A stretch of 64,000 bases of DNA, from contig CAYXEH010000006.1 in NCBI GenBank assembly GCA_964463915.1, positions 8,490 to 72,489 of the forward strand, written 5' to 3'. A program made the position numbers and the translations under genes. The notes beneath the pieces were generated by a model, which was not told where the DNA came from, made no database searches, and saw nothing but the letters and a program-made list of their open reading frames with translations. Positions within the stretch are counted from its first letter, which is position 1, and every line of letters begins with the position of its first letter. Source of the DNA: an uncultured Bacteroidales bacterium (GTDB taxonomy: Bacteria > Bacteroidota > Bacteroidia > Bacteroidales > UBA7960). Of the stretch, positions 1-64,000 are shown piece by piece.

Positions 1-1116
1 CGGGCTTCCCACAATGACAGATATTCCGTTACCTGCAAGAATCCCGAGAAGAATCCCCACTACCCCGCCAATCTGGCAAATTAAGATGGCCTCAGAAAGG
101 AACTGCTGCCTGATCACGGTTCTGCTTGCCCCCAATGCCTTACGAATGCCGATTTCCTGGGTTCTTTCGGTCACTGATACGAGCATAATATTCATCAGAC
201 CGATCGCCGCCCCGGCCAGGGTGATCATCCCTATAATAGTGGCAGCCAGCGTCACAAAACTGATATTTTCAATCAGTGCCTGGGCAATATTGTCACTTTT
301 ATTGATATCGAAACTGTCGGGCTCACCAAAACGGACTCCCCGGATAACCCTGAACAAACCAATAGCCTCATCAATGGCCTCATCAAGCACCTCAATGTCA
401 TAGGTACTCACATTGATGGTATAATTCATATTGGGTTGTGAGAAATGCTGCCTGACCGTCATATATGGCATCACGGTATTCAGGTCTCCCGAAAACCCGA
501 ATCCTGTCCCCTGTTGTTCCAGTATGCCGATTACCTGGTAGGGCATATTGGCTATGGAGACAGAAGCCCCCAGAGGATCAGCGTCTCCCGGAAACAGCGT
601 ATTTGCCACATCATGTCCGAGTAAAACCACATTTGCACCATACTGCAGTTCAGTAGGTGAGAAATTACGCCCTTTTGCCAGTTCAGCACCTGAAGTGACC
701 AGGTAATTGTCATCACTGCCAATCACCTGTATGTTCGGGTTGGTTTCTTCCGATCGATAGCGGGCAGTAGCAGAACCTGTACCTGTCACGCGCAGGGAAA
801 CCCAGGCAGGAAATTCAAATTCCTGTTTAAAGGCAATCGCCTCGTTATAGTTGATCCGCGGATATACCTGCCCGGCTCCGCCTCCCATCTGCACCTGCAT
901 GCTTCTGTTCTGGATGGAAAAGCTGTTGGCTCCCAGCCGCGCAAAGTTGTCTGTAATGGAGAGTTGTATGGAATCAATGGCAGTCAGGATTCCAACCAAA
1001 GCCATGATTCCTATGGCAATAATCAATACTGTCAGCAGGGCACGCAACAGGTGTGCCCGGATAGACTCAAGGGCTACCCGAATATTTTCAATAATTACTA
1101 TGGTAAGTTGTCGCAT
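1..1116 (-). CDS. ABC transporter permease, FtsX/MacB-like (partial; the C-terminus runs off the left edge)
   Basis: Hand translation of the minus strand from the ATG at 1116..1114 gives MRQLTIVIIENIRVALESIRAHLLRALLTVLIIAIGIMALVG. It continues to ...MLVSVTERTQEIGIRKALGASRTVIRQQFLSEAILICQIGG. That is an N-terminal TM helix, a large periplasmic loop, and the FtsX-domain TERT.EIGIRKALGA hallmark. It is absent from the ORF track because no stop lies within the window. Confidence 0.8.
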   Translation of the reverse strand, partial: MRQLTIVIIENIRVALESIRAHLLRALLTVLIIAIGIMALVGILTAIDSIQLSITDNFARLGANSFSIQNRSMQVQMGGGAGQVYPRINYNEAIAFKQEFEFPAWVSLRVTGTGSATARYRSEETNPNIQVIGSDDNYLVTSGAELAKGRNFSPTELQYGANVVLLGHDVANTLFPGDADPLGASVSIANMPYQVIGILEQQGTGFGFSGDLNTVMPYMTVRQHFSQPNMNYTINVSTYDIEVLDEAIDEAIGLFRVIRGVRFGEPDSFDINKSDNIAQALIENISFVTLAATIIGMITLAGAAIGLMNIMLVSVTERTQEIGIRKALGASRTVIRQQFLSEAILICQIGGVVGILLGILAGNGISVIVGSP

Positions 1117-1131
1117 TGCCAATGTGCTTAA

Positions 1132-1788
1132 TTACAGCTTACTGCCAAAAGCAAGATCGCCGGCGTCGCCCAATCCCGGAACAATATATGCCTTGGCTGT
1201 CAGTTCATCATCTACCGCACCGAGCCAGAGGGTGTATTCGTCATTGGGCATGTTTTTTCTAACATACTCAACTCCCTGGTTGCTGGCCAGAATGGAAACA
1301 ATGTGGGTATGTAAGGGCTCCCCCTTGCTCATCAGTTCTTTGTAACTCAATATCATGGAAGCTCCTGTGGCCAGCATCGGGTCACTGATAATTAATACCT
1401 TTTCGGATAACGGAGGACCGGAAACATATTCAACCTGGATATCAAACCGGCCATCCTTCCGGTGTTTGCGGTACGCAGAAATAAAGGCATTCTCTGCGCC
1501 ATCATACAAATTGAGTAACCCCTGGTGCATAGGAAGACCGGCCCTGAGAATGGTTGCAATGACAGGTTGTTCGGAAAGGACCTCACATGAAGCCACTCCC
1601 AGGCTTGTGATTACCTCTTTCTTTTTCCATTCCAGTTTCTTGCTGATCTCATAAGCAAAAATCTCACCGGCGCGCTCCATATTTTTCCGAAACCGGAGGC
1701 TGTCCTTTTGAATTTCAGCGTCCCGCATTTCAGCAATATACTGGCTCAACAGGGAGGAAGTATCTCCCAAAACTCGGATTCTAGGCAT
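1132..1788 (-). CDS. upp: uracil phosphoribosyltransferase
   Basis: This is track ORF 1132..1830. It carries the PRPP-binding motif VLIISDPMLATGAS and the C-terminal YIVPGLGDAGDLAFG. I place the start at Met15 (cat at 1786..1788), 4 nt after the upstream stop. Confidence 0.9.
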   Translation of the reverse strand: MPRIRVLGDTSSLLSQYIAEMRDAEIQKDSLRFRKNMERAGEIFAYEISKKLEWKKKEVITSLGVASCEVLSEQPVIATILRAGLPMHQGLLNLYDGAENAFISAYRKHRKDGRFDIQVEYVSGPPLSEKVLIISDPMLATGASMILSYKELMSKGEPLHTHIVSILASNQGVEYVRKNMPNDEYTLWLGAVDDELTAKAYIVPGLGDAGDLAFGSKL

Positions 1789-2743
1789 TTTTCTGTCTTT
1801 TACAACGGTTCTTAATCCAACGGTAGCCATCCAGCATAGATTCCAAAGGGATTGGCATTTTATTCATAATGATACGCAAAAATACACATTCTTCTGATCC
1901 AAACCCACGATAAAAGCGGGCAAGGCCCGGATCAACCGAGCCTTCAAAATCAAGCACCAGCTCTTTGCCGGCATGTTCCTGAATAAAATGATCAATCAAC
2001 AGGCTCATCGCCCCATTATTCCTGGCCTCCGGAGTGCTTCCTGAAAAAAGCAACACCACTTTATGATGGCTTTTAAAAAACACGATGCCGGCACAAAGAT
2101 TATTGGTAGAAGAATAAGCAAATCGTAAGCAGACCATGTTTTTGTGCATACCGGCATAAATCAGATGTTTGAGTACCCCGTAGTCCTTCCCGGCAAAAGG
2201 CACTCCCTGTTTGCCCCTGTTCTGGCGGAAAGCCCGGATAATATCTTCGGGTCGCCCGGCATTGGTGACAAACACTTTCTTTGCACGTGCTTTTTTGATA
2301 TTGCGCCGCGTATTTGCCGAGTATCTTTTCTCCAGGTGAGCATATGGAGAGATCAGATCCAGTTCGTGGGTAATACCTTTCCCCCTGAGTAAAGGATGCT
2401 GGTCAGACAGGAGATTGTAGGTATTCAGGTTGAAATCCGCAAACCGGAATTCCCCGGGAATGGCCTCCAGGAACCGTTCAGTAACCCCTTCATTCAACCT
2501 GTATGTACTGAAAACGCCAAGCTGCTGAATAAAAAACGGCTGGTAAATATATTTTATGCTGAGTTTTTTCCGGAATGGGAGGGGCATTACTGCGCAGTAA
2601 TCATCTTCTACCAATGCATCCCAGTTGTCTGATGTCATATCCAGGTACCAGGAGTATGCATAAAACATTCCGTTCACAGAATGGTCAATGCAATGATCCC
2701 ATTTCGAAAAATCAATGTTATCGTGTCTGATGTAATGGATCAT
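1781..2743 (-). CDS. FemAB-like / GNAT-fold (Acetyltransf_6-type) protein
   Basis: 320-aa ORF. Its overall pattern (two-lobed, about 320 aa, LVLDFEGS near the C-terminus) resembles FemAB/BioF2-like acyl/aminoacyl transferases. The family assignment is by eye only. Confidence 0.5.
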   Translation of the reverse strand: MIHYIRHDNIDFSKWDHCIDHSVNGMFYAYSWYLDMTSDNWDALVEDDYCAVMPLPFRKKLSIKYIYQPFFIQQLGVFSTYRLNEGVTERFLEAIPGEFRFADFNLNTYNLLSDQHPLLRGKGITHELDLISPYAHLEKRYSANTRRNIKKARAKKVFVTNAGRPEDIIRAFRQNRGKQGVPFAGKDYGVLKHLIYAGMHKNMVCLRFAYSSTNNLCAGIVFFKSHHKVVLLFSGSTPEARNNGAMSLLIDHFIQEHAGKELVLDFEGSVDPGLARFYRGFGSEECVFLRIIMNKMPIPLESMLDGYRWIKNRCKRQKNA

Positions 2744-4073
2744 AGCTTTCTTTATGTTTCAGGGATGCAAGACGAAACATCTCTTCATAGACCTTATCCC
2801 ATCCCTGCCAGTCATCCCGCCCTGACAATGAATCGTTGTGCCACAAACTGACAAACATCCCGCCCACCTGCACTGTTTCATCGAGCAGTTTTTTGATCAC
2901 CTCAAGGGCTTTGCCGGGAGAAAGCTGCAGGTAGTCGCGTAGCGTACCGTCCATCACGGCAAAGGGAACAATGGTCAGCGGAGTGACACTTTCACTTTCC
3001 AGGTCATAGAAGGGATAAGGTGTACAGATACTCGCTCTGAATCCGGGCTGACTCGCATATCCCATGGTAAAATCATGGGTAATATTATTTCGCAACAGGC
3101 GCTGATAAGTGGCCGGAAGATCCATCATCAGATAATGCTGCCTGCTATAGCATATTTCCTGCTGTAAAATATTGGACAGTCTGGATAACTCATGCTCCAG
3201 CAATGATTCTTCCCTGGTGGAGGCCACGCTCGGATGAATGCCGGTACGACCATAATCGTTCATCTTTTTAACCAGGGAAAAGAAGGCCCCTGAATAGAAA
3301 GGTATGTTTTTGTCATAGGGCCCGAAGTCACCACAGAGAAAAAAGTACACCGCCCGGATGCCACTCTGCTTATATAATGCTATCTGGCGGTCATAAGTAT
3401 CAAAAGGGTCTTTTTCCTTTCCGGCCAACACGCGAAAACGTTCAGCAAGAGAAGAAAAATCAAGTCTCAGCGCTGACCGCAAAACACCCAGTAAGGTACG
3501 CATAATGCCCCTGCCTCTATAGGCATATGCCACATCAATGTCATAGGTGGGCAAAAAAGTGAAGGAAGGCTCATTAAACCTGCAGGCAGGATATAATTCC
3601 TGCAATTTCCCTTTAAGCAAAGATGCATACTGGTTCACCAGGGGCTTGTCCAAAAAATTATTCCTGTAGGCAAAGGACGAAGTGGCATCAAAACGCCAGT
3701 GGATATCTTTTTTGTGTGGAAGGTATTCCTCATAACGGCTAACCAGGTAAAAAACGGCAGCAAACAGATCGAAATCAAGACCCTGTATTTCTGTATCAGC
3801 ACGTCCGGGAAACAATAAAGGAAGAACTTTGCTGTGGCGAATCTCCGGTACAAAAAAATGTACTCCTCTTTCTGATAAAAACCCATGGGCCGGAATATGC
3901 AAACCTTCCAGCCCCACTTTCTCCCGGCTATAAATGATCTTCGGCCCTTTATGCGCATCCGCCACTTCCTTATCATCGGTAAGCTGCCATTTGCACCTGA
4001 GCAAATGGCCCATAACCAACCGGGTCACATATTCAATTCTGCTGGTTATCCGGGGAGAAAAAACCACTATCAT
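2718..4073 (-). CDS. polysaccharide deacetylase-like (CE4-type fold) protein
   Basis: 451-aa ORF with YDIDVAY, GIHPS and SRQHYL motif spacing typical of the deacetylase-like family. It overlaps the downstream FemAB-like gene by 26 nt, which suggests coupling. Confidence 0.5.
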   Translation of the reverse strand: MIVVFSPRITSRIEYVTRLVMGHLLRCKWQLTDDKEVADAHKGPKIIYSREKVGLEGLHIPAHGFLSERGVHFFVPEIRHSKVLPLLFPGRADTEIQGLDFDLFAAVFYLVSRYEEYLPHKKDIHWRFDATSSFAYRNNFLDKPLVNQYASLLKGKLQELYPACRFNEPSFTFLPTYDIDVAYAYRGRGIMRTLLGVLRSALRLDFSSLAERFRVLAGKEKDPFDTYDRQIALYKQSGIRAVYFFLCGDFGPYDKNIPFYSGAFFSLVKKMNDYGRTGIHPSVASTREESLLEHELSRLSNILQQEICYSRQHYLMMDLPATYQRLLRNNITHDFTMGYASQPGFRASICTPYPFYDLESESVTPLTIVPFAVMDGTLRDYLQLSPGKALEVIKKLLDETVQVGGMFVSLWHNDSLSGRDDWQGWDKVYEEMFRLASLKHKESYDPLHQTR

Positions 4074-4163
4074 GCGCGCGGAATTAAAAATCTGAAGGTA
4101 AAGGTAAAAGTAAATTTACACATACCCCCGGAAATTCTGCCCTGTCGTCTCCCTGCGCTGTCT

Positions 4164-4883
4164 TTAAAGAAGTCCCTCATCGGCAAAGCTGAAATACTGC
4201 TCATGGGCCACGATCAGGTGATCAAGTACGGGTAAATCCAGAAAAGCCCCTGCCTCTTTGCATTGACGGGTAATGCGTTGATCGTTCGGGCTGGGTTTCA
4301 GCTGCCCGCTGGGATGGTTGTGGCAAAGAATGATCCCGCTGGCGTTCTGCTCCAGCGCAAGCCTGAAAATTTTTTTCGGATCAGCCACCGTACCCGCCAC
4401 ACTGCCTTCACTTATGCAAATGGTACGCTGCACCCTGTTGCCCCGGTTCAGCACCATGATCCAGAACTCCTCACATGAAAGATCGGCGATCAGCGGGTGC
4501 ATGATCTCAAAGGCATCCCGGCTGCAACTGATTCTCGTTTTCGCCAGACCCTCCGAAAGCCGGCGTCGCCTTCCCAGTTCCATCACGGCAATGATATTAC
4601 TGGCTTTGGCTTCACCAATGCCCCGGAAACGCAATAAATCAGGGATTTCAAGTTTGCCCAGTTCGGCCAGGTTATTGGAAACACTTCCCAGAATCATTTT
4701 TGATAACTCTACCGCTGATACTCTGGCTGTGCCGGAACCAATGACGATGGCAAGTAATTCTGCATCCGAAAGGGCTTTCCTGCTTTTGGTCAATAATTTT
4801 TCCCTGGGGCGGTCATCTTCCGCCCAACTTTTGATCCCTGCGAGGGAAACTAACGGATAAGGTTGTTTTGTTTCATGTTGCAT
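4164..4883 (-). CDS. radC: RadC-family JAB/MPN domain protein
   Basis: An N-terminal helix-hairpin-helix region (LSDAELLAIVIGSG) is followed by the JAMM motif ILCHNHPSG. Confidence 0.9.
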   Translation of the reverse strand: MQHETKQPYPLVSLAGIKSWAEDDRPREKLLTKSRKALSDAELLAIVIGSGTARVSAVELSKMILGSVSNNLAELGKLEIPDLLRFRGIGEAKASNIIAVMELGRRRRLSEGLAKTRISCSRDAFEIMHPLIADLSCEEFWIMVLNRGNRVQRTICISEGSVAGTVADPKKIFRLALEQNASGIILCHNHPSGQLKPSPNDQRITRQCKEAGAFLDLPVLDHLIVAHEQYFSFADEGLL

Positions 4884-4928
4884 CCTATATTTTTTAAGAC
4901 CGGCTCAATATAGGAAGCAATCAGGTAT

Positions 4929-4960
4929 AAAAAAAGGACCTTTCCGGTGAAAGGTCCTTT
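4929..4960 (-). terminator. intrinsic terminator after tRNA-Glu copy 1
   Basis: On the minus strand the stem is GGACCTTTC, the loop ACCG, and the return stem GAAAGGTCC, followed by a 7-T run (plus-strand A run 4929..4935). Confidence 0.8.
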
Positions 4961-4963
4961 TGG

Positions 4964-5035
4964 TAGCCCGTAGGGGATTCGAACCCCTGTTACCAGGATG
5001 AAAACCTGGCGTCCTAACCCCTAGACGAACGGGCC
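4964..5035 (-). tRNA. tRNA-Glu (UUC), copy 1
   Basis: The reverse complement is GGCCCGTTCGTCTAGGGGTTAGGACGCCAGGTTTTCATCCTGGTAACAGGGGTTCGAATCCCCTACGGGCTA. It folds as a cloverleaf with anticodon loop TTTTCAT and a GGTTCGAAT T-loop. CCA is encoded at 4961..4963. Confidence 0.9.
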
Positions 5036-5098
5036 GTAAACACGTGGCGGGAATATGCATTTTTCTACAAATCCACAAAGAACCGCCACCCGGAATAT

Positions 5099-5353
5099 CT
5101 ATTGCAAATTGTTCACGTGACGCGTCAGCTTGCCTTTCAGATTGGCCGCTTTGTTCTTATGAATCACGGATTTCTTTGCCAGACGGTCAATCATAGAGAT
5201 CACACGGGGCAAGCTTTTTTCTGCCTCGGACTTACTCTCCATGCCACGAATTTTTCTAACCGCTGTGCGTGTGCTTTTGGCATAATACCTGTTCCTCAAT
5301 TTTTTTGCATTGTCGGAACGGACTCTTTTCTTCGCTGATTTATGGTTTGCCAT
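5099..5353 (-). CDS. rpsT: 30S ribosomal protein S20
   Basis: 84-aa basic protein beginning MANHKSAKKRVRSDNAKKLRNRYYAKSTRTAVRK, a typical S20 N-terminus. Confidence 0.95.
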   Translation of the reverse strand: MANHKSAKKRVRSDNAKKLRNRYYAKSTRTAVRKIRGMESKSEAEKSLPRVISMIDRLAKKSVIHKNKAANLKGKLTRHVNNLQ

Positions 5354-5393
5354 AATGCCTCGTTAAAATGATTTCTTTGTAAAATCTGGTTTG

Positions 5394-5465
5394 TAGCCCG
5401 TAGGGGATTCGAACCCCTGTTACCAGGATGAAAACCTGGCGTCCTAACCCCTAGACGAACGGGCC
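5394..5465 (-). tRNA. tRNA-Glu (UUC), copy 2
   Basis: 72 nt identical to 4964..5035. Here the 3' flank reads ACAA, so CCA is not encoded. Confidence 0.9.
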
Positions 5466-5516
5466 ATGAACTTGTTCTCAACTTTTCCGGGGAAAATGTC
5501 CCGTCGAAAAGGAGTG

Positions 5517-5547
5517 CAAATGTATAACTATTTTCCAAATCCACAAA
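5517..5547 (-). promoter_or_regulatory. candidate Bacteroidetes-type promoter for the tRNA-Glu/rpsT/tRNA-Glu unit
   Basis: The minus strand reads TTTG, then 19 nt, then TACATTTG. This matches the Bacteroides -33 TTTG / -7 TAnnTTTG consensus and lies about 45 nt upstream of tRNA copy 2. Confidence 0.45.
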
Positions 5548-5809
5548 ATTGTTGTGGATTTTTTAGGGGTACCCTCCTTTGAAATATTCAGTCGGGCAAA
5601 TTGCCTGCAATAATACCAAAAAAAGCTGACAAACCCTGACCGGCAGGCTGATCATGGAGCCTGATAATGAATAAGAAAATTCAAACTTTTTCAGCCAACT
5701 ATACGCACAACCCATATTGTTTGATAGTTTTTTATATATTTGTAGCGTACAATAACGGCTACAATCATTCTAACCCATTAAAAGATTAACCAATACAAAA
5801 CAAGCACTT

Positions 5810-7531
5810 ATGAAAAACATTAACTTTAAGCTTTTAGCTGTAGTATTGATTACTGCGGGACTCTTCGCCAGCTGCGGGCTAAACAAGATGGCAAGAAACT
5901 ATGACGAAGGGGTTCGCTATACCCCTGAAACCAACCCCCTGGAGAACCATGGCGGGCAGGTTGCCATAGATGTTGACGGACGGGTTGGTGAAGACTATTT
6001 TCACCGCAATGCCGTGGTGGAACTTACCCCGGTGCTGAAATATCAGGACACCGAAACGGAGTTGGAAACTGTCACACTGCGCGGAAGCAGAACAACCACG
6101 ACAGGAACCATGGTCGATCGTGACCGGACCACCAGCTTCGACATGAACAACGTGGTGGATTACCATTCTGACATGCTTAACTCGGAACTGTACATACGCG
6201 CCAAACTTTATCGTGAAGGACGTGAAGACAGGGCCAGGGAACTTCCCGAGAGAAAAGTGGCAGATGGCGTGATCATGACAGCCCAAAGGATCAAAAAGGA
6301 TCACGAAGGGTCACTGGCACCCCACGAGTATGAGGAAGAAGTGATTATCTCCAAATCAGCAGACATTTACTTCGCCTACATGCGCCATAACCTCAACTGG
6401 CGTCTTGATCTCAATAGTGCCGATGAAGCTCAGGAGAAGATCGAAGACCTTACGGAATTTATTCAGAGAGGCTGGGAACTCAAAGCTGTTGACGTAGATG
6501 CATGGGCTTCTCCTGAAGGTGAAGTTGCCTATAACGAAGAACTTTCAGAAGATCGTGCAGAAACCGGTGAGGAATACATTACCGACCTTTTTGAGGACAA
6601 AGAAGTAGAAATGCCCGAACCCACAGTTGAAGCAAAAGGCGAAGACTTTGACGGATTCATGGTGAAACTGGATGCTTCCGACCTGCCCGACAAACAGGCG
6701 ATTGCCAATGTGATTAATTCCCAGATCGAGCCTGCAGAACGTGAAAGGAGAATCAAGGACATGACGCTGATCTATGAAGAGATTGAAGAATTACTCGAAC
6801 CCCTGCGTCGTGCTGAGATCACTGTACATGCCTATGAACCTAAGCTGACACGTGAAGAGATCTCAGGTCTTGCCCTGAGCGACCCTTCCCAGCTTGATGA
6901 GAAAGAACTGCTTTTTGCTGCCACACTCACTGACAACCCACAAAACAAACTGGCCATTTACCGCTCAGCCCAGGAGCTTTTCCCGAGAAGTTACAAGGGA
7001 TTCAACAATGCTGCAGTGATTCTGCTTGAGCAGGGTGATGCGGAACAAGCCGCGGAATACCTTGAAAGGGCCAATCAACTTGCCCCGGGCAACGGTCACG
7101 TTCAAAATAACATGGGCATCATAGCTGCATGGGAATATGACGATGAAAACGCCATGTCCATGTTCGAAGCAGCCAAAGCACAGGGCATTGATGCTGACTA
7201 CAACATTGGGGTAACCCAGATCAGAGAAGGGGACTATCAGGCTGCCCTGAATTCATTCTCCGGACACACCTGCAAATTTAATGTAGCACTGGCCCAGCTT
7301 ATGGCAGGAAATGAATCCCAGGCCGTAAATACCCTGAACTGTGCACCTGAATGCGCCCAGGTTGCTTACCTGAAGGCCGTAATTGCTGCAAGGAATAACG
7401 ATGCAACGGCACTGTATGAAAACCTGCGCCGCTCCATTGAACTCAATCCTGACATGGCGCAAACTGCCATCAATGATCTCGAATTTATGGACTTCTTCGG
7501 ACAAAGTGAATTCCAGAGCATTGTTCAGTAA
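5810..7531 (+). CDS. lipoprotein with an OmpA-like domain and C-terminal TPR repeats
   Basis: It has a lipobox (LFASCG). An OmpA-C-like signature is present (AWASPEGEVAYNEELSEDRA). TPR-like helices occur in the last ~200 aa (GDAEQAAEYLERANQLAPGNGHVQNNMG). Confidence 0.55.
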   Translation: MKNINFKLLAVVLITAGLFASCGLNKMARNYDEGVRYTPETNPLENHGGQVAIDVDGRVGEDYFHRNAVVELTPVLKYQDTETELETVTLRGSRTTTTGTMVDRDRTTSFDMNNVVDYHSDMLNSELYIRAKLYREGREDRARELPERKVADGVIMTAQRIKKDHEGSLAPHEYEEEVIISKSADIYFAYMRHNLNWRLDLNSADEAQEKIEDLTEFIQRGWELKAVDVDAWASPEGEVAYNEELSEDRAETGEEYITDLFEDKEVEMPEPTVEAKGEDFDGFMVKLDASDLPDKQAIANVINSQIEPAERERRIKDMTLIYEEIEELLEPLRRAEITVHAYEPKLTREEISGLALSDPSQLDEKELLFAATLTDNPQNKLAIYRSAQELFPRSYKGFNNAAVILLEQGDAEQAAEYLERANQLAPGNGHVQNNMGIIAAWEYDDENAMSMFEAAKAQGIDADYNIGVTQIREGDYQAALNSFSGHTCKFNVALAQLMAGNESQAVNTLNCAPECAQVAYLKAVIAARNNDATALYENLRRSIELNPDMAQTAINDLEFMDFFGQSEFQSIVQ

Positions 7532-7562
7532 TCACAGTTCTTAGAATACCCAACGAATAAAA

Positions 7563-7594
7563 AACGCCCTGGTTCGAACCAGGGCGTTTTTTTT
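7563..7594 (+). terminator. intrinsic terminator
   Basis: AACGCCCTGG, loop TTCGAA, CCAGGGCGTT, followed by T8. Confidence 0.85.
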
Positions 7595-7666
7595 ACAGCC
7601 GGGAAAAAGCGTGAGCCGGCAATCTATCTTGCCAGTATGCTATCTCTATGCAATCTCTTGTTACAG

Positions 7667-8305
7667 TCAGGGAAGCAGCTTCACAGAACTCATCCCCGCG
7701 GGATAGTCCTGGTTAATGGCCCTCAGCACCTTCTCAAGATGTGAAGGATAGGCCACAAAGTCAATGGCATTCACGTCCAGCACCAGGATTCGCAAACCCG
7801 GCTGTTGTTTCAGGTAATTAAAATAGCTGTTTTGGATCTTTTCAAGGTATTCATCCGAAATCTGCTGTTCATAGGAACGCCCCCTGGAACGAATATTCTG
7901 CTGAAGCCGGCTGGTAGACACGTAAAGGTGCACCAGCAGTTCAGGCCGGGGCACATTGGCATTCATAATATTGAATAGCGTCATGAATAACTGGTACTCA
8001 TCTTCGCCCAGGGTCTTGCGTGCAAAAATCAATGATTTATTTAAAAAGTAATCAGAGATTGTAAAATCAGAAAAAAGGTCCTGGCTGGACAGTTCTTTTT
8101 GCAACTGCTTATATCTTTCGGCCAGGAATGATAGCTCCAGGGGAAAGGCATATTTTTCCTGATTCTCATAAAACTTTCTCAGAAAAGGGTTTTCCTCGAA
8201 TTGTTCAAGGATCAGCTTCCCGTTATAGAGGGATGCAATTCTCGTGGCGAGGGTGGTTTTGCCGGCCCCGATATTCCCTTCAATTGCAATGTAATTATAT
8301 CGCAT
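7667..8305 (-). CDS. deoxynucleoside kinase
   Basis: P-loop IAIEGNIGAGKTTLA and a dNK-type ERS-like region. The start is taken at Met18 of the track ORF (cat at 8303..8305), 19 nt after the folK stop. Confidence 0.85.
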   Translation of the reverse strand: MRYNYIAIEGNIGAGKTTLATRIASLYNGKLILEQFEENPFLRKFYENQEKYAFPLELSFLAERYKQLQKELSSQDLFSDFTISDYFLNKSLIFARKTLGEDEYQLFMTLFNIMNANVPRPELLVHLYVSTSRLQQNIRSRGRSYEQQISDEYLEKIQNSYFNYLKQQPGLRILVLDVNAIDFVAYPSHLEKVLRAINQDYPAGMSSVKLLP

Positions 8306-8324
8306 TTCAATATGGATTAAATGG

Positions 8325-8840
8325 TCAGAGGGTCGAAGCGGCGTCCGGGGAACCACTTATTTTAGTTACGGCGGAATTGTCCCTGCAGCTTTCCAGCAAT
8401 TCACTTACCGTTTGTTTCAAACGCGGATGTGTCAGCCCCGGATCAATCTCATGAAGGGGGATCAGGGTAAATTTTCTGAGATGCAATCGGGGGTGAGGAA
8501 TGGTCAATTCCGGGGAGTCCATTACAAGGTCATCGTAAAACAGAATATCAAGATCAATCACCCTGGACAGCACTTTTCCGGCTTGTCTTTCCCTGCCCAG
8601 CTGTTTTTCGATGGCCTGCAGGTTCCGGAGCAAATCACCGGGCGACATCGGGGTTTTCACCAAAACAACCTTATTCAGAAAATCGGGTTTGTTTGGGTCC
8701 ATTCCCCAGGGTTCACTTTTGTAAAGCGCACTCTCCCTGACAGGAAATATCCCAACTTCCTGCATCCTTGAAAAAGCCAGGGAAAACGCCCGCTGAACAT
8801 CTCCCTGATTGCCACCAAATAACAGATATACCCTATGCAT
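8325..8840 (-). CDS. folK: 2-amino-4-hydroxy-6-hydroxymethyldihydropteridine diphosphokinase
   Basis: Begins YLLFGGNQGD and contains RVIDLDILFY and IPHPRLHLRKFTL, typical HPPK motifs. Confidence 0.9.
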   Translation of the reverse strand: MHRVYLLFGGNQGDVQRAFSLAFSRMQEVGIFPVRESALYKSEPWGMDPNKPDFLNKVVLVKTPMSPGDLLRNLQAIEKQLGRERQAGKVLSRVIDLDILFYDDLVMDSPELTIPHPRLHLRKFTLIPLHEIDPGLTHPRLKQTVSELLESCRDNSAVTKISGSPDAASTL

Positions 8841-8970
8841 GACTTTAATATATAAACCCGGACAAAATTGAACAAAAAAAATGGCTTATCAAAATTTAGA
8901 TAATTCCTATCTTTACCCAATAAATGTTTTATCCAAACCTCAATTTATTGCCATTTAAATAGACCACGCC

Positions 8971-10743
8971 ATGAAACAATTCTTCAAATTTATGTTCGCC
9001 TCCATGCTGGGGTTTTTTCTGACATTCGTGATTATCTTTTTTTTAATGATCGGAGTCATTGCTTCCATCGCCAGCTTTTCCTCCAAAGAGGACGCCCCGG
9101 TAAGCTCCGGCTCTGTATTACGCATGTCACTCAGCACGGAATTATCTGACCGGGAAGGCAATAATCCCTTTGAAGCCTTCGATTATATGTCCATGTCACT
9201 CAGGGAATCGATCGGGCTCAATGAGTTGCTCGACAACATTGAAAAAGCCAAAGAAGATGAGAATATAGAAGGGATCTTTCTGGACCTGACCATCGTGCCT
9301 TCGGGTTGGAGCAGTATTCTTGAAGTCAGGAATGCCCTGAAAGATTTCCGTGAATCAGGTAAATTCGTCATCAGCTACGGAGAAGCTTATATGCAATCTG
9401 CTTACTACCTCGGTTCTGTGGCAGATGAGATATACCTTCATCCAGAAGGAATCATTGATTTTAAAGGAATCAATTCCGAGCTGGTATTCCTGAAAAACAT
9501 GCTCGACAACCTGGGCATTGATCCGCAACTGATACGGCATGGCGAATACAAAAGTGCCGGAGAACCTTTATTCCGGGAAGACATGAGCACGGAAAACAGG
9601 GAGCAGGTCGAATCTTATGTAGGATCTATCTGGAATAATGTGACCGGAGACATTGCGGAATCACGGGGCCTTACCATTAACCATGTAAATGAAGTAGCCG
9701 ATGGTTTGCTTACAAGAAACGCCCGGACCGCCATGGAAAACGACATGATCGATGGAATTGCCTACAGGGATGAAATTCTTGAACTGTTGCGGGAAAAAAC
9801 GAACCTGGAAGAAGATGAGGATGTCAGGTTCGTCTCTCTGGAACGATACAAACGCGCTCCCAAGCCACGGCATATGATCACCCCGCGCAGCGGAAAACGC
9901 GTTGCAGTGGTTTATGCAAGTGGAGGAATCATTGACGGCAAGGGCGGAGAAAACAGTATCGGATCAATAGATATGTCTGCGGCCATCAGGGAAGCCCGAA
10001 GGGATGAATCGGTGAAAGCGATCGTGCTCCGTATCAACTCGCCGGGTGGAAGTGCCCTGGCCTCAGACGTTATACTAAGAGAGGTTAAACTCGCCGCAGA
10101 AGAAAAGCCGGTGATTGCCTCCATGGGAGATGTGGCCGCCTCAGGCGGATATTATATTGCCTGTGCAGCAAATGAGATCATGGCCCACCCCAATACCATT
10201 ACCGGTTCGATCGGAGTATTCGGCATGATTCCCAACATGCAGGAATTTTTCAATGAAAAAATCGGTCTCACATTTGACAATGTAAAGACCAATGAATATG
10301 CCGACCTGAGATCCCTCACAAGACCCATGCGGCCAGCAGAAAGACGGATAATACAGGAAATGATCGGCGACGTATACCAAACTTTCATCGGTCATGTGGC
10401 CGAAGGCCGGGGCATGCCCGAATCTGTTGTTGATGAACTGGGTCGCGGACGCGTCTGGAGTGGTGCAGAAGCCCGGCAAAACGGGCTGATCGATGAATTC
10501 GGCGGGTTGCACGATGCCATTGAACGGGCTGCTTCAATGGCTGAACTGGAAGATTACCACATTGTAGAGTATCCCAAACGCAAAGACTTCCTGACCCAAA
10601 TAATGGAGGATTTTGGCGGAATAGAAGAACGAATGATCCAACGCAGATTGGGCGATAACTATCGTTATTACAAACAGATCAATGATGCAAGCCAGATGTC
10701 CGGAATCCTCACAAGGATGCCTTATGACATCTACCTGGACTGA
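8971..10743 (+). CDS. sppA: signal peptide peptidase SppA, 67K type
   Basis: 590 aa with an N-terminal TM helix and duplicated S49 domains. The catalytic region reads GDVAASGGYYIACAANEIMAHPNTITGSIGVFG. Confidence 0.9.
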   Translation: MKQFFKFMFASMLGFFLTFVIIFFLMIGVIASIASFSSKEDAPVSSGSVLRMSLSTELSDREGNNPFEAFDYMSMSLRESIGLNELLDNIEKAKEDENIEGIFLDLTIVPSGWSSILEVRNALKDFRESGKFVISYGEAYMQSAYYLGSVADEIYLHPEGIIDFKGINSELVFLKNMLDNLGIDPQLIRHGEYKSAGEPLFREDMSTENREQVESYVGSIWNNVTGDIAESRGLTINHVNEVADGLLTRNARTAMENDMIDGIAYRDEILELLREKTNLEEDEDVRFVSLERYKRAPKPRHMITPRSGKRVAVVYASGGIIDGKGGENSIGSIDMSAAIREARRDESVKAIVLRINSPGGSALASDVILREVKLAAEEKPVIASMGDVAASGGYYIACAANEIMAHPNTITGSIGVFGMIPNMQEFFNEKIGLTFDNVKTNEYADLRSLTRPMRPAERRIIQEMIGDVYQTFIGHVAEGRGMPESVVDELGRGRVWSGAEARQNGLIDEFGGLHDAIERAASMAELEDYHIVEYPKRKDFLTQIMEDFGGIEERMIQRRLGDNYRYYKQINDASQMSGILTRMPYDIYLD

Positions 10744-10758
10744 ACCTAACGGCTGACC

Positions 10759-12204
10759 CTATTCATTGAGCCGGTGCAATTCTATATCCGGCCTTCCCCA
10801 CATAAGGAAAATTGCATTGGGTATATCGGTATTTTGCAGAAAAGGGCCCCTCACGGGGTCTTTTTCATCAGCAAAATAAGTAAACATTTCTGTTCCGGGG
10901 CCTTTGGCATAGAAAGGGACAAGCATATTGGTATGGCCTCCTGAGTTCCACTGAACTTCCGGCAAATTCCCCTGACCTCTGTTCACAACGGGATCATTTA
11001 CCGGCTCAGGGTGGTTCGGGCCGGTCAGGTAACCGGTTTCGTGGTCGCTGGTGACAATGATCAGGGTCTCTTCCCAGCTGCTGTTTTCCTCTACCCACTC
11101 TACGGCAGCTTCTATGGAATGATTGAAATCCGTCATTTCTTCAATCATGCGACCCAGATGATTATCGTGTCCGGCCCAGTCAATGGCTCCTCCCTCAACC
11201 ATCAGGAAAAAGCCCTCATCTTCCTGGCTTAATATGTTGATGGAAGCCCTGGTCATTTCCTCAAGGGTTGGCACATTTTCATTGAATGGCTGCGTAAATG
11301 GCATCTCTTTTTCTTCTTCCATTGAGCGGCCGTAATTCAGTGTAGAATATACCTGCGGAATGCCGATCACCCGTTTGGGTGCAGGCCCTGATGCCATATC
11401 GAGGAAATCTTCCCTGCTTTCAATTAAGGTCCATGGATCACGCTGGCCATCCCCGTCTACATCCTGCACATAGAGTTGCTGGTCATCGTTGGAAAAAGCA
11501 GTACGCCCTTCATTGGATGCCAATTGTTCCCAGATCTCATCACCGCCAGGATAGCGGGCTGAGATCTCTTCCGTTACACCATCATCGTTGTAACCGGGAT
11601 GCCCGGCTCCCATCAGCACATCCAGACGTGAATGGAAAAGCATATACCGCCCAATTTCTTCATAATTATGCCGGGCTTCGTTATGCGCTACAAAAGCCGC
11701 AGGAGTAGCATGACTCAGCGGCACACTGGTCACGATGCCTTTGGATTTTCCGGCGGCTTTGGCAGCCTGGCTGATATGTGTCAGGGTATCTCCGTACAGT
11801 CCGATACCGATGAATCCGCCAACTGTCTTATTACCGGTGGACAATGCGGTACCAGCTGCGCCACTGTCTGTGTATCCGGTTGCGAGGTAGTTTTCCTCCT
11901 CCCAGGCAGTGCGGGGTGCGTAGCCATTCATAAAAACTGTATCACCATCACGAATGTCTGCTGCCATATAAGTGGCTTGCGCCAGTTGAAGCCAGTCATT
12001 TTGCTCGTATACCTGGGAACCGGCTTCCCCGTGTTGGTAATAATTAGCGGCCAGCACATGGTTAAACCCCATTCCGTCACCCACAAAGAATATGATGTTT
12101 TTGGGGTTCGGGAGAGATTCTTCTTCCACATCCGCCCGGCATGACATCAAAAACCCGGAAGAGATCAGTAAAAGTATATAAAACAGTACTCTTGTTCTTC
12201 TCAT
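10759..12204 (-). CDS. alkaline phosphatase (PhoA family), lipoprotein
   Basis: Motifs FFVGDGMG, TDSGAAGTALSTG (active-site Ser region) and TSDHETG are present. The signal and lipobox read LMSCRA. The start is placed at Met11 (cat at 12202..12204). Confidence 0.85.
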   Translation of the reverse strand: MRRTRVLFYILLLISSGFLMSCRADVEEESLPNPKNIIFFVGDGMGFNHVLAANYYQHGEAGSQVYEQNDWLQLAQATYMAADIRDGDTVFMNGYAPRTAWEEENYLATGYTDSGAAGTALSTGNKTVGGFIGIGLYGDTLTHISQAAKAAGKSKGIVTSVPLSHATPAAFVAHNEARHNYEEIGRYMLFHSRLDVLMGAGHPGYNDDGVTEEISARYPGGDEIWEQLASNEGRTAFSNDDQQLYVQDVDGDGQRDPWTLIESREDFLDMASGPAPKRVIGIPQVYSTLNYGRSMEEEKEMPFTQPFNENVPTLEEMTRASINILSQEDEGFFLMVEGGAIDWAGHDNHLGRMIEEMTDFNHSIEAAVEWVEENSSWEETLIIVTSDHETGYLTGPNHPEPVNDPVVNRGQGNLPEVQWNSGGHTNMLVPFYAKGPGTEMFTYFADEKDPVRGPFLQNTDIPNAIFLMWGRPDIELHRLNE

Positions 12205-12439
12205 TTTAAAGCGATTTTTATTAAATAAACACAACGAATGGCAAAATTACCTATTAATACAACATTGCCTGAAACAAAAAGTTTACCCAAACCCGGCCAT
12301 GTTGGATACGTACCTGACCGGCAACAAATTTAGGTTATCCAGATGAAGGAATTACAACATTTCGATGATACTTCTGTTAACAGCGTTAACGTGGTGAAAA
12401 AAATCAACTCCAGGCAATAATATAAACTACTGCCCGGCA

Positions 12440-13498
12440 TTAAGCAATGAACCGTACAGCAGAAGCCTTAAAGGTGATCCAGACGGTTTTTCCGGGACTG
12501 AGCTCCATTTTTTCCACAGACTGCCTGCTCACCGATACAACAAACTCCGCCCCGGCTTCCACCACCACTTCCATTCCGGCCCCGCACAGATAAACTTCCC
12601 TGATAAGCCCCCGGTAACTATTCACAGCAGAGGTCTCCAGGGGTGATTCCGAAATGATGATGTCTTCCTGGGGTATCATCACATATCCCTCGTCTTTCCC
12701 GTTATCCGCCAAGAACCCGATGGAAAGCTTATCACCAACAATGGCATGATGCATCCCCGTCTGGCCGTTGCTTTGTTTAATCCGGCAACGGAATAAGTTT
12801 TTGATTCCACTGAACCTTGCCACGAATTCCGTTTTCGGGTGTCTGAAAACCTGGTCGGGCGTACCGGTCTGAATCAGTTTTCCCTGTTCGATCACAGCCA
12901 CCTTATTGGCCAGTGTCGCAGCCTCCATATAGTCGTGCGTTACATGGATCACTGTTTTCCCCTGCGCATGAATACGACGCAGAAGGGCACGCAGCCCGGT
13001 TTTTAATTTCACATCCAGGTTCGACAAAGGCTCGTCAAGCAACAGGATGTCAGGATCAGCAGCCAGGGTACGTGCAAGTGCCACCCGCTGTCCCTCCCCG
13101 CCTGAGAGTGTTCCCGGATAACGGTTCAGCAGATGTTCCACGCCTGTTTCCCGGGCCAGCTGTCTGACCTTTTCACGCAGTTTCTCTCTGGTATACTTTC
13201 TGTTGCGTAATGGGTAGGCAATGTTGGCAGCCACCCTGAGATGAGGAAAAAGTGACAGGTCCTGGTAGACCAACCCAATTCGCCTGTTCTGAATCCTTCT
13301 GGAGGTAATGTTCTCCCCGTTTAGAAGGATTTCCCCCCTGGCCGGTTTCAACAATCCTGCCAGTACTTCCAGCAGGACCGTTTTCCCGGCACCCGACACC
13401 CCCAGCAACGCGAGATAATCATTTTTCCCCAGCTCAAGGTTTACTCCTTCCAATACGAAGGAATCAAGACGTACACTTATGTTTTTTAATTCCAGCAT
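12440..13498 (-). CDS. ABC transporter ATP-binding protein with a C-terminal TOBE-like domain (molybdate/tungstate-type)
   Basis: Walker A GVSGAGKT, signature LSGGEGQRVALAR and Walker B ILLLDEP are present. A ~120-aa C-terminal beta-rich extension resembles ModC/WtpC. An alternative start lies at 13513. Confidence 0.7.
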   Translation of the reverse strand: MLELKNISVRLDSFVLEGVNLELGKNDYLALLGVSGAGKTVLLEVLAGLLKPARGEILLNGENITSRRIQNRRIGLVYQDLSLFPHLRVAANIAYPLRNRKYTREKLREKVRQLARETGVEHLLNRYPGTLSGGEGQRVALARTLAADPDILLLDEPLSNLDVKLKTGLRALLRRIHAQGKTVIHVTHDYMEAATLANKVAVIEQGKLIQTGTPDQVFRHPKTEFVARFSGIKNLFRCRIKQSNGQTGMHHAIVGDKLSIGFLADNGKDEGYVMIPQEDIIISESPLETSAVNSYRGLIREVYLCGAGMEVVVEAGAEFVVSVSRQSVEKMELSPGKTVWITFKASAVRFIA

Positions 13499-13534
13499 GG
13501 GCCGGTATCTCATTACGAATGTTTCCTCTCTGAC

Positions 13535-14329
13535 TTATCTTTGTTTCGCCCCATTTCGGGAGGCCCCTGCCAGCAAACGCATCCCAGTGAATATGATGAG
13601 ACATATTGCTACAAAAACTGCTGCCACCGGCCTGGCGTAGGCCAGCCCGAATGAAGCAAACCGCTCCCAGATCAAAACCGGGGTTACCATGGGATGATAG
13701 GCGATAATCACAACAGCACCGAATTCGCTCAGCCCCCTGGCCCACATCATGGTAAGCCCTGTAAGCACCTGGCGCCTGGCCAGTGGGAGCGAAATGGTAA
13801 AAAACACCCTCCATGGAGAAGCGCCCAGATTCAGGGCAGCTTTTTCCAGTTTCTCCGGAACAGCTTCAAAACCATCACGTGCGGCATTGATCAAAAAAGG
13901 GATGCTTACGAAAGCCATGGCCACAATTATGCCGGCTGCTCCACCCACGAATTGAATCCCGGCAGTCTCCCCGGCCTGCCCAATCAGGGTACCGCGACTG
14001 ACAATCCCCAAAATGGCAATTCCAGCAGCGGAATGAGGGATCACCACGGGAAGATCAATCAATCCGTTAACCAGGCCCTTACCAGGAAAGGATTTTCGTG
14101 CCAAAATATAAGCCAGGGGGATGGCGGCAATGCCAAATATAATTACCCCTGCCAGTGATGCCAGTAACGTCAGCCGGATGCTTTCCCTCACCTGGGAATC
14201 AGCCAGGGTTTCCAGGTACTGAGATCCGGAAGTCTGCAGGAACATCCCGGCCAGAGGGGCCACAATAAATAGAAGTATCAGGCCACTCAGGAATAAAAAG
14301 ACCAGGCCTGTTTTCCAGTTTTTCAGCAT
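13535..14329 (-). CDS. ABC transporter permease (CysTW/ModB-like)
   Basis: 264-aa polytopic membrane protein with an EAA-like loop (KLEKAALNLGASPWRVFFTISLPLA). Confidence 0.7.
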   Translation of the reverse strand: MLKNWKTGLVFLFLSGLILLFIVAPLAGMFLQTSGSQYLETLADSQVRESIRLTLLASLAGVIIFGIAAIPLAYILARKSFPGKGLVNGLIDLPVVIPHSAAGIAILGIVSRGTLIGQAGETAGIQFVGGAAGIIVAMAFVSIPFLINAARDGFEAVPEKLEKAALNLGASPWRVFFTISLPLARRQVLTGLTMMWARGLSEFGAVVIIAYHPMVTPVLIWERFASFGLAYARPVAAVFVAICLIIFTGMRLLAGASRNGAKQR

Positions 14330-14508
14330 AGTTACCGATATAAAATCTACAGCCTGCTGTATGCTTTAGCTCGCTCAGTACAAACTTACCGAATATTTTC
14401 AGATAAGTAAGCGGCAATCTGCCGCCCCGGAAGTGGCTGCATCTGCGGAACGCAAATTGTGTATGGGTTTTTTGTAACTTCGTATGTTCAAAATAAGAAG
14501 GCAAAAAT

Positions 14509-15201
14509 ATGACGAATTTGTCGGAACGCTATATCCGCAACGAAAAAATGCTCAGTGCAGAAGAGAACAAAAGGCTGAGGGGATTTAGTATCGCGGTGGT
14601 AGGTTGCGGAGGACTCGGCGGACATATCATTGAAATGCTTGCCCGGCTGGGGGTTGGCCGTTTAACGCTTATTGACGGGGATGTGTTCGAACCATCCAAC
14701 CTGAACCGTCAGTTACTCGCCACACCCGAAAACCTGGGGCAGTCCAAGGCAAAAGAGGCGGAGAAAAGGGTGTTGCTGATCAACCCGGAAGTGCAGGTTC
14801 TGTCAAGACAAACCAGGCTGGAAGCGCAGAATGCCGAGGAACTGCTTCAGGGACACGATCTGATTTGTGATGCCCTGGACAACATCCCTACCCGCCTCAT
14901 GATTGAGGACACTGCAGCAAAACTACAGATCCCGGTGGTATTCGGTGCCATTGCAGGCTGGTATGCCCAGATCGGGAGCATCATGCCGGGTGATCGCCTG
15001 TTGGAAAAACTTTACATGAAAAGTGAAGTTGAACAAGGGTTGGAAGTATACCTGGGTAATCCCTCATTCACCCCAGCCCTGGCCGCATCTTTGCAGGTAG
15101 CCGAGGCAGTTAAGATCCTGCTCGGGAAGGAAGGTGTCCTGAAGAACAAACTGTTGATAATTGACACCCTGAAACATGACTACCATATCATCGATATGTA
15201 A
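14509..15201 (+). CDS. ThiF/MoeB/HesA-family adenylyltransferase (E1-like)
   Basis: Rossmann motif VVGCGGLGGHIIEMLARLGVG, followed by DGDVFEPSNLNRQ. Confidence 0.75.
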   Translation: MTNLSERYIRNEKMLSAEENKRLRGFSIAVVGCGGLGGHIIEMLARLGVGRLTLIDGDVFEPSNLNRQLLATPENLGQSKAKEAEKRVLLINPEVQVLSRQTRLEAQNAEELLQGHDLICDALDNIPTRLMIEDTAAKLQIPVVFGAIAGWYAQIGSIMPGDRLLEKLYMKSEVEQGLEVYLGNPSFTPALAASLQVAEAVKILLGKEGVLKNKLLIIDTLKHDYHIIDM

Positions 15202-15230
15202 AATAGATTCACAATAAAGATAGCAACAAA

Positions 15231-16406
15231 ATGATCCCTTTTGAAGAGGCACTGGCCATTACCCTGGAAACACCCATCAGTAAAGGTACAGAACGAGTTG
15301 ATTTTAATGATGCCCTTTACAGGGTGCTGGCAGAAGATGTCTTTTCAGATGTGGACATGCCACCTTTTCACAAGGCTGCAATGGACGGTTATGCATGCAG
15401 AAAGGAAGACCTTGACCAGGAGCTGAAGGTGTTGGAAGTGCTTGCAGCGGGAGATGTTCCTTCCACATCCGTCGGCCCCGGACAATGCAGTAAGATCATG
15501 ACAGGAGCCATGGTTCCGGAGGGTGCTGATACAGTGATCATGGTAGAGCAAACAGCAGAGTATACCCCCGGACATATCCGTTTCACGGGCGAGAAAACCG
15601 CCCCAAATATTGCCCGTAAGGCCGAGGACATTAAGTCCGGTGACAAAGTGCTTGACCAGGGCACACTGATCCTTCCTCAGCATACACCCATCCTGGCATC
15701 GGTCGGATGCACCAGTCCGCTGGTTTCCAAGAAGGTGCGTGTCGGCATTCTCTCGACCGGCGATGAACTGGTTGAACCAAATGTGATACCCGGCCCGGGA
15801 GCAATAAGAAACAGCAACGGATTCCAGCTCATTGCCCAGGTAAGGGCATCACATTGTGAGCCCAATTATATGGGCATCATCCCCGACAATGAAGAAGACA
15901 CCAACCGGGCCATTGGTAAGGCAATTGCTCAGAACGATGTGGTGATTCTCACCGGAGGCGTGTCTGCCGGAGACTTTGATTTTGTTCCGAAGATCATGCG
16001 CAAAAACGGAGTGAATATCCGCTTTCAGAAAGTGGCCGTAAAACCAGGACGGCCGACCGTGTTTGGCACAACGGAAAACGCAGCGATTTTCGGCCTTCCC
16101 GGCAATCCGGTTTCATCATTTGTGAACTTTGAAGTATTCGTTAAACCCCTTTTGTTTAAAATGATGGGGCATCAGTACCAGCCACTGGTTCTGAAAATGC
16201 CGCTGGAGATACACTACAAAAGAAAAAAAGCCGACAGGGTGGAATTTATTCCGGTGCATATCAACCCGGCTGGCACAGTGGTTCCGGCACGTTATCACGG
16301 GTCTGCACACATTCACGCCATAAGCATGGCCAACGGTATCATGCGCATCCCAAAAGGCACACTTGAACTAAAAAAAGGAGATTCCACGGATGTTAGACCA
16401 ATATAA
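15231..16406 (+). CDS. moeA: molybdopterin molybdenumtransferase
   Basis: 391 aa with MoeA domain order. Characteristic stretches are GAIRNSNG, VILTGGVSAGDFDF, KPGRPTVFG and LPGNPVSS. Confidence 0.9.
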   Translation: MIPFEEALAITLETPISKGTERVDFNDALYRVLAEDVFSDVDMPPFHKAAMDGYACRKEDLDQELKVLEVLAAGDVPSTSVGPGQCSKIMTGAMVPEGADTVIMVEQTAEYTPGHIRFTGEKTAPNIARKAEDIKSGDKVLDQGTLILPQHTPILASVGCTSPLVSKKVRVGILSTGDELVEPNVIPGPGAIRNSNGFQLIAQVRASHCEPNYMGIIPDNEEDTNRAIGKAIAQNDVVILTGGVSAGDFDFVPKIMRKNGVNIRFQKVAVKPGRPTVFGTTENAAIFGLPGNPVSSFVNFEVFVKPLLFKMMGHQYQPLVLKMPLEIHYKRKKADRVEFIPVHINPAGTVVPARYHGSAHIHAISMANGIMRIPKGTLELKKGDSTDVRPI

Positions 16407-17190
16407 ACGACCCATCAATTACCTGCGTATTTCGGTGACAGACCGCTGTAACCTCCGATGCAGGTACTGCATGCCGGAAAACGATCCATGTCTGCTAAGC
16501 CACGAAGATATCCTCTCCTTTGAGGAGATCCGGGAGGTGGTAGCCGTGGGTGTTTCCATGGGCATTGACAAAGTAAGACTTACCGGGGGGGAGCCATTGG
16601 TGCGCAAGGATATTGTTGATCTTGTGGAGATGATCTCAGGGGTTCAGGGCGTCAGGGATCTGTCTATGACAACAAATGCCACTTTGCTTGCCCCCTTTGC
16701 AGCTCCGCTGGCCGAAGCAGGATTACAACGGGTAAATATCAGCCTTGATACACTGGACCCTGAAAAATTCAGGAGTTTAACCCGCGGCGGGGATATTCGC
16801 AAAGTATTTGCCGGAATTCAGGCGGCGAAAAAAGCCGGGCTCTCGCCCATCAAGGTCAACTGTGTGCTGGGCGAAAAAGACGACAGCCGGGATGCACAGG
16901 CTTTAAAAAATTACTGCCATGAAAACCAACTGCAGCTTAGGTTCATCAAACAAATGAATCTGCAAACCGGTCATTTCGACATCGTTGAAGGTGGCACCGG
17001 CGGCGACTGCAAAAACTGTAACCGCCTGAGACTGACCAGCGACGGAAAGATCAAGCCCTGCCTGTTCAGCGACATTGCGTATGATATTCGTGTGGCAGGA
17101 ATCCGGGAGGCACTGGAGATGGCACTGGAGAATAAACCGGAGAAAGGCACCGTTAGCTTCAGCAATTGTTTCCACAACATTGGCGGCTGA
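16390..17190 (+). CDS. moaA: GTP 3',8-cyclase (radical SAM), compact form
   Basis: The N-terminal cluster motif is CNLRCRYC. The second cluster is CKNC-x13-C. The protein ends in GG. It overlaps the moeA end by 17 nt. Confidence 0.85.
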   Translation: MLDQYKRPINYLRISVTDRCNLRCRYCMPENDPCLLSHEDILSFEEIREVVAVGVSMGIDKVRLTGGEPLVRKDIVDLVEMISGVQGVRDLSMTTNATLLAPFAAPLAEAGLQRVNISLDTLDPEKFRSLTRGGDIRKVFAGIQAAKKAGLSPIKVNCVLGEKDDSRDAQALKNYCHENQLQLRFIKQMNLQTGHFDIVEGGTGGDCKNCNRLRLTSDGKIKPCLFSDIAYDIRVAGIREALEMALENKPEKGTVSFSNCFHNIGG

Positions 17191-17263
17191 CAGTAGCCGG
17201 GAATTAAACCAGGCAGGGATTTGTTCAATTGATTGCGGGAAAAAGCCATAGCTGAAATAACAG

Positions 17264-19372
17264 ATGGGCAAAGCAAAACATACAAAACTCAAAAAATCTC
17301 TCGGACTGTTTGACCTGTTTGCCATCAGTACCGGTGCCATGTTCAGTTCAGGGTTTTTCCTGCTTCCCGGGCTGGCATACGCCCAGGCAGGTCCTGCCGT
17401 TGTACTGGCCTATTTACTGAGCGGACTGCTCATGTTACCGGCCATGTTCAGCATTGCCGAACTGGCCACTGCTCTGCCAAGGGCCGGAGGGTCCTACTAT
17501 TTCATTGATCGCAGCCTGGGTCCCCTGGCCGGAAACCTCGGAGGATTTGGGGTATATACCTCGCTGGTGCTTAAAACCTCTTTCACCCTGGTAGGTATGG
17601 GAGCCTACAGCTGTCTGTTTCTTGATCTGCCTGTTAAGGTGGTTGCCCTGAGTCTGGCCATTGTATTTATGTTCCTTAACCTCTTTGGTGCAAAACATAG
17701 TTCCGGCCTGCAAAAAATTCTGGTGGTGACCCTTATTGTGATACTCGCCTTTTTTATGATCCAGGGATTCGTTTATATATTCGGAGACATGGGCACAACC
17801 CGGTTGCAGGATACCTACACCCCTCTGCTTCCATACGGCCCGATGGGCCTGCTGACCACCATCGGGTTTGTCTTTATTTCCTATGCCGGGTTAACCAAGA
17901 TCGAAAGTGTGGCAGAAGAAGTAAAGAACCCGGAAAGGAACATTCCACTGGGCATGATCCTTTCCCTGATGGCAACCATGGTTATCTACACCCTCGGCGT
18001 ATTTGTTGTGGTTGCGGTCCTTGACCACACTGCGCTGGTAGAAGACATGACACCCATTGCCACAGCCGGCGATGCCTTTATGAGCTGGCTGCCCGGTGAA
18101 TCCGGATTGCTCATCCTGGTGATTGCAGCATTTGCCGCTTTCGCCTCCACAGGAAATGCCGGCATCATGTCAGCCTCACGCTATCCCCTTGCCATGGCAA
18201 GGGACAGGCTGCTCCCACCGGCATTTGCAAGAATCAACCGCTTTTACACACCGGGAATATCCATCATAACCACCTCCGCCATTGTGGCTGTTTTTATCCT
18301 CCTATTCACCGCCTCTGAAATCGCCAAGATGGCAAGTACCGTCCACCTGGTTATCATGCTGCTGCTCAACGTGTCGGTCATTGTCATGCGCAAGAGCGAA
18401 ATACCTTCATACGACCCGGGGTTCAGGTCTCCGATGTTCCCTTATATCCAGTATTTCGGGATTGCCGTTTATGGTGTACTGATTATCTATATGGGAGCAC
18501 TTCCCCTGGTATTGGGTGCGGGAGTTTTTCTTCTCGCCCATTTATGGTACAGGTATTACGGCAGAAAAAACACGCGTCGGGAAGGGGCAATTTTTCACTG
18601 GTTCGCCAGGATGGGAAAATACCAGGATCCCGGCCTTGAATGGGAGTTTATTGAACTGCTGAAGGAAAAAGGCCTTCGGGAGGATGACCCCTTTGATCAT
18701 CTGATTATCGAAACCAATATCCTGATAAAGAACCGTTTATTTGACAATTTTGACAGACTCCTGACCCAGGTCTCAAAAAGCTTTTCAAGAGAGCTCGGAC
18801 AGCAACCCGGAAGAATCGAAGCCGCCTTCCGGGAAAAATCTCCAATTGACCCAAGCCTGCTCTACCCGCAGGTATCTTTACTGCATGCTCAACTTGAGCA
18901 GATGCAAACACCCAGGCTGAAAATTGTCCTGTCAAAAAAAGGAATCAAAAGGAGTGTGGAGAAGGGGGGCATACACTCAACCGACACGATCCATGTATTC
19001 TTTTTCCTGGTCAGCCCGGCCGGCGACCAACGCCAGCATTTGCGATTGCTGGTACGCATTTCCGATATCCTGGAAAGAGAGAACTTCGTGGAGAAAATGC
19101 TGGAATGCAGAGACGAACAACGTGTCAAAGAATATTTACTGCACCATGAGCGTTATATTTCCCTGGACCTGGTATCCGGCTCCCCGGCCGAAGCTTTTAT
19201 CGGCCAGAACACAGGGGAGCTTGATCTTCCCGCTGACACCCTGCCGGTATTGATAAGGAGGAAAACCAGGGTGTTTACACCCGATAGCCATACCACGTTA
19301 AAGGAAAACGACTCCCTTACCATCATCGGCGATCCAAAAAGCATTGACCAACTGTACAAAAAATATAAATAG
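17264..19372 (+). CDS. APC-superfamily permease fused to a PTS-EIIA(Ntr)-like domain and a TrkA-C (RCK_C) domain
   Basis: The first ~440 aa are polytopic and begin like amino-acid/polyamine permeases (LGLFDLFAISTGAMFSSGFFLLPG). The middle region (SLLHAQLE ... VHVFFFLVSPAGDQRQHLRLLVRISDIL) looks EIIA_2-like. The tail (TLKENDSLTIIGDPKSIDQL) looks TrkA-C-like. Confidence 0.65.
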   Translation: MGKAKHTKLKKSLGLFDLFAISTGAMFSSGFFLLPGLAYAQAGPAVVLAYLLSGLLMLPAMFSIAELATALPRAGGSYYFIDRSLGPLAGNLGGFGVYTSLVLKTSFTLVGMGAYSCLFLDLPVKVVALSLAIVFMFLNLFGAKHSSGLQKILVVTLIVILAFFMIQGFVYIFGDMGTTRLQDTYTPLLPYGPMGLLTTIGFVFISYAGLTKIESVAEEVKNPERNIPLGMILSLMATMVIYTLGVFVVVAVLDHTALVEDMTPIATAGDAFMSWLPGESGLLILVIAAFAAFASTGNAGIMSASRYPLAMARDRLLPPAFARINRFYTPGISIITTSAIVAVFILLFTASEIAKMASTVHLVIMLLLNVSVIVMRKSEIPSYDPGFRSPMFPYIQYFGIAVYGVLIIYMGALPLVLGAGVFLLAHLWYRYYGRKNTRREGAIFHWFARMGKYQDPGLEWEFIELLKEKGLREDDPFDHLIIETNILIKNRLFDNFDRLLTQVSKSFSRELGQQPGRIEAAFREKSPIDPSLLYPQVSLLHAQLEQMQTPRLKIVLSKKGIKRSVEKGGIHSTDTIHVFFFLVSPAGDQRQHLRLLVRISDILERENFVEKMLECRDEQRVKEYLLHHERYISLDLVSGSPAEAFIGQNTGELDLPADTLPVLIRRKTRVFTPDSHTTLKENDSLTIIGDPKSIDQLYKKYK

Positions 19373-19374
19373 TC

Positions 19375-19833
19375 ATGTCCTCATTTTCTCATATTGACAA
19401 AGATGGAAAAGCAAACATGGTAGATGTCGGGAGCAAAGCCATACAGCAAAGAATGGCCACGGCATCCGGATTCATCACCCTGGAACCAGACACCATATCC
19501 CTTATTAAAGAAAACCAGATCAAGAAAGGCGATGTACTTACGGTGGCTGAGGTAGCCGGCATACAGGCAGCCAAACAAACATCCGCCCTGATACCGCTTT
19601 GCCACCCGCTCCAAATCACCAAAGCAGATGTGACCACAGAGATCGTTGACGAGGTGAACAACCAGGGCGTCAGGGTAAAGGCCCGGGTAAAATGCAACGG
19701 TCAAACCGGCGTGGAGATGGAAGCCCTCACTGCAGTCAGCACCGCCCTGCTTACCATATATGACATGTGCAAAGCCGTGGACAAACAAATGACACTCACA
19801 GATATCCGACTACTTGAAAAAGAAAAAATCTGA
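19375..19833 (+). CDS. moaC: cyclic pyranopterin monophosphate synthase
   Basis: Begins SHIDKDGKANMVDVGSK and contains LIPLCHPL and GVEMEALTAVSTALLTIYDMCKA. Confidence 0.9.
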   Translation: MSSFSHIDKDGKANMVDVGSKAIQQRMATASGFITLEPDTISLIKENQIKKGDVLTVAEVAGIQAAKQTSALIPLCHPLQITKADVTTEIVDEVNNQGVRVKARVKCNGQTGVEMEALTAVSTALLTIYDMCKAVDKQMTLTDIRLLEKEKI

Positions 19834-19837
19834 ATTT

Positions 19838-20767
19838 ATGGAACTGAAAATAATATCCGTTAATACCTCAAAGGAGAAAGGAACCATTAAAGAACCCGTG
19901 GAGGAAATTACGCTGAACCATCATGGCATAATGGATGACGCACACTCAGGCCCCTGGCACCGACAGGTAAGTTTGCTCGGCAAGGAAAGTGTGGACCGTT
20001 TCTCCAGTCAGGCTGGCAGGCCCATTGCCCCGGGAGAATTTGCAGAGAACATTACCACTGAGGGCGTGGAACTGGTAAAAACTTCACCACTGGATCGGTT
20101 CTCGGGAGAGAACGTAGAGCTGGAAGTTACCCAGATCGGAAAATCCTGCCACGGTTCTGCTTGCGCCATCTTCCGGGAAGTAGGCAGTTGTGTCATGCCA
20201 AAAGAAGGCATCTTTGCCAGGGTGATTCGTCAGGGATCATTAAAACCTGGGGATGTGCTGACCTATCAGCCGAGACGGTTCCGTTTTCAGGTGGTTACCC
20301 TGAGCGACAGGGCCAGCAAAGGAGAATATGCGGATCGCAGCGGCCCCCGCATTGTTGAGATTCTCAATGAGTACTATAAAGGGCAACCCCGCGATATTGA
20401 GGTTGACCACACCATTATCCCGGATGATGCCTCGAGCCTGAGCGTCCTGATTGAAAAAACCACTTATGATGAGGTGGATGTGATCATCACCACTGGTGGC
20501 ACAGGTATCGGATCACGGGATGTTACCGTGGAAACGGTCCGCCCCATGCTCGACAAGGAGATTCCCGGAATCATGGAAATGATACGGGTAAGATACGGAA
20601 AAGACAAGCCAAATGCTTTGCTTAGCCGTGGTGTAGCCGGACTTATCGGGGAAACGTTAATCTATACCCTGCCCGGGAGCGTTAAGGCGGTGAATGAGTA
20701 TATGGAAGAGATTCTGAAAACCCTGGAGCATCTGATTTATATGCGCCACGGGTTGGACGCCCATTAA
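19838..20767 (+). CDS. MOSC-domain / MoaB-Mog (MPT adenylyltransferase-like) fusion protein
   Basis: The N-terminal ~145 aa are MOSC-like (GEFAENITTEG, conserved Cys in GKSCHG). The C-terminal ~165 aa are MoaB/Mog-like (DVIITTGGTGIGSRDVT, LPGSVKAV). I use the ATG at 19838; the track ORF begins at a TTG at 19814, inside moaC. Confidence 0.75.
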   Translation: MELKIISVNTSKEKGTIKEPVEEITLNHHGIMDDAHSGPWHRQVSLLGKESVDRFSSQAGRPIAPGEFAENITTEGVELVKTSPLDRFSGENVELEVTQIGKSCHGSACAIFREVGSCVMPKEGIFARVIRQGSLKPGDVLTYQPRRFRFQVVTLSDRASKGEYADRSGPRIVEILNEYYKGQPRDIEVDHTIIPDDASSLSVLIEKTTYDEVDVIITTGGTGIGSRDVTVETVRPMLDKEIPGIMEMIRVRYGKDKPNALLSRGVAGLIGETLIYTLPGSVKAVNEYMEEILKTLEHLIYMRHGLDAH

Positions 20768-20782
20768 GCGGAAAAGCGAAAA

Positions 20783-21997
20783 CTATTTGGGGACCAAAAC
20801 CCCATCCTCATATTTTACCACAAAAGCATCACTGACTCCATTTGCCCACAACTCACGCATATGGATGATAGCTACCGCTAACTTATCAAAGTTACCCGAG
20901 ATATACTTATACCATCCGTCTATGTGATATTTCTGAAGCTGGTCGTTGATGCCAAGGTAATCACTGGCCTCCTCAATACTCAGATTCTTTTTATGTGCCA
21001 TCACCTGAACGGAATAGAAAGTCTCAGGTGTTTGCTCCGCTTCTTTTTCATTCTCGTCCATCCGCCGTTCAAGGTCATCCACAGTTTCCAACAGCGCTTC
21101 ATAATGACGCAGTAACTCGACCTGCTCCTGTGTAAGCTCACCTATTTCATCTGTTATAAGCTTCATATGCTGGTCATGTTCATCCCCGACTGCTGAGAGA
21201 TCATCTTCTACAGTATCCATGCGTGAAGCGAGCTGATTCATCCTGTCCACATCCCCCGGATACATCGCATCCTCAATGGGGGCCCAGTCTTTTGAGTTGG
21301 TATTATTTCCGAGCCTGAAAGTAAGACCAACACTGGTATAATTATACATGTCTTTCCTGCTTCCTGTAACCACCCTTGCATCCAGTTCATCGGTCATGGC
21401 ATATTGAAACGATGACTTCACTCCGATATCAATCCTTTCAGAGACCTTGAAATTAACTCCCATTCCAAATGGGATGACCCAGGAGCCTTCCGTCTGGCCT
21501 TCCAGGGATTCATCGTAAGGGTACCTGAGTACATTGCCGGTTTGCAGCTCCATTAACTTCGATTCAAACGAAATTGCGCCTAACCCTGTAAACCCATAGA
21601 TATTCATCCAGCGGTTTGTGCTGCTCCGGGGTGCCAGTAACCCATTCAGGCTAACGTTGGCTGTGAGGGAAGCATGCATCATTATATTGTCAAATTTCCT
21701 GTTATCCTCCGTATTCAAACCAGTCATCTCTCCATAAAGGAAATTTGTCTGAAGCGTAAGTACGGGTGATGCATGGTAATTAAGAAACAGGCCGGCTCCG
21801 TAACCCTCTTCGCCGGATGCCGGCAGAAAGTTCTCTTCCTTCACATCGGTGAACGGGATCAGTAATCCCCCGCTCAAACCAAAAGAGAAACGGTTATAGT
21901 CATCGGGGATCTCCGGGGCTTCCGCCGCACCAAAGGCCGGTACGGACAGTAATCCAAACAAAAGCAAAAAGGCCAGGCAATTTGTTGTTCGTTTCAT
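20783..21997 (-). CDS. outer-membrane beta-barrel / coiled-coil / SPOR-domain protein
   Basis: The signal peptide starts at Met28 of the track ORF. Alternating beta-strand pattern ends in GLTFRLG. An acidic coiled-coil stretch follows. The C-terminal region resembles a SPOR domain (FYSVQVMAHKK ... WYKYISGNF). Confidence 0.55.
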   Translation of the reverse strand: MKRTTNCLAFLLLFGLLSVPAFGAAEAPEIPDDYNRFSFGLSGGLLIPFTDVKEENFLPASGEEGYGAGLFLNYHASPVLTLQTNFLYGEMTGLNTEDNRKFDNIMMHASLTANVSLNGLLAPRSSTNRWMNIYGFTGLGAISFESKLMELQTGNVLRYPYDESLEGQTEGSWVIPFGMGVNFKVSERIDIGVKSSFQYAMTDELDARVVTGSRKDMYNYTSVGLTFRLGNNTNSKDWAPIEDAMYPGDVDRMNQLASRMDTVEDDLSAVGDEHDQHMKLITDEIGELTQEQVELLRHYEALLETVDDLERRMDENEKEAEQTPETFYSVQVMAHKKNLSIEEASDYLGINDQLQKYHIDGWYKYISGNFDKLAVAIIHMRELWANGVSDAFVVKYEDGVLVPK

Positions 21998-22120
21998 AAT
22001 AATCAGTAAAATATATGCTACACCAATTCTATTTATTAGTATTATACTGATAATTAAACAAAAGGTTACAGAAAGCAAAGTTTCCCGGCAATGAGCCTTG
22101 TCAGAACAAGTCTGAAATTA

Positions 22121-23791
22121 TCAGAACAACCCTGAAATATTCCCGTCTTTATCGATGTCGATATTCTCAGCCGATGGCTGTGAGGGAAGACCCGGCATAC
22201 GCATAATGGTACCTGCAATGGGCACAAGGAACCCGGCACCGGATGCCACTTCAAACTCCCGGATCTTGACAGTAAAACCTTTCGGTCGTCCAATCTTATA
22301 GGGGTCGTCAGAAAGAGATTTTTGTGTCTTGGCCACACAAACGGGAAGTTTGTCCAGGCCGATTCGCTCAAACTGGGCGATCTGGGATTTGGCTTTTACC
22401 GTATATTCCACATGATCGGCTCCGTAGAGTTTGGTAGCAATGGTGTGTAGTTTTTTCTCAATGCTCCAGTTAAAATCATACAGGGGTTCAAAGCAGGTAG
22501 TGCAACTATCGGCTGCTTCCTTTACCAGTTTTGCCAGCTCCAGTGATCCTTCTCCCCCTTTTTCCCATCCTTCATAAATGGCCACCCGAATGCCCAGTTC
22601 TTCACACCGCTTTTTCACAATGGCGATTTCCTCATCCGTATCGGTATAGAATTTATTGATGGCCACCACCGGCTTCAGGTTAAAATGCTGAATATTCTCT
22701 ATGTGTTTTTCGAGATTTTCCAGTCCTTTGGTAACGGCTTCCGGATTGGGTTCTTTCAATGCCGGTAACCTGACCCCGCCATGATACTTCAGGGCCCGAA
22801 TGGTAGCAACGATTACTGAAGCATTCGGAGTCAATCCGCCATACTGGGATTTAATATCCAGGAATTTCTCCGCTCCCAGTTCTGAAGCAAAACCAGCCTC
22901 TGTGACAACATAATCAGATAAGGACAAGCCCATTTTGGTGGCAATGAGGGTATTGGTCCCCTGGGCAATGTTCGCAAAGGGTCCGCCGTGTACAATCGCA
23001 GGATTGCCTTCGATACTCTGCACCAGGTTGGGCATGATGGCATATTTCATCAGGGCAGCCATGGCACCCTCGGCTTTGAACTCCCTGGCATACACTGGTT
23101 CATCATCATAGGTAAAGCCCACCAGAATATTTCCAAACTTTTCCTTCAGGTCTTCCAGGTCTGTGGCCAGGCACAATGCGGCCATCACCTCTGATGCCGC
23201 CGTAATGTCAAAGCCCGTTTCGCGTGGGATGCCTTGCTTTCTGCCCCCAAGACCGATAATAATGTTACGCAGGGCTCTTTCATTCATATCAATTACCCGC
23301 TTCCAGATTATTTTTCGCGGGTCCAGGCTCAAAAAGTTATTCTTGCTTTGCAGATGATTATCGACAAGGCCGGCAAGAAGATTATGCGTTTTTTCCACCG
23401 CCGCCAGGTCTCCGGTGAAATGCAGGTTGATGTCTTCCATGGGAAGCACCTGGGCACGGCCCCCACCGGCAGCACCCCCTTTGATCCCGAATACGGGACC
23501 CAGCGAAGGCTCCCGGATTACCACGGTAGATTTTACCCCGAGCTTGTTCAATCCTTCAGAAAGACCAATGGAGGTCGTGGTTTTTCCCTCCCCCGCAGGT
23601 GTGGGAGTGATGGCAGTGACCAGCACCAATTTCTTGTTGGAAGCAGCTTTTTCATCAATCAGTTTCAGGGGCAATTTGGCCATGTATCTTCCAATTTGAT
23701 AAAGGTCGGCCTCCTCCACACCCAGCTTGGCCGCCACTTCTGTAATGGGGCGCATCTTAGTCTCCCGGGCAATGTCAAGATCGGTTTTCAT
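22121..23791 (-). CDS. fhs: formate--tetrahydrofolate ligase
   Basis: 556 aa with TAITPTPAGEGKTTTSIGL and GGPFANIAQG. Confidence 0.95.
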   Translation of the reverse strand: MKTDLDIARETKMRPITEVAAKLGVEEADLYQIGRYMAKLPLKLIDEKAASNKKLVLVTAITPTPAGEGKTTTSIGLSEGLNKLGVKSTVVIREPSLGPVFGIKGGAAGGGRAQVLPMEDINLHFTGDLAAVEKTHNLLAGLVDNHLQSKNNFLSLDPRKIIWKRVIDMNERALRNIIIGLGGRKQGIPRETGFDITAASEVMAALCLATDLEDLKEKFGNILVGFTYDDEPVYAREFKAEGAMAALMKYAIMPNLVQSIEGNPAIVHGGPFANIAQGTNTLIATKMGLSLSDYVVTEAGFASELGAEKFLDIKSQYGGLTPNASVIVATIRALKYHGGVRLPALKEPNPEAVTKGLENLEKHIENIQHFNLKPVVAINKFYTDTDEEIAIVKKRCEELGIRVAIYEGWEKGGEGSLELAKLVKEAADSCTTCFEPLYDFNWSIEKKLHTIATKLYGADHVEYTVKAKSQIAQFERIGLDKLPVCVAKTQKSLSDDPYKIGRPKGFTVKIREFEVASGAGFLVPIAGTIMRMPGLPSQPSAENIDIDKDGNISGLF

Positions 23792-23997
23792 AGTCGTCCG
23801 TATTTAAGTTAAATAAATATACTGTTAAAATAGACAATTTTCTTGTTAAATAAACCCGGGATGGATTCATTTTGTTTTATGTCCCGGGTATAATTCTTTG
23901 TATAATCGTTCTGATGTTCTGCCCATTTGCCCGCCTAAACATTATCCGGCAGACAAATTTCTCTGTATATTCGTGCAGACCAATCTTATCCCATCCC

Positions 23998-26304
23998 ATG
24001 CAAATTAATATTCCCCGGGCACTTCTTACCCTTGCAATGGCCCTATTGTGCACAGCCTGTCAACATAACCAAAACCCTGTCCCTGAGGAAGGAGTCAGCA
24101 AAACGCTTGCCCGCCAAAGGAATGAACAGATTTCACATCCGGCCTATGAGCTTTCTTTTGACATCCCGGCCCAAAAAGCCCGACCGCTTACCGGCACGAC
24201 CACCATTACTTTTACCCATGAAGAACCCCCCAAAGATGTCATCCTGGATTTTGACGGTGGCAGTGACCATATTCACCAGGTAGAGATTAACGGTGAAACG
24301 GCCGGTTACGAGGTACAAAATGGCCACCTGTTACTACCCCGGTCAACCATCCGGCAGGGACAAAACAAGGTGTTTGTGGAATTCACAGCTGGCGACCAGG
24401 CCATGAACCGTTCAGAGGAGTTTTTATACACCCTGGTAGTTCCTGATCGTGCCTCAACTGTGTTTCCGTGTTTCGATCAGCCTGACCTCAAGGCGGCTTT
24501 TTCGCTGAAACTGGAATTGCCTGAAACCTGGACGGCCGTCGCCAACGGCACACTGACCCGGCAAGAAAAGCAAAACGGACGCCGGATCATGTTTTTTTCG
24601 CCGGATCAGCCCATATCAACCTATCTATTCGCTTTTGCAGCCGGAGTTTTTCAAAGAGAATCCATGACAAGGGAACACCGGACCATCACCATTTTTCACC
24701 GGGAAGAAAGAGATGACCGTTTACAAACCAATCTTGATGACATTTTTGAGCTCCATTTCAGCTCCCTGGACTGGCTGGAGAACTACACAGACATCCCTTA
24801 TCCTTTTGCCAAATTTGAGATGGTACTGTTACCGGGGTTTCAGTACAGCGGCATGGAACACCCGGGTGCCATATGGTATCGTGACAACAGGCTGTTACTT
24901 GACAAAGAGCCGGCCGTAACGGAGGAATTGTCAAGGGCGGCTTTGATCGCCCATGAAACAGCCCATATGTGGTTTGGCAACCTGGTTACCATGGAATGGT
25001 TCGATGATGTGTGGCTGAAAGAAGTTTTTGCGGGTTTCATGGCCGACAAGATCACCCATCCGCAATATCCGGAAATTAACCATGAACTCGAATTTTACCT
25101 GACCCATTATCCCAGGGCCCTTGCAGTAGACCGCAGCCGGGGCACCCACCCCATCAAACAGGAACTGGAGAACCTGAAACTGGCGGGCACCCTTTACGGG
25201 GCCATTATTTATAACAAGGCACCCATTGTATTCCGGAACCTGGAAGAAGTAATGGGGGAAGAAAATTTTCACCGGGCGGTAAAAGACTACCTCCGCACCT
25301 ATGCCCTGAACAATGCAGACTGGGATGAGCTGGCGGAAATCTTTGACCGTCACAGCGAGCAGGATCTTAAACAATGGAGTGAACGATGGATTTATGGAAC
25401 AGGGATGCCGGAGATATCCACGGAAGGGATGGATGAGGAAACCGCCAGGGCAGCCCGTTACCTTAGGATGCACGAAAATTTTTTGGACGGAGTGGGAGAT
25501 GTCTACGCATATTATAAGGCACTAACTTCACAAATCGGACGAGAAGAAAATCACAGGATTGCCACTTACCTCCTTGGCAATCTTGATGAAGTTTTCTGGC
25601 GGTTTTTTAACCAGGATGACAGGATACGTCACGCAGAGGAACTGGAGAATTTGCTATGGGATAAAGTGTTGCAAAGCCCGGCCTCTGACAAAAATACCTA
25701 TCTCAGGCATTATGCCTCCATGGTTCTGACCAGGGAAGGCACAGACAGGCTTGTGAACCTCCTGGAAGGATCCCTGGAAATAACCGGACATTCATTATCA
25801 GAAGAAAGACGATTTGACCTTATTGTAGCCCTGAAGCTGAGAGACCATCCGGAGGCATCACGGCTGTTGCAGCAGCTGAAAGGAGATACCAGCAATCCGG
25901 ACCGCCAAAGACGAATTGCTTTCGTTCAACCAGCGCTTTCCTCTGACCCTTCTGTGCGGGAAGCATTCTTTCATGGGCTCACTGACCCGGCCGGACGCAG
26001 GCCTGAACCCTGGGCGCTTGAGGGGCTGGGTTACTTTCACCACCCCCTGAGGCATGCACATAGCAGGGCGTTTATCTCTCCAAGCCTTGAGTTGCTTGAG
26101 GAGGTGCAGAAAACAGGAGACATCTTTTTCCCCTTGCGCTGGCTTGAGGCCACATTCAACGGCTATGGCTGCCAGGAGAGTGTTACAGCTACCCGGGAGT
26201 TTCTTGAACAACATGACGGATTGCATCCAAATCTTCGACTGAAAACCCTTCAGGCCGCAGACCTGATGTTCAGGGCGGCTTCCCGAAACCAGGCACAGCA
26301 CTGA
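23998..26304 (+). CDS. M1-family aminopeptidase (lipoprotein)
   Basis: GAMEN-like GMEHPG plus the gluzincin motif HETAHMWFGNLVTMEWFDDVWLKE. The start is placed at Met43 (ATG 23998), giving the signal and lipobox LLCTAC. Confidence 0.85.
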   Translation: MQINIPRALLTLAMALLCTACQHNQNPVPEEGVSKTLARQRNEQISHPAYELSFDIPAQKARPLTGTTTITFTHEEPPKDVILDFDGGSDHIHQVEINGETAGYEVQNGHLLLPRSTIRQGQNKVFVEFTAGDQAMNRSEEFLYTLVVPDRASTVFPCFDQPDLKAAFSLKLELPETWTAVANGTLTRQEKQNGRRIMFFSPDQPISTYLFAFAAGVFQRESMTREHRTITIFHREERDDRLQTNLDDIFELHFSSLDWLENYTDIPYPFAKFEMVLLPGFQYSGMEHPGAIWYRDNRLLLDKEPAVTEELSRAALIAHETAHMWFGNLVTMEWFDDVWLKEVFAGFMADKITHPQYPEINHELEFYLTHYPRALAVDRSRGTHPIKQELENLKLAGTLYGAIIYNKAPIVFRNLEEVMGEENFHRAVKDYLRTYALNNADWDELAEIFDRHSEQDLKQWSERWIYGTGMPEISTEGMDEETARAARYLRMHENFLDGVGDVYAYYKALTSQIGREENHRIATYLLGNLDEVFWRFFNQDDRIRHAEELENLLWDKVLQSPASDKNTYLRHYASMVLTREGTDRLVNLLEGSLEITGHSLSEERRFDLIVALKLRDHPEASRLLQQLKGDTSNPDRQRRIAFVQPALSSDPSVREAFFHGLTDPAGRRPEPWALEGLGYFHHPLRHAHSRAFISPSLELLEEVQKTGDIFFPLRWLEATFNGYGCQESVTATREFLEQHDGLHPNLRLKTLQAADLMFRAASRNQAQH

Positions 26305-26305
26305 C

Positions 26306-26857
26306 CTAGAGGCTGACATCCACACCTACGCGGAAAAAGGGGTTGTCCATATAGGCCTGGCTGTCCTCATTGAAGTTATAGAGCAGCAGGAGGTTAAGAC
26401 GCAGCCGGTGCGAAAGGGGCAGTGCGTATCCGGCACCAAGCAGGAAATTATTCTCGCTGATGGAAGGCCTGTCTTCATCCCCCGTTGGAAGAGGACTACG
26501 CGATTCAAGCCAAAGTTTCTCATATTCTCCGTGCAGGAAGAGGTTGGAAATTGTCCGAAGGCGTGCAAATGCATTGGCGCCGTAGGTATGGGAAGAAAAG
26601 GTGTCTATCCCCCAGCTGTCGTGGGTATACTGATAATTACCCCCAATACCGGCAGAAAGACGGTTTGTAATGCGATAACCGGCATGCAGATGGACCCCGA
26701 TTGAGGTAAATGTGCCGAATTGCAATCCCACGAATCCTCCCACAAATATGCGCTCACGCGGGCTAAGGTCGTCAACATCAGGCTCATCCGCATAGAGCTG
26801 ACCTGGACTCCATGCAATTATTGCTGCAAATATGGCGGCCACAACCAGTTGTCTCAT
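26306..26857 (-). CDS. small outer-membrane beta-barrel-like protein (hypothetical)
   Basis: It has a signal peptide (AIIAWSPGQLYA), amphipathic beta-strand periodicity and a terminal aromatic-rich strand. No motif-level assignment is possible. Confidence 0.4.
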   Translation of the reverse strand: MRQLVVAAIFAAIIAWSPGQLYADEPDVDDLSPRERIFVGGFVGLQFGTFTSIGVHLHAGYRITNRLSAGIGGNYQYTHDSWGIDTFSSHTYGANAFARLRTISNLFLHGEYEKLWLESRSPLPTGDEDRPSISENNFLLGAGYALPLSHRLRLNLLLLYNFNEDSQAYMDNPFFRVGVDVSL

Positions 26858-26878
26858 GTCTCTTCCTTTGATAAGATT

Positions 26879-28204
26879 TTATCCCAGAACAGCCCTGGCT
26901 TTCAGCAAACATTCCTCATATTCCCTCTCCGGTACAGAGGCTGCCGTTATGGCACCACCGGCCATATACCCAAGATACGCATTTTTCGCATTGTACTGTA
27001 AACTACGGATCACCACATTGAAATCAAAGTCTTTTTCAGGGCTGATATATCCGACTGATCCTGCATACAGCCCCCTGCGGGTGTCTTCATATTGCTCTAT
27101 AAGTTCCATGGCCCTGACCTTTGGAGCTCCTGTCATCGAGCCCACGGGGAAAGCATAACGGATGGCATCCAGATAATGACAGGATGGATCCAGACGGGAA
27201 GTAATCGTAGAGATCATCTGGTGTACATGACTGAAAGAATAGATTCCGAAAAGCTCCTCCACCTTTACGCTGTCTTTTTGTGCAGAACGTGACAAATCAT
27301 TACGCATCAGGTCTACAATCATTACATTCTCGCTTCGCTCCTTAGGGTCTTCAAACAAATCCTGACGGTTTCTGGTGTCTTCGGCCATATTTCCTCCCCG
27401 GGCGCTGGTTCCCTTGATGGGCTGTGCAATCAGACGCGACCCCTGTTTCTTCATAAATCGTTCCGGACTGGCACACATGAGGTATTTGTCATCCAGCATA
27501 TAGAAACAGGAAAAAGGGGTGGGCGACGAACGATTAATCCATTCGTAACAAATCAATGGGTCAACTTCTGTGTGCTCCCGGAAAAACTCCACACAATAGT
27601 TGAGTTCATAAATGTCTCCCGCTTGTATGTGATCTTTGATGGCCTGAAGCTGGCGAAGGTAACGGGCCCTGGAAACACGGGGCTGGAGACCGGGAATACC
27701 CGGCTGAACAAAGGGGGTTTCCTCTTCTGACAACAATCCATTATATACAAAGTCCGGATCAGACAGCTTACCAAAACCGGGAAGACACCCGATACGGCAC
27801 CCACCCTCCTGGCCGGGAAGGATCACAGCCACCGGACGAAAAAAATGTGCAGGGGGCATTCCTACCGGATCCGGGTTCTCTGATTGCAGGTTTTCAAGCT
27901 GATTTTTCAGTTCATAGGAGAAAAAACCGAACAGCCAGTCGTTATGGCGTTGCTCAAAATCTTTTAACGCATCAAATGTACCACTACCATTTCCATGAAA
28001 CACATCTGCTGCCCCCACTCCCAAAACCCACGGAAAAGAAGCGTATTGATCATGCAAATAGCCGTTGGAATTCAGAAAAACTGCTGTATCCGTATGTTGC
28101 CGGGCCCAGCGGAGCAACTTAGGGTATCTGTTTCCGGAAGCCGGGAGCGTATTATAATGCCTGTAAATCCTTTCCGACATAACCACATTGATTCCAATAA
28201 TCAA
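26879..28204 (-). CDS. pabB: aminodeoxychorismate (or anthranilate) synthase component I family
   Basis: Chorismate-binding C-terminal half with SPERF, AFPVGSMTGAPK and RGLYAGSVGY. The short N-terminus favours PabB. The start is uncertain (28204 or 28177). Confidence 0.75.
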   Translation of the reverse strand: MIIGINVVMSERIYRHYNTLPASGNRYPKLLRWARQHTDTAVFLNSNGYLHDQYASFPWVLGVGAADVFHGNGSGTFDALKDFEQRHNDWLFGFFSYELKNQLENLQSENPDPVGMPPAHFFRPVAVILPGQEGGCRIGCLPGFGKLSDPDFVYNGLLSEEETPFVQPGIPGLQPRVSRARYLRQLQAIKDHIQAGDIYELNYCVEFFREHTEVDPLICYEWINRSSPTPFSCFYMLDDKYLMCASPERFMKKQGSRLIAQPIKGTSARGGNMAEDTRNRQDLFEDPKERSENVMIVDLMRNDLSRSAQKDSVKVEELFGIYSFSHVHQMISTITSRLDPSCHYLDAIRYAFPVGSMTGAPKVRAMELIEQYEDTRRGLYAGSVGYISPEKDFDFNVVIRSLQYNAKNAYLGYMAGGAITAASVPEREYEECLLKARAVLG

Positions 28205-28270
28205 AGATAGGAGTTTTATATTGTATAATAAATTGTTACTAAAGATGGGTATTGTGCGATACTGGCTTCT

Positions 28271-29110
28271 CTACCATTTAATGAGATAGTAGGGATCGTT
28301 TTTAACTTTTTCCGTAACAAAGTCATACAGTTTGCGCATACTAAAATCATAAAGCACAACACCATCTATATTGCGCTGGTTTACGATATTGGTTTTCTTC
28401 AGGTCTTTCATAAGCCTGATCTTGTTCCACCACACATACCCTTTTACCGAATAAGCTCTCCGGTTTGAATGGATTGGATAAAGGAGGGGTTTTTTAAGTA
28501 ACCCCTCTTTTATTGTATATTTTTCCCGGTAAAAATTAAGATAAGGGACGCGCTGCTCATACTCCACAAAATGCATCAAACTGCAGGTCACATAATCAAG
28601 CCCGATATTCAGGCAATGGTAATCATGATCGATCATCTGCCGGAAAATGCCATCCGGTGCAAAGGTTAAATCCCCGGCCTCGAAATGATTCTCTCCGGCA
28701 GCTATTATGGAATAACAAGGATCGTGGTTCCTGAAATGACGGTCTGTGAAAAACTGCCTGGCGAAAGCTCCATAGGCCGGAATTTCTTTTTCGGGATTGA
28801 AAACCCTGGTTTTTCTAACCCCGGGGGTGAAAGCCTGGGAAACAAGAACATCAAAATTCCCCAGCAATAAATCCCGCAAATAGGTGTATGTATCTGCACG
28901 GCCTGTAAAATGCCTTACCGCCGAAAGGGACACATGGACAAAAATCCTGTTGGCCGGTATTCCCCTGATATATTTTTCAAAAGATACCCCGGCCTTTTTG
29001 CTGTATGCAGTTTTTTTTCGCAGCCGGGGAAGTTTTTTGATATGGCGCCTGATATAAAAATAGATAACAGTACTGTAGACGCTAAGTTTTCTGATTAACA
29101 ACTTAATCAT
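28271..29110 (-). CDS. AAC(3)-family (Antibiotic_NAT fold) N-acetyltransferase-like protein
   Basis: The VHVSLSAV..TG, NHDPCYSIIAAG and TCSLMHFVEYEQRVPY spacing mirrors the VHSSLS / HP..S.AA.G / T..H.AE pattern of AAC(3)/YokD proteins. The call is by eye. Confidence 0.5.
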   Translation of the reverse strand: MIKLLIRKLSVYSTVIYFYIRRHIKKLPRLRKKTAYSKKAGVSFEKYIRGIPANRIFVHVSLSAVRHFTGRADTYTYLRDLLLGNFDVLVSQAFTPGVRKTRVFNPEKEIPAYGAFARQFFTDRHFRNHDPCYSIIAAGENHFEAGDLTFAPDGIFRQMIDHDYHCLNIGLDYVTCSLMHFVEYEQRVPYLNFYREKYTIKEGLLKKPLLYPIHSNRRAYSVKGYVWWNKIRLMKDLKKTNIVNQRNIDGVVLYDFSMRKLYDFVTEKVKNDPYYLIKW

Positions 29111-29156
29111 ATCTTAAAAAGATTATAAAAATGGCCACTGACAATGCCGCTGAATT

Positions 29157-30656
29157 TTATTGCCGTTTAAAATACTTGTTGATATTCAACAGCAACTTAC
29201 CCACCCATAAATTTAAATCTTCCGATATTCTTAGTTTCCACACAGGTAATAAAAACAAAGCGGCGGCAATTATTGAGCGCAAAGTTATATCGGTCAGCAT
29301 ATTCGGCGCGCGGTCAACCTGGCCGGATGCCACCATGAGAAGGACCAGCAGAACCGGAACCCATAAATGCTTCCATTCAAAAGGTTGTATGCCGAAATAC
29401 ATATATATATATACAAGTCGAACAATATTAAACAACAGCAATGTAAGCATACTGGCAAGTGCTGCCCCTTCAGCTCCCAGAGATGGAATCAGCAGATAAT
29501 TGGCAAGAATTGCAAAGCCAACCATTCCGATGGTAAAAAACAGGTCGTAACGATATTTTTTGGATGTTGTCAGAATGGTTGCATTCAGTCCGGCACTCAT
29601 ATCAAAAAGTTTTCCAATCCCCAGCAACAGAAAAATATAACGTCCTGCCTGATATTCAGGAGGCATGAACTGAAAAACAGAATCCAGATTGATCCATAGC
29701 AGCAAAAACAAGGTCGCCCCAACCACAAGGTTGGCTGCAGTGGCCTTTTTGTAAACCTGTTCCATCCGGGTCATATCCCTCATTTTCCAGTAAGAGGCGA
29801 TCAGCGGTCCGGAAACCTTCACCATGGACCGATATGGGATGAGCATTACCGAACTTATAAAGATCATGGTAGTATAAATCCCGGCAGTTCTAAGATCGAT
29901 CATGCCTCCAACCATCAGGGAATCGATGCTGATCAGCAGGAAGGTGCTAAGATTGTTTAACAGAGAATACAAGCCAAACACCAACATGATTTTGGCCAGG
30001 CGCCTGAGCAGTGGAGTCCATGCAGGCCTTACCTGCAGCCATCCTTTTATTGCTGTGTAAGAAATCAGAATAACAGCAGGCATACAATAAGCAAGCACAT
30101 AGATCGTCACAAATTCCGGGAAAGAGATTATTCCCACCGCGAATAAACTAACCGAAACTGTCACAAGTAAGCGCAATATCACCTCATGGGTAACAGAGGG
30201 TATGATGTTATTATAGAGACAACGGAGATAAGACTCAAACAGATTAAAAAATAAGGTGGCAAGGCCAAGCGGGATCACATAAACGGCATACTCTACCAGT
30301 AAAGGGCTGGAGTCCTGGTAAAGAAAGGCAAGGGGTTGCCGGAAGAGAATAAAAAGCAAAGTGGTGAGGGTAAATCCGGCGAGTGAAAATGCCATTATCC
30401 CGAACAAAAACCCATGATGCTGATTTTTCGGATCATTGAAAAAAGGGAAAAAACGGAGAATTATATTCCTGGACCCAAGGGCTGATACCTGGGCGTAAAT
30501 AAGAGAAATGGTGATTATCAGGTTGGCAAGCCCCACCTGTTCAGTGGTCAGAAAATTGGTAAACAAAAAAAGCTTATTCAGGTAACCGATCACGGCGCCT
30601 GCATAAGCAATCAGGGAAATGCGAAAACTGTCACGCTCAACGATGCCCATGGCCAA
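29157..30656 (-). CDS. MOP-superfamily polysaccharide/oligosaccharide flippase (Wzx-like)
   Basis: 499 aa, about 12-14 TM helices, and a typical Polysacc_synt N-terminus. Confidence 0.7.
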   Translation of the reverse strand: MAMGIVERDSFRISLIAYAGAVIGYLNKLFLFTNFLTTEQVGLANLIITISLIYAQVSALGSRNIILRFFPFFNDPKNQHHGFLFGIMAFSLAGFTLTTLLFILFRQPLAFLYQDSSPLLVEYAVYVIPLGLATLFFNLFESYLRCLYNNIIPSVTHEVILRLLVTVSVSLFAVGIISFPEFVTIYVLAYCMPAVILISYTAIKGWLQVRPAWTPLLRRLAKIMLVFGLYSLLNNLSTFLLISIDSLMVGGMIDLRTAGIYTTMIFISSVMLIPYRSMVKVSGPLIASYWKMRDMTRMEQVYKKATAANLVVGATLFLLLWINLDSVFQFMPPEYQAGRYIFLLLGIGKLFDMSAGLNATILTTSKKYRYDLFFTIGMVGFAILANYLLIPSLGAEGAALASMLTLLLFNIVRLVYIYMYFGIQPFEWKHLWVPVLLVLLMVASGQVDRAPNMLTDITLRSIIAAALFLLPVWKLRISEDLNLWVGKLLLNINKYFKRQ

Positions 30657-30763
30657 TGTTTATCAAAACAAATGTACACGAAATTTATTTGATGGATTTC
30701 TTTTGCCCGAAATGAGGAGGGCCGGGCGGGGATGGTCTGAACCAAATCTCCCACGGGAAGGCA

Positions 30764-31726
30764 TTAAGCGGGGATCAGGGCATCTGCATTGCGGTAAAAA
30801 ATATTCTCCAGTTTTTCTGAAGGGAGCTTCAGGGAGCGGATCAGGGACTCATGACCGTAACTGGTATTGTCTGTTCCGAAAAGAATTTTCCGGTGATGTT
30901 TTTCCAAAAACATTTTTGCCTTACGGGGATCACGACGCATGGCATTGTATCCGCTTTTCCCGGAAATATCACAGTAAAGGTTGTCATAACAGGACAGGAG
31001 ACGGTCAATGATCCCAAACTGATCGATACGCCCTTTTTCATGAAACAATATTCCCGGGCGAACTGAAGCAATGTTATTCCAGAAATGTGGTCCATGGGCG
31101 ATAAACACCTGCCCGGGGAATTGCTTCAGGCGTTTTTCCAATCCGGCAAAATCATACAAATAACCGGGAAAAAATGTAAGATGATCTTCAATATGATCCT
31201 TAAGAATAGATGTTTTTTTGGAAAACCGGAGCAGCAGGTTTTTGACAATCCCGTTCAGGGCACCGTTTAACAACAAATTCAACGTGTTTTCAAATATGTC
31301 GGGCTTCCGGGGCACATAATGCATCCTGGGTTCTTCCATATGAAAAAGCAAAGGAAGCTGGTGCCTGTCAATTACTTTCAGATATGACTCCAGTCGCTGA
31401 TCTTCCCACTGGTGGGTCACTTTCAGTTCTCCGCAACCCTTCAGGCCATGCTCCTTGTACCGGATGATTCTTTGCTCCAGCTGATCGGTTTTGGGGTCCG
31501 GGGCATAAAAAGGAACCACCCGGTCGGGATATTTGGCATTAGCAGCAAACACCTCTTCAGGAGGAAGATGTTGGTATAACATGTCAATGGGTGCTTCCTC
31601 TTCTTCCCAGGTAAGCAACCAGCACCTTTCAATCCGGTGTTTGTCCAGGTAGGTTATCAACTGATCGGCATCCAGCCCTCCCAACCCGACATGCAAATGT
31701 GCATCAATCTTCCGCATATATCCCAC
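30764..31726 (-). CDS. amidohydrolase-fold (TIM-barrel metal-dependent hydrolase) protein
   Basis: N-terminal IDAHLHVG metal motif and C-terminal ILFGTDN. The substrate is unknown. Confidence 0.55.
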   Translation of the reverse strand: MGYMRKIDAHLHVGLGGLDADQLITYLDKHRIERCWLLTWEEEEAPIDMLYQHLPPEEVFAANAKYPDRVVPFYAPDPKTDQLEQRIIRYKEHGLKGCGELKVTHQWEDQRLESYLKVIDRHQLPLLFHMEEPRMHYVPRKPDIFENTLNLLLNGALNGIVKNLLLRFSKKTSILKDHIEDHLTFFPGYLYDFAGLEKRLKQFPGQVFIAHGPHFWNNIASVRPGILFHEKGRIDQFGIIDRLLSCYDNLYCDISGKSGYNAMRRDPRKAKMFLEKHHRKILFGTDNTSYGHESLIRSLKLPSEKLENIFYRNADALIPA

Positions 31727-31798
31727 AAAGATACAAAAACAGCCATTGACCCCGATGACTGGACAGGATCAATGGCTGCTTGTTAAAGAGATTGAGTA

Positions 31799-32836
31799 TT
31801 ATTTGATCTCCCAGGTATTCCCGCTGTTAAGCAGGTCATTCACTGTCTGAATTTCAGAGGTCTTTTTGGCGGTTTCAATCTGCAACTGGGTCAACTCATC
31901 ATAAGTGTCGGCCGGGGCTGAACGAATCACGCCCATAGCCACCGGAAAGTCAGGTGCCTTCATGCGGCCGATCATACGATGAATACTGGGGTCTGTACTG
32001 TATTGATCATGAACCAGCAGATCCCCCTCAGTGATTCCCTCCTTGCCGATTTCCACCACTTCCAGCCGGTTACCCCGCAACACGATCCCCTTGTCACGAT
32101 TCTTGCCGAAGATCAGGGGCTCTCCGTGCTTAAGGAATAACTGCCTGTCTTCACGGGTCTGTCGGTTGGTGATTTCTCCGTGAATATCGTCTGCAAAGAT
32201 GACACAATTCTGCAGGATTTCCACCACAGACGTTCCGTCATGCTTGGCGGCCTCATACATTACTTCTGACATCAGTTTGATGTTGTTGTCAGGAACCCGT
32301 GCAAAGAATGTCCCCTGGGCACCCATCACCAGGCCGGATACCGTGAAAGGATGTTCTATGGTACCGTGCGGCGAGGTTTTCGTCACCGACCCCATGGGGG
32401 TGGTGGGAGAAAACTGACCTTTGGTCAGGCCATAAATCCTGTTGTTGAACAACATGATATTGATGTCGATATTGCGCCGCAACACATGAATGAAGTGGTT
32501 CCCGCCAATTGCCATGGAGTCGCCATCACCGGTGGCCACCCACACACTGAGACCCGGATTGGCTACCTTGACTCCGCTGGCGATGGCTGCTGCACGCCCA
32601 TGAATTCCGTGGAAGCCAAATGTATCCACATAGTATGGAAATCTTGAAGAGCACCCGATCCCTGAGATCATGGTAAAATTTTCCTTGCGATAACCAATTT
32701 TGGGAAAAACGTTTGATACTGCAGCCAGGATGGCATGTGCGCCACAACCGGGGCACCATTTTACCATCTGGTCACTCACAAAATCCTGCTTGGTAAGTTC
32801 TACTGGAGACTTGGATACTTTTTTATTTTCTAACAT
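31799..32836 (-). CDS. korB: 2-oxoglutarate:ferredoxin oxidoreductase, beta (TPP-binding) subunit
   Basis: WCPGCGAH, the GDGD..AIGGNH TPP motif, and a size of 345 aa. Confidence 0.9.
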   Translation of the reverse strand: MLENKKVSKSPVELTKQDFVSDQMVKWCPGCGAHAILAAVSNVFPKIGYRKENFTMISGIGCSSRFPYYVDTFGFHGIHGRAAAIASGVKVANPGLSVWVATGDGDSMAIGGNHFIHVLRRNIDINIMLFNNRIYGLTKGQFSPTTPMGSVTKTSPHGTIEHPFTVSGLVMGAQGTFFARVPDNNIKLMSEVMYEAAKHDGTSVVEILQNCVIFADDIHGEITNRQTREDRQLFLKHGEPLIFGKNRDKGIVLRGNRLEVVEIGKEGITEGDLLVHDQYSTDPSIHRMIGRMKAPDFPVAMGVIRSAPADTYDELTQLQIETAKKTSEIQTVNDLLNSGNTWEIK

Positions 32837-32838
32837 AT

Positions 32839-34686
32839 TTATTTCTCCTCCAATAATTTGGTGAATGTTTCCGTGAGTTCCTGAACGTGGAAAGGCAGTC
32901 CCTGCACCTTATTAAACTGATGATAAGAAAATTCGGGATAAAGCATGCGCAGATAATTGACAAACTGCCCGCTATTGAGCTCACAAACCACAATATTCCT
33001 GAATCCTGCCAACAACTCCCTGGTATTCCTGGGTAACGGCTTGATAAAGTTAAATTGTGCATGGCTGACTTTATGTCCCTCTGCCTGCATGCGATTCACC
33101 GTTGAACGCAGGGCGCCCTCTGTACCACCCCAACCTACGACAAGTAAGTCTCCGGTAGTATCTCCACTCACTTCCTGAAGGGGAATGTAATCGGCAATGC
33201 GGTTTACCTTCTCTTCCCTGATATTAACCATCAACTGGTGGTTTAACGGGTCGGTGGACACATTTCCGTCAATGTTTGTTTTTTCAAGTCCGCCGATACG
33301 ATGCCTCAGACCTTCCACGCCGGGAAGCGCCCATTTACGCACCAGGGTTTTCTCATCCCTGCGGTATGGTTTGAATTTAGGATCATTGGGATCGGCCATT
33401 GGTGGTTTGATCCGGGGCATTTGATTCACATCCGGGATATGAAACAGTTCGGAACCGAACCCCAGGTACCCGTCTGTCAGCAAGATTACCGGTGTCATGT
33501 GCTCCATAGAATATTTGGCCGCCAGGTAAGCATATTCAAAACAATTCGATGAACTGGAAGCAGCCATTACCATGAGCGGGCTCTCCCCGTTGCGGCCGAA
33601 TAACGCCTGCATCAGGTCAGATTGCTCACTTTTCGTAGGCAGCCCGGTTGAAGGACCTCCCCGCTGCACATTGACAATGACCAGGGGCAATTCGGTAATC
33701 ACCGCCAGGCCAAGGGCTTCGCTTTTCAAGGATAGTCCGGGGCCGGAAGTGGTCGTTACTGCCATCGAGCCGGTGAAACTGGCTCCAATGGCTGAACAAA
33801 TCCCCGCAATCTCATCCTCTGCCTGAAACACTTTGGCGCCAAGAGACTTGTGCTTGGACAGTTCCATCAATATTTCCGTAGCAGGGGTAATTGGATAGGA
33901 TCCCAGGAAGAGTGGCCGTCCACTTCTCTCGGAGGCAGCAAGCAAACCCCACGCGGTAGCAATGTTCCCGGTGATATTCCGGTACCAGCCCTTTTTCAAC
34001 GGTGCAGGATCCACCTTAAACACAAATTCAATGTCATCGGCTTTTGCCGCGTAATCATAGCCTGCCTGCATGGCTGCCTGATTGGCCTTGATCACTTCCG
34101 GTTTACCGGCGAACTTTTCCTTGAGAAAAGCCCTTGGTTTATCCAACTCACGGCCAAACAAAAAGAATATTAATCCCAGCACAAACATATTTTTCGTGCG
34201 CGCTGCCATCCGCTTATCGATACCCATTTCAGTCAGACTTTCCTGGGTGAGACTTGCAATGGGGACCCTGATCACATGGTACTCATCGAGTGAACCGTCC
34301 TCCAGGGGATTCTCTGTATAGCCGGCTTTCTCTATTGCTTTTCCTTCAAATGAAGAAGAATCAATCACAAGGGTGGCTCCCGGTTTGGCCCATTTCAAAT
34401 TGGCACGCAGGGAAGCCGGGTTCATAGCAACGATCACATCACACATGTCGCCGGAAGTATAAATTTTCCTTTTCCCCATGTGCATTTGGAAACCGCTAAC
34501 ACCGGCGATGGTATTGTGAGGAGCCCTGATTTCCGCCGGAAAATCAGGGAATGTGGCCAGGTCATTGCCCGACAAAGCAGCCACGTCGGAAAAAATGGTA
34601 CCTGTCAGCTGCATTCCGTCACCGGAATCGCCCACAAATTTAACCACCACATCCTCTAATTCTCTTACATCATGATTTTTTACCAT
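32839..34686 (-). CDS. korA: 2-oxoglutarate:ferredoxin oxidoreductase, alpha subunit
   Basis: FVGDSGDGMQLTG plus a fused gamma/alpha domain order. The start is placed at Met33 (cat at 34684..34686). The stop lies 2 nt before the korB start. Confidence 0.9.
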   Translation of the reverse strand: MVKNHDVRELEDVVVKFVGDSGDGMQLTGTIFSDVAALSGNDLATFPDFPAEIRAPHNTIAGVSGFQMHMGKRKIYTSGDMCDVIVAMNPASLRANLKWAKPGATLVIDSSSFEGKAIEKAGYTENPLEDGSLDEYHVIRVPIASLTQESLTEMGIDKRMAARTKNMFVLGLIFFLFGRELDKPRAFLKEKFAGKPEVIKANQAAMQAGYDYAAKADDIEFVFKVDPAPLKKGWYRNITGNIATAWGLLAASERSGRPLFLGSYPITPATEILMELSKHKSLGAKVFQAEDEIAGICSAIGASFTGSMAVTTTSGPGLSLKSEALGLAVITELPLVIVNVQRGGPSTGLPTKSEQSDLMQALFGRNGESPLMVMAASSSSNCFEYAYLAAKYSMEHMTPVILLTDGYLGFGSELFHIPDVNQMPRIKPPMADPNDPKFKPYRRDEKTLVRKWALPGVEGLRHRIGGLEKTNIDGNVSTDPLNHQLMVNIREEKVNRIADYIPLQEVSGDTTGDLLVVGWGGTEGALRSTVNRMQAEGHKVSHAQFNFIKPLPRNTRELLAGFRNIVVCELNSGQFVNYLRMLYPEFSYHQFNKVQGLPFHVQELTETFTKLLEEK

Positions 34687-34915
34687 AACGAACAACTGTT
34701 TTTTATAGATAAGAAGCTGAAAGGTTTTACACCTAAACCGTTTATAAGCAATTAATTCTGCGAATTTACATGATTCTGACATATCCGCTTAGAAAAATCG
34801 GTACTTTTTTCTTTCTTCTGAAGGATGTAACGGCCTGTGATCAATAATTTTATTTAAATCAATTTCAAATTAAAACCCCAGAGAAAAATTATGTGAAATC
34901 ATTTATGAAAGCCCG

Positions 34916-34923
34916 TATATTTG
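34916..34923 (+). promoter_or_regulatory. candidate -7 box (TATATTTG) for the ferredoxin gene
   Basis: Exact TAnnTTTG match 44 nt upstream of the ATG at 34967. I found no clean -33 TTTG. Confidence 0.35.
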
Positions 34924-34966
34924 TGGCGAGAATTAACCGATTTTAGAAACCAAAAAAGACAAAGAG

Positions 34967-35134
34967 ATGGCTTACATTATCAATGAAGATTGCACTGCAT
35001 GCGGCAGTTGCATTGACGAATGCCCGGTTGATGCTATTTCTGAGGGTGATATTTACAAAATTGATCCTGACGTATGTACCGACTGCGGTGCTTGTGCAGA
35101 CGTCTGCCCCGTAGAAGCAATTCACCCTGCATAA
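34967..35134 (+). CDS. 2x[4Fe-4S] ferredoxin (55 aa; below the ORF-track cutoff)
   Basis: Hand translation gives MAYIINEDCTACGSCIDECPVDAISEGDIYKIDPDVCTDCGACADVCPVEAIHPA. It contains two CxxCxxCxxxCP motifs. Confidence 0.85.
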   Translation: MAYIINEDCTACGSCIDECPVDAISEGDIYKIDPDVCTDCGACADVCPVEAIHPA

Positions 35135-35174
35135 GACCCGTCTGACCGGGTCTTCCCGGGTCAGAACAGAAAAA

Positions 35175-35207
35175 AGCCTGCATAATTTAATATGCGGGCT
35201 TTTTTTA
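35175..35207 (+). terminator. intrinsic terminator after the ferredoxin gene
   Basis: AGCCTGCATA, loop ATTTAA, TATGCGGGCT (one G-U pair), followed by T7. Confidence 0.75.
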
Positions 35208-35338
35208 TTGCGTTGTTTTTTTGATTTATTTTTGCAGTCAGCACCATCATTACCTGGAACCCGTAATCAGGGATCCATATTTAAACAATAACTTTGACGC
35301 CCGAAGATCATACAACTCAGAACTCCCCGGACGGCACC

Positions 35339-36127
35339 ATGACTTTCTGGAGCCACCTGGAGGAATTGCGTGGTCATCTGATCCGATCGGCCATCGCCGT
35401 AGTGGTATTTGCCATTGCAGCTTTTGCCACCAAAGATTTTCTCTTCAGCAATATCATCCTTGCCCCCAAAGAACCCTACTTTTTCACAAACAGGGTTTTT
35501 TGCTGGCTTGCACAGCAGCTGTCCATACCGGCCTTATGCATCAATGCAGATCCTGTACAACTGATCAATATTGACCTTGCCGGACAATTCACCACCCATG
35601 TGGTGGTTTCCCTGATCGTAGGAATTATTATTTCCATCCCCTATATCGTATGGGAAATATGGCGTTTTATACGTCCAGGGCTCAATCCGGCTGAGAAGGC
35701 CAATTCCAGGTGGGCCGTGGTGGTTATCTCCGGTCTTTTTCTTACCGGTGTGCTGTTTGCCTATTTTTTAATCGTGCCTTTATCCATTAACTTCCTGGGG
35801 TCTTACCAGGTAAGCGGACTGGTCAGCAACCAGATCGCACTCCGTTCATTCATCACCACAGTAACCACCATCACCCTGGCCACAGGCATCCTGTTTGAGC
35901 TTCCTGTATTCGTGTTCTTCCTCAGCAAGGCAGGGATTTTGACCCCTGAAACCATGCGAAAAAACCGAAAACTTGCCTTTGTGATCATCCTTGCCCTTGC
36001 CGCCCTGATCACCCCTCCTGATGTATTCAGCCAGATCATGGTCGGCGTCCCTTTATTCCTGTTGTATGAGGCCAGCATACGCATCTCTCAACGTGTGGCT
36101 GTCAAGGAAGCTGAGGAAGGAATCTGA
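35339..36127 (+). CDS. tatC: twin-arginine translocase subunit TatC
   Basis: Begins MTFWSHLEELRGHL and has six TM helices. I use the ATG at 35339 rather than the TTG at 35294. Confidence 0.9.
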   Translation: MTFWSHLEELRGHLIRSAIAVVVFAIAAFATKDFLFSNIILAPKEPYFFTNRVFCWLAQQLSIPALCINADPVQLINIDLAGQFTTHVVVSLIVGIIISIPYIVWEIWRFIRPGLNPAEKANSRWAVVVISGLFLTGVLFAYFLIVPLSINFLGSYQVSGLVSNQIALRSFITTVTTITLATGILFELPVFVFFLSKAGILTPETMRKNRKLAFVIILALAALITPPDVFSQIMVGVPLFLLYEASIRISQRVAVKEAEEGI

Positions 36128-36320
36128 CCTTAACCCGGACATAGGCAGATGAACCAATCGCATTGATCCGGATCCCAAACACCTTAACCGGGAACCCAAC
36201 CGCATTGATCCGGATTCCAACCACATTAACCCGTATCCTACACGTTGTAACCGGGCTAACCAACCGCATTGACCCGGCCCCCATACACCATGACCGCGCA
36301 AACCGACTGCATTGACAATC
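36128..36320. repeat. degenerate 21-22-bp tandem repeat array (9 units), non-coding
   Basis: The units start at 36128, 36151, 36172, 36193, 36214, 36235, 36256, 36278 and 36299. An example is GAACCAATCGCATTGATCCGG / ATCCCAAACACCTTAACCGGG / AACCCAACCGCATTGATCCGG. The consensus is about a.cCcAAcCnCATTGAnCCGG, with a 42-bp super-period between units 2-3 and 4-5. Confidence 0.85.
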
Positions 36321-36342
36321 TGGCTATTTAGTGGTATATTTG
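36312..36342 (+). promoter_or_regulatory. candidate promoter for pruA
   Basis: TTG (36312..36314), then 20 nt, then TATATTTG (36335..36342), 43 nt upstream of the ATG at 36385. The -33 element lies in the last repeat unit. Confidence 0.4.
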
Positions 36343-36384
36343 TTTATAAAGGCATAGTAATACAAACATTTAAACGCTACCTAT

Positions 36385-38037
36385 ATGAATAATGCACAAT
36401 TTTATTACACCCGACCAAATAATGAACCAGTTTTTGAATACAGAAGGGGTACCCCCGAGCGTGATGCCCTGGAGGCGGAACTGCAGCGGCAGAGTGAACT
36501 GGAACTGGAAATTCCTCTGATCATAGGGGGCAAAGAGGTGCGAACCGGTGATACCGGCAAGGTGGTAATGCCACATAACCATCAGCATGTACTTGCCACC
36601 TATCACAAAGCCGGCAAAAAAGAAGTCAAGATGGCCATTGATGCTGCCATGGAAGCCCATCGCGAGTGGGCCGGAATGTCATGGGTGGATCGTGCATCCA
36701 TTGCCCTGAAAGTGGCTGGTTTGATTGCGGAAAAATACCGGGCCCTGATGAATGCATCCACCATGCTCGGGCAGGGAAAAAATGCCTATCAGGCAGAAAT
36801 TGAGGCTGTATGCGAAACCGTTGACTTTCTGCGTTTCAATGCACATTATGTCTCTGAGATTTATGACGATCAGCCCCATTCTGAAATTGGCAACCTCAAC
36901 AGGATTGAATACCGCCCCCTTGAAGGTTTCGTATTTGCCGTAACACCTTTCAATTTTACCGCCATTGCTTCCAACCTTGGTATGGCACCGGCCATACTGG
37001 GAAATACCGTTGTCTGGAAACCAGCCACAACCGCCCTCTTATCCAATTATTACCTGATGCAAATTTACAGGGAAGCCGGAATGCCTGATGGAGTGATCAA
37101 TTTTATACCCGGGAAGGGAAGCACGATAGGAGAAGTTGCCCTCCACGATGAAAACCTTGGCGGACTACACTTTACAGGCTCGGAGCCCACCTTCAACCAC
37201 CTGTGGAAAACGGTTGGCAACAACATTGACAATTACAAAACCTATCCCAGGGTAGTGGGTGAAACCGGGGGCAAGGACTTCCTGATGATGCACAATTCCG
37301 CCAACCTGGATGAAGTAGCCACGGCCCTGGTACGTGGCGCATTTGAATACCAGGGGCAGAAATGCTCAGCTGCATCCCGGGCTTATATCCCGGCTTCCAA
37401 ATGGAAGGAGTTGGAAAAAAAGCTCAGGGACAATATCACATTGATCAGGAAGGGGGATGTACGCAATTTCTGCAATTTCGTCAATGCCGTAATTGACGAA
37501 AGAGCCTATGACAAGATCATGGGTTATATCCAAAAAGCAAAGGATTCCAACAAGGCGGAAATTATTGCCGGAGGCAACGGGGACAAGTCAAAGGGTTATT
37601 TCATCGATCCCACCGTGATCCTGACCTCAGACCCCCATTTTGTAACCATGGAGGAAGAGATATTTGGCCCGGTGCTAACCATCTTTATCTATAAAGATGA
37701 AGATTACGAAAAGACCCTGCACCTTTGCAATGAAACATCACCTTACGGGTTAACGGGAGCCATTTTTGCCAAGGACCGCACAGCCTTTGTCCGGGCTTGC
37801 CGCATCCTGAGATATGCCGCGGGTAATCTTTACTACAACGACAAGCCAACGGGCTCAGTAGTCGGGCAACAACCATTTGGCGGGGCAAGGCGTTCAGGCA
37901 CCAACGACAAAGCAGGAAGTTACATGAACCTGCTGCGCTGGATCAATCCGCGCTCAATTAAGGAAACATTCAATCCGCCCACTGACTTCAGGTATCCTTT
38001 CATGCATGAAGAACCCTGTTACCGGGAACAGGATTAA
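36385..38037 (+). CDS. pruA: L-glutamate gamma-semialdehyde (1-pyrroline-5-carboxylate) dehydrogenase
   Basis: 550-aa ALDH with ETGGKDF, catalytic QKCSAASR and the family-typical C-terminal tail. Confidence 0.9.
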   Translation: MNNAQFYYTRPNNEPVFEYRRGTPERDALEAELQRQSELELEIPLIIGGKEVRTGDTGKVVMPHNHQHVLATYHKAGKKEVKMAIDAAMEAHREWAGMSWVDRASIALKVAGLIAEKYRALMNASTMLGQGKNAYQAEIEAVCETVDFLRFNAHYVSEIYDDQPHSEIGNLNRIEYRPLEGFVFAVTPFNFTAIASNLGMAPAILGNTVVWKPATTALLSNYYLMQIYREAGMPDGVINFIPGKGSTIGEVALHDENLGGLHFTGSEPTFNHLWKTVGNNIDNYKTYPRVVGETGGKDFLMMHNSANLDEVATALVRGAFEYQGQKCSAASRAYIPASKWKELEKKLRDNITLIRKGDVRNFCNFVNAVIDERAYDKIMGYIQKAKDSNKAEIIAGGNGDKSKGYFIDPTVILTSDPHFVTMEEEIFGPVLTIFIYKDEDYEKTLHLCNETSPYGLTGAIFAKDRTAFVRACRILRYAAGNLYYNDKPTGSVVGQQPFGGARRSGTNDKAGSYMNLLRWINPRSIKETFNPPTDFRYPFMHEEPCYREQD

Positions 38038-38209
38038 TGAATGCGTGTGGCCGTTTTATTGATCATTCCTCACCGGACCGTGATTGTGGCAACCCAGGTT
38101 GTCGATTCCTGGGGTAGCCTGATTGTGGCCTTTCAGGTTATCATCTCTCGCCGGTGCATGATTGAGATTGAACGGTGGTATAAAATACTGCTGACTACGG
38201 ACAGACCAT

Positions 38210-38249
38210 TTAACGAGTAAGTTCCCCGCTTAACGAGTAAGTTCCCCCC
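38210..38249. repeat. 20-bp tandem duplication spanning the ansA stop codon
   Basis: TTAACGAGTAAGTTCCCC occurs at 38210..38227 and again at 38230..38247. The second copy encodes the last codons and the stop of ansA. Confidence 0.9.
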
Positions 38250-39258
38250 GCAAGGGTTTTTGCAGATAATCTCTCAGGCGGTCAGAGGTATATCCGTTGC
38301 CAAGCAAATACATCAGCTTGGTAACGGCAGCCTCGGTGGTCATGTCGTATCCGCTGACCACACCGGCATTTACCAGCCATGCACTGGTTTCGTATTTCCC
38401 CTGATCCACTGCACCTCCCCGGCACTGGCTGATATTACACACCAGCAGTCCCCGGGCAATGGCATTATTCAGATCCTCCGCAAACCAATCAAGGTGAGGC
38501 GCATTTCCGGCCCCGTAAGTTTCCATCACCACGGCTTTTAACCCTTCGGTCGATAAGATTGCAGACACCACCGCAGGGCTGATGCCGGGAAACAGCTTCA
38601 GTACAGCAATGTTGTTATCAAGATTGCTATACACACGGAATTTATCATCTGAAGCTTGCTGAATGGCTACCTCATTGTATTTGATATGAACACCGGCACG
38701 AGCCAGAACCGGATAGTTCACTGATAAAAAGGCTTCAAAGTGTTCTGCATTGTGTTTATGGGTGCGGTTTCCACGATAAAGCTGGGATTCGAAAAAGATA
38801 CAAACCTCGGGTACCACCGCTTTCCCCTCTTTTTTGGCCGCTGCAATCTCCAGGGCAGTGATAAAATTTTCTTTTCCGTCGGTACGTATCATTCCGATGG
38901 GGAGCTGAGATCCGGTGAAAACCACTGGTTTTGACAGGTTCTCCAGCATAAAGCTCAGGGCAGATGCCGTATACGACATGGTATCCGATCCATGCAAAAC
39001 CACAAAACCGTCATAGGCGTCATAATGGGCTTCGATCATTTTGGCAAGGCGAACCCAGATGGCCGGTTCCATGTTGGAAGAATCAATCACAGGATCAAAA
39101 GAGATGCTTTCTATCTGGTAGTTAAACCGGCTGATCTCAGGAATCTGATCGGTCAGATGTTCAAAATCAAACGGGTTCAATACCCCGGTAACAGGATCCT
39201 CCACCATACCAATGGTGCCGCCTGTGTAAATTACGAGTATGCGTGGTTTTGAGGTCAT
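38230..39258 (-). CDS. ansA: L-asparaginase, type I
   Basis: Begins ILVIYTGGTIGM and contains HGSDTM and the type-I length of 342 aa. Confidence 0.9.
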   Translation of the reverse strand: MTSKPRILVIYTGGTIGMVEDPVTGVLNPFDFEHLTDQIPEISRFNYQIESISFDPVIDSSNMEPAIWVRLAKMIEAHYDAYDGFVVLHGSDTMSYTASALSFMLENLSKPVVFTGSQLPIGMIRTDGKENFITALEIAAAKKEGKAVVPEVCIFFESQLYRGNRTHKHNAEHFEAFLSVNYPVLARAGVHIKYNEVAIQQASDDKFRVYSNLDNNIAVLKLFPGISPAVVSAILSTEGLKAVVMETYGAGNAPHLDWFAEDLNNAIARGLLVCNISQCRGGAVDQGKYETSAWLVNAGVVSGYDMTTEAAVTKLMYLLGNGYTSDRLRDYLQKPLRGELTR

Positions 39259-39294
39259 ATGGTTCTTGGTTTGTTCGCTGCTTCTCAGCTCACG

Positions 39295-39496
39295 GTTGAC
39301 GGGGGCCGACGCCCCCTTGGTTAGTCGGGGCTGACGCCCCTCCGGTTGGTCGAGGGCTACCGCCCTCTCCAGTTGTTAGTTAGTCGGCGTTTCGCGCCTG
39401 GTGGTTACGGGGTCTTCGACCCCTGGTTAATAACGTTTGATCCCTTCGGGATCGACCTCTGCCCGGAAGAACCATCAACCAGAGTGGCGAAGCCAC
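39295..39496. repeat. array of 7 short GC-rich hairpins, the first six preceded by GGTTAGTC-like linkers
   Basis: The hairpins are at 39301..39316 (GGGGGC-CGAC-GCCCCC) and 39327..39340 (GGGGC-TGAC-GCCCC). Next come 39352..39367 (GAGGGC-TACC-GCCCTC), 39386..39398 (GGCG-TTTCG-CGCC) and 39409..39423 (GGGGTC-TTC-GACCCC). The last two are 39439..39453 (GATCCC-TTC-GGGATC) and 39484..39496 (GTGGC-GAA-GCCAC). The linkers are GGTTGAC, TTGGTTAGTC, TCCGGTTGGTC, GTTAGTTAGTC, TGGTGGTTAC and TGGTTAATAACGTTT. Confidence 0.85.
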
Positions 39497-39498
39497 GG

Positions 39499-40266
39499 CT
39501 AGACCCCAAACATCCTGCGTGCATTGGCCGTGGTGACCCCGGCGACTTCTTCCACATCAATGCCCTTAATCTCTGCAATCCGCTCTGCGATATGAGGCAG
39601 GTAGGCACTCTCATTTCGCTTTCCCCGAAAAGGGACGGGAGAAAGGAAAGGGGCATCTGTTTCCAGAATAAGGTGTGACAGGTTCACTGCTTTAACCACA
39701 TCTGCCATCAGGCTGTTCTTATAAGTAACCACTCCGCCGATGCCCAGCATGAACCCCATGTCTATCACCTTTGCGGCCTGTGCCGCATTCCCGGGAAAGC
39801 AATGAAAAACACCCTTCAGTGCGGGATCCTGCCTTGGCATGAGCACATCAAACAATTCATTCAATGAGTTGCGTGAATGAAGTACAAGAGGCAATGAATA
39901 CTCCCTGGCCCAGTGAATATGATGCTCCAGCGACTCTTGCTGCTCATCTTTATATGTTTTGTCCCAGTAAAGGTCAATGCCGGTCTCACCAACAGCAACA
40001 AATCCTCCCTTTTTCAACCATCCTTCAATGTTGGCCAGTTCGGTATGATAGGTGGTTTTTACGGAAGTTGGGTGAAGTCCCATCATAGGCAGACATCTCC
40101 CCGGAAACTGCCGGGCGGCAGCCATCATTGACACAACGGTATGGCTGTCAATATTGGGCATGAGAAAGTGGCTGACCTGCGCCTTTTCGGCGCGGTCAAC
40201 CACCTCTGCCCTGTCATAATCAAACTGTTCCAGGTAAATATGCGTATGGGTGTCGATCAGTTCCAA
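39499..40266 (-). CDS. tatD: TatD-family metal-dependent hydrolase
   Basis: Begins MELIDTHTHIY, contains GETGIDLYW and HCF, and is 255 aa long. Confidence 0.9.
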   Translation of the reverse strand: MELIDTHTHIYLEQFDYDRAEVVDRAEKAQVSHFLMPNIDSHTVVSMMAAARQFPGRCLPMMGLHPTSVKTTYHTELANIEGWLKKGGFVAVGETGIDLYWDKTYKDEQQESLEHHIHWAREYSLPLVLHSRNSLNELFDVLMPRQDPALKGVFHCFPGNAAQAAKVIDMGFMLGIGGVVTYKNSLMADVVKAVNLSHLILETDAPFLSPVPFRGKRNESAYLPHIAERIAEIKGIDVEEVAGVTTANARRMFGV

Positions 40267-40274
40267 AACGCACT

Positions 40275-41465
40275 TTACTTAAGAACCTTTAATTCTTTGC
40301 CAATTTTAATAAAGGCCTCCACACACTGATCCAGATGTTCAATTTCATGAGCAGCAGACACCTGTACCCGAATACGTGCCTGTTCTTTGGGCACAACAGG
40401 ATAGTAGAAGCCGATCACATAGATGCCTTCATCCAGCAACCTGGCGGCAAATTCCTGCGAAAGTGGTGCATCATACAACATCACAGCTACGATGGCAGAT
40501 TGTGTAGGTTTCAGGTCAAATCCGGCATTTTGCATTTTGTCCATGAAATAGTCGGTATTGCGGTGCAACTTGTCCTGCAATTCATGGGTTTCCGCCATCA
40601 TGTCAAACATTTTGATCCCTGCATTCACCACTCCCGGAGGCAGTGAATTGGAGAAAAGATAAGGCCTGGAGCGCTGACGCAGCAACTCAATGATTTCTTT
40701 CCGACCGGTGGTGAACCCGCCGATGGCACCGCCGAATGCCTTGCCCAGGGTGCCCGTAATAATGTCCACCTCGCCGCGGATGTCAAACAATTCGGTTACA
40801 CCGCGTCCTGTTTTACCAACCACACCTGCGGAGTGGCATTCATCCACCATCACCATGGCATCATATTTCTCGGCAAGGGCAACGATCTTGTCCATCGGGG
40901 CCGCATTGCCATCCATGGAAAACACTCCGTCGGTCACGATGACGCGGAAACGCTGTGCCTGGGCTTCCTTTAGCTTGGCCTCCAGGTCTTCCATATCTGC
41001 ATTCTTATAGCGATAGCGAGCCGCCTTGCAAAGCCTGACACCATCAATAATTGATGCGTGGTTCAGAGAGTCCGAAATAATCGCATCCTCTTCGGTGAGA
41101 ATAGGCTCAAACACCCCGCCATTGGCATCAAAGCATGCCGCGTAAAGAATGGTGTCTTCTGTGCCAAAATATTCAGCAATTTTCTTCTCCAGAATTTTGT
41201 GATAGTCCTGGGTGCCGCAGATGAACCGCACAGAGGACATACCAAAGCCTCTTTCATCCATTCCTTCCTTGGCTGCCTGGATAAGGGCCGGATGATTTGA
41301 AAGGCCCAGGTAATTGTTCGCACAGAAGTTCAGCACTTCCTGCCCGGACTTCACCTTAATCTTTGCGTCCTGAGGGGTTACAATAATCCGCTCTTCCTTA
41401 TATAACCCGGCGTCCCGGATACCTTCCAATTCCTGCTGAAGATGTTCCTTGATTTTTCCGTACAT
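40275..41465 (-). CDS. kbl: glycine C-acetyltransferase (2-amino-3-ketobutyrate CoA ligase)
   Basis: Alpha-oxoamine synthase family with FCANNYLGL, DECHSAG, TLGKAFGG and VFSMDG. Confidence 0.9.
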   Translation of the reverse strand: MYGKIKEHLQQELEGIRDAGLYKEERIIVTPQDAKIKVKSGQEVLNFCANNYLGLSNHPALIQAAKEGMDERGFGMSSVRFICGTQDYHKILEKKIAEYFGTEDTILYAACFDANGGVFEPILTEEDAIISDSLNHASIIDGVRLCKAARYRYKNADMEDLEAKLKEAQAQRFRVIVTDGVFSMDGNAAPMDKIVALAEKYDAMVMVDECHSAGVVGKTGRGVTELFDIRGEVDIITGTLGKAFGGAIGGFTTGRKEIIELLRQRSRPYLFSNSLPPGVVNAGIKMFDMMAETHELQDKLHRNTDYFMDKMQNAGFDLKPTQSAIVAVMLYDAPLSQEFAARLLDEGIYVIGFYYPVVPKEQARIRVQVSAAHEIEHLDQCVEAFIKIGKELKVLK

Positions 41466-41515
41466 ATCAGTAATTTGCTTTTGGTGTATAAAATGAAATA
41501 ATTATAAGTCAGAGG

Positions 41516-41523
41516 CAAAGATA
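41516..41523 (-). promoter_or_regulatory. candidate -7 box (TATCTTTG on the minus strand) for kbl
   Basis: TAnnTTTG match about 50 nt upstream of the kbl start. The -33 element is weak. Confidence 0.3.
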
Positions 41524-41600
41524 TTGTTTTTGATAATAAATGCACGTAACCAACACCCCAACCTGGCACTTAATCACTTAAAAAAATCAATAATAATCCT

Positions 41601-41608
41601 TACATTTG
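41601..41608 (+). promoter_or_regulatory. candidate -7 box (TACATTTG) for tdh
   Basis: TAnnTTTG match 52 nt upstream of the ATG at 41660. No clear -33 element. Confidence 0.3.
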
Positions 41609-41659
41609 CGCCCGACCGCGTAATAATCTACTTTTATAAACGATTAAATTTTAAACAGC

Positions 41660-42622
41660 ATGAAAAATATTTTGGTTGTCGGATCAGCTGGTCAGATTGG
41701 CTCAGAGCTCACACTTGCTTTGCGCGATATTTACGGAGGCGACAATGTGGTTGCCGGTGTACGAAAAACCAAACCTTCGGAAAAACTATCCGGCACAGGC
41801 CCCTGCGAGGTGGTCGACGCACTGGATAAAGAAAACCTGAAAAAGGTGGTTGACAAATATCATATTGATGCCATTATCAATATGGCCGCTATCCTCTCAG
41901 GCACAGGAGAAAAAAATCCCATGCTGGCCTGGGATGTCAATATGAACGGGCTGATCAATATTCTTGAACTGGCCCGGGAATACAAGATGAAACAGGTACT
42001 GGTACCCAGTTCCATTGCCGTGTTTGGCCCCACCACCCCCGTTGACAACACCCCCCAGGAAACCATTCTGAAACCCACCACCATTTATGGTGTGACCAAG
42101 GTGGCCGGAGAATTGCTGGGAGATTATTATGTAAAAAAATACGGTCTTGATGTCAGAGGACTGAGGTACCCCGGAATCATCAGCCATGAGACCGAACCGG
42201 GTGGCGGCACCACCGATTATGCTGTGGCCATCTATTACGAAGCCATCAAAAACAAGAAATACACCTGTTTCGTCAACGAGAATACCCGTTTGCCGATGAT
42301 GTATATGCCCGACTGCCTGAAAGCCACCATCGATCTGATGCAGGCGGACTTTTCCAGCCTGAATCACCACTGCGACTACAACGTAGGAGCCATGGACTTT
42401 ACTGTAGCGGAAATGGCAGAATCGATCAAAAAACACATTCCGGAATTCGAAATCAGCTATGAACCGGATTTCCGCCAGGAGATTGCCGACTCATGGCCAA
42501 ACTCTGTGGATGACAGTCCGGCGCGAAAAGACTGGGGCTGGAAGCATGACTTTGACCTGGATAAAATGACAGCAGATATGCTGAAAGCCATCGGAGAAAA
42601 ACACGAAAAAGGCTTGATTTAA
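41660..42622 (+). CDS. tdh: L-threonine 3-dehydrogenase, GalE-like short-chain (extended SDR) type
   Basis: Rossmann motif VVGSAGQIGSEL and catalytic YGVTK. It lies divergent to kbl, the classic threonine-to-glycine pair. Confidence 0.8.
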   Translation: MKNILVVGSAGQIGSELTLALRDIYGGDNVVAGVRKTKPSEKLSGTGPCEVVDALDKENLKKVVDKYHIDAIINMAAILSGTGEKNPMLAWDVNMNGLINILELAREYKMKQVLVPSSIAVFGPTTPVDNTPQETILKPTTIYGVTKVAGELLGDYYVKKYGLDVRGLRYPGIISHETEPGGGTTDYAVAIYYEAIKNKKYTCFVNENTRLPMMYMPDCLKATIDLMQADFSSLNHHCDYNVGAMDFTVAEMAESIKKHIPEFEISYEPDFRQEIADSWPNSVDDSPARKDWGWKHDFDLDKMTADMLKAIGEKHEKGLI

Positions 42623-42638
42623 GGGCATATAGGAAAAA

Positions 42639-42675
42639 ATCCCGGCAGCATCATTCCATACTGCCGGGATTTTTA
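42639..42675 (+). terminator. intrinsic terminator after tdh
   Basis: ATCCCGGCAG, a 12-nt loop, CTGCCGGGAT, followed by T5. Confidence 0.8.
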
Positions 42676-42714
42676 TACCCCTGATTTTATAAAAAAATGT
42701 AGCTTTGCAGTGAG

Positions 42715-43833
42715 ATGGACCAGTTTATCGTTTCCGCACGCAAATACCGGCCAGCCACCTTCGATATGGTGGTGGGGCAGCAATCCATAACCAACACCCT
42801 TAAAAATGCCATCAGGAATAACCACCTGGCCCAGGCATTTTTGTTTTGCGGACCAAGAGGTGTAGGCAAAACAACCTGTGCCCGCATTCTGGCTAAAACC
42901 ATCAACTGTGAAAACATTACGGATAACATTGAGGCGTGCAATGAATGTGAGTCATGCCGGTCATTCAACCAAAGTCATTCCTTCAATGTACATGAGCTGG
43001 ATGCAGCCTCCAATAATTCAGTAGAAGGCATCCGTTCCCTGGTGGATCAGGTAAGAATCCCCCCACAGGTAGGCACCTACAAGGTATATATCATTGATGA
43101 GGTTCACATGTTGTCTCAACAGGCATTCAATGCCTTTCTGAAAACGCTTGAAGAACCCCCTGCCTATGCCAAATTCATCCTGGCCACAACAGAAAAGCAC
43201 AAGATCATCCCCACCATATTGTCGCGTTGCCAGATCTTTGATTTTGCCAGGATTACCGTAGAAGACATTTCCGGGCAACTTGCCTATGTGGCTCAGCAGG
43301 AATCGATACAGGCCGACCCCAATGCCCTGCATATTATCAGCCAGAAAGCCGACGGGGCCATGCGTGATGCGTTATCGATTTTTGATCAGCTGGTCAGCTT
43401 CACAGGCAACACCATTACTTATCAACAGGTCATTGAAAACCTCAATGTGCTGGATTACGATTATTTTTTCAGGATGACCGACCTGATCCTGGAAGAAAAA
43501 CCCGCAGAAATCCTGCTGCTGGTTAACGAAGTTTTGCAAAAAGGATTTGAGGGAGCGGATTTTATCACCGGTTACGGTGCCCACCTGCGCGACCTGCTGG
43601 TCTGCAAGGATCCCGCAACGGCGAAGCTGGTGGAAGCCAGTGAGGATATCCGTGTAAAATATGTGGCGCAGGCGGAAAAATGCTCAAGAGAGCTTTTACT
43701 TCAGACCCTTGAAATCAACAACCAGGCTGATGTTCAGTACAAAATAAGCAGCAATAAACGATTATTGCTGGAATTGTCCCTGCTGCAAATGGCATCCCTG
43801 GTAAAAAAAAAAGCCCTGACGACACAGCAGTAA
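42715..43833 (+). CDS. dnaX: DNA polymerase III gamma-like product (unshifted frame of dnaX, 372 aa)
   Basis: Contains FCGPRGVGKTT, a Zn module (CNECESC), IIDEVHMLS and SRC. The frame stops 6 codons after the A10 run. Confidence 0.85.
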   Translation: MDQFIVSARKYRPATFDMVVGQQSITNTLKNAIRNNHLAQAFLFCGPRGVGKTTCARILAKTINCENITDNIEACNECESCRSFNQSHSFNVHELDAASNNSVEGIRSLVDQVRIPPQVGTYKVYIIDEVHMLSQQAFNAFLKTLEEPPAYAKFILATTEKHKIIPTILSRCQIFDFARITVEDISGQLAYVAQQESIQADPNALHIISQKADGAMRDALSIFDQLVSFTGNTITYQQVIENLNVLDYDYFFRMTDLILEEKPAEILLLVNEVLQKGFEGADFITGYGAHLRDLLVCKDPATAKLVEASEDIRVKYVAQAEKCSRELLLQTLEINNQADVQYKISSNKRLLLELSLLQMASLVKKKALTTQQ

Positions 43834-44534
43834 GCCCGCCGCAGCAACTGATCGCCCCCACTAAGACAGCCACTCCTTCCGGTACATCCGGCAAGACCGG
43901 CAAAGATTCTGATACGTCCGGGGCAGATAATGCACCCAGGTACGGGCAAACAAACAAGTCCGAAAACAAGCCGGAAAACAAGCGTCAACCCCTGAAAGAA
44001 AGGAAAGCCGGCAATGATCAGGTTCCAAAAACCCAAACACCCAAACGCACTACCCTAACTTCAAAAGGAGCCAGTCCCATCAGCAAACTGAGCCTGAAAA
44101 TCAATGAAGATAAAAAAGCCGTAAAAGAAGATATCGGGGAATCCGGGGAAGGTGGTTACCGGCCGGTAACCACCTTTTCCCATGAAGAATTCATGCAGGC
44201 CTGGAATAAGCTTGCCAGGTCACACCAGGAAGAAAGCCCGGCCCTTTATATGGCCATGACAAGTCACCAGGCCAGGTTGTTACCGGACAATGTCATCCTT
44301 CTGCAACTTGACAACACCATTCAGGAAGATCTGATCAAAGACAATAAACCGGCGCTACTCAGTATGCTGCATAAAACACTCAGAAATTACGCCATTGATA
44401 TCAGAACAGAAGTGATCAAAAGCCAAGAGATCAGGAAAGTCTATCTGCCCAGGGACAAGTTGCAGAAGCTGACAGACAAAAACCCGGAGATCCTCCGCCT
44501 GCAAAAGGAAATGGGGCTTGATCTCCTTTATTAA
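42715..44534 (+). CDS. dnaX: DNA polymerase III tau (full length, about 606 aa; requires a -1 frame change at 43803..43812)
   Basis: My hand translation shows the -1 frame open from the A10 run to 44534. It reads a Pro/Thr/Ser/Lys-rich linker (..SPDDTAVSPPQQLIAPTKTATPSGTSGKTGKDSD..). It then runs into the track ORF 44193..44534 (MQAWNKLARSHQEESPALY...). Confidence 0.65.
43803..43812 (+). promoter_or_regulatory. A10 slippery run (A_AAA_AAA in the 0 frame), a candidate recoding site
   Basis: GTA AAA AAA AAA GCC. This has the same heptamer class as E. coli dnaX A_AAA_AAG and is long enough for RNA-polymerase slippage. Confidence 0.55.
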
Positions 44535-44692
44535 GGTCATGTTCACCATTTATTTGCAATTATTAACATTCGTCGCATGAAAGGCCACAGGGATCTGCAA
44601 AGAAAATTTGTACATTTGTTTACCTTTATCGTCAGGCGACTCTTACCATTAGTCGAATTTCTGGAATATAATTTGATAACCTTTAAATTTTT

Positions 44693-46024
44693 TTGAATAT
44701 GAAGTTCTCACTGAAGCTCTTAATTGTATCCTTATGCATTTTTCTGGCCAGGCCTGCACAAGCCTCGGAGCAGCGGATTGCATTTACGGAATACACCCTG
44801 GACAACGGCCTGCATGTTATTTTACATAAAGACAACACCACTCCGAATGTGGTGGTGGACATTATGTACCATGTGGGAGCCAAGAATGAACATCCGGAAC
44901 GCACTGGTTTTGCCCACTTTTTTGAACACCTGATGTTCGAGGGTACAGAAAACATCGGACGTGGAGAATTTGCCGAGATCGTGGAAAAAGCGGGCGGCTC
45001 TTTGAATGCCTTCACCAGTTTCGATGTAACCAACTATTATGTGCTGCTTCCCTCCAATCAGCTGGAGCTGGGCCTCTGGCTCGAGTCTGAACGTCTGCTT
45101 CACCCGGTGATTGACTCAACCGGAGTCCGCACACAGAAAAATGTAGTTACCGAAGAGATGAAACAAACGCGCGACAACCAGCCGTACGGCCGTGTACTCA
45201 CGGAAACCATCAAACGGGCCTATACGGTGCACCCCTATCAGACTGACGTACTTGGAAAGGATGAACACATCCGCAATGCCACGTTTGATGACATCACTTC
45301 TTTCCATGACATGTTCTATGTTCCCAATAACGCGGTTCTGGTGGTATCCGGAGACATCGATCTGGATGAGACCAAAGGGCTGGTGGAGAAATATTTCGGT
45401 AATATTCCAAGAGGAGAGGAGGAGCCTCGACGCCCTGAGGTGCAGGAACCTGAAAGAACAACAGAGGTCAGGGATACAGTATACGACAACATCCAGCTGC
45501 CGGCCATGATTCAGGCATATCACATCCCGGCCATGGGAACAGAGGAATACTACGCCGTGGAGATGCTTGGCACATTGCTCTCACAGGGGCAAAGCAGCCG
45601 GCTCTACAGGCGCCTTGTCGTGGAAGATCAGACTGCCATGCAGGTGCAAGCCATGCCCCTGGGCCTGGAAGATCCGGGCTTGACCATGGTTCTTGCCATC
45701 CCCAACATGGGTGTAGACCCCCAGGTACTGGAAACTACGATCAATGAAGAACTCAGGCGGGTACGCGAAGAGTTAATCTCTGAAGAAGAGATGCAAAAAC
45801 TCCGCAACCAGGTGGAAAGCCGGATGGTCAACAGCAATACCACCATCGCCAGCAGAACCACCAACCTGGCCAACTACCACCTGATCTACGATGATGCCAA
45901 CCTCATCAACACAGAAATAGACAGGTATTTGGCTGTTTCCAGGGAAGATATCAGGGAAGCTGCCCGTAAATATCTGCGTGAAAACAACAGGATCGTCCTG
46001 TACTACCTGCCCGAGCAACAATAA
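44693..46024 (+). CDS. M16-family zinc peptidase (pitrilysin/insulinase type), catalytic subunit
   Basis: It has a signal peptide and the inverted zinc motif HFFEHLMFEG (HxxEH). Confidence 0.85.
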   Translation: MNMKFSLKLLIVSLCIFLARPAQASEQRIAFTEYTLDNGLHVILHKDNTTPNVVVDIMYHVGAKNEHPERTGFAHFFEHLMFEGTENIGRGEFAEIVEKAGGSLNAFTSFDVTNYYVLLPSNQLELGLWLESERLLHPVIDSTGVRTQKNVVTEEMKQTRDNQPYGRVLTETIKRAYTVHPYQTDVLGKDEHIRNATFDDITSFHDMFYVPNNAVLVVSGDIDLDETKGLVEKYFGNIPRGEEEPRRPEVQEPERTTEVRDTVYDNIQLPAMIQAYHIPAMGTEEYYAVEMLGTLLSQGQSSRLYRRLVVEDQTAMQVQAMPLGLEDPGLTMVLAIPNMGVDPQVLETTINEELRRVREELISEEEMQKLRNQVESRMVNSNTTIASRTTNLANYHLIYDDANLINTEIDRYLAVSREDIREAARKYLRENNRIVLYYLPEQQ

Positions 46025-46056
46025 TCACCCGATCGTTAACAGAAAAAAACTGAGTC

Positions 46057-48120
46057 ATGAGAAAGTTATTGATATCATTCATTATAAGCATTTTTACCTT
46101 CTATTCTGCCGATGCACAGGTTGACCGGAGTCAGCCGCCGGAACCAGGTCCGGCACCGGTAATTCAGATCGGAGATTTTGAGTCTTTTAAACTGGACAAC
46201 GGATTGACTGTGATCGTGGTGGAAAACCGCAAGGTACCCGTGATCTCCTTCCAGCTCAGTCTTGATATAGATCCCGTTCTGGAAGGTGATGCAAAAGGTT
46301 ATGTAAGCCTGGCAGGATCCCTTTTAAGTGAGGGAACAACCAATCGCGCAAAAAAAGAGATTGACGAGACCATTGATTTCATCGGAGCCAGTTTGTCCAC
46401 ATCTTCTTCCGGCATGTTTGCTTCTTCACTCACCCGCCACAGAGAAACACTGCTGGAGCTTATGTCAGATATTCTTATGAACCCATCCTTCCCCGAAGAA
46501 GAGCTTGAACGATTGAAGAACCAAACACGGTCAGGACTTGCCACGACACCCAACGATGCAAACGCCATGGCAGCCAATGTATCCCGTGCGGTCGTTTACG
46601 GAACCGATCATCCTTATGGGGAAGTAACAACCGAGGAGACCCTGGACAATATACAACGCGAGATGCTCGTAGAGTATTACGAGGATCATTTTAAACCCAA
46701 CGTGGCATATATGGTCATTGTCGGTGACATCAGTCTGGATGAAGCCAGGGAAGTTACTGAGACCTATTTCGGAAACTGGGAAGCCGGTGAAGTACCCTCC
46801 AGGACCTACTCCACCCCGGCTCCACCCAACGGGAGACGGGTGGCAATGGTTGACCGCCGTGATGCGGTCCAGAGCCTGGTAACTGTGACCCATCCGGTTG
46901 AGCTAAAGCCCGGGCATGAAGATGCAATCAAGGCCAACGTGATGAACTCGATTCTCGGGGGCGGTGCCTTTTCAGGCCGGCTGATGCAAAACCTGCGTGA
47001 AGACAAAGGATATACTTATGGCGCACGCTCCAGCCTGTCTGCCGACCGCCTCGTGGGTAGATTCAATGCCAGGGCGGAGGTACGCAATGCGGTTACCGAC
47101 AGTACGGTAACCGAAATCCTCAATGAAATGGAACGAATGAGGCAGGAACCCGTGGACGAAAGCAGCCTTGAACTGACAAGGAATTTTATGACCGGGAGTT
47201 TTGCCCGTTCCCTGGAGAGCCCGAGAACCATTGCCAACTTTGCACTGAATACCATCCGTTATGATTTACCCGACGATTACTACAAAACTTACCTTGAAAA
47301 ACTGAATGAGGTAAGCGTAGAGGATGTACAGGAAATGGCCAATAAATACCTGAACCCTGACAATGCCTATATCGTGGTTGCAGGAAGTAAGGAAGAGGTG
47401 ATGGGAGGCCTTGGTTCATTCAGTGCCATTGACATGGTTGAACTGTATGATGCCTTCGGAAGGCCCGTTGAAGAAGAGGAACTCCGCCCGGCACCGGAAG
47501 GATATACCGCAGAAACTGTAATGGAGCAATATATTGAAGCCATCGGGGGCCGTGAGAGGCTGGAAAGTATCCGGGATATCAAACAAGAAATGACAGGCCG
47601 GCTTATGGGTCAGGAGGTCCAGATGACCATTTATAAGAAAACCCCACACTTCCTGCTACAGGAAACATCAATGGGGGGCACGACCCTTTCAAAGCAATTG
47701 TTTGACGGGGAGAAGGGTGTAGTTACATCCCAAATGGGACGTCAGGAATTCACCGAGGGGGCCGAATTTGAACAGTTTAATGCGGAGGCTGCCATTATCC
47801 CTGAGCTGACCTACAAGGAATCCGGCATCGAGCAAGAACTGCTGGGCATTGACATCATTGATGGTCAGGCATCGTTTAAGGTAAAATCCACTTACGCCAG
47901 TGGTAACACCGTGCATAATTATTATTGTACGGCAAGCGGATTAAAGCTGAAAACAGAGAATAACGGGGGAAACTCCACGTATGACAACTACAGGGAGGTG
48001 GATGGTTTTGTCATGCCATTCTCCATTACCCAGGAAGTGGGTCCCCAAACCATAGAGGTCACTGTTGACAACGTTGAGATAAACCCCGGGCTGGAGGAAT
48101 CTATGTTTGTGATCGACTAA
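46057..48120 (+). CDS. M16-family peptidase-like protein without the HxxEH motif, with a C-terminal extension
   Basis: It has a signal peptide. The M16 fold position reads GYVSLAGSLLSEGT, so there is no zinc motif. An extra ~230-aa C-terminal domain is present. Confidence 0.7.
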   Translation: MRKLLISFIISIFTFYSADAQVDRSQPPEPGPAPVIQIGDFESFKLDNGLTVIVVENRKVPVISFQLSLDIDPVLEGDAKGYVSLAGSLLSEGTTNRAKKEIDETIDFIGASLSTSSSGMFASSLTRHRETLLELMSDILMNPSFPEEELERLKNQTRSGLATTPNDANAMAANVSRAVVYGTDHPYGEVTTEETLDNIQREMLVEYYEDHFKPNVAYMVIVGDISLDEAREVTETYFGNWEAGEVPSRTYSTPAPPNGRRVAMVDRRDAVQSLVTVTHPVELKPGHEDAIKANVMNSILGGGAFSGRLMQNLREDKGYTYGARSSLSADRLVGRFNARAEVRNAVTDSTVTEILNEMERMRQEPVDESSLELTRNFMTGSFARSLESPRTIANFALNTIRYDLPDDYYKTYLEKLNEVSVEDVQEMANKYLNPDNAYIVVAGSKEEVMGGLGSFSAIDMVELYDAFGRPVEEEELRPAPEGYTAETVMEQYIEAIGGRERLESIRDIKQEMTGRLMGQEVQMTIYKKTPHFLLQETSMGGTTLSKQLFDGEKGVVTSQMGRQEFTEGAEFEQFNAEAAIIPELTYKESGIEQELLGIDIIDGQASFKVKSTYASGNTVHNYYCTASGLKLKTENNGGNSTYDNYREVDGFVMPFSITQEVGPQTIEVTVDNVEINPGLEESMFVID

Positions 48121-48141
48121 ATTACCCCTTCCATATTAAAA

Positions 48142-48178
48142 GAGGCTGTTTCCAATGGTGGAAGCAGTCTCTTTTTTT
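48142..48178 (+). terminator. intrinsic terminator after the M16 pair
   Basis: GAGGCTGTTTCCA, loop ATGG, TGGAAGCAGTCTC (two G-U pairs), followed by T7. Confidence 0.75.
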
Positions 48179-48228
48179 GTATTTTTGGGATAACTCATTG
48201 CATTAATTATCTTTATCTCCCTCCGGTC

Positions 48229-49569
48229 ATGAAGAGAAAAATTTCTGCTTACAGGCGATTTGTTAAGAAAACGGCCCGCTTTCTCAAAACAGATATCTGG
48301 CGGATGTCTCTGAAGGATCTTTCACCACGTCACAGTTTTCTGGTGAGACAACTACGCGTCCTGATCCTGGCACTGCGTGGAGCTCGTGAAGACAATATCC
48401 TGCTCAGGGCTCCTGCTCTCACCTTTTATTCCATGTTCAGTATTGTTCCGGTGGTAGCCCTCGCCTTTGGAATTGCCAACGGCTTCGGCCTGGAAATGTA
48501 TGTAGAAAGACAGCTGCAGGCAGCACTCACCGGACGGGAGGAAGTATTTAACTGGGTAATGGAGATTGTCGATTCGTTCTTCAGTGAAACGGATGGCGGA
48601 ACCGTAGCAGCGGTTGGTCTGCTCATATTGTTGTACACCATCACGATGTTGCTGGTCAATATTGAGGAATCTTTTAACCGCATTTGGCAGGTAAACAAAT
48701 CCCGTTCATGGTCACGCAGGTTCAGTGATTATTTTGCGATGATGTTCCTGGCCCCGCTTTTCTTTATTATGGCAAGCGCGGCAACTGTTTACCTGAACAC
48801 TCAGATACAACAAGCCGATAACGGGCTGCTCAATCCCGTATTACTTGGGTTTATCCGGATGATTCCTTACCTGCTGATCTGGATCATATTTACCCTTCTT
48901 TACATCATCATGCCCAATACCAATGTCCGGTTCTCTTCAGCGGCCATCGCAGGAATTATCGCAGGTACCATATTTCAATTGGTGCAATGGGCCTATATTG
49001 CCTTTCAGATCGGAGCCGCCAAATACGGTGCTATCTATGGATCTTTTGCGGCTGTACCTCTCCTGCTATTGTGGATGCAGGCAAGCTGGGTCATAGTGCT
49101 GTTCGGAGCCGAACTTTCCTTTGCCAGTCAACACGTCAAGAACTATGAGTTCGAATCGGAAACCAAAAACATTTCTCAGTTGAACAAAAAAATCCTGGCT
49201 GTATATATTCTGCAACGAATTGTGAAGAACTTCCAGAATGGAGAACGACCCATGAGCTCAGACCAGTTATCTGAGGCTCTCCATATTCCTAACAGTCTAT
49301 CCAGAAACATCCTGAACGATCTTGAAGATACAGGTCTTGTGGCCGCCATAGATTCTTCTCCGGCAAAGGAGTATACCTTCCAGCCAGCCATTGATATAAA
49401 CGCCATCACCATCAGGAGGGTTTTGGAGAGATTGGATAAAAAAGGGATGAATGTTTTGATTGCTAAATCAACCCCAACACTGGAACAGATTAAGGTTACA
49501 TTGTATAAATTTTATGACATTCTTGAAGGCAGCGATCATAACCGGCTGCTGAAAGATCTGGAACCATGA
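48229..49569 (+). CDS. YihY/BrkB-family membrane protein with a C-terminal winged-helix-like domain
   Basis: LRAPALTFYSMFSIVPVVALAFGIA plus six TM helices. The ~120-aa soluble tail is present. Confidence 0.8.
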   Translation: MKRKISAYRRFVKKTARFLKTDIWRMSLKDLSPRHSFLVRQLRVLILALRGAREDNILLRAPALTFYSMFSIVPVVALAFGIANGFGLEMYVERQLQAALTGREEVFNWVMEIVDSFFSETDGGTVAAVGLLILLYTITMLLVNIEESFNRIWQVNKSRSWSRRFSDYFAMMFLAPLFFIMASAATVYLNTQIQQADNGLLNPVLLGFIRMIPYLLIWIIFTLLYIIMPNTNVRFSSAAIAGIIAGTIFQLVQWAYIAFQIGAAKYGAIYGSFAAVPLLLLWMQASWVIVLFGAELSFASQHVKNYEFESETKNISQLNKKILAVYILQRIVKNFQNGERPMSSDQLSEALHIPNSLSRNILNDLEDTGLVAAIDSSPAKEYTFQPAIDINAITIRRVLERLDKKGMNVLIAKSTPTLEQIKVTLYKFYDILEGSDHNRLLKDLEP

Positions 49570-49622
49570 CCCCCGAAAAAAAAGGCGTCCCTATTGTATC
49601 AGATCCAGGCCTGTTCAGGGTG

Positions 49623-50573
49623 CTAGTGCAAACCCGATTCAGCTCCCCCTTGCAGCGGCTTGTTATGCCCGGAGTACCACGACAACATCCGGAGAAATAC
49701 CACAACCATTGCCAGGCTGATCAATGCCAGGAGCACACCGAAGCTCTGACTTCCTATCTCGCCGGGATCCCTCTCAGTATAATTATAAACAATAAAATAA
49801 GTAATCACAGCTGCCGCATTGTTAAAAAAGTGGCCCAAAACGGGTACCCAGATATTTCCGGTAATTACCATCATATACCCCAGGACCAATCCAAGCACAA
49901 AGCGTGGCATAAAACCGTAAAACTGAAAATGGATGGCACTGAAAACAAGGGCTGTAACAATTACCGCCACATGTACGTTGCGGCTCCACTGATGAAAAAC
50001 CCGTTGCAGAGAGCCCCGGAAGATAAACTCCTCCCCGATGGCCGGCACAATGGCGATAAGAAAGATATTGAACAGCAAACCCTGATAGGTCGTCACCTGC
50101 AGGAAACGCTCCGTCATCACCTGGGCGGCATCCTCGGTCTGACGCATCCATTCCTCGAGTTTACGAAGTGACTCAGGCAAAGACATCTGTTGGTTAAGCT
50201 CCATCACATAGTTGATCAGGGGCAAAGCGGCAAGCATGATCAGAACTGAAAGTAAAAGAGCCCGGACCGATGGCTGTTTATCTGCCTGCAAATAGTGCAG
50301 GGGGCGGCCACCCACCAGCAGCCCGAACACAAGGGATGATACAATGAACATTCCGATATGGCTCAACAGCTGAAGATAGCGAATGAGGTTCAGGTCGTCC
50401 ACGCCCGTCATATCCATTCCCTGCAGCAGGCCCTCTCCCCAAAATGGCAGCGCAATGAGGAACCCGATCAAAAAAACCACAAGGGTGCTGGCAAGCATGA
50501 CCAACACCAGAAGCAAAAGTTTAATAAGGGGATGCAACCCTCCCAGAATCCCATGGTCTCTCATATGAAGCAT
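49623..50573 (-). CDS. CPBP-family intramembrane glutamic endopeptidase (CAAX protease-like)
   Basis: Motifs GEEFIFRG, SAIHF and HFFNN occur in a polytopic membrane protein. Confidence 0.8.
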   Translation of the reverse strand: MLHMRDHGILGGLHPLIKLLLLVLVMLASTLVVFLIGFLIALPFWGEGLLQGMDMTGVDDLNLIRYLQLLSHIGMFIVSSLVFGLLVGGRPLHYLQADKQPSVRALLLSVLIMLAALPLINYVMELNQQMSLPESLRKLEEWMRQTEDAAQVMTERFLQVTTYQGLLFNIFLIAIVPAIGEEFIFRGSLQRVFHQWSRNVHVAVIVTALVFSAIHFQFYGFMPRFVLGLVLGYMMVITGNIWVPVLGHFFNNAAAVITYFIVYNYTERDPGEIGSQSFGVLLALISLAMVVVFLRMLSWYSGHNKPLQGGAESGLH

Positions 50574-50626
50574 TTGTTATATTTTTGTAGTGTAAACATC
50601 AAAAATACAAATTCTTTTCAATCATC

Positions 50627-51637
50627 TTGGATACTACCGGTAAGGCAAATCACAGGCAAAGCATTCGCATAGGGAATGTTACCTTTCCTCACCTGCCAGT
50701 AATACTGGCACCCATGGAAGACATTACGGATCCTCCATTCCGCCTGCTTTGCAAGGAGATGGGGGCCGACTGGGTGTACACGGAATTCATATCTGCTGAC
50801 GGACTGATCAGGGACTCGAACAAAAGCCGGCATAAGCTGGACATCTATCCACAGGAACGGCCAGTCTCCATACAGATTTTCGGTGCCCATACTGAGGCAA
50901 TGGTAGGGGCAGCAGTAGCCGCAGAAAAAGCAGCTCCCGATTTCATTGATATCAATTTCGGATGCCCCGTTCGCAAGGTGGCCTCCAAAGGCGCCGGCTC
51001 CGGTATCATGAACGATATTCCCAAAATGGAGGAGATGACCCGCCGGATTGTCAAAGCGGTGAACCTGCCTGTGACCGTGAAAACCCGCCTGGGATACGAC
51101 CGTGAGCGTCAACAGATTGTTGAGATCGCTGAGCGGCTGCAGGACTGTGGCATTGCCGCCCTGGCCATTCACGGGCGTACACGCTGCCAGATGTACCGGG
51201 GAACAGCTGACTGGAGCCTGATCGGGGAAGTAAAAAACAACCCGCGGATGCACATCCCTATCATCGGGAACGGTGACATTTGTGACGGTCCAGCTACACT
51301 GAAAGCCTTTGAGAAGTACCGGGTAGACGGTGTAATGATCGGGAGGGCCTGTATTGGCAACCCCTGGATCTTCAAAGAGGTCAGGTATTTCCTTTCCACC
51401 GGGGAGCAGCTGCCCTCACCGGAATTAAAGGAAAGGCTTGAGGTGTGCCGCCGGCATATTGAACTGTCGGTGGACTGGAAAGGAGAGAAAACAGCCCTGT
51501 TTGAGATGCGAAAACATTACAGCAACTATTTCAAAGGCATCCCTGGATTCAAACCCTACAGGATTCGCCTGGTAACCGCATCCTCACTTGAGGACCTGTA
51601 TAAGGTGCTGCATGATATAGAGATTGCATTTTCCTGA
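50627..51637 (+). CDS. dusB: tRNA-dihydrouridine synthase
   Basis: LAPMEDITDPPFR, DINFGCP and HGRTR. The start is a TTG at 50627, and no in-frame ATG or GTG lies upstream of the conserved N-terminus. Confidence 0.85.
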   Translation: MDTTGKANHRQSIRIGNVTFPHLPVILAPMEDITDPPFRLLCKEMGADWVYTEFISADGLIRDSNKSRHKLDIYPQERPVSIQIFGAHTEAMVGAAVAAEKAAPDFIDINFGCPVRKVASKGAGSGIMNDIPKMEEMTRRIVKAVNLPVTVKTRLGYDRERQQIVEIAERLQDCGIAALAIHGRTRCQMYRGTADWSLIGEVKNNPRMHIPIIGNGDICDGPATLKAFEKYRVDGVMIGRACIGNPWIFKEVRYFLSTGEQLPSPELKERLEVCRRHIELSVDWKGEKTALFEMRKHYSNYFKGIPGFKPYRIRLVTASSLEDLYKVLHDIEIAFS

Positions 51638-51811
51638 AAACCCTCCAGGTTCAACCCCTGTTCCAGCTTTAGCAAGCTGCCCGGACCCAAAAAAACCATA
51701 AACCATCACCAGACATAACCACATCCTGTAATTCCTGTTTCATTACAATTTATTCACCCTTCCATTATTGGTTCAGCATTAAAGGCAACACTTGTTCGGC
51801 GTAAGCCATCT

Positions 51812-52471
51812 TCAGGCCTTTACCATGTCTTTGGTTTCTTCCCGCAGGCGATAATGTTCTGTAAATAGATCATTGACCTCCCTATGCTGAACATCGAGCC
51901 ATACTGCATTCAATCCCGCCTCCCGGGCCCCTTTCACATGCTGAACGGAATCATCAATAAATAAGGTCTCACCAGCCTGCAGGGCCTGGTCAGACAACAC
52001 ATGTCTAAAAATATCCCGGTCCGGTTTACGCATCCCCACCTGGAACGAAAGGTATTGTTTGTTGAACAAATCAGAAAGGTCGGCAATCCCATAATGCCGG
52101 TTCAGGTAGTCCATATATGCAGGATAATGAATTGAGTTGGTATTGCTCAGCAGGAACGTACGGTAACGTTTGCCCACCCTTTCAAGTAAAGCCAACCTTT
52201 TAGCCGGCAGGTCAAGTAACATGGCATTCCATGCGGAATCAATCTCCTCGTCCGAAACTTCCAACCCTGATAACCGGCGCAATTCTTCCCTGAATGCCGG
52301 CGGGGAGACTTCTCCTTTATCCAAACGGTCAAACAGTTGATGCTGCGCCGCCTGGGTGAAAAATTCATCAAAATCTTTCATGCCAAGCTTTTTGAATGCG
52401 TTGATGGTGGCCTGGTAATCGATATTCAGCAGGACGCCTCCAAGGTCGAAGATGATGTTTCTGATATTCAT
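51812..52471 (-). CDS. HAD-superfamily hydrolase (subfamily IA)
   Basis: Motif I is IIFDLGGVL, motif II LLSNT, and motif IV FIDDS. Confidence 0.75.
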   Translation of the reverse strand: MNIRNIIFDLGGVLLNIDYQATINAFKKLGMKDFDEFFTQAAQHQLFDRLDKGEVSPPAFREELRRLSGLEVSDEEIDSAWNAMLLDLPAKRLALLERVGKRYRTFLLSNTNSIHYPAYMDYLNRHYGIADLSDLFNKQYLSFQVGMRKPDRDIFRHVLSDQALQAGETLFIDDSVQHVKGAREAGLNAVWLDVQHREVNDLFTEHYRLREETKDMVKA

Positions 52472-52482
52472 TTATTCAGTCA

Positions 52483-52594
52483 TTTTGTCGGATGCTTCGC
52501 ACCCTCCAGTTTGTCGGGGACTATCGCCCTCTCCGGTTAGTCGGGGGCTGCCCCCCGACTAACCAACAACCGAAGGCGCGCAGCCCCGACAAAA
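52483..52594. repeat. palindromic element built from the same GGTTAGTC/TTGTC-plus-hairpin units as 39295..39496
   Basis: A perfect 13-bp stem joins GGTTAGTCGGGGG (52535..52547) and CCCCCGACTAACC (52552..52564). The outer arms are TTTGTCGGGG (52510..52519) and CCCCGACAAA (52584..52593). There are hairpins at 52490..52504 (GGATGC-TTC-GCACCC) and 52516..52531. Confidence 0.85.
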
Positions 52595-52628
52595 TAAAAA
52601 AACTTTTCCGAAATAGACAGATTATGTG

Positions 52629-52636
52629 TAAATTTG
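52629..52636 (+). promoter_or_regulatory. candidate -7 box (TAAATTTG) for the CAU tRNA
   Basis: TAnnTTTG match 43 nt upstream of the tRNA 5' end. Confidence 0.35.
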
Positions 52637-52678
52637 CACTCCCAAACGCCTGTTTCGCTAAAAAACAGGGGCGTTCAC

Positions 52679-52755
52679 GGGCCCATAGCTCAGTTGGTTA
52701 GAGTAGATGACTCATAATCATTTGGTCGCTGGTTCGAGCCCAGCTGGGCCCACCA
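52679..52755 (+). tRNA. tRNA with CAU anticodon (probably tRNA-Ile2/lysidine type; elongator Met not excluded)
   Basis: The sequence is GGGCCCATAGCTCAGTTGGTTAGAGTAGATGACTCATAATCATTTGGTCGCTGGTTCGAGCCCAGCTGGGCCCACCA. The cloverleaf folds, CCA is encoded, and the variable and T arms resemble E. coli ileX more than metT. Confidence 0.85.
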
Positions 52756-52761
52756 CAAAAC

Positions 52762-52797
52762 CAGCCACTTACGAGGAGATCGTGAGTGGCTGATTTT
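52762..52797 (+). terminator. hairpin terminator after the tRNA (possibly bidirectional with GH92)
   Basis: CAGCCACT, a 15-nt loop, AGTGGCTG, followed by ATTTTATT. Confidence 0.55.
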
Positions 52798-52955
52798 ATT
52801 GTATCTGTTCAAGACACTCAGACCGAAGAGAAAGAGATAACAAAGGACATTTATGTGGATATTACAGCACATCAAACGTACTACAATGCCTTTTTACACA
52901 ACAGGTAATTGATCCAATTATCAGCTCACGGCTGGTTACCTCCGCTTGTGCTTTG

Positions 52956-55901
52956 TCATTCAATGACGATCTCATCAATAAATATAAAGGCCTCCCCTCC
53001 CGCACCCAAATGCCAGTCAGGAATAGTCCCGAAGTTGGTGGCTTTTACCTTTACGTACCGGCCTGATGTGTTCACCCGGGCACCGGTTTCTTCGTGCCGG
53101 AGTTCATAATCGTCGTAAGGAATTGTATGCTCAGGACTGGCAACCTCGGTAAATTGATTGCCATCATCCGACACATAAAAAGTCACGTCTTCCGGCATCC
53201 ATATCCAGGACCGGATATCCTGGGTAAACCCGGCTCCGACATAGCTGATGGGTTGTTTTTCACCCAGATCTACCACAGCCTCAAAGTCAGTGCCCTGGTA
53301 CCCGTGCCAGCCTCCAAGACGCCAGTTCTCTGCCCCCCTGATACCGTCAATGAGCGCTTCGGGGCCTCCCCCGTGATAGTTGGGGTGCCACTCGCTTCTG
53401 ACATCCACAGAACGGCTGATATCGATTTTTACAAAATCCGCCCTCACCGGGAAACTGGGATCATAGCCTTCTTTGTAAGAAACAGCCTGCAGTACGGTGG
53501 ATCCGGTAAGTTCAAGTGGTTTGGTATATCGTCTGGCATTCCGATCGGGCATACTGCCATCCATGGTATAATACACCTCCGTATCCGGAGTCACCGTATG
53601 AATTTCGACCTGCATTACATCCCTGATCCTTTGATCGTCAGCTTGAATATAGGGGATGGGAAGCAGGGACTCATCCGTGATATGCGTCTCCGGCACGTCT
53701 GCATCGCGGCTACCCCAGTCCTGATTGGGCCGGTTACCCATCTCAAAATGCAGATGACCGCCCTTCATGATGTCATCATGCATGATATAAGACTTATTAT
53801 AGGATGTACCATTGAGGGTGGCCGACTGGATATAATAGTTGCGATCCGACACATTGTTGGCCGTAATCTTAAACACATTCCCGTTTTCCAGGTGTAGATC
53901 CATTTCCGGGAAATAGGGCGTTCCGATGGCGTAGTGCGGATCACCGGGGGCCACAGGATAAAAACCCATTGCGCCCATGATAAACCAGGCCGACATCTGG
54001 CCGCAATCTTCATTGCCGCTGCGGCCATCGGGCAGATGTGAATACAAGTCGTCCATGATCTGCCGGACACGCTGCTGTGTTTTCCATGGCTGATTCACAT
54101 AATTATACAGATAAGCCATGTGATGACTGGGTTCATTGCCCTGGGCATACTGGCCCATAAGGCCGGTGATGTCTTTCATGTCACGGCCTGTGATGGGGTC
54201 TTCCGTTTCAAAAAGCTCATCAATTTTGGCTGCAAATTGCCTTTTGCCCCCGTGCATTTCGCTTAGTCCGGTTATATCCTGTGGCACATAAAAACTATAA
54301 TGCCAGGAGTTGGCTTCAGTAAAATGCCAGTCAACCGTGGTGGGATCAAATGGAGTAAGCCAGCTGCCATTCAGCCTCGGGCGCATGAAACCGGTTGAGG
54401 GATCAAAAATATTCTTATAAAACTGTGCCCGATGGATATATTCTTCGTACACATTATCCAGCCCCATCTCCCTGGCCATCACAGCAATATTCCAATCGTT
54501 GTAGGAATACTCAAGGGTTTTGGAAATGGATTCGTGCTCCATGTCACCGGGGATGTGACCATGCTGCCGGTACACATCAAGCCCGTAATGATCCCGGGTG
54601 GCGCTGTATCGCATGGCTTCCATCGCTTTTGCTGCATCAAAACCGCGTATGCCTTTCATATAGGCATCGGAAATGACCGAAATGGCATGATTGCCGATCA
54701 TGGTGTAGGTTTCGTTGGCGGCCAGCTCCCATATGGGAAGCAACCCGCCCCTTTCATACATATCCAGCATTACCCTGATGAAATCAACCGTACGCTTTGT
54801 ATCAATAATGGTCATCAGGGGGTGCCATGCCCTGTACGTATCCCAGAGAGAAAATACCGTGTACACATCAAAGTCGCTTCTGTTGTGGATACCGCGATCC
54901 ATGCCCCGGTATCGTCCATCTACGTCAAAAAATGTATACGGCTGCAGGAAGGAATGATACATAGATGTGTAAAAGGTACTATTTTGTTCACAGTTACCCC
55001 CTTTTACGCGGATGCGACCAAGTTCGGTATTCCACTGCTCAAATGCATTTTCACGCACCTTTTTAAAATTCCAGTCCGGGACTTCAGCTTGCAGATTTCT
55101 GTAAGCACCATCGCCATCCACCGCTGAAAGTGCCACCTTCACCTCAACCGCCTCATTATCTTCCGTGCTGAAACCAACAAAGGCTTTGATATTCTCCCCA
55201 TCCGCATAAATGATGTCATCCTGCAACACATTATCTACCGCAATCCCCCTTCGTTCGAAAGGTTTACTGAACTCCATATGGAAATACCACACCAGGTCTT
55301 TTGCCCAGTTGGATGAGCGGCGCAGGCCACGGATCTCGGTGTCGCTTACAAACTCTATCCATGATTCCACCACCCTGTCACGATGTTCCAGGTCAATAAT
55401 CATATTGGCCTGGTCAGAGGCTGGAAACGTATAGCGGTGATAGCCCACGCGGGTAGAAGCGGTCATTTCAGCCTTCACTCCGGGTTTGTCCAGAAAAACG
55501 CTGTAGTATCCGGCTTCGGCGTGTTCATTTTCTTTTTTGAAAGGGGATTTATAGGCCTCATTCACAAAAACAGGATCACCCACTACCGGCATCAGCAAAA
55601 TGTCATTGTAATCGCCCACCCCAGTGCCGTTTAAAGCCGTATGACTGAAACCGTAAATTTCTGAATCAGAATAGTGGTATCCGGATGCACCGTCCCAGCC
55701 TCCCAGCCGGGTATCGGGACTGAGTTGTACCATGCCAAATGGCACGGTGGCCCCGGGAAAGGTATGGCCGTGGGCATCGGTACCGACAAAGGGATTCACA
55801 AAGTCTGCCGGGTTATTCACCTCGCAATCTTCACGCTGACAGGCGAACATGAGAAGCAAAATGAATGGGAGAATTAGAGCTGATTTTGCGGTGGTTTTCA
55901 T
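52956..55901 (-). CDS. GH92-family alpha-mannosidase with C-terminal CHB_HEX_C-like and discoidin (F5/8 type C)-like domains
   Basis: Signal and lipobox LMFAC, then NPFVGTDAHGHTFPGATVPFGMVQLSPDT (GH92 N-terminus). The tail contains VYYTMDGS and a beta-sandwich ending FIFIDEIVIE. Confidence 0.85.
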   Translation of the reverse strand: MKTTAKSALILPFILLLMFACQREDCEVNNPADFVNPFVGTDAHGHTFPGATVPFGMVQLSPDTRLGGWDGASGYHYSDSEIYGFSHTALNGTGVGDYNDILLMPVVGDPVFVNEAYKSPFKKENEHAEAGYYSVFLDKPGVKAEMTASTRVGYHRYTFPASDQANMIIDLEHRDRVVESWIEFVSDTEIRGLRRSSNWAKDLVWYFHMEFSKPFERRGIAVDNVLQDDIIYADGENIKAFVGFSTEDNEAVEVKVALSAVDGDGAYRNLQAEVPDWNFKKVRENAFEQWNTELGRIRVKGGNCEQNSTFYTSMYHSFLQPYTFFDVDGRYRGMDRGIHNRSDFDVYTVFSLWDTYRAWHPLMTIIDTKRTVDFIRVMLDMYERGGLLPIWELAANETYTMIGNHAISVISDAYMKGIRGFDAAKAMEAMRYSATRDHYGLDVYRQHGHIPGDMEHESISKTLEYSYNDWNIAVMAREMGLDNVYEEYIHRAQFYKNIFDPSTGFMRPRLNGSWLTPFDPTTVDWHFTEANSWHYSFYVPQDITGLSEMHGGKRQFAAKIDELFETEDPITGRDMKDITGLMGQYAQGNEPSHHMAYLYNYVNQPWKTQQRVRQIMDDLYSHLPDGRSGNEDCGQMSAWFIMGAMGFYPVAPGDPHYAIGTPYFPEMDLHLENGNVFKITANNVSDRNYYIQSATLNGTSYNKSYIMHDDIMKGGHLHFEMGNRPNQDWGSRDADVPETHITDESLLPIPYIQADDQRIRDVMQVEIHTVTPDTEVYYTMDGSMPDRNARRYTKPLELTGSTVLQAVSYKEGYDPSFPVRADFVKIDISRSVDVRSEWHPNYHGGGPEALIDGIRGAENWRLGGWHGYQGTDFEAVVDLGEKQPISYVGAGFTQDIRSWIWMPEDVTFYVSDDGNQFTEVASPEHTIPYDDYELRHEETGARVNTSGRYVKVKATNFGTIPDWHLGAGGEAFIFIDEIVIE

Positions 55902-56024
55902 GTTTGGGCGTTTTTGGGGGATCCTGACCTATTCGACAATAGCACTGTTTGGCCTGAGCGGGCAACCATTATGCCGGTTCAAATTTTGCCTGACATCTGA
56001 TACATACGACCCAAGCTGGTGTGA

Positions 56025-57203
56025 TTATTTATTCAGAGACCGGAAAGCCAGTACAAGGATATAAAGAATGCAGGCCACAGGCACAAGAAAGCCCAACTGC
56101 ACATCAATGTCGGCCACAGCCCCGGTAATCGGGGGAACAATCGCCCCTCCTACGATCGCCGTGACCATTAACCCTGACAATTCATTGGTTCTGACAGGCA
56201 TGGCATTGACAGTGATCGAAAAGATGAGTGGAAACACGTTGGAGAAACCCAGACCCGTCAACACGATACCGGCAAAAGCAATGTACTGACTTCCAAAAAA
56301 CAACATCATCATCCCAAGTAAAGAAAGCGCTACACTGAAAATCAGAAACCTGCCGGGTTTGATTCTTCTCAGGACAAAAGCCCCCGCAAGGCGTCCGAGA
56401 AAAATAGGTAAAAAGAATAATCCCCAGGCCATCCATAGCCCGAATTCTTTGATACCGTAAACCCTGTCCATTAATATGGGGATCTGTGCACTCATGGATA
56501 TCTCAGCACCCACATACAGGAAAATACCCAGCACCATCATCAACACAAAAGGATTTGCCAGAAGTTTAAAGCTGGATGAGATATTCACGGTTACCGGATT
56601 GGCCGGCTCTTTTTCCTGAATATCCAGGGCTTTCACCCGGAATATCGCAATCAGAATGATCAGGGCAAAGAGAGGAAACAGTATGGTCCAGTCGAGCCCA
56701 AACCATATGGCGACTGCGGGCGGCACAAGAAAACCCAGTGAAGAACCCACGGCCTTGACTGCCTGGGCCAGGGAAAGGTTGCTGGAATATCGCTCTTCAG
56801 CTGAAACATCCCGCATAATGGGATTTCCGGCTACCTGGAGGGTGGTGGCACCGGCGCCCAGCATGAATACGGAAATAAACAAGGCGTATAATTTTGTATG
56901 AGAGCCCGCTGCGATTTCCATATGGGGGCCGTACATTCCGAAAAGCAAAGGAATCACCAATCCCAGCAAGGCAATAAGCAGACCCATTAATAGGACATAT
57001 TTCTTTCCCTTTTTCTCCTGAAACACCCCCAGTGGGATCGACAAAACCCCAAACATGATAAACCCGCTGGTAGTCATCAGGGAAGCGACGAAATTGGAAA
57101 CCTCAAACGAATCTTTGACCAGTGATACCAGCGGTCCGACAACGTCTCCGAAGCCCATGGCCAGGAATGCCAGGAAAATTGGAAATGCCTTGTTGTGTGT
57201 CAT
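56025..57203 (-). CDS. MFS transporter (FucP/glucose-galactose-like sugar permease)
   Basis: 392 aa with 12 TM helices, adjacent to GH92. Confidence 0.75.
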   Translation of the reverse strand: MTHNKAFPIFLAFLAMGFGDVVGPLVSLVKDSFEVSNFVASLMTTSGFIMFGVLSIPLGVFQEKKGKKYVLLMGLLIALLGLVIPLLFGMYGPHMEIAAGSHTKLYALFISVFMLGAGATTLQVAGNPIMRDVSAEERYSSNLSLAQAVKAVGSSLGFLVPPAVAIWFGLDWTILFPLFALIILIAIFRVKALDIQEKEPANPVTVNISSSFKLLANPFVLMMVLGIFLYVGAEISMSAQIPILMDRVYGIKEFGLWMAWGLFFLPIFLGRLAGAFVLRRIKPGRFLIFSVALSLLGMMMLFFGSQYIAFAGIVLTGLGFSNVFPLIFSITVNAMPVRTNELSGLMVTAIVGGAIVPPITGAVADIDVQLGFLVPVACILYILVLAFRSLNK

Positions 57204-57568
57204 GACGGGAAAATTTGCTCGGAAACACCCCGGGTTGTCAACCCCGGTTAGGGCATCTTACGATTGATGAGTACTTGCAGAAAAGGTTCTCTCTGAAGCT
57301 TAATGAAAAACGCAGAAGTATCCTGTGCAGGGGAAAAAATAAAGCCTTTAACAACGTAAGCAAGCGAAACCTTTTCAGGCATTAATTATAATTTTCCCAA
57401 AAATAAAAAATTATCTTATACCCTTAATCGTTTCAGACATCTATTCCTTTTGACTTTTTAAAGGAATTTGCCGGAATGCAAAATTTAGCGTCCATGATAT
57501 ATTCAGCCATGGGAAGAACAAGGGACGAATGCAGGCATCCCCGGGAATATTTCAGGAAAGGCCTTTGA

Positions 57569-60049
57569 TCAGATAAAAAGATTTAATCCGGCTTCATCGG
57601 CCCTTTCAAGATAAGTAGCCACGCCACCGAATTCCACCCCGTCAATCAGTTCCTCTTTGGTGATTCCCATTACATCCATCGACATGGTACAGGCAATGAA
57701 TTCCACCCCATTATCCTGTGCCTGGCTGATCAGGGATTCCAGTGAATCGATGTTCTTCTTTTTCATGATATGCCGCATCAGCCGGCTCCCCATCCCCATC
57801 ATATTGAGTTTGGATAGTTTAAGCCCTTTACTGCTGCCGGGCAACATCATCCCGAACATCCGGGAGATAAAATCTTTCTTCACTGAAGGCGGGTTGGACT
57901 TTTTCAGCATATTCAGTCCCCAGAACGTGAAAAATATGCTTACCTTTTTTCCGGTGGATGCCGCGCCGTTGGCGATCACAAAAGAGGCCAGTGCCTTATC
58001 CAGGTCGTCACTGAACACAATCAGCGTCTTATTGTCACGCACTGGTCCCTGTGAGGCAGTTTTGGATGCTGCTTCTCCCTTAATGAGCCTGGCCGTGACT
58101 ACCCCGCCTTCCTGTTCAATACCCAACACCCGGTTGCCGGTCATTTTCGCCCAGGATTTTACGTCAGAGGAGAAAGCCGGATCGGTCGCCTTCACCTCGA
58201 TCACCTCACCGGGCTTCATCTCAGACACACTGTTCTTTAGCTTCAGGATGGGGCCGGGACACTGGAGCCCACATGCATCAACTTGCAGGGCTGGGATATC
58301 CCTCAGGGCCTCAGGCTGATCTGTGCTACGAGCCTGGTATATCTGGTCATCGATTCCCACCACATCACCTTCATAAATATCCTCATTGCTTTGCTTTTGT
58401 GTGGCAAATTCATACGTCTTGGTTCCCCCGTTCAGGTTTTCCACCTGCCGGAATCCATGCTGCATCAGAATACGGGCTGCCACATATCCCCGATGCCCCA
58501 CTCCACAAAATACAATGATCCGTTTGTCACGGGGAATTTCTTCCATACGGTCGCGAAGCTCATCAATGGGGACATTCACCGCATCGCCAATTGTACCCAG
58601 CCCATATTCATCAGGGGTACGCACATCCAACAGAAAAGCATCCTTCCGTTCCAGCTCGGTCAGCTCCCGCCAGGAGCAGCTTTTTACCTTGCCATTGACA
58701 ATGTTCTCGGCTGCAAAACCGGCGATATTCACCGGGTCTTTGGCTGAAGAATACGGTGGCGCGTAAGCATGCTCAATCTCTGTAAGATCATGAATGCTGC
58801 CACCATTTTTTATCACACTGGAAATAAGATCAATTCGCTTATCCACTCCTTCATACCCGACAATTTGTCCCCCGTAAAGTTTTCCGCTGTCCGGGTCGAA
58901 AACGATTTTAATACTCATGGGAATGGCACCGGGATAATAGCCTGCGTGAGATCCGGAGTGGGTAATTGTGGAACAGTAACGGATATTGGCCTTACGCAGT
59001 GTACGACCGGACACCCCTGTGGAGGCAACCGTAAGATCAAAAACCTTGGCAATGGCGGTATTGATAGACCCCTGATATTTCCGCTGGTTGCCGTGAACAA
59101 TATTATCGGCACATATTCTGCCTTGTTTATTTGCCGGACCGGCAAGATAGGTGATCTGGGAAATCCCGGTGATGGGATTGGGATACTCAATGGCATCACC
59201 CACCGCATAAATATCAGGAAGGGAAGTCTGCAGATATTCATTGACTTTGATGCCCCCTGTTTTGCCCAGTTCCAGACCTGCTTCCCGGGCCAGTTGGCTA
59301 TCGGGTCGCACCCCGATGGATAAAATCACCAGGTCGCTTTGCAGTTCACGCCCGCTTTGGAGCTTCACAGACAGACCGTTTTCATCCCTGTTAAAGGAAG
59401 AAACCCCATCCTTCAGGAAAAACTCTACGTTTTTTGTTTTCAGATGCTGATGCACAAGCGATGCCATGCTATAGTCCAGGGGAGTCATCACCTGTTCGGC
59501 CATTTCCACGATGGACACAAAAATACCGAGCTGATGCAGGTTCTCCGCCATCTCCAGGCCGATAAATCCTGCACCAACCACAATGGCACGCCGGATCTGG
59601 TGTTTATCCACGTAAGCTTTGATACGGTCCGTATCCGCCACATTACGCAGGGTAAAAATTCCTTCCGCATCGATACCGGGAAGGTTGGGTCTTACCGGTT
59701 CAGCACCCGGCGACAGCACAAGCTTGTCATAATCCTGCACATACTCCTCTCCGGTGGAGAGGTTTTTTATGGTCGCAGTCTTGTCTTCAGGCTGAATGGA
59801 AACAACTTCCTGCCTGACCCGTACATCCACATTAAAACGTGCATGGAAGGCCTCGGGTGTTTGTACAAACAAACTATCGCGCTCGGCAATGGTACCGCCG
59901 ATATAATAAGGGAGCCCGCAGTTGGCATAACTGATATGTTCCCCGCGTTCAACCATGATAATGTGGGCATTTTCGTTATTCCGGCGCAACCTGGCCGCTG
60001 TGGTAGCTCCTCCGGCTACTCCTCCGATAATTAAAATATTCATATGCAA
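57569..60049 (-). CDS. four-domain fusion: CoA-disulfide/persulfide reductase (FAD/NAD) + rhodanese + TusA-like + DsrE-like
   Basis: The N-terminus reads IIGGVAGGATTAARL with redox Cys SYANCGLPYY. The rhodanese loop is VFCGVGHRG. The TusA motif is ACGLQCPGP. The DsrE-like tail runs from TLIVFSDDLDKA to FIACTMSMDVMG. Confidence 0.8.
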   Translation of the reverse strand: MHMNILIIGGVAGGATTAARLRRNNENAHIIMVERGEHISYANCGLPYYIGGTIAERDSLFVQTPEAFHARFNVDVRVRQEVVSIQPEDKTATIKNLSTGEEYVQDYDKLVLSPGAEPVRPNLPGIDAEGIFTLRNVADTDRIKAYVDKHQIRRAIVVGAGFIGLEMAENLHQLGIFVSIVEMAEQVMTPLDYSMASLVHQHLKTKNVEFFLKDGVSSFNRDENGLSVKLQSGRELQSDLVILSIGVRPDSQLAREAGLELGKTGGIKVNEYLQTSLPDIYAVGDAIEYPNPITGISQITYLAGPANKQGRICADNIVHGNQRKYQGSINTAIAKVFDLTVASTGVSGRTLRKANIRYCSTITHSGSHAGYYPGAIPMSIKIVFDPDSGKLYGGQIVGYEGVDKRIDLISSVIKNGGSIHDLTEIEHAYAPPYSSAKDPVNIAGFAAENIVNGKVKSCSWRELTELERKDAFLLDVRTPDEYGLGTIGDAVNVPIDELRDRMEEIPRDKRIIVFCGVGHRGYVAARILMQHGFRQVENLNGGTKTYEFATQKQSNEDIYEGDVVGIDDQIYQARSTDQPEALRDIPALQVDACGLQCPGPILKLKNSVSEMKPGEVIEVKATDPAFSSDVKSWAKMTGNRVLGIEQEGGVVTARLIKGEAASKTASQGPVRDNKTLIVFSDDLDKALASFVIANGAASTGKKVSIFFTFWGLNMLKKSNPPSVKKDFISRMFGMMLPGSSKGLKLSKLNMMGMGSRLMRHIMKKKNIDSLESLISQAQDNGVEFIACTMSMDVMGITKEELIDGVEFGGVATYLERADEAGLNLFI

Positions 60050-60073
60050 ATGGCACTAATTTGTGTGATGGAA

Positions 60074-60439
60074 TTATTTGATTTCAAAAAAAGCATTTAA
60101 CAGGGGGGTCACAGCATCGAGTTTCCGCTCTCCTTCATCATTGAGTGAAAATATCATTTTACGCTTGTCTGAGGAGTCAATTTCCCTCTTCAGCAATCCT
60201 TTGGTTTCAAGCTTGCTCAATAAGCGGGAGGTCTGGGTAGAAGTCAGACCGATCTCTGAAGCAATATTCCCCTGACATTTACAACGTTCTGAGAGGCAGC
60301 AGAGCAACACTGCTTCTTCGAGGTCAACATCTTCGTCCTTAGACATTTTTGTCTCAAGTGACTGTAACTTACGCAGTAAATCTTTCATGCGAAGAAATGG
60401 CTCAGCACCATTTTTCATCACAGGGTTATTTATTTTCAT
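60074..60439 (-). CDS. MarR-family winged-helix regulator with a 4-Cys cluster
   Basis: The wHTH region is IASEIGLTSTQTSRLLSKLETKGLLKREIDSSDKRKMIFSLNDEG. The Cys cluster is LLCCLSERCKCQG. The gene lies 24 nt upstream of the reductase fusion. Confidence 0.7.
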   Translation of the reverse strand: MKINNPVMKNGAEPFLRMKDLLRKLQSLETKMSKDEDVDLEEAVLLCCLSERCKCQGNIASEIGLTSTQTSRLLSKLETKGLLKREIDSSDKRKMIFSLNDEGERKLDAVTPLLNAFFEIK

Positions 60440-60459
60440 TATGTAATATTTTCAGTTTG

Positions 60460-60490
60460 CAAATATATAACAAAAAAATCACATCGCAAA
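60460..60490 (-). promoter_or_regulatory. candidate promoter for the marR-reductase unit, with an overlapping TTTGCAAA palindrome
   Basis: The minus strand reads TTTG, then 19 nt, then TATATTTG, about 20 nt upstream of the ATG at 60439. The palindrome TTTGCAAA (60456..60463) overlaps the -7 box. Confidence 0.45.
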
Positions 60491-60593
60491 CCAAAAGGTC
60501 AAGGGTAAGTTTCCGGTACACATTAACAAAGCGGGTGCAGCAAAGGCGAATTGCAAGCCTCTACTGCACCCGCTTCAATATCAAAAAAATGTA

Positions 60594-62351
60594 TTACAAC
60601 TCTTCCCGAACAATACCTCCTTTTGGGCTGTCCAGGGTAACAGACATCCTGCGGCCACCATCAATGATCCACTTCACAGTCACGCTGTCCATGCCCGGAA
60701 TGTTTCGGATCTCCAATTTTTCAGGATTCACTTTCTGCTCTTCCATCACATTCAGGTCACGGTTATGCACCAGCATACCGGCCACCACATCGGCTCCTTC
60801 AAGGCTCACATAATTGGGACGGTTAATACTGTGTCTCAGATCAATTCCCGCGTGCGTGGGTGTCATACGTGTATTGGTCACCACGGCGATCACTTCCTGA
60901 AGTCCGTTACCCAGGTCGTTCACAGTAAGCTCAGAAAACTCAAGCTTCGGGGTATGATAGGCATGGTAGAGGGTAAATGCCATATTGCGATGGGCATCCT
61001 GTTCCAGCATAAACCCGGGATGCACCCTGCCAAAATTTTTCTTGAACCCGCCAACCTCAATCTCTCCGAACTGGGGGTGTTCAATGGTCTCCCATTCTAC
61101 AAATGCGTCCTCAAAAAGCAGGTGGCGATCGAATTTATAAGACGCCTTCTGCCCCTCTTCCCGGTTTTCATAGTCCTCGTAAAAATACTTATAACTGGTA
61201 AACAACTCATTGGTGTAGGTAAAAATGCCACGACCAAAATGGAACCAGTCAATTTGCCCGCCGTAAACCGTGTAAAGGTCTTCAAAAAGGGTCCAATAGC
61301 GGTAACCCGGGAGCATTCGGTCTCCGAGTTCACCGATGGCGTCATAAACCCGGATGTCTTCACGGGTATAAAGCGAAGCATCCTCCCCTGTACCGGGCCC
61401 CCGCAATATCATCCCGCCTGAATTGTGGTAAGTTTGTGCCCCGGCAATATTGGGGTGATCCATTACAAAATCCCTCACGGCCCGGTTCTCCGGCAAGGCA
61501 AAAGGATAATGAAAAGCGCCACGCTGGATGTGATCAGGCTGCCAGTTCCAGGCCCAGTCGCGGTTGGGGTCATAGCTGCCGATCCTGTCTTCATTCACTC
61601 TTCCGTCGCCGTCCCGGTCTATTCCCTCATAGCCGAGTAAATCAAAATCCCCGAATTCATCAGGCGGGGCAGGAACTAACCTTCGCGGGTCTTCCGGGCA
61701 TACGATATAACGACCGTAAGGATTGCGCCGACGCATCTGGGTAACGTCTCCGTCATTATTCAGGTCATCCAAGCGGTCTTCGTCTTTTTTCCCGTCTCCG
61801 TCATCATCAAGGGGAACGGTACCACTCCGGGGTGAACTCACGGTATTGGGCTCTTTCATGTAGTGTTCCCGACCGTCAGGATTGATAGAAGGCGCAATGT
61901 AAAAGACCTTTTCATCCATCAGTTGGGTAATAAAATCATTTTCACCGTAGTTCTCCACGAGGTACCAGGCCGTATACAGGGCAATTTCACTTCCCTGAAT
62001 CTCATTGGCGTGAATATTCCCATCGATCCAAAAGCCCGGTTTTTCCCGGTGGGGCTTGTTCTGGTGGTTGGTTACCGTAAGCACCCACATTTCACGTCCT
62101 TCATAGCTCTGGCCAATTGATTCCAGGGTAACAAGTTCGGGGTAAGCATCCACCAGCCGCCGGGAGATATCCTCCAGGCCGGCATTGGTGTAATAACGAT
62201 TCCAGCTTATCTCCACCTTCGGATTCACCGGGGTGCCGGCAGCCTTGAAAAAGTTTTCCATTGACTGGGCAGAAGCTCCAAAGCCGGCCGATAACCATAA
62301 CAGGCCGGCAATAAACAGGGTAATATATCTTTTGTTGTTCATACAATTCAC
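60594..62351 (-). CDS. M14-family zinc carboxypeptidase (secreted) with a Ca-binding-like DxDGD insert
   Basis: It has a signal peptide. The zinc motif is WIDGNIHANEIQGSE (HxxE). The insert reads DDDGDGKKDEDRLDDLNNDGD. An alternative start lies at 62342. Confidence 0.8.
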   Translation of the reverse strand: MNCMNNKRYITLFIAGLLWLSAGFGASAQSMENFFKAAGTPVNPKVEISWNRYYTNAGLEDISRRLVDAYPELVTLESIGQSYEGREMWVLTVTNHQNKPHREKPGFWIDGNIHANEIQGSEIALYTAWYLVENYGENDFITQLMDEKVFYIAPSINPDGREHYMKEPNTVSSPRSGTVPLDDDGDGKKDEDRLDDLNNDGDVTQMRRRNPYGRYIVCPEDPRRLVPAPPDEFGDFDLLGYEGIDRDGDGRVNEDRIGSYDPNRDWAWNWQPDHIQRGAFHYPFALPENRAVRDFVMDHPNIAGAQTYHNSGGMILRGPGTGEDASLYTREDIRVYDAIGELGDRMLPGYRYWTLFEDLYTVYGGQIDWFHFGRGIFTYTNELFTSYKYFYEDYENREEGQKASYKFDRHLLFEDAFVEWETIEHPQFGEIEVGGFKKNFGRVHPGFMLEQDAHRNMAFTLYHAYHTPKLEFSELTVNDLGNGLQEVIAVVTNTRMTPTHAGIDLRHSINRPNYVSLEGADVVAGMLVHNRDLNVMEEQKVNPEKLEIRNIPGMDSVTVKWIIDGGRRMSVTLDSPKGGIVREEL

Positions 62352-62362
62352 ATTTCAAGTTT

Positions 62363-63991
62363 TTAAAGCGTGATCTCAATCTCCCTGAAACCGGCACATT
62401 CTGACCCGGCCCGTAAAATCAGGGTGCCTCCGCCCTGTACAACCCAGCTTCTTTCATGCGAGCTATGACCCTCCAGGGACCGGATAATCTCAATGGTCTT
62501 GCCACTCATCATCGTCTGGTCATCGGCAAGCTCCACTCCTACCACTGGTTTCTGCACCCACCGCACCCGTTGTCCGATCTGCGAAGTTGCCGGGAAACTG
62601 CCAATATTGGCAATATCTGCTGTAATCCGATACATATTCCTCCCCAGTTGTTCTTTCCTTACATTTAAAATATCCATGCGAGGGCGGAGCCGGGCAATTT
62701 CAGTTATAAAGTCAAAATGATTTTCAGTTAGTGAATCCACCAAATGATAAGGAGGGGTTTTCATGGCAAAAGGGGCAATGCCGCCCACCTCAACTTTTTT
62801 GTCAGGAAAATCCGGGTGCTCAATGGACTCCCAGGGCACAAACACATCCTCTAACCCTTCGCTTTCCGCCCATTGCAGAAAATTAAATTCCTGACTATCA
62901 TAGGAAGATCCATTGTCGGCCATATCGGGCACCCACCATCCGGGAGTACTGAAACTAAAACGGCCATAGTGAAAATAAGCCCATTGGAAAAGATCACCTG
63001 GCGAACCTGCTACTTGTTCCGCATGAGACACATCCACATGAGAATGGTACACATTACTTACCATCTGGTTGACCTTCACATCCTCTTCCAGCCATCCGCT
63101 GATAATACGACCAGAGGCTTTCCGGGGATCGTAAGACTGAGGGTGAGAAAGATTATTGGCTTCCCCGGATTGAATCACGACATATACATTTTTTGCATCG
63201 AAAAGAAAATCGGCAATCGCCCTGGTTTCCTTTTCGGAAACCGCATGCTCACCTGCCCCCCTTTTAAAGGCCGGATAATCATAAGTAAAATTACGATTGA
63301 AGAAAACGCCTTCGTCTCCATCTTCATTCCATTGGCTATCCTGATCCTCATCAATGCCTTCACTCATAATACGGTAATGGCCGCGTTCTCCTTTTTCAGA
63401 ACGTGCCTGCACCATCACACGTTCATCCTCAGGATGCTTCATCCATTCCCCCGTGGGATCTTCCGTACGCATCAGGGTAATCAGTCCGTCTCCGTTCAGG
63501 TCATTGTAAGGGTCTTCACCTGTTCTGCCGTCACGGTCAAGGTCGGAGGGATTCGCATTCCCCAGGCGCTCATAACGTAAAGAGCCGAAATATTGTGCCC
63601 GCGCATCGGGACTCACATCGGGGAAAACATAAAAGGTAACAGAATCGAGTAACTGCTTAACTTCTTCCTGGCCTGAGGCCTCGAGAAGTTGTTCAGCAAA
63701 AGAAACAGCCAGTTCAGTACCAAGAAGGCGGTCTCCGTACCCCCCTCCGATAACTGCAACTGCCGGTCGCTCAGTCACCTCACCGGATCCAATAGAAAGA
63801 ACCCAAACATCCCTATTGCCAGAGGTTTGGGCGAGAGACTCCAGTGAAACCAGTGATGGATACGCATTGACAAGGGCTTCCAGTCTGGCGGTAACCTGGT
63901 TGTGGTTACTGTAGTCCTGATCAGCCCATACCGTGAACGGGACACACAGGAAAACAGCAACAAGATAAATAAAATAACCGTATCGCTTCAT
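62363..63991 (-). CDS. M14-like paralogue apparently lacking the HxxE zinc motif
   Basis: It has the same architecture and insert (DLDRDGRTGEDPYNDLNGDG). The aligned zinc-motif position reads VIGGGYGDRLLGTE. Confidence 0.6.
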   Translation of the reverse strand: MKRYGYFIYLVAVFLCVPFTVWADQDYSNHNQVTARLEALVNAYPSLVSLESLAQTSGNRDVWVLSIGSGEVTERPAVAVIGGGYGDRLLGTELAVSFAEQLLEASGQEEVKQLLDSVTFYVFPDVSPDARAQYFGSLRYERLGNANPSDLDRDGRTGEDPYNDLNGDGLITLMRTEDPTGEWMKHPEDERVMVQARSEKGERGHYRIMSEGIDEDQDSQWNEDGDEGVFFNRNFTYDYPAFKRGAGEHAVSEKETRAIADFLFDAKNVYVVIQSGEANNLSHPQSYDPRKASGRIISGWLEEDVKVNQMVSNVYHSHVDVSHAEQVAGSPGDLFQWAYFHYGRFSFSTPGWWVPDMADNGSSYDSQEFNFLQWAESEGLEDVFVPWESIEHPDFPDKKVEVGGIAPFAMKTPPYHLVDSLTENHFDFITEIARLRPRMDILNVRKEQLGRNMYRITADIANIGSFPATSQIGQRVRWVQKPVVGVELADDQTMMSGKTIEIIRSLEGHSSHERSWVVQGGGTLILRAGSECAGFREIEITL

Positions 63992-64000
63992 AAAAAAGGG

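Follow-up and report, generated by a model that had tools for sequence, protein, structure and literature searches.

The tatD-ansA spacer and its hairpin array

The window analysed here, a stretch of 64 kb from an uncultured Bacteroidales bacterium, carries tatD and ansA on its minus strand, and most of the spacer between these two genes is occupied by a repeat element composed of short GC hairpins. The features of the locus are as follows, the minus-strand reading of each hairpin being given before its plus-strand counterpart.

38230..39258, minus strand: ansA (asparaginase), the downstream gene
39259..39293, minus strand: non-repeat remainder of the spacer, CA-rich (...GCGAACAAACCAAGAACCAT-ATG), directly upstream of the ansA ATG
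39294..39498, minus strand: whole repeat element of the tatD-ansA spacer, which aligns, module for module, to the full composite of the orthologous spacer L199
39301..39316, minus strand: H unit 3, nearest ansA, GGGGGC-GUCG-GCCCCC with flanks CCAA...GTCAACC (flank class 2); plus strand, hairpin 1, GGGGGC-CGAC-GCCCCC
39327..39340, minus strand: H unit 2, CCGGA-GGGGC-GUCA-GCCCC-GACTAACC, the canonical family unit; plus strand, hairpin 2, GGGGC-TGAC-GCCCC
39352..39367, minus strand: H unit 1, CTGGA-GAGGGC-GGUA-GCCCTC-GACCAACC; plus strand, hairpin 3, GAGGGC-TACC-GCCCTC
39386..39398, minus strand: centre-adjacent hairpin GGCG-CGAAA-CGCC, then GACTAACTAACAACTGGA, compared with 45 junction-module copies; plus strand, hairpin 4, GGCG-TTTCG-CGCC
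39409..39423, minus strand: centre hairpin GGGGTC-GAAG-ACCCC; plus strand, hairpin 5, GGGGTC-TTC-GACCCC
39439..39453, minus strand: centre hairpin GATCCC-GAAG-GGATC, then AAACGTTATTAACCA; plus strand, hairpin 6, GATCCC-TTC-GGGATC
39454..39469, no strand assigned: probable inverted B-module remnant, from a by-eye comparison of minus-strand ...GGTTCTTCCGGGCAGAGG with GGTTCTCATGGGCCAAGG in L199
39470..39496, plus strand: reversed H unit, AACCATCAACCAGA-GTGGC-GAA-GCCAC, adjoining the tatD stop codon (39499-39501); it contains hairpin 7, GTGGC-GAA-GCCAC, at 39484-39496
39499..40266, minus strand: tatD (TatD_DNase), the upstream gene

All seven GC hairpins that the first-pass annotation had described on the plus strand between 39301 and 39496 were confirmed, and each is present in the minimum-free-energy fold of either strand, with z-scores for the array of -4.76 for the minus-strand RNA, -2.26 for the plus-strand RNA and -4.08 for the minus-strand DNA. 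A scan of the window for perfect, GC-rich hairpins with stems of at least 5 bp returned about 45 distinct ones, 5 of which lie inside the 200-nt array stretch. With TRF, the first three units come out as a 25-26-nt tandem repeat (79-81% matches); the regular period of 24-30 that had been attributed to the array as a whole was not borne out, the hairpin spacing running from 23 to 45 nt (26, 25, 34, 23, 30 and 45).

The array is heterogeneous: read on the minus strand it consists, in order, of one inverted (reversed standard) H unit (39484-39496), the B-module remnant, two centre-type hairpins, one centre-adjacent hairpin of GGCGC type and three direct, standard H units. H unit 2 is recognised by the covariance model R1 with 59 bits (E = 3e-15, at 39317-39350), and GGGGCGTCAGCCCC is the second commonest unit of the family among the matches listed. 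Among the same matches the GAGGGC stem variant of H unit 1 occurs 32 times and the CCAA/GTCA flank class of H unit 3 six times, while the GTCG loop of the latter is a rare variant (1 of 624 units). L199 has the same inverted H unit beside its tatD stop, and the commonest unit in the family, with 43 copies among the matches listed, is GTGGCGAAGCCAC. The centre-adjacent hairpin, scored by R1 at 13.3 bits (39376-39406), is a mutated copy of the GGCGC-GAA-GCGCC module in which one G-to-A change opens the innermost pair. Centre hairpins at five other loci (L199, L163, L121, L102 and L111) have the form GACCCY-GAAG/GCA-GGGGTC, and the centre hairpin at 39439..39453 recurs together with the motif that follows it (GATCCCGAAGGGATC ACATGTTACT.AC) in L199, L163 and L121. 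The assignment of 39454..39469 to an inverted B module is a weak call, since the nhmmer B profile gave no significant match there. A long-range pairing of 9 bp between 39467-39475 and the 9 nt before the ansA ATG was set aside because its chance expectation is estimated at about 0.25 and no counterpart was read in the spacers of L001-L003.

That the array is neither a CRISPR nor a terminator and contains no ORF, as proposed from the first reading, is upheld by the scans and by the layout of the units alike. Under a CRISPR reading the 'spacers' would be conserved linkers, while it is the hairpins that vary. The unit period, mostly 24-27 nt (range 23-35 nt, with conserved linkers of 8-18 nt), is not locked to multiples of three, so that the array is considered non-coding and the ORFs that run across arrays are regarded as read-through artefacts. 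Rfam returned no match at E <= 1 for the window spacer or for the complete composites of eight element-dense loci. A cluster of terminators or attenuators between tatD and ansA might be suspected from the stable GC hairpins that follow immediately on the tatD stop codon, but this is highly improbable: no T/U run follows any hairpin, the scan of 38900-39900 found 0 terminator-like sites, and elsewhere the same arrays border on start codons and are also present in divergent spacers. Scanning of the tatD-ansA spacer found neither a promoter nor a terminator, and 39259..39293 contains no promoter box.

A dispersed family of modular hairpin units

A two-unit search pattern was found in at least 120 stretches of public metagenomes. 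Among the matches listed, true arrays were present at 90 of 91 loci from the sediment metagenomes SL_8KL_010_SED, SL_3KL_010_SED and Ga0207421 and at 0 of 29 loci from other metagenomes, where all were chance matches; on this basis the family is confined to these three metagenomes together with a small number of related MAGs. Arrays carry 2-13 head-to-tail units each and add up to at least 132 arrays and at least 624 units, 604 of which (among the matches listed) are in arrays at the 90 array-bearing metagenome loci, many locus counts being non-independent because the same populations were sampled in several metagenomes. Of the 132 arrays among the matches listed, 120 are clear of predicted ORFs. 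The idea of a dispersed family, REP/BIME-like in concept with another unit design, thereby holds for hundreds of copies in related soda-lake Bacteroidales, and the family is apparently an undescribed high-copy modular hairpin repeat of these uncultured bacteria. The linker GGTTAGTC, which had been offered as a marker, is not enriched in the window when taken alone (27 matches versus 31 expected), and specificity lies only in the combination of linker and hairpin. A phage origin was rejected, the pattern giving 0 matches in viral contigs.

Three further copies had been suggested within the window, of which model R1 recovered the one at 52.5 kb; those at 51.6 and 57.2 kb matched neither the covariance model with its filters off nor the nhmmer B-module profile, and by eye the former is merely CA-rich and the latter only a single GGGTT-GTC-AACCC hairpin beside GGTTAG. 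The window accordingly holds just two family loci, tatD-ansA and the following.

52484..52594, no strand assigned: second family locus, lying in a divergent spacer and built as a small palindromic composite

Three units at this locus face the minus-strand gene (ATG at 52472) and one or two face the plus direction, with a shared central hairpin GGGGG-CTG-CCCCC; a minus-strand match at 52506-52541 reaches 28.6 bits under R1, and a plus-strand match at 52544-52566 reaches 12.2 bits. Longer arrays occupy the orthologous spacers of L102 and L140.

The units read more naturally on the gene-sense strand, where a GACTAAC linker comes after each hairpin. An H unit, read in the ansA sense (minus strand), spans about 25 nt and comprises YGGA, a GC stem of 5-6 bp with a GC-G(N)NA-GC apex, and GAC(T/A/C)AAC(C). 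In about 90% of units the apex is a GAA, GCA, GGA or GTA triloop or a GNNA tetraloop, C-G closed on a GC stem, and among the matches listed 91% of loops are of the form G..A. The flanks co-vary (GGA/GAC, CAA/GTT, (A/T)CA/G(G/A)A and GCGA/GAGC) around an invariant A at -1 and G at +1, and on the complementary strand the foot reads GTTAGTC in 52%, GTTTGTC in 14% and GTTGGTC in 12%. Local hairpins are likelier on the H strand (0.66 vs 0.56, p = 6.5e-5).

H stems fall into about 10 discrete complementary variants. When linkers alone set the limits of the units, 70-93% of copies are perfect hairpins and 85.5% and 82.7% of cells are paired, compared with 72% and 65% in shuffles, none of 500 reaching the observed values, and with only 35-52% in slid controls; in the 15-nt unit class, double-sided changes affect 6 of 6 pairs. 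The claim that pairing is kept despite variable stems is thus sustained for family units by covariation above all 500 shuffles and the slid controls. Stem diversity had further been attributed to selection on structure, of which selection on pairing stands at the level of the family and compensatory evolution in place inside the array does not; the window array brings together recombinant arms and stem variants that are found across the whole family. Recombinant arms are indicated by the mismatches of imperfect units, which are mainly C:C or G:G, as such arms predict. A test of which strand is structured, based on G:T versus A:C mismatches, yielded 6 vs 4 events, too few for power.

Composite layout, turnover and gene context

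Full composites consist of head-to-tail H modules and B modules of about 74 nt, which form two arms pointing outward from a centre of GAYCCC-GAAG-GGRTC hairpins, with an H array abutting each flanking gene; inversion is seen only between whole arms and not between single units. The orthologous spacer L199 has this full form and matches the window element by blastn at 74% over 144 nt, and from the module alignment the window copy appears to be a shortened, deleted and mutated derivative of it. Orthologous tatD-ansA spacers, in which a lack of conserved hairpins was among the refuting conditions named by the first-pass annotation, hold the same kind of array in four to five related lineages: the site is common to the window, L001, L002, L003 and L199, with modules that differ among them in number and order. 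The array is absent in relatives with an AnsA identity of <=78%, and L096, L109, L119, L120 and L171 show tandem duplications of blocks of several units. Unit number and order turn over rapidly at orthologous sites.

An origin by purely local tandem duplication or slippage in one spacer, with hairpins made by chance or by template-switch correction of quasi-palindromes and with no wider family, agrees with the tandem repeat formed by the first three units. Template switching, an established mutational mechanism, is able to produce complementary arms in just one step. More than 90 unrelated loci, and the copy at 52.5 kb, nevertheless share the modules, linkers, stem variants and centre of this array, which leaves this reading next to untenable and refutes it as the sole explanation, while in-situ duplication stays part of the main model.

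The duplex itself could be the functional form, as an array of binding sites for a nucleoid-associated protein, gyrase or a regulator of the kind proposed for BIMEs. Short palindromes with conserved flanks, a spacing of 24-27 bp on about the scale of helical repeats and the symmetry of the composite at the DNA level are consistent with such sites, as is the lack of an orientation rule relative to replication (array orientation against local GC skew was 51 vs 81 overall and 21 vs 33 at strongly skewed loci, p = 0.13, with no clear signal of a replication-strand bias). Binding to duplex DNA would need a conserved stem sequence, however, and about 10 different stems are tolerated provided that they pair; the conservation of loops and flanks is moreover asymmetric, purine-rich on one strand, and this makes duplex binding very unlikely.

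The H end of an array lies at a median of 30-40 nt from the gene boundary, and the genes neighbouring arrays are functionally unrelated. Divergent, promoter-side spacers are not avoided. Upstream of genes, sense arrays outnumber antisense arrays by 78 to 40 among the matches listed, and 46 of the 78 end 8-45 nt before an ATG, only 3 of these 46 having a TAnnTTTG box upstream. Among the 32 sense arrays more than 45 nt from the ATG, 15 have a TAnnTTTG box between array and gene, which places these 15 ahead of the promoter and probably outside the gene's mRNA. ORFs located between paired arrays encode RNase H, HicAB-like proteins and a four-helix-bundle protein.

It may be argued from these positions that the arrays act as a selected cis-acting RNA element, either as stable mini-hairpins, set apart by unpaired CA-rich linkers in 5' leaders and intercistronic regions, that stabilise or insulate mRNAs, or through their repeated single-stranded ...AACYGGA... 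sites as a sponge or platform for an RNA-binding protein. The prevailing sense orientation, the 46 ATG-proximal arrays in probable operons, the folding of gene-sense RNA, better than that of shuffles and of antisense RNA, the better-defined hairpins on the H strand and CA-only linkers that are unable to pair mutually all point in this direction. On the other hand, one third of the arrays are antisense to the neighbouring gene, the TAnnTTTG boxes separate 15 of the 32 more distant arrays from their genes, and the DNA-level symmetry of composites means that the upstream gene sees the complementary RNA. Neither unit number nor order is kept at orthologous genes, the neighbouring genes share no function, no Rfam family is recognised, and the loops are GNA or GNYA instead of the RNA-stable GNRA, the RNA form of the mini-hairpin being reported as far less stable than the DNA form (PMC13037366). 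Taken together, a selected cis-acting RNA element is unlikely. A CsrA/Rsm-type sponge, conceivable from the GGA in each linker, was rejected given arrays in both orientations and upstream of promoters. To our knowledge, CsrA is not known in Bacteroidota.

The array in the window is a decaying repeat copy and not a dedicated regulator of ansA. The tatD-ansA element would be co-transcribed within one message, in which it would provide at most passive stable stem-loops, for example an exonuclease barrier or processing site as in REP and BOX elements, and no dedicated riboregulator. The 78 to 40 preference for sense orientation could reflect a selected role at the RNA level and counts against the main reading as a REP/BIME-like or BOX-like repeat; a host role is also conceivable but quite unlikely, for instance in capping the ends that mRNA processing leaves, the phylum being one without Shine-Dalgarno initiation.

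Relation to known repeats and mode of spread

The family resembles the REP/BIME elements of Proteobacteria, which are mobilised by RAYT/TnpA-REP, in being built from many copies of short, GC-rich palindromes that are extragenic, in forming mosaic composites with conserved linker motifs and in often being co-transcribed with flanking genes. Its foot GTT(A/G/T)GTC is, on the complementary strand, reminiscent of the GT(A/G)G foot that lies 1-2 nt off the short stem of subclass 2.5 REPs (PMC6006769), and some genuine REPs carry a GCGAAGC apex too (PMC6006769 supplement). It differs from REPs in stems of just 5-6 bp with about 10 interchangeable variants and in units that stand overwhelmingly head to tail, an arrangement rare in REP families (PMC3733652). 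It also lacks a tag of the GTAG or CGTC type, does not shun divergent spacers on the promoter side, and came with no RAYT in the 1.43 Mb scanned. High extragenic copy number is shared with GTAG-REPs, whereas the unpaired 5' GT(A/G)G tetranucleotide at the foot of the palindrome is only resembled, and head-to-tail arrays replace single units or inverted pairs. CGTC REPs are defined by a terminal CGTC (TGTC/CCTC) tag, an 8-9-bp stem starting with A/T pairs, a loop of 4-5 nt and a CCA tail (PMC3733652); in the family the tag is mostly AGTC, stems of 5-6 bp start with G-C, loops measure 3-4 nt and the tail is TCC(G/A). A mosaic with conserved linkers is present as in BIMEs, but units are co-oriented within an arm, with no regular alternation.

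As regards integron attC sites, GACTAAC and GTTAGTC are each one base off the core consensus RYYYAAC/GTTRRRY, the motif order is wrong where both occur, units of 25 nt compare with an imperfect palindrome of 57-141 nt that ends each gene cassette, and no cassettes lie between the units. We know of no dedicated transposase for BOX elements (boxA-(boxB)n-boxC of Streptococcus pneumoniae). MIRUs, like the family, are tandem repeats in the intercistronic spacers of operons whose copy number varies between strains, but they measure 40-100 bp, are not hairpin units and contain small translation-coupling ORFs, whereas the periods of the family are not locked to 3. BOX elements are likewise modular and interspersed with variable tandem internal modules, strongly structured as single strands and often inside transcripts (PMC3049150); they are unrelated in sequence and phylum, have modules of 45-59 nt compared with about 25 nt in the family, and possess distinct end modules in place of a palindromic two-arm layout.

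The atypical REP-like structures that flank Bacteroidetes RAYT subclass 2.6 (Bertels group 5) belong to the same phylum and are dispersed, GC-rich short hairpins with a non-GTAG foot, one example being GCTAG-CGCGAGCG-TCC-CGCTCGTG (PMC6006769 supplement), but they have 8-bp stems and a different foot, head-to-tail arrays have not been described for them, and no such transposase gene was seen beside the family arrays. The extraordinarily stable mini-hairpins that DNA forms as d(GCGNAGC) and d(GCGNNAGC) have the exact apex motif of about 90% of units (PMC13037366), although these represent a structural motif and not a genetic element, and their relevance here, for single-stranded DNA as opposed to RNA, is one that we infer.

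With regard to a mobilising enzyme, six-frame scans of the window and loci (1.43 Mb) found no credible ORF with both HUH and Y motifs (Y..NP/Y..NQ), although a single-copy gene could easily lie outside this sample. Motif scans of the six frames gave no RAYT or IS200-like transposase, the ORFs between paired arrays are not transposases, and the same 1.43 Mb gave no link between the family and any transposase.

With a probability of about 0.7, the window array is one shortened, mutated copy of a lineage-specific, high-copy modular repeat that is REP/BIME-like or BOX-like and has colonised the intergenic DNA of a group of uncultured soda-lake Bacteroidales. The missing transposase in the 1.43 Mb scanned and the absence of a clear replication-strand bias count against it. 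Such a family would spread as mobile or recombinationally dispersed selfish DNA, its arrays growing and shrinking by slippage or unequal exchange between direct-repeat linkers. The hairpin would be needed in single-stranded form, most likely on the strand with G..A loops and GGA/GAC flanks, the only one that allows loop closure and stem extension by purine-purine (G.A) pairs. RAYT subclass 2.6, which is typical of Bacteroidetes, would be the obvious candidate mobilising enzyme. It is also conceivable, but quite unlikely, that the modules are the substrate of a process other than the classical RAYT/REPIN one, in which an enzyme or a mechanism tied to replication recognises, on one strand, a DNA mini-hairpin with a GCG(N)NAGC apex and a G.A-extended base, and units are added or copied head to tail in an outward direction from a centre.

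For the tatD-ansA locus itself the practical message is modest. The arrays are strain-level markers for uncultured soda-lake Bacteroidales, and the repeat-filled operon spacers are a warning to annotators and assemblers. REP-like repeats have been well studied in Proteobacteria and barely described in Bacteroidota, and this family breaks their conventions through head-to-tail arrays, interchangeable stems, the lack of a GTAG/CGTC tag and no RAYT in sight, while following the exact sequence rule of an extraordinarily stable DNA mini-hairpin. Because it is abundant, modular, fast-evolving and at odds with these conventions, it could help to identify how non-canonical hairpin repeats spread. If a process other than RAYT/REPIN were indeed at work, the family would constitute, within Bacteroidota, a mobile or self-expanding element of a new class based on single-strand hairpins.

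The hairpin array between tatD and ansA

The 240-nt spacer that separates the genes for a TatD-family protein and an asparaginase contains seven GC hairpins, all found where the first-pass annotation had placed them and all present in the minimum-free-energy fold.

Genes bordering the array
39499-40266, minus strand: TatD-family gene (tatD)
38230-39258, minus strand: asparaginase gene (ansA)

Approximately 45 strong GC hairpins occur in the 64-kb window, five of them within the 200 nt of this array. Compared with dinucleotide shuffles, the minus-strand (gene-sense) RNA of the spacer folds with z = -4.76, the values being -2.26 for plus-strand RNA and -4.08 for the minus strand as DNA. A scan of the spacer gave neither a terminator-like site nor a promoter, in agreement with the earlier view that the array is not an obvious terminator, and Rfam returned zero matches for it even at E <= 1. 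The units, read on the minus strand, consist of a hairpin and then a linker, such as CCGGA-GGGGC-GUCA-GCCCC-GACUAACC, with loops that start with G and usually end with A and linkers made up almost entirely of C and A; TRF reports the first three as a tandem repeat of 25-26 nt.

Other repeats occur nearby. Around eight tandem units of about 21 nt, of the form CCAACCGCATTGATCCGGATC and each combining a CA-rich head with a GATCCGGATC-type palindrome, occupy 36140-36310 (plus strand), immediately upstream of a TATATTTG -7 box (~36336) and an aldehyde dehydrogenase gene (36385-38037); they are distinct from the hairpin family and possibly an array of binding sites. An exact 20-nt direct duplication (TTAACGAGTAAGTTCCCCGC x1.9, 38210-38247) overlaps ansA at its 3' end. 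Two genes for tRNA-Glu(UUC), separated by about 430 nt, occupy 4961-5465 on the minus strand, and cumulative GC skew falls steadily to -1.5 across positions 1-64000, which places the window within one replichore with a G-rich minus strand.

A dispersed family of modular hairpin repeats

The proposal that the array belongs to a dispersed family is borne out in relatives and metagenomes. Of the AnsA loci in the genome collection, the closest are those of three MAGs of soda-lake sediment Bacteroidales (L001-L003; 90-93% amino-acid identity), all of which carry the same kind of array immediately upstream of ansA, differing in unit number and order and with extra modules between array and tatD. Relatives with AnsA identity of 78% or less have a short, unrelated spacer. 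A two-unit pattern (CGACHAACYGGAG-N11-15-CGACHAAC) retrieved at least 120 stretches from public metagenomes and had no match in viral contigs; among the matches listed, 90 of 91 loci from SL_8KL_010_SED, SL_3KL_010_SED and Ga0207421 were true arrays, and all 29 from other metagenomes were chance matches. A census of hairpins plus linkers counted at least 132 arrays and at least 624 units; each array has 2-13 of these, and on several contigs arrays lie in successive intergenic spacers.

In more distant soda-lake Bacteroidales (L007, L008, L009, L011, L052) the tatD-ansA spacer holds unrelated short tandem repeats 200-300 nt upstream of ansA (CCTTAACCTCAAC-type, CCCTCACTTCAAGAT x4, GGTTAATGAGTTGGAA x4 and, in L011, many CGAAG mini-hairpins), so that this spacer looks like a repeat hot spot.

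The basic unit, or H module, runs YGGA, 5-6-bp stem, 3-4-nt loop, return stem and GAC(T/A/C)AAC, with GACTAAC making up 52% of linkers. Its stems are about ten discrete complementary variants (GGCGC, GTGGC, GGGGC, GGGGGC, GGGTGC, GGAGGC, GAGGGC, GAGTGC, GGGCC, AGCGC), and its loops are GAA (38%), GTCA (19%) and GCA (18%), followed by GATA, GACA, GTTA, GGA and GTA. As about 91% of loops have the form G..A, the apex on these stems is GC-G(N)NA-GC, which follows exactly the rule that defines the 'extraordinarily stable mini-hairpin DNA' GCGNAGC/GCGNNAGC, a motif whose RNA form is reported to be much less stable, r(GCGAAAGC) melting at 39 C (PMC13037366). The flanks, in which the A at -1 and the G at +1 never vary, fall into covarying classes (GGA/GAC, CAA/GTT, (A/T)CA/G(G/A)A, GCGA/GAGC) which, judging from known G.A-pair chemistry, would fit stem extension by an A.G mismatch and then one or two more pairs, with a G-C to C-G swap among them; read on the complementary strand, the same positions would set pyrimidine against pyrimidine.

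Arrays in relatives are accompanied by a conserved B module of about 74 nt that ends in CCCATGAGAACCAACAAC, occurs in two alternating subtypes and has no Rfam match; 207 distinct copies lie in the metagenome loci (L081-L200, e.g. L086, L096, L103), and others at L001 560-740 and L002 2530-2780. The centre starts with GGTTGTTGGTT and one or two GAYCCC-GAAG-GGRTC hairpins (or CACACGGGCCATGG) and continues with CGTTACTAACA and GGCGC-GAA-GCGCC-GRAACYAACAACYGGAG. Composites typically have a palindromic plan: H and B modules are inverted to one side of the centre and direct to the other, which leaves the H arrays facing outward. The median distance from the H end to a gene boundary is 30-40 nt, and that from the opposite end of the array to the gene on its side is 200-300 nt.

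The claim that pairing is conserved but stem sequence is not holds family-wide. When units are excised by their linkers alone, with no pairing condition imposed, 70-93% of copies form perfect hairpins. With distinct sequences grouped by length, 85.5% of cells pair in the 14-nt class (72% shuffled, slid controls 35-46%) and 82.7% in the 15-nt class (65% and 42-52%), values reached by 0 of 500 shuffles in either class, and the 15-nt class shows double-sided changes at six of six pairs. Stem diversity inside one array is an assortment of family-wide variants. The mismatches of imperfect units are mainly C:C or G:G, such units uniting the 5' arm of one stem variant with the 3' arm of a second; this points to exchange between units, not to point mutation followed by compensation. 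Multi-unit blocks are duplicated in tandem in L096, L109, L119, L120 and L171.

The window array as a decaying copy

A complete composite occupies the same site in the metagenome locus L199, whose tatD orthologue is 82.8% identical in nucleotides to that of the window. From the tatD stop codon it comprises three inverted H units, two inverted B modules, GATCCCGAAGGGATC, GACCCCGCAGGGGTC, GGCGCGAAGCGCC and at least four direct H units, and the modules of the window spacer can be aligned to it one by one.

Modules of the window spacer
39484-39496, read on the plus strand: inverted H unit against the tatD stop, GTGGC-GAA-GCCAC
between this unit and the centre hairpins: probable B remnant, from the alignment with L199
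39439-39453 and 39409-39423: two centre hairpins, from the alignment with L199
39386-39398: GGCGC hairpin, inner pair opened by a G-to-A change
39352-39367, 39327-39340 and 39301-39316: three direct H units

This comparison reveals a shortened and mutated array, a decaying copy of the family. The loops of two of its three direct H units were each seen once in 624 units, and no B module was found anywhere in the window.

Further copies had been claimed at 52.5, 51.6 and 57.2 kb. Run across the window with filters off, the H-unit covariance model matched only the tatD-ansA locus (59, 13.3 and 8.2 bits) and 52.5 kb (28.6 and 12.2 bits), a small palindromic composite within a divergent spacer whose orthologues in L102 and L140 have far longer arrays. 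The candidates at 51.6 and 57.2 kb, with neither a match to this model nor a B module, are unsupported.

In relatives the element extends into the final codons and stop codon of tatD, or itself provides them (L001 ~560-602, L002 ~2520-2558, L199 ~1490-1495), and the TatD C-terminus therefore varies by lineage (...MFGV*, ...MFGLVVGSHGRS*, ...LFRLEG*).

Gene context and relation to known repeats

A downstream gene could be called for 118 arrays, of which 78 run in the direction of that gene and 40 against it. Arrays occupy 64 unidirectional, 20 divergent and 11 convergent spacers, and promoter-side spacers are therefore not avoided, whereas classical REPs avoid them. Sense arrays ending within 45 nt of the ATG (46 cases) lie mostly between same-strand genes, and only three have a Bacteroidetes -7 box (TAnnTTTG) upstream; for sense arrays farther away, the box falls between array and gene in 15 of 32. 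Arrays are thus often within polycistronic or leader RNA, as that of the window probably is, and equally readily outside transcripts or antisense. A dedicated riboregulator is argued against by the DNA-level symmetry of the composite layout, the existence of antisense copies and a unit number that is not kept at orthologous genes. On the other hand, hairpin pair probability is higher on the H strand (0.66 versus 0.56 on the other strand, p = 6.5e-5), and these better-defined hairpins, together with the modest sense bias, leave room for selection on RNA behaviour. Judged against local GC skew, array orientation shows no clear replication-strand bias (51 versus 81 overall; 21 versus 33 among strongly skewed loci, p = 0.13), and mismatches of the G:T and A:C types number only six and four.

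Outward-pointing arrays bracket genes at L144 3154-4409 and L098 752-2943. These genes, which are probably just neighbours, include one for an RNase H that carries a hybrid-binding domain, and a HicAB-like pair together with a gene for a four-helix-bundle protein; a transposase was not found among them. Nor was an HUH/Y1 transposase seen in 1.43 Mb of window plus loci, a sample that a single-copy gene could escape.

The family behaves like REP/BIME or BOX repeats, and the earlier description, REP/BIME-like in concept with a different unit design, is essentially right. It falls outside both REP superfamilies (PMC3733652): the GT(A/G)G and CGTC tags are missing, stems are 5-6 bp instead of 8-9 bp or more, and units run head to tail while REPs are mostly inverted dimers. 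Two likenesses serve as leads only, namely the GCGAAGC apex, also present in some genuine REPs, and the complementary-strand foot GTT(A/G/T)G, two bases and short stem, which recalls subclass 2.5 REPs, where foot and stem total 10-13 nt (PMC6006769). Atypical, non-GTAG hairpins are reported to flank the Bacteroidetes RAYT subclass 2.6 (PMC6006769). As for how the family propagates, and the relevance of its structure in single-stranded DNA or RNA, we can only infer. Literature searches turned up no mention of the module sequences, nor of repeats of this sort in Bacteroidales or soda-lake genomes. In conclusion, the element is an apparently undescribed variant within a known type of interspersed repeats of bacteria.
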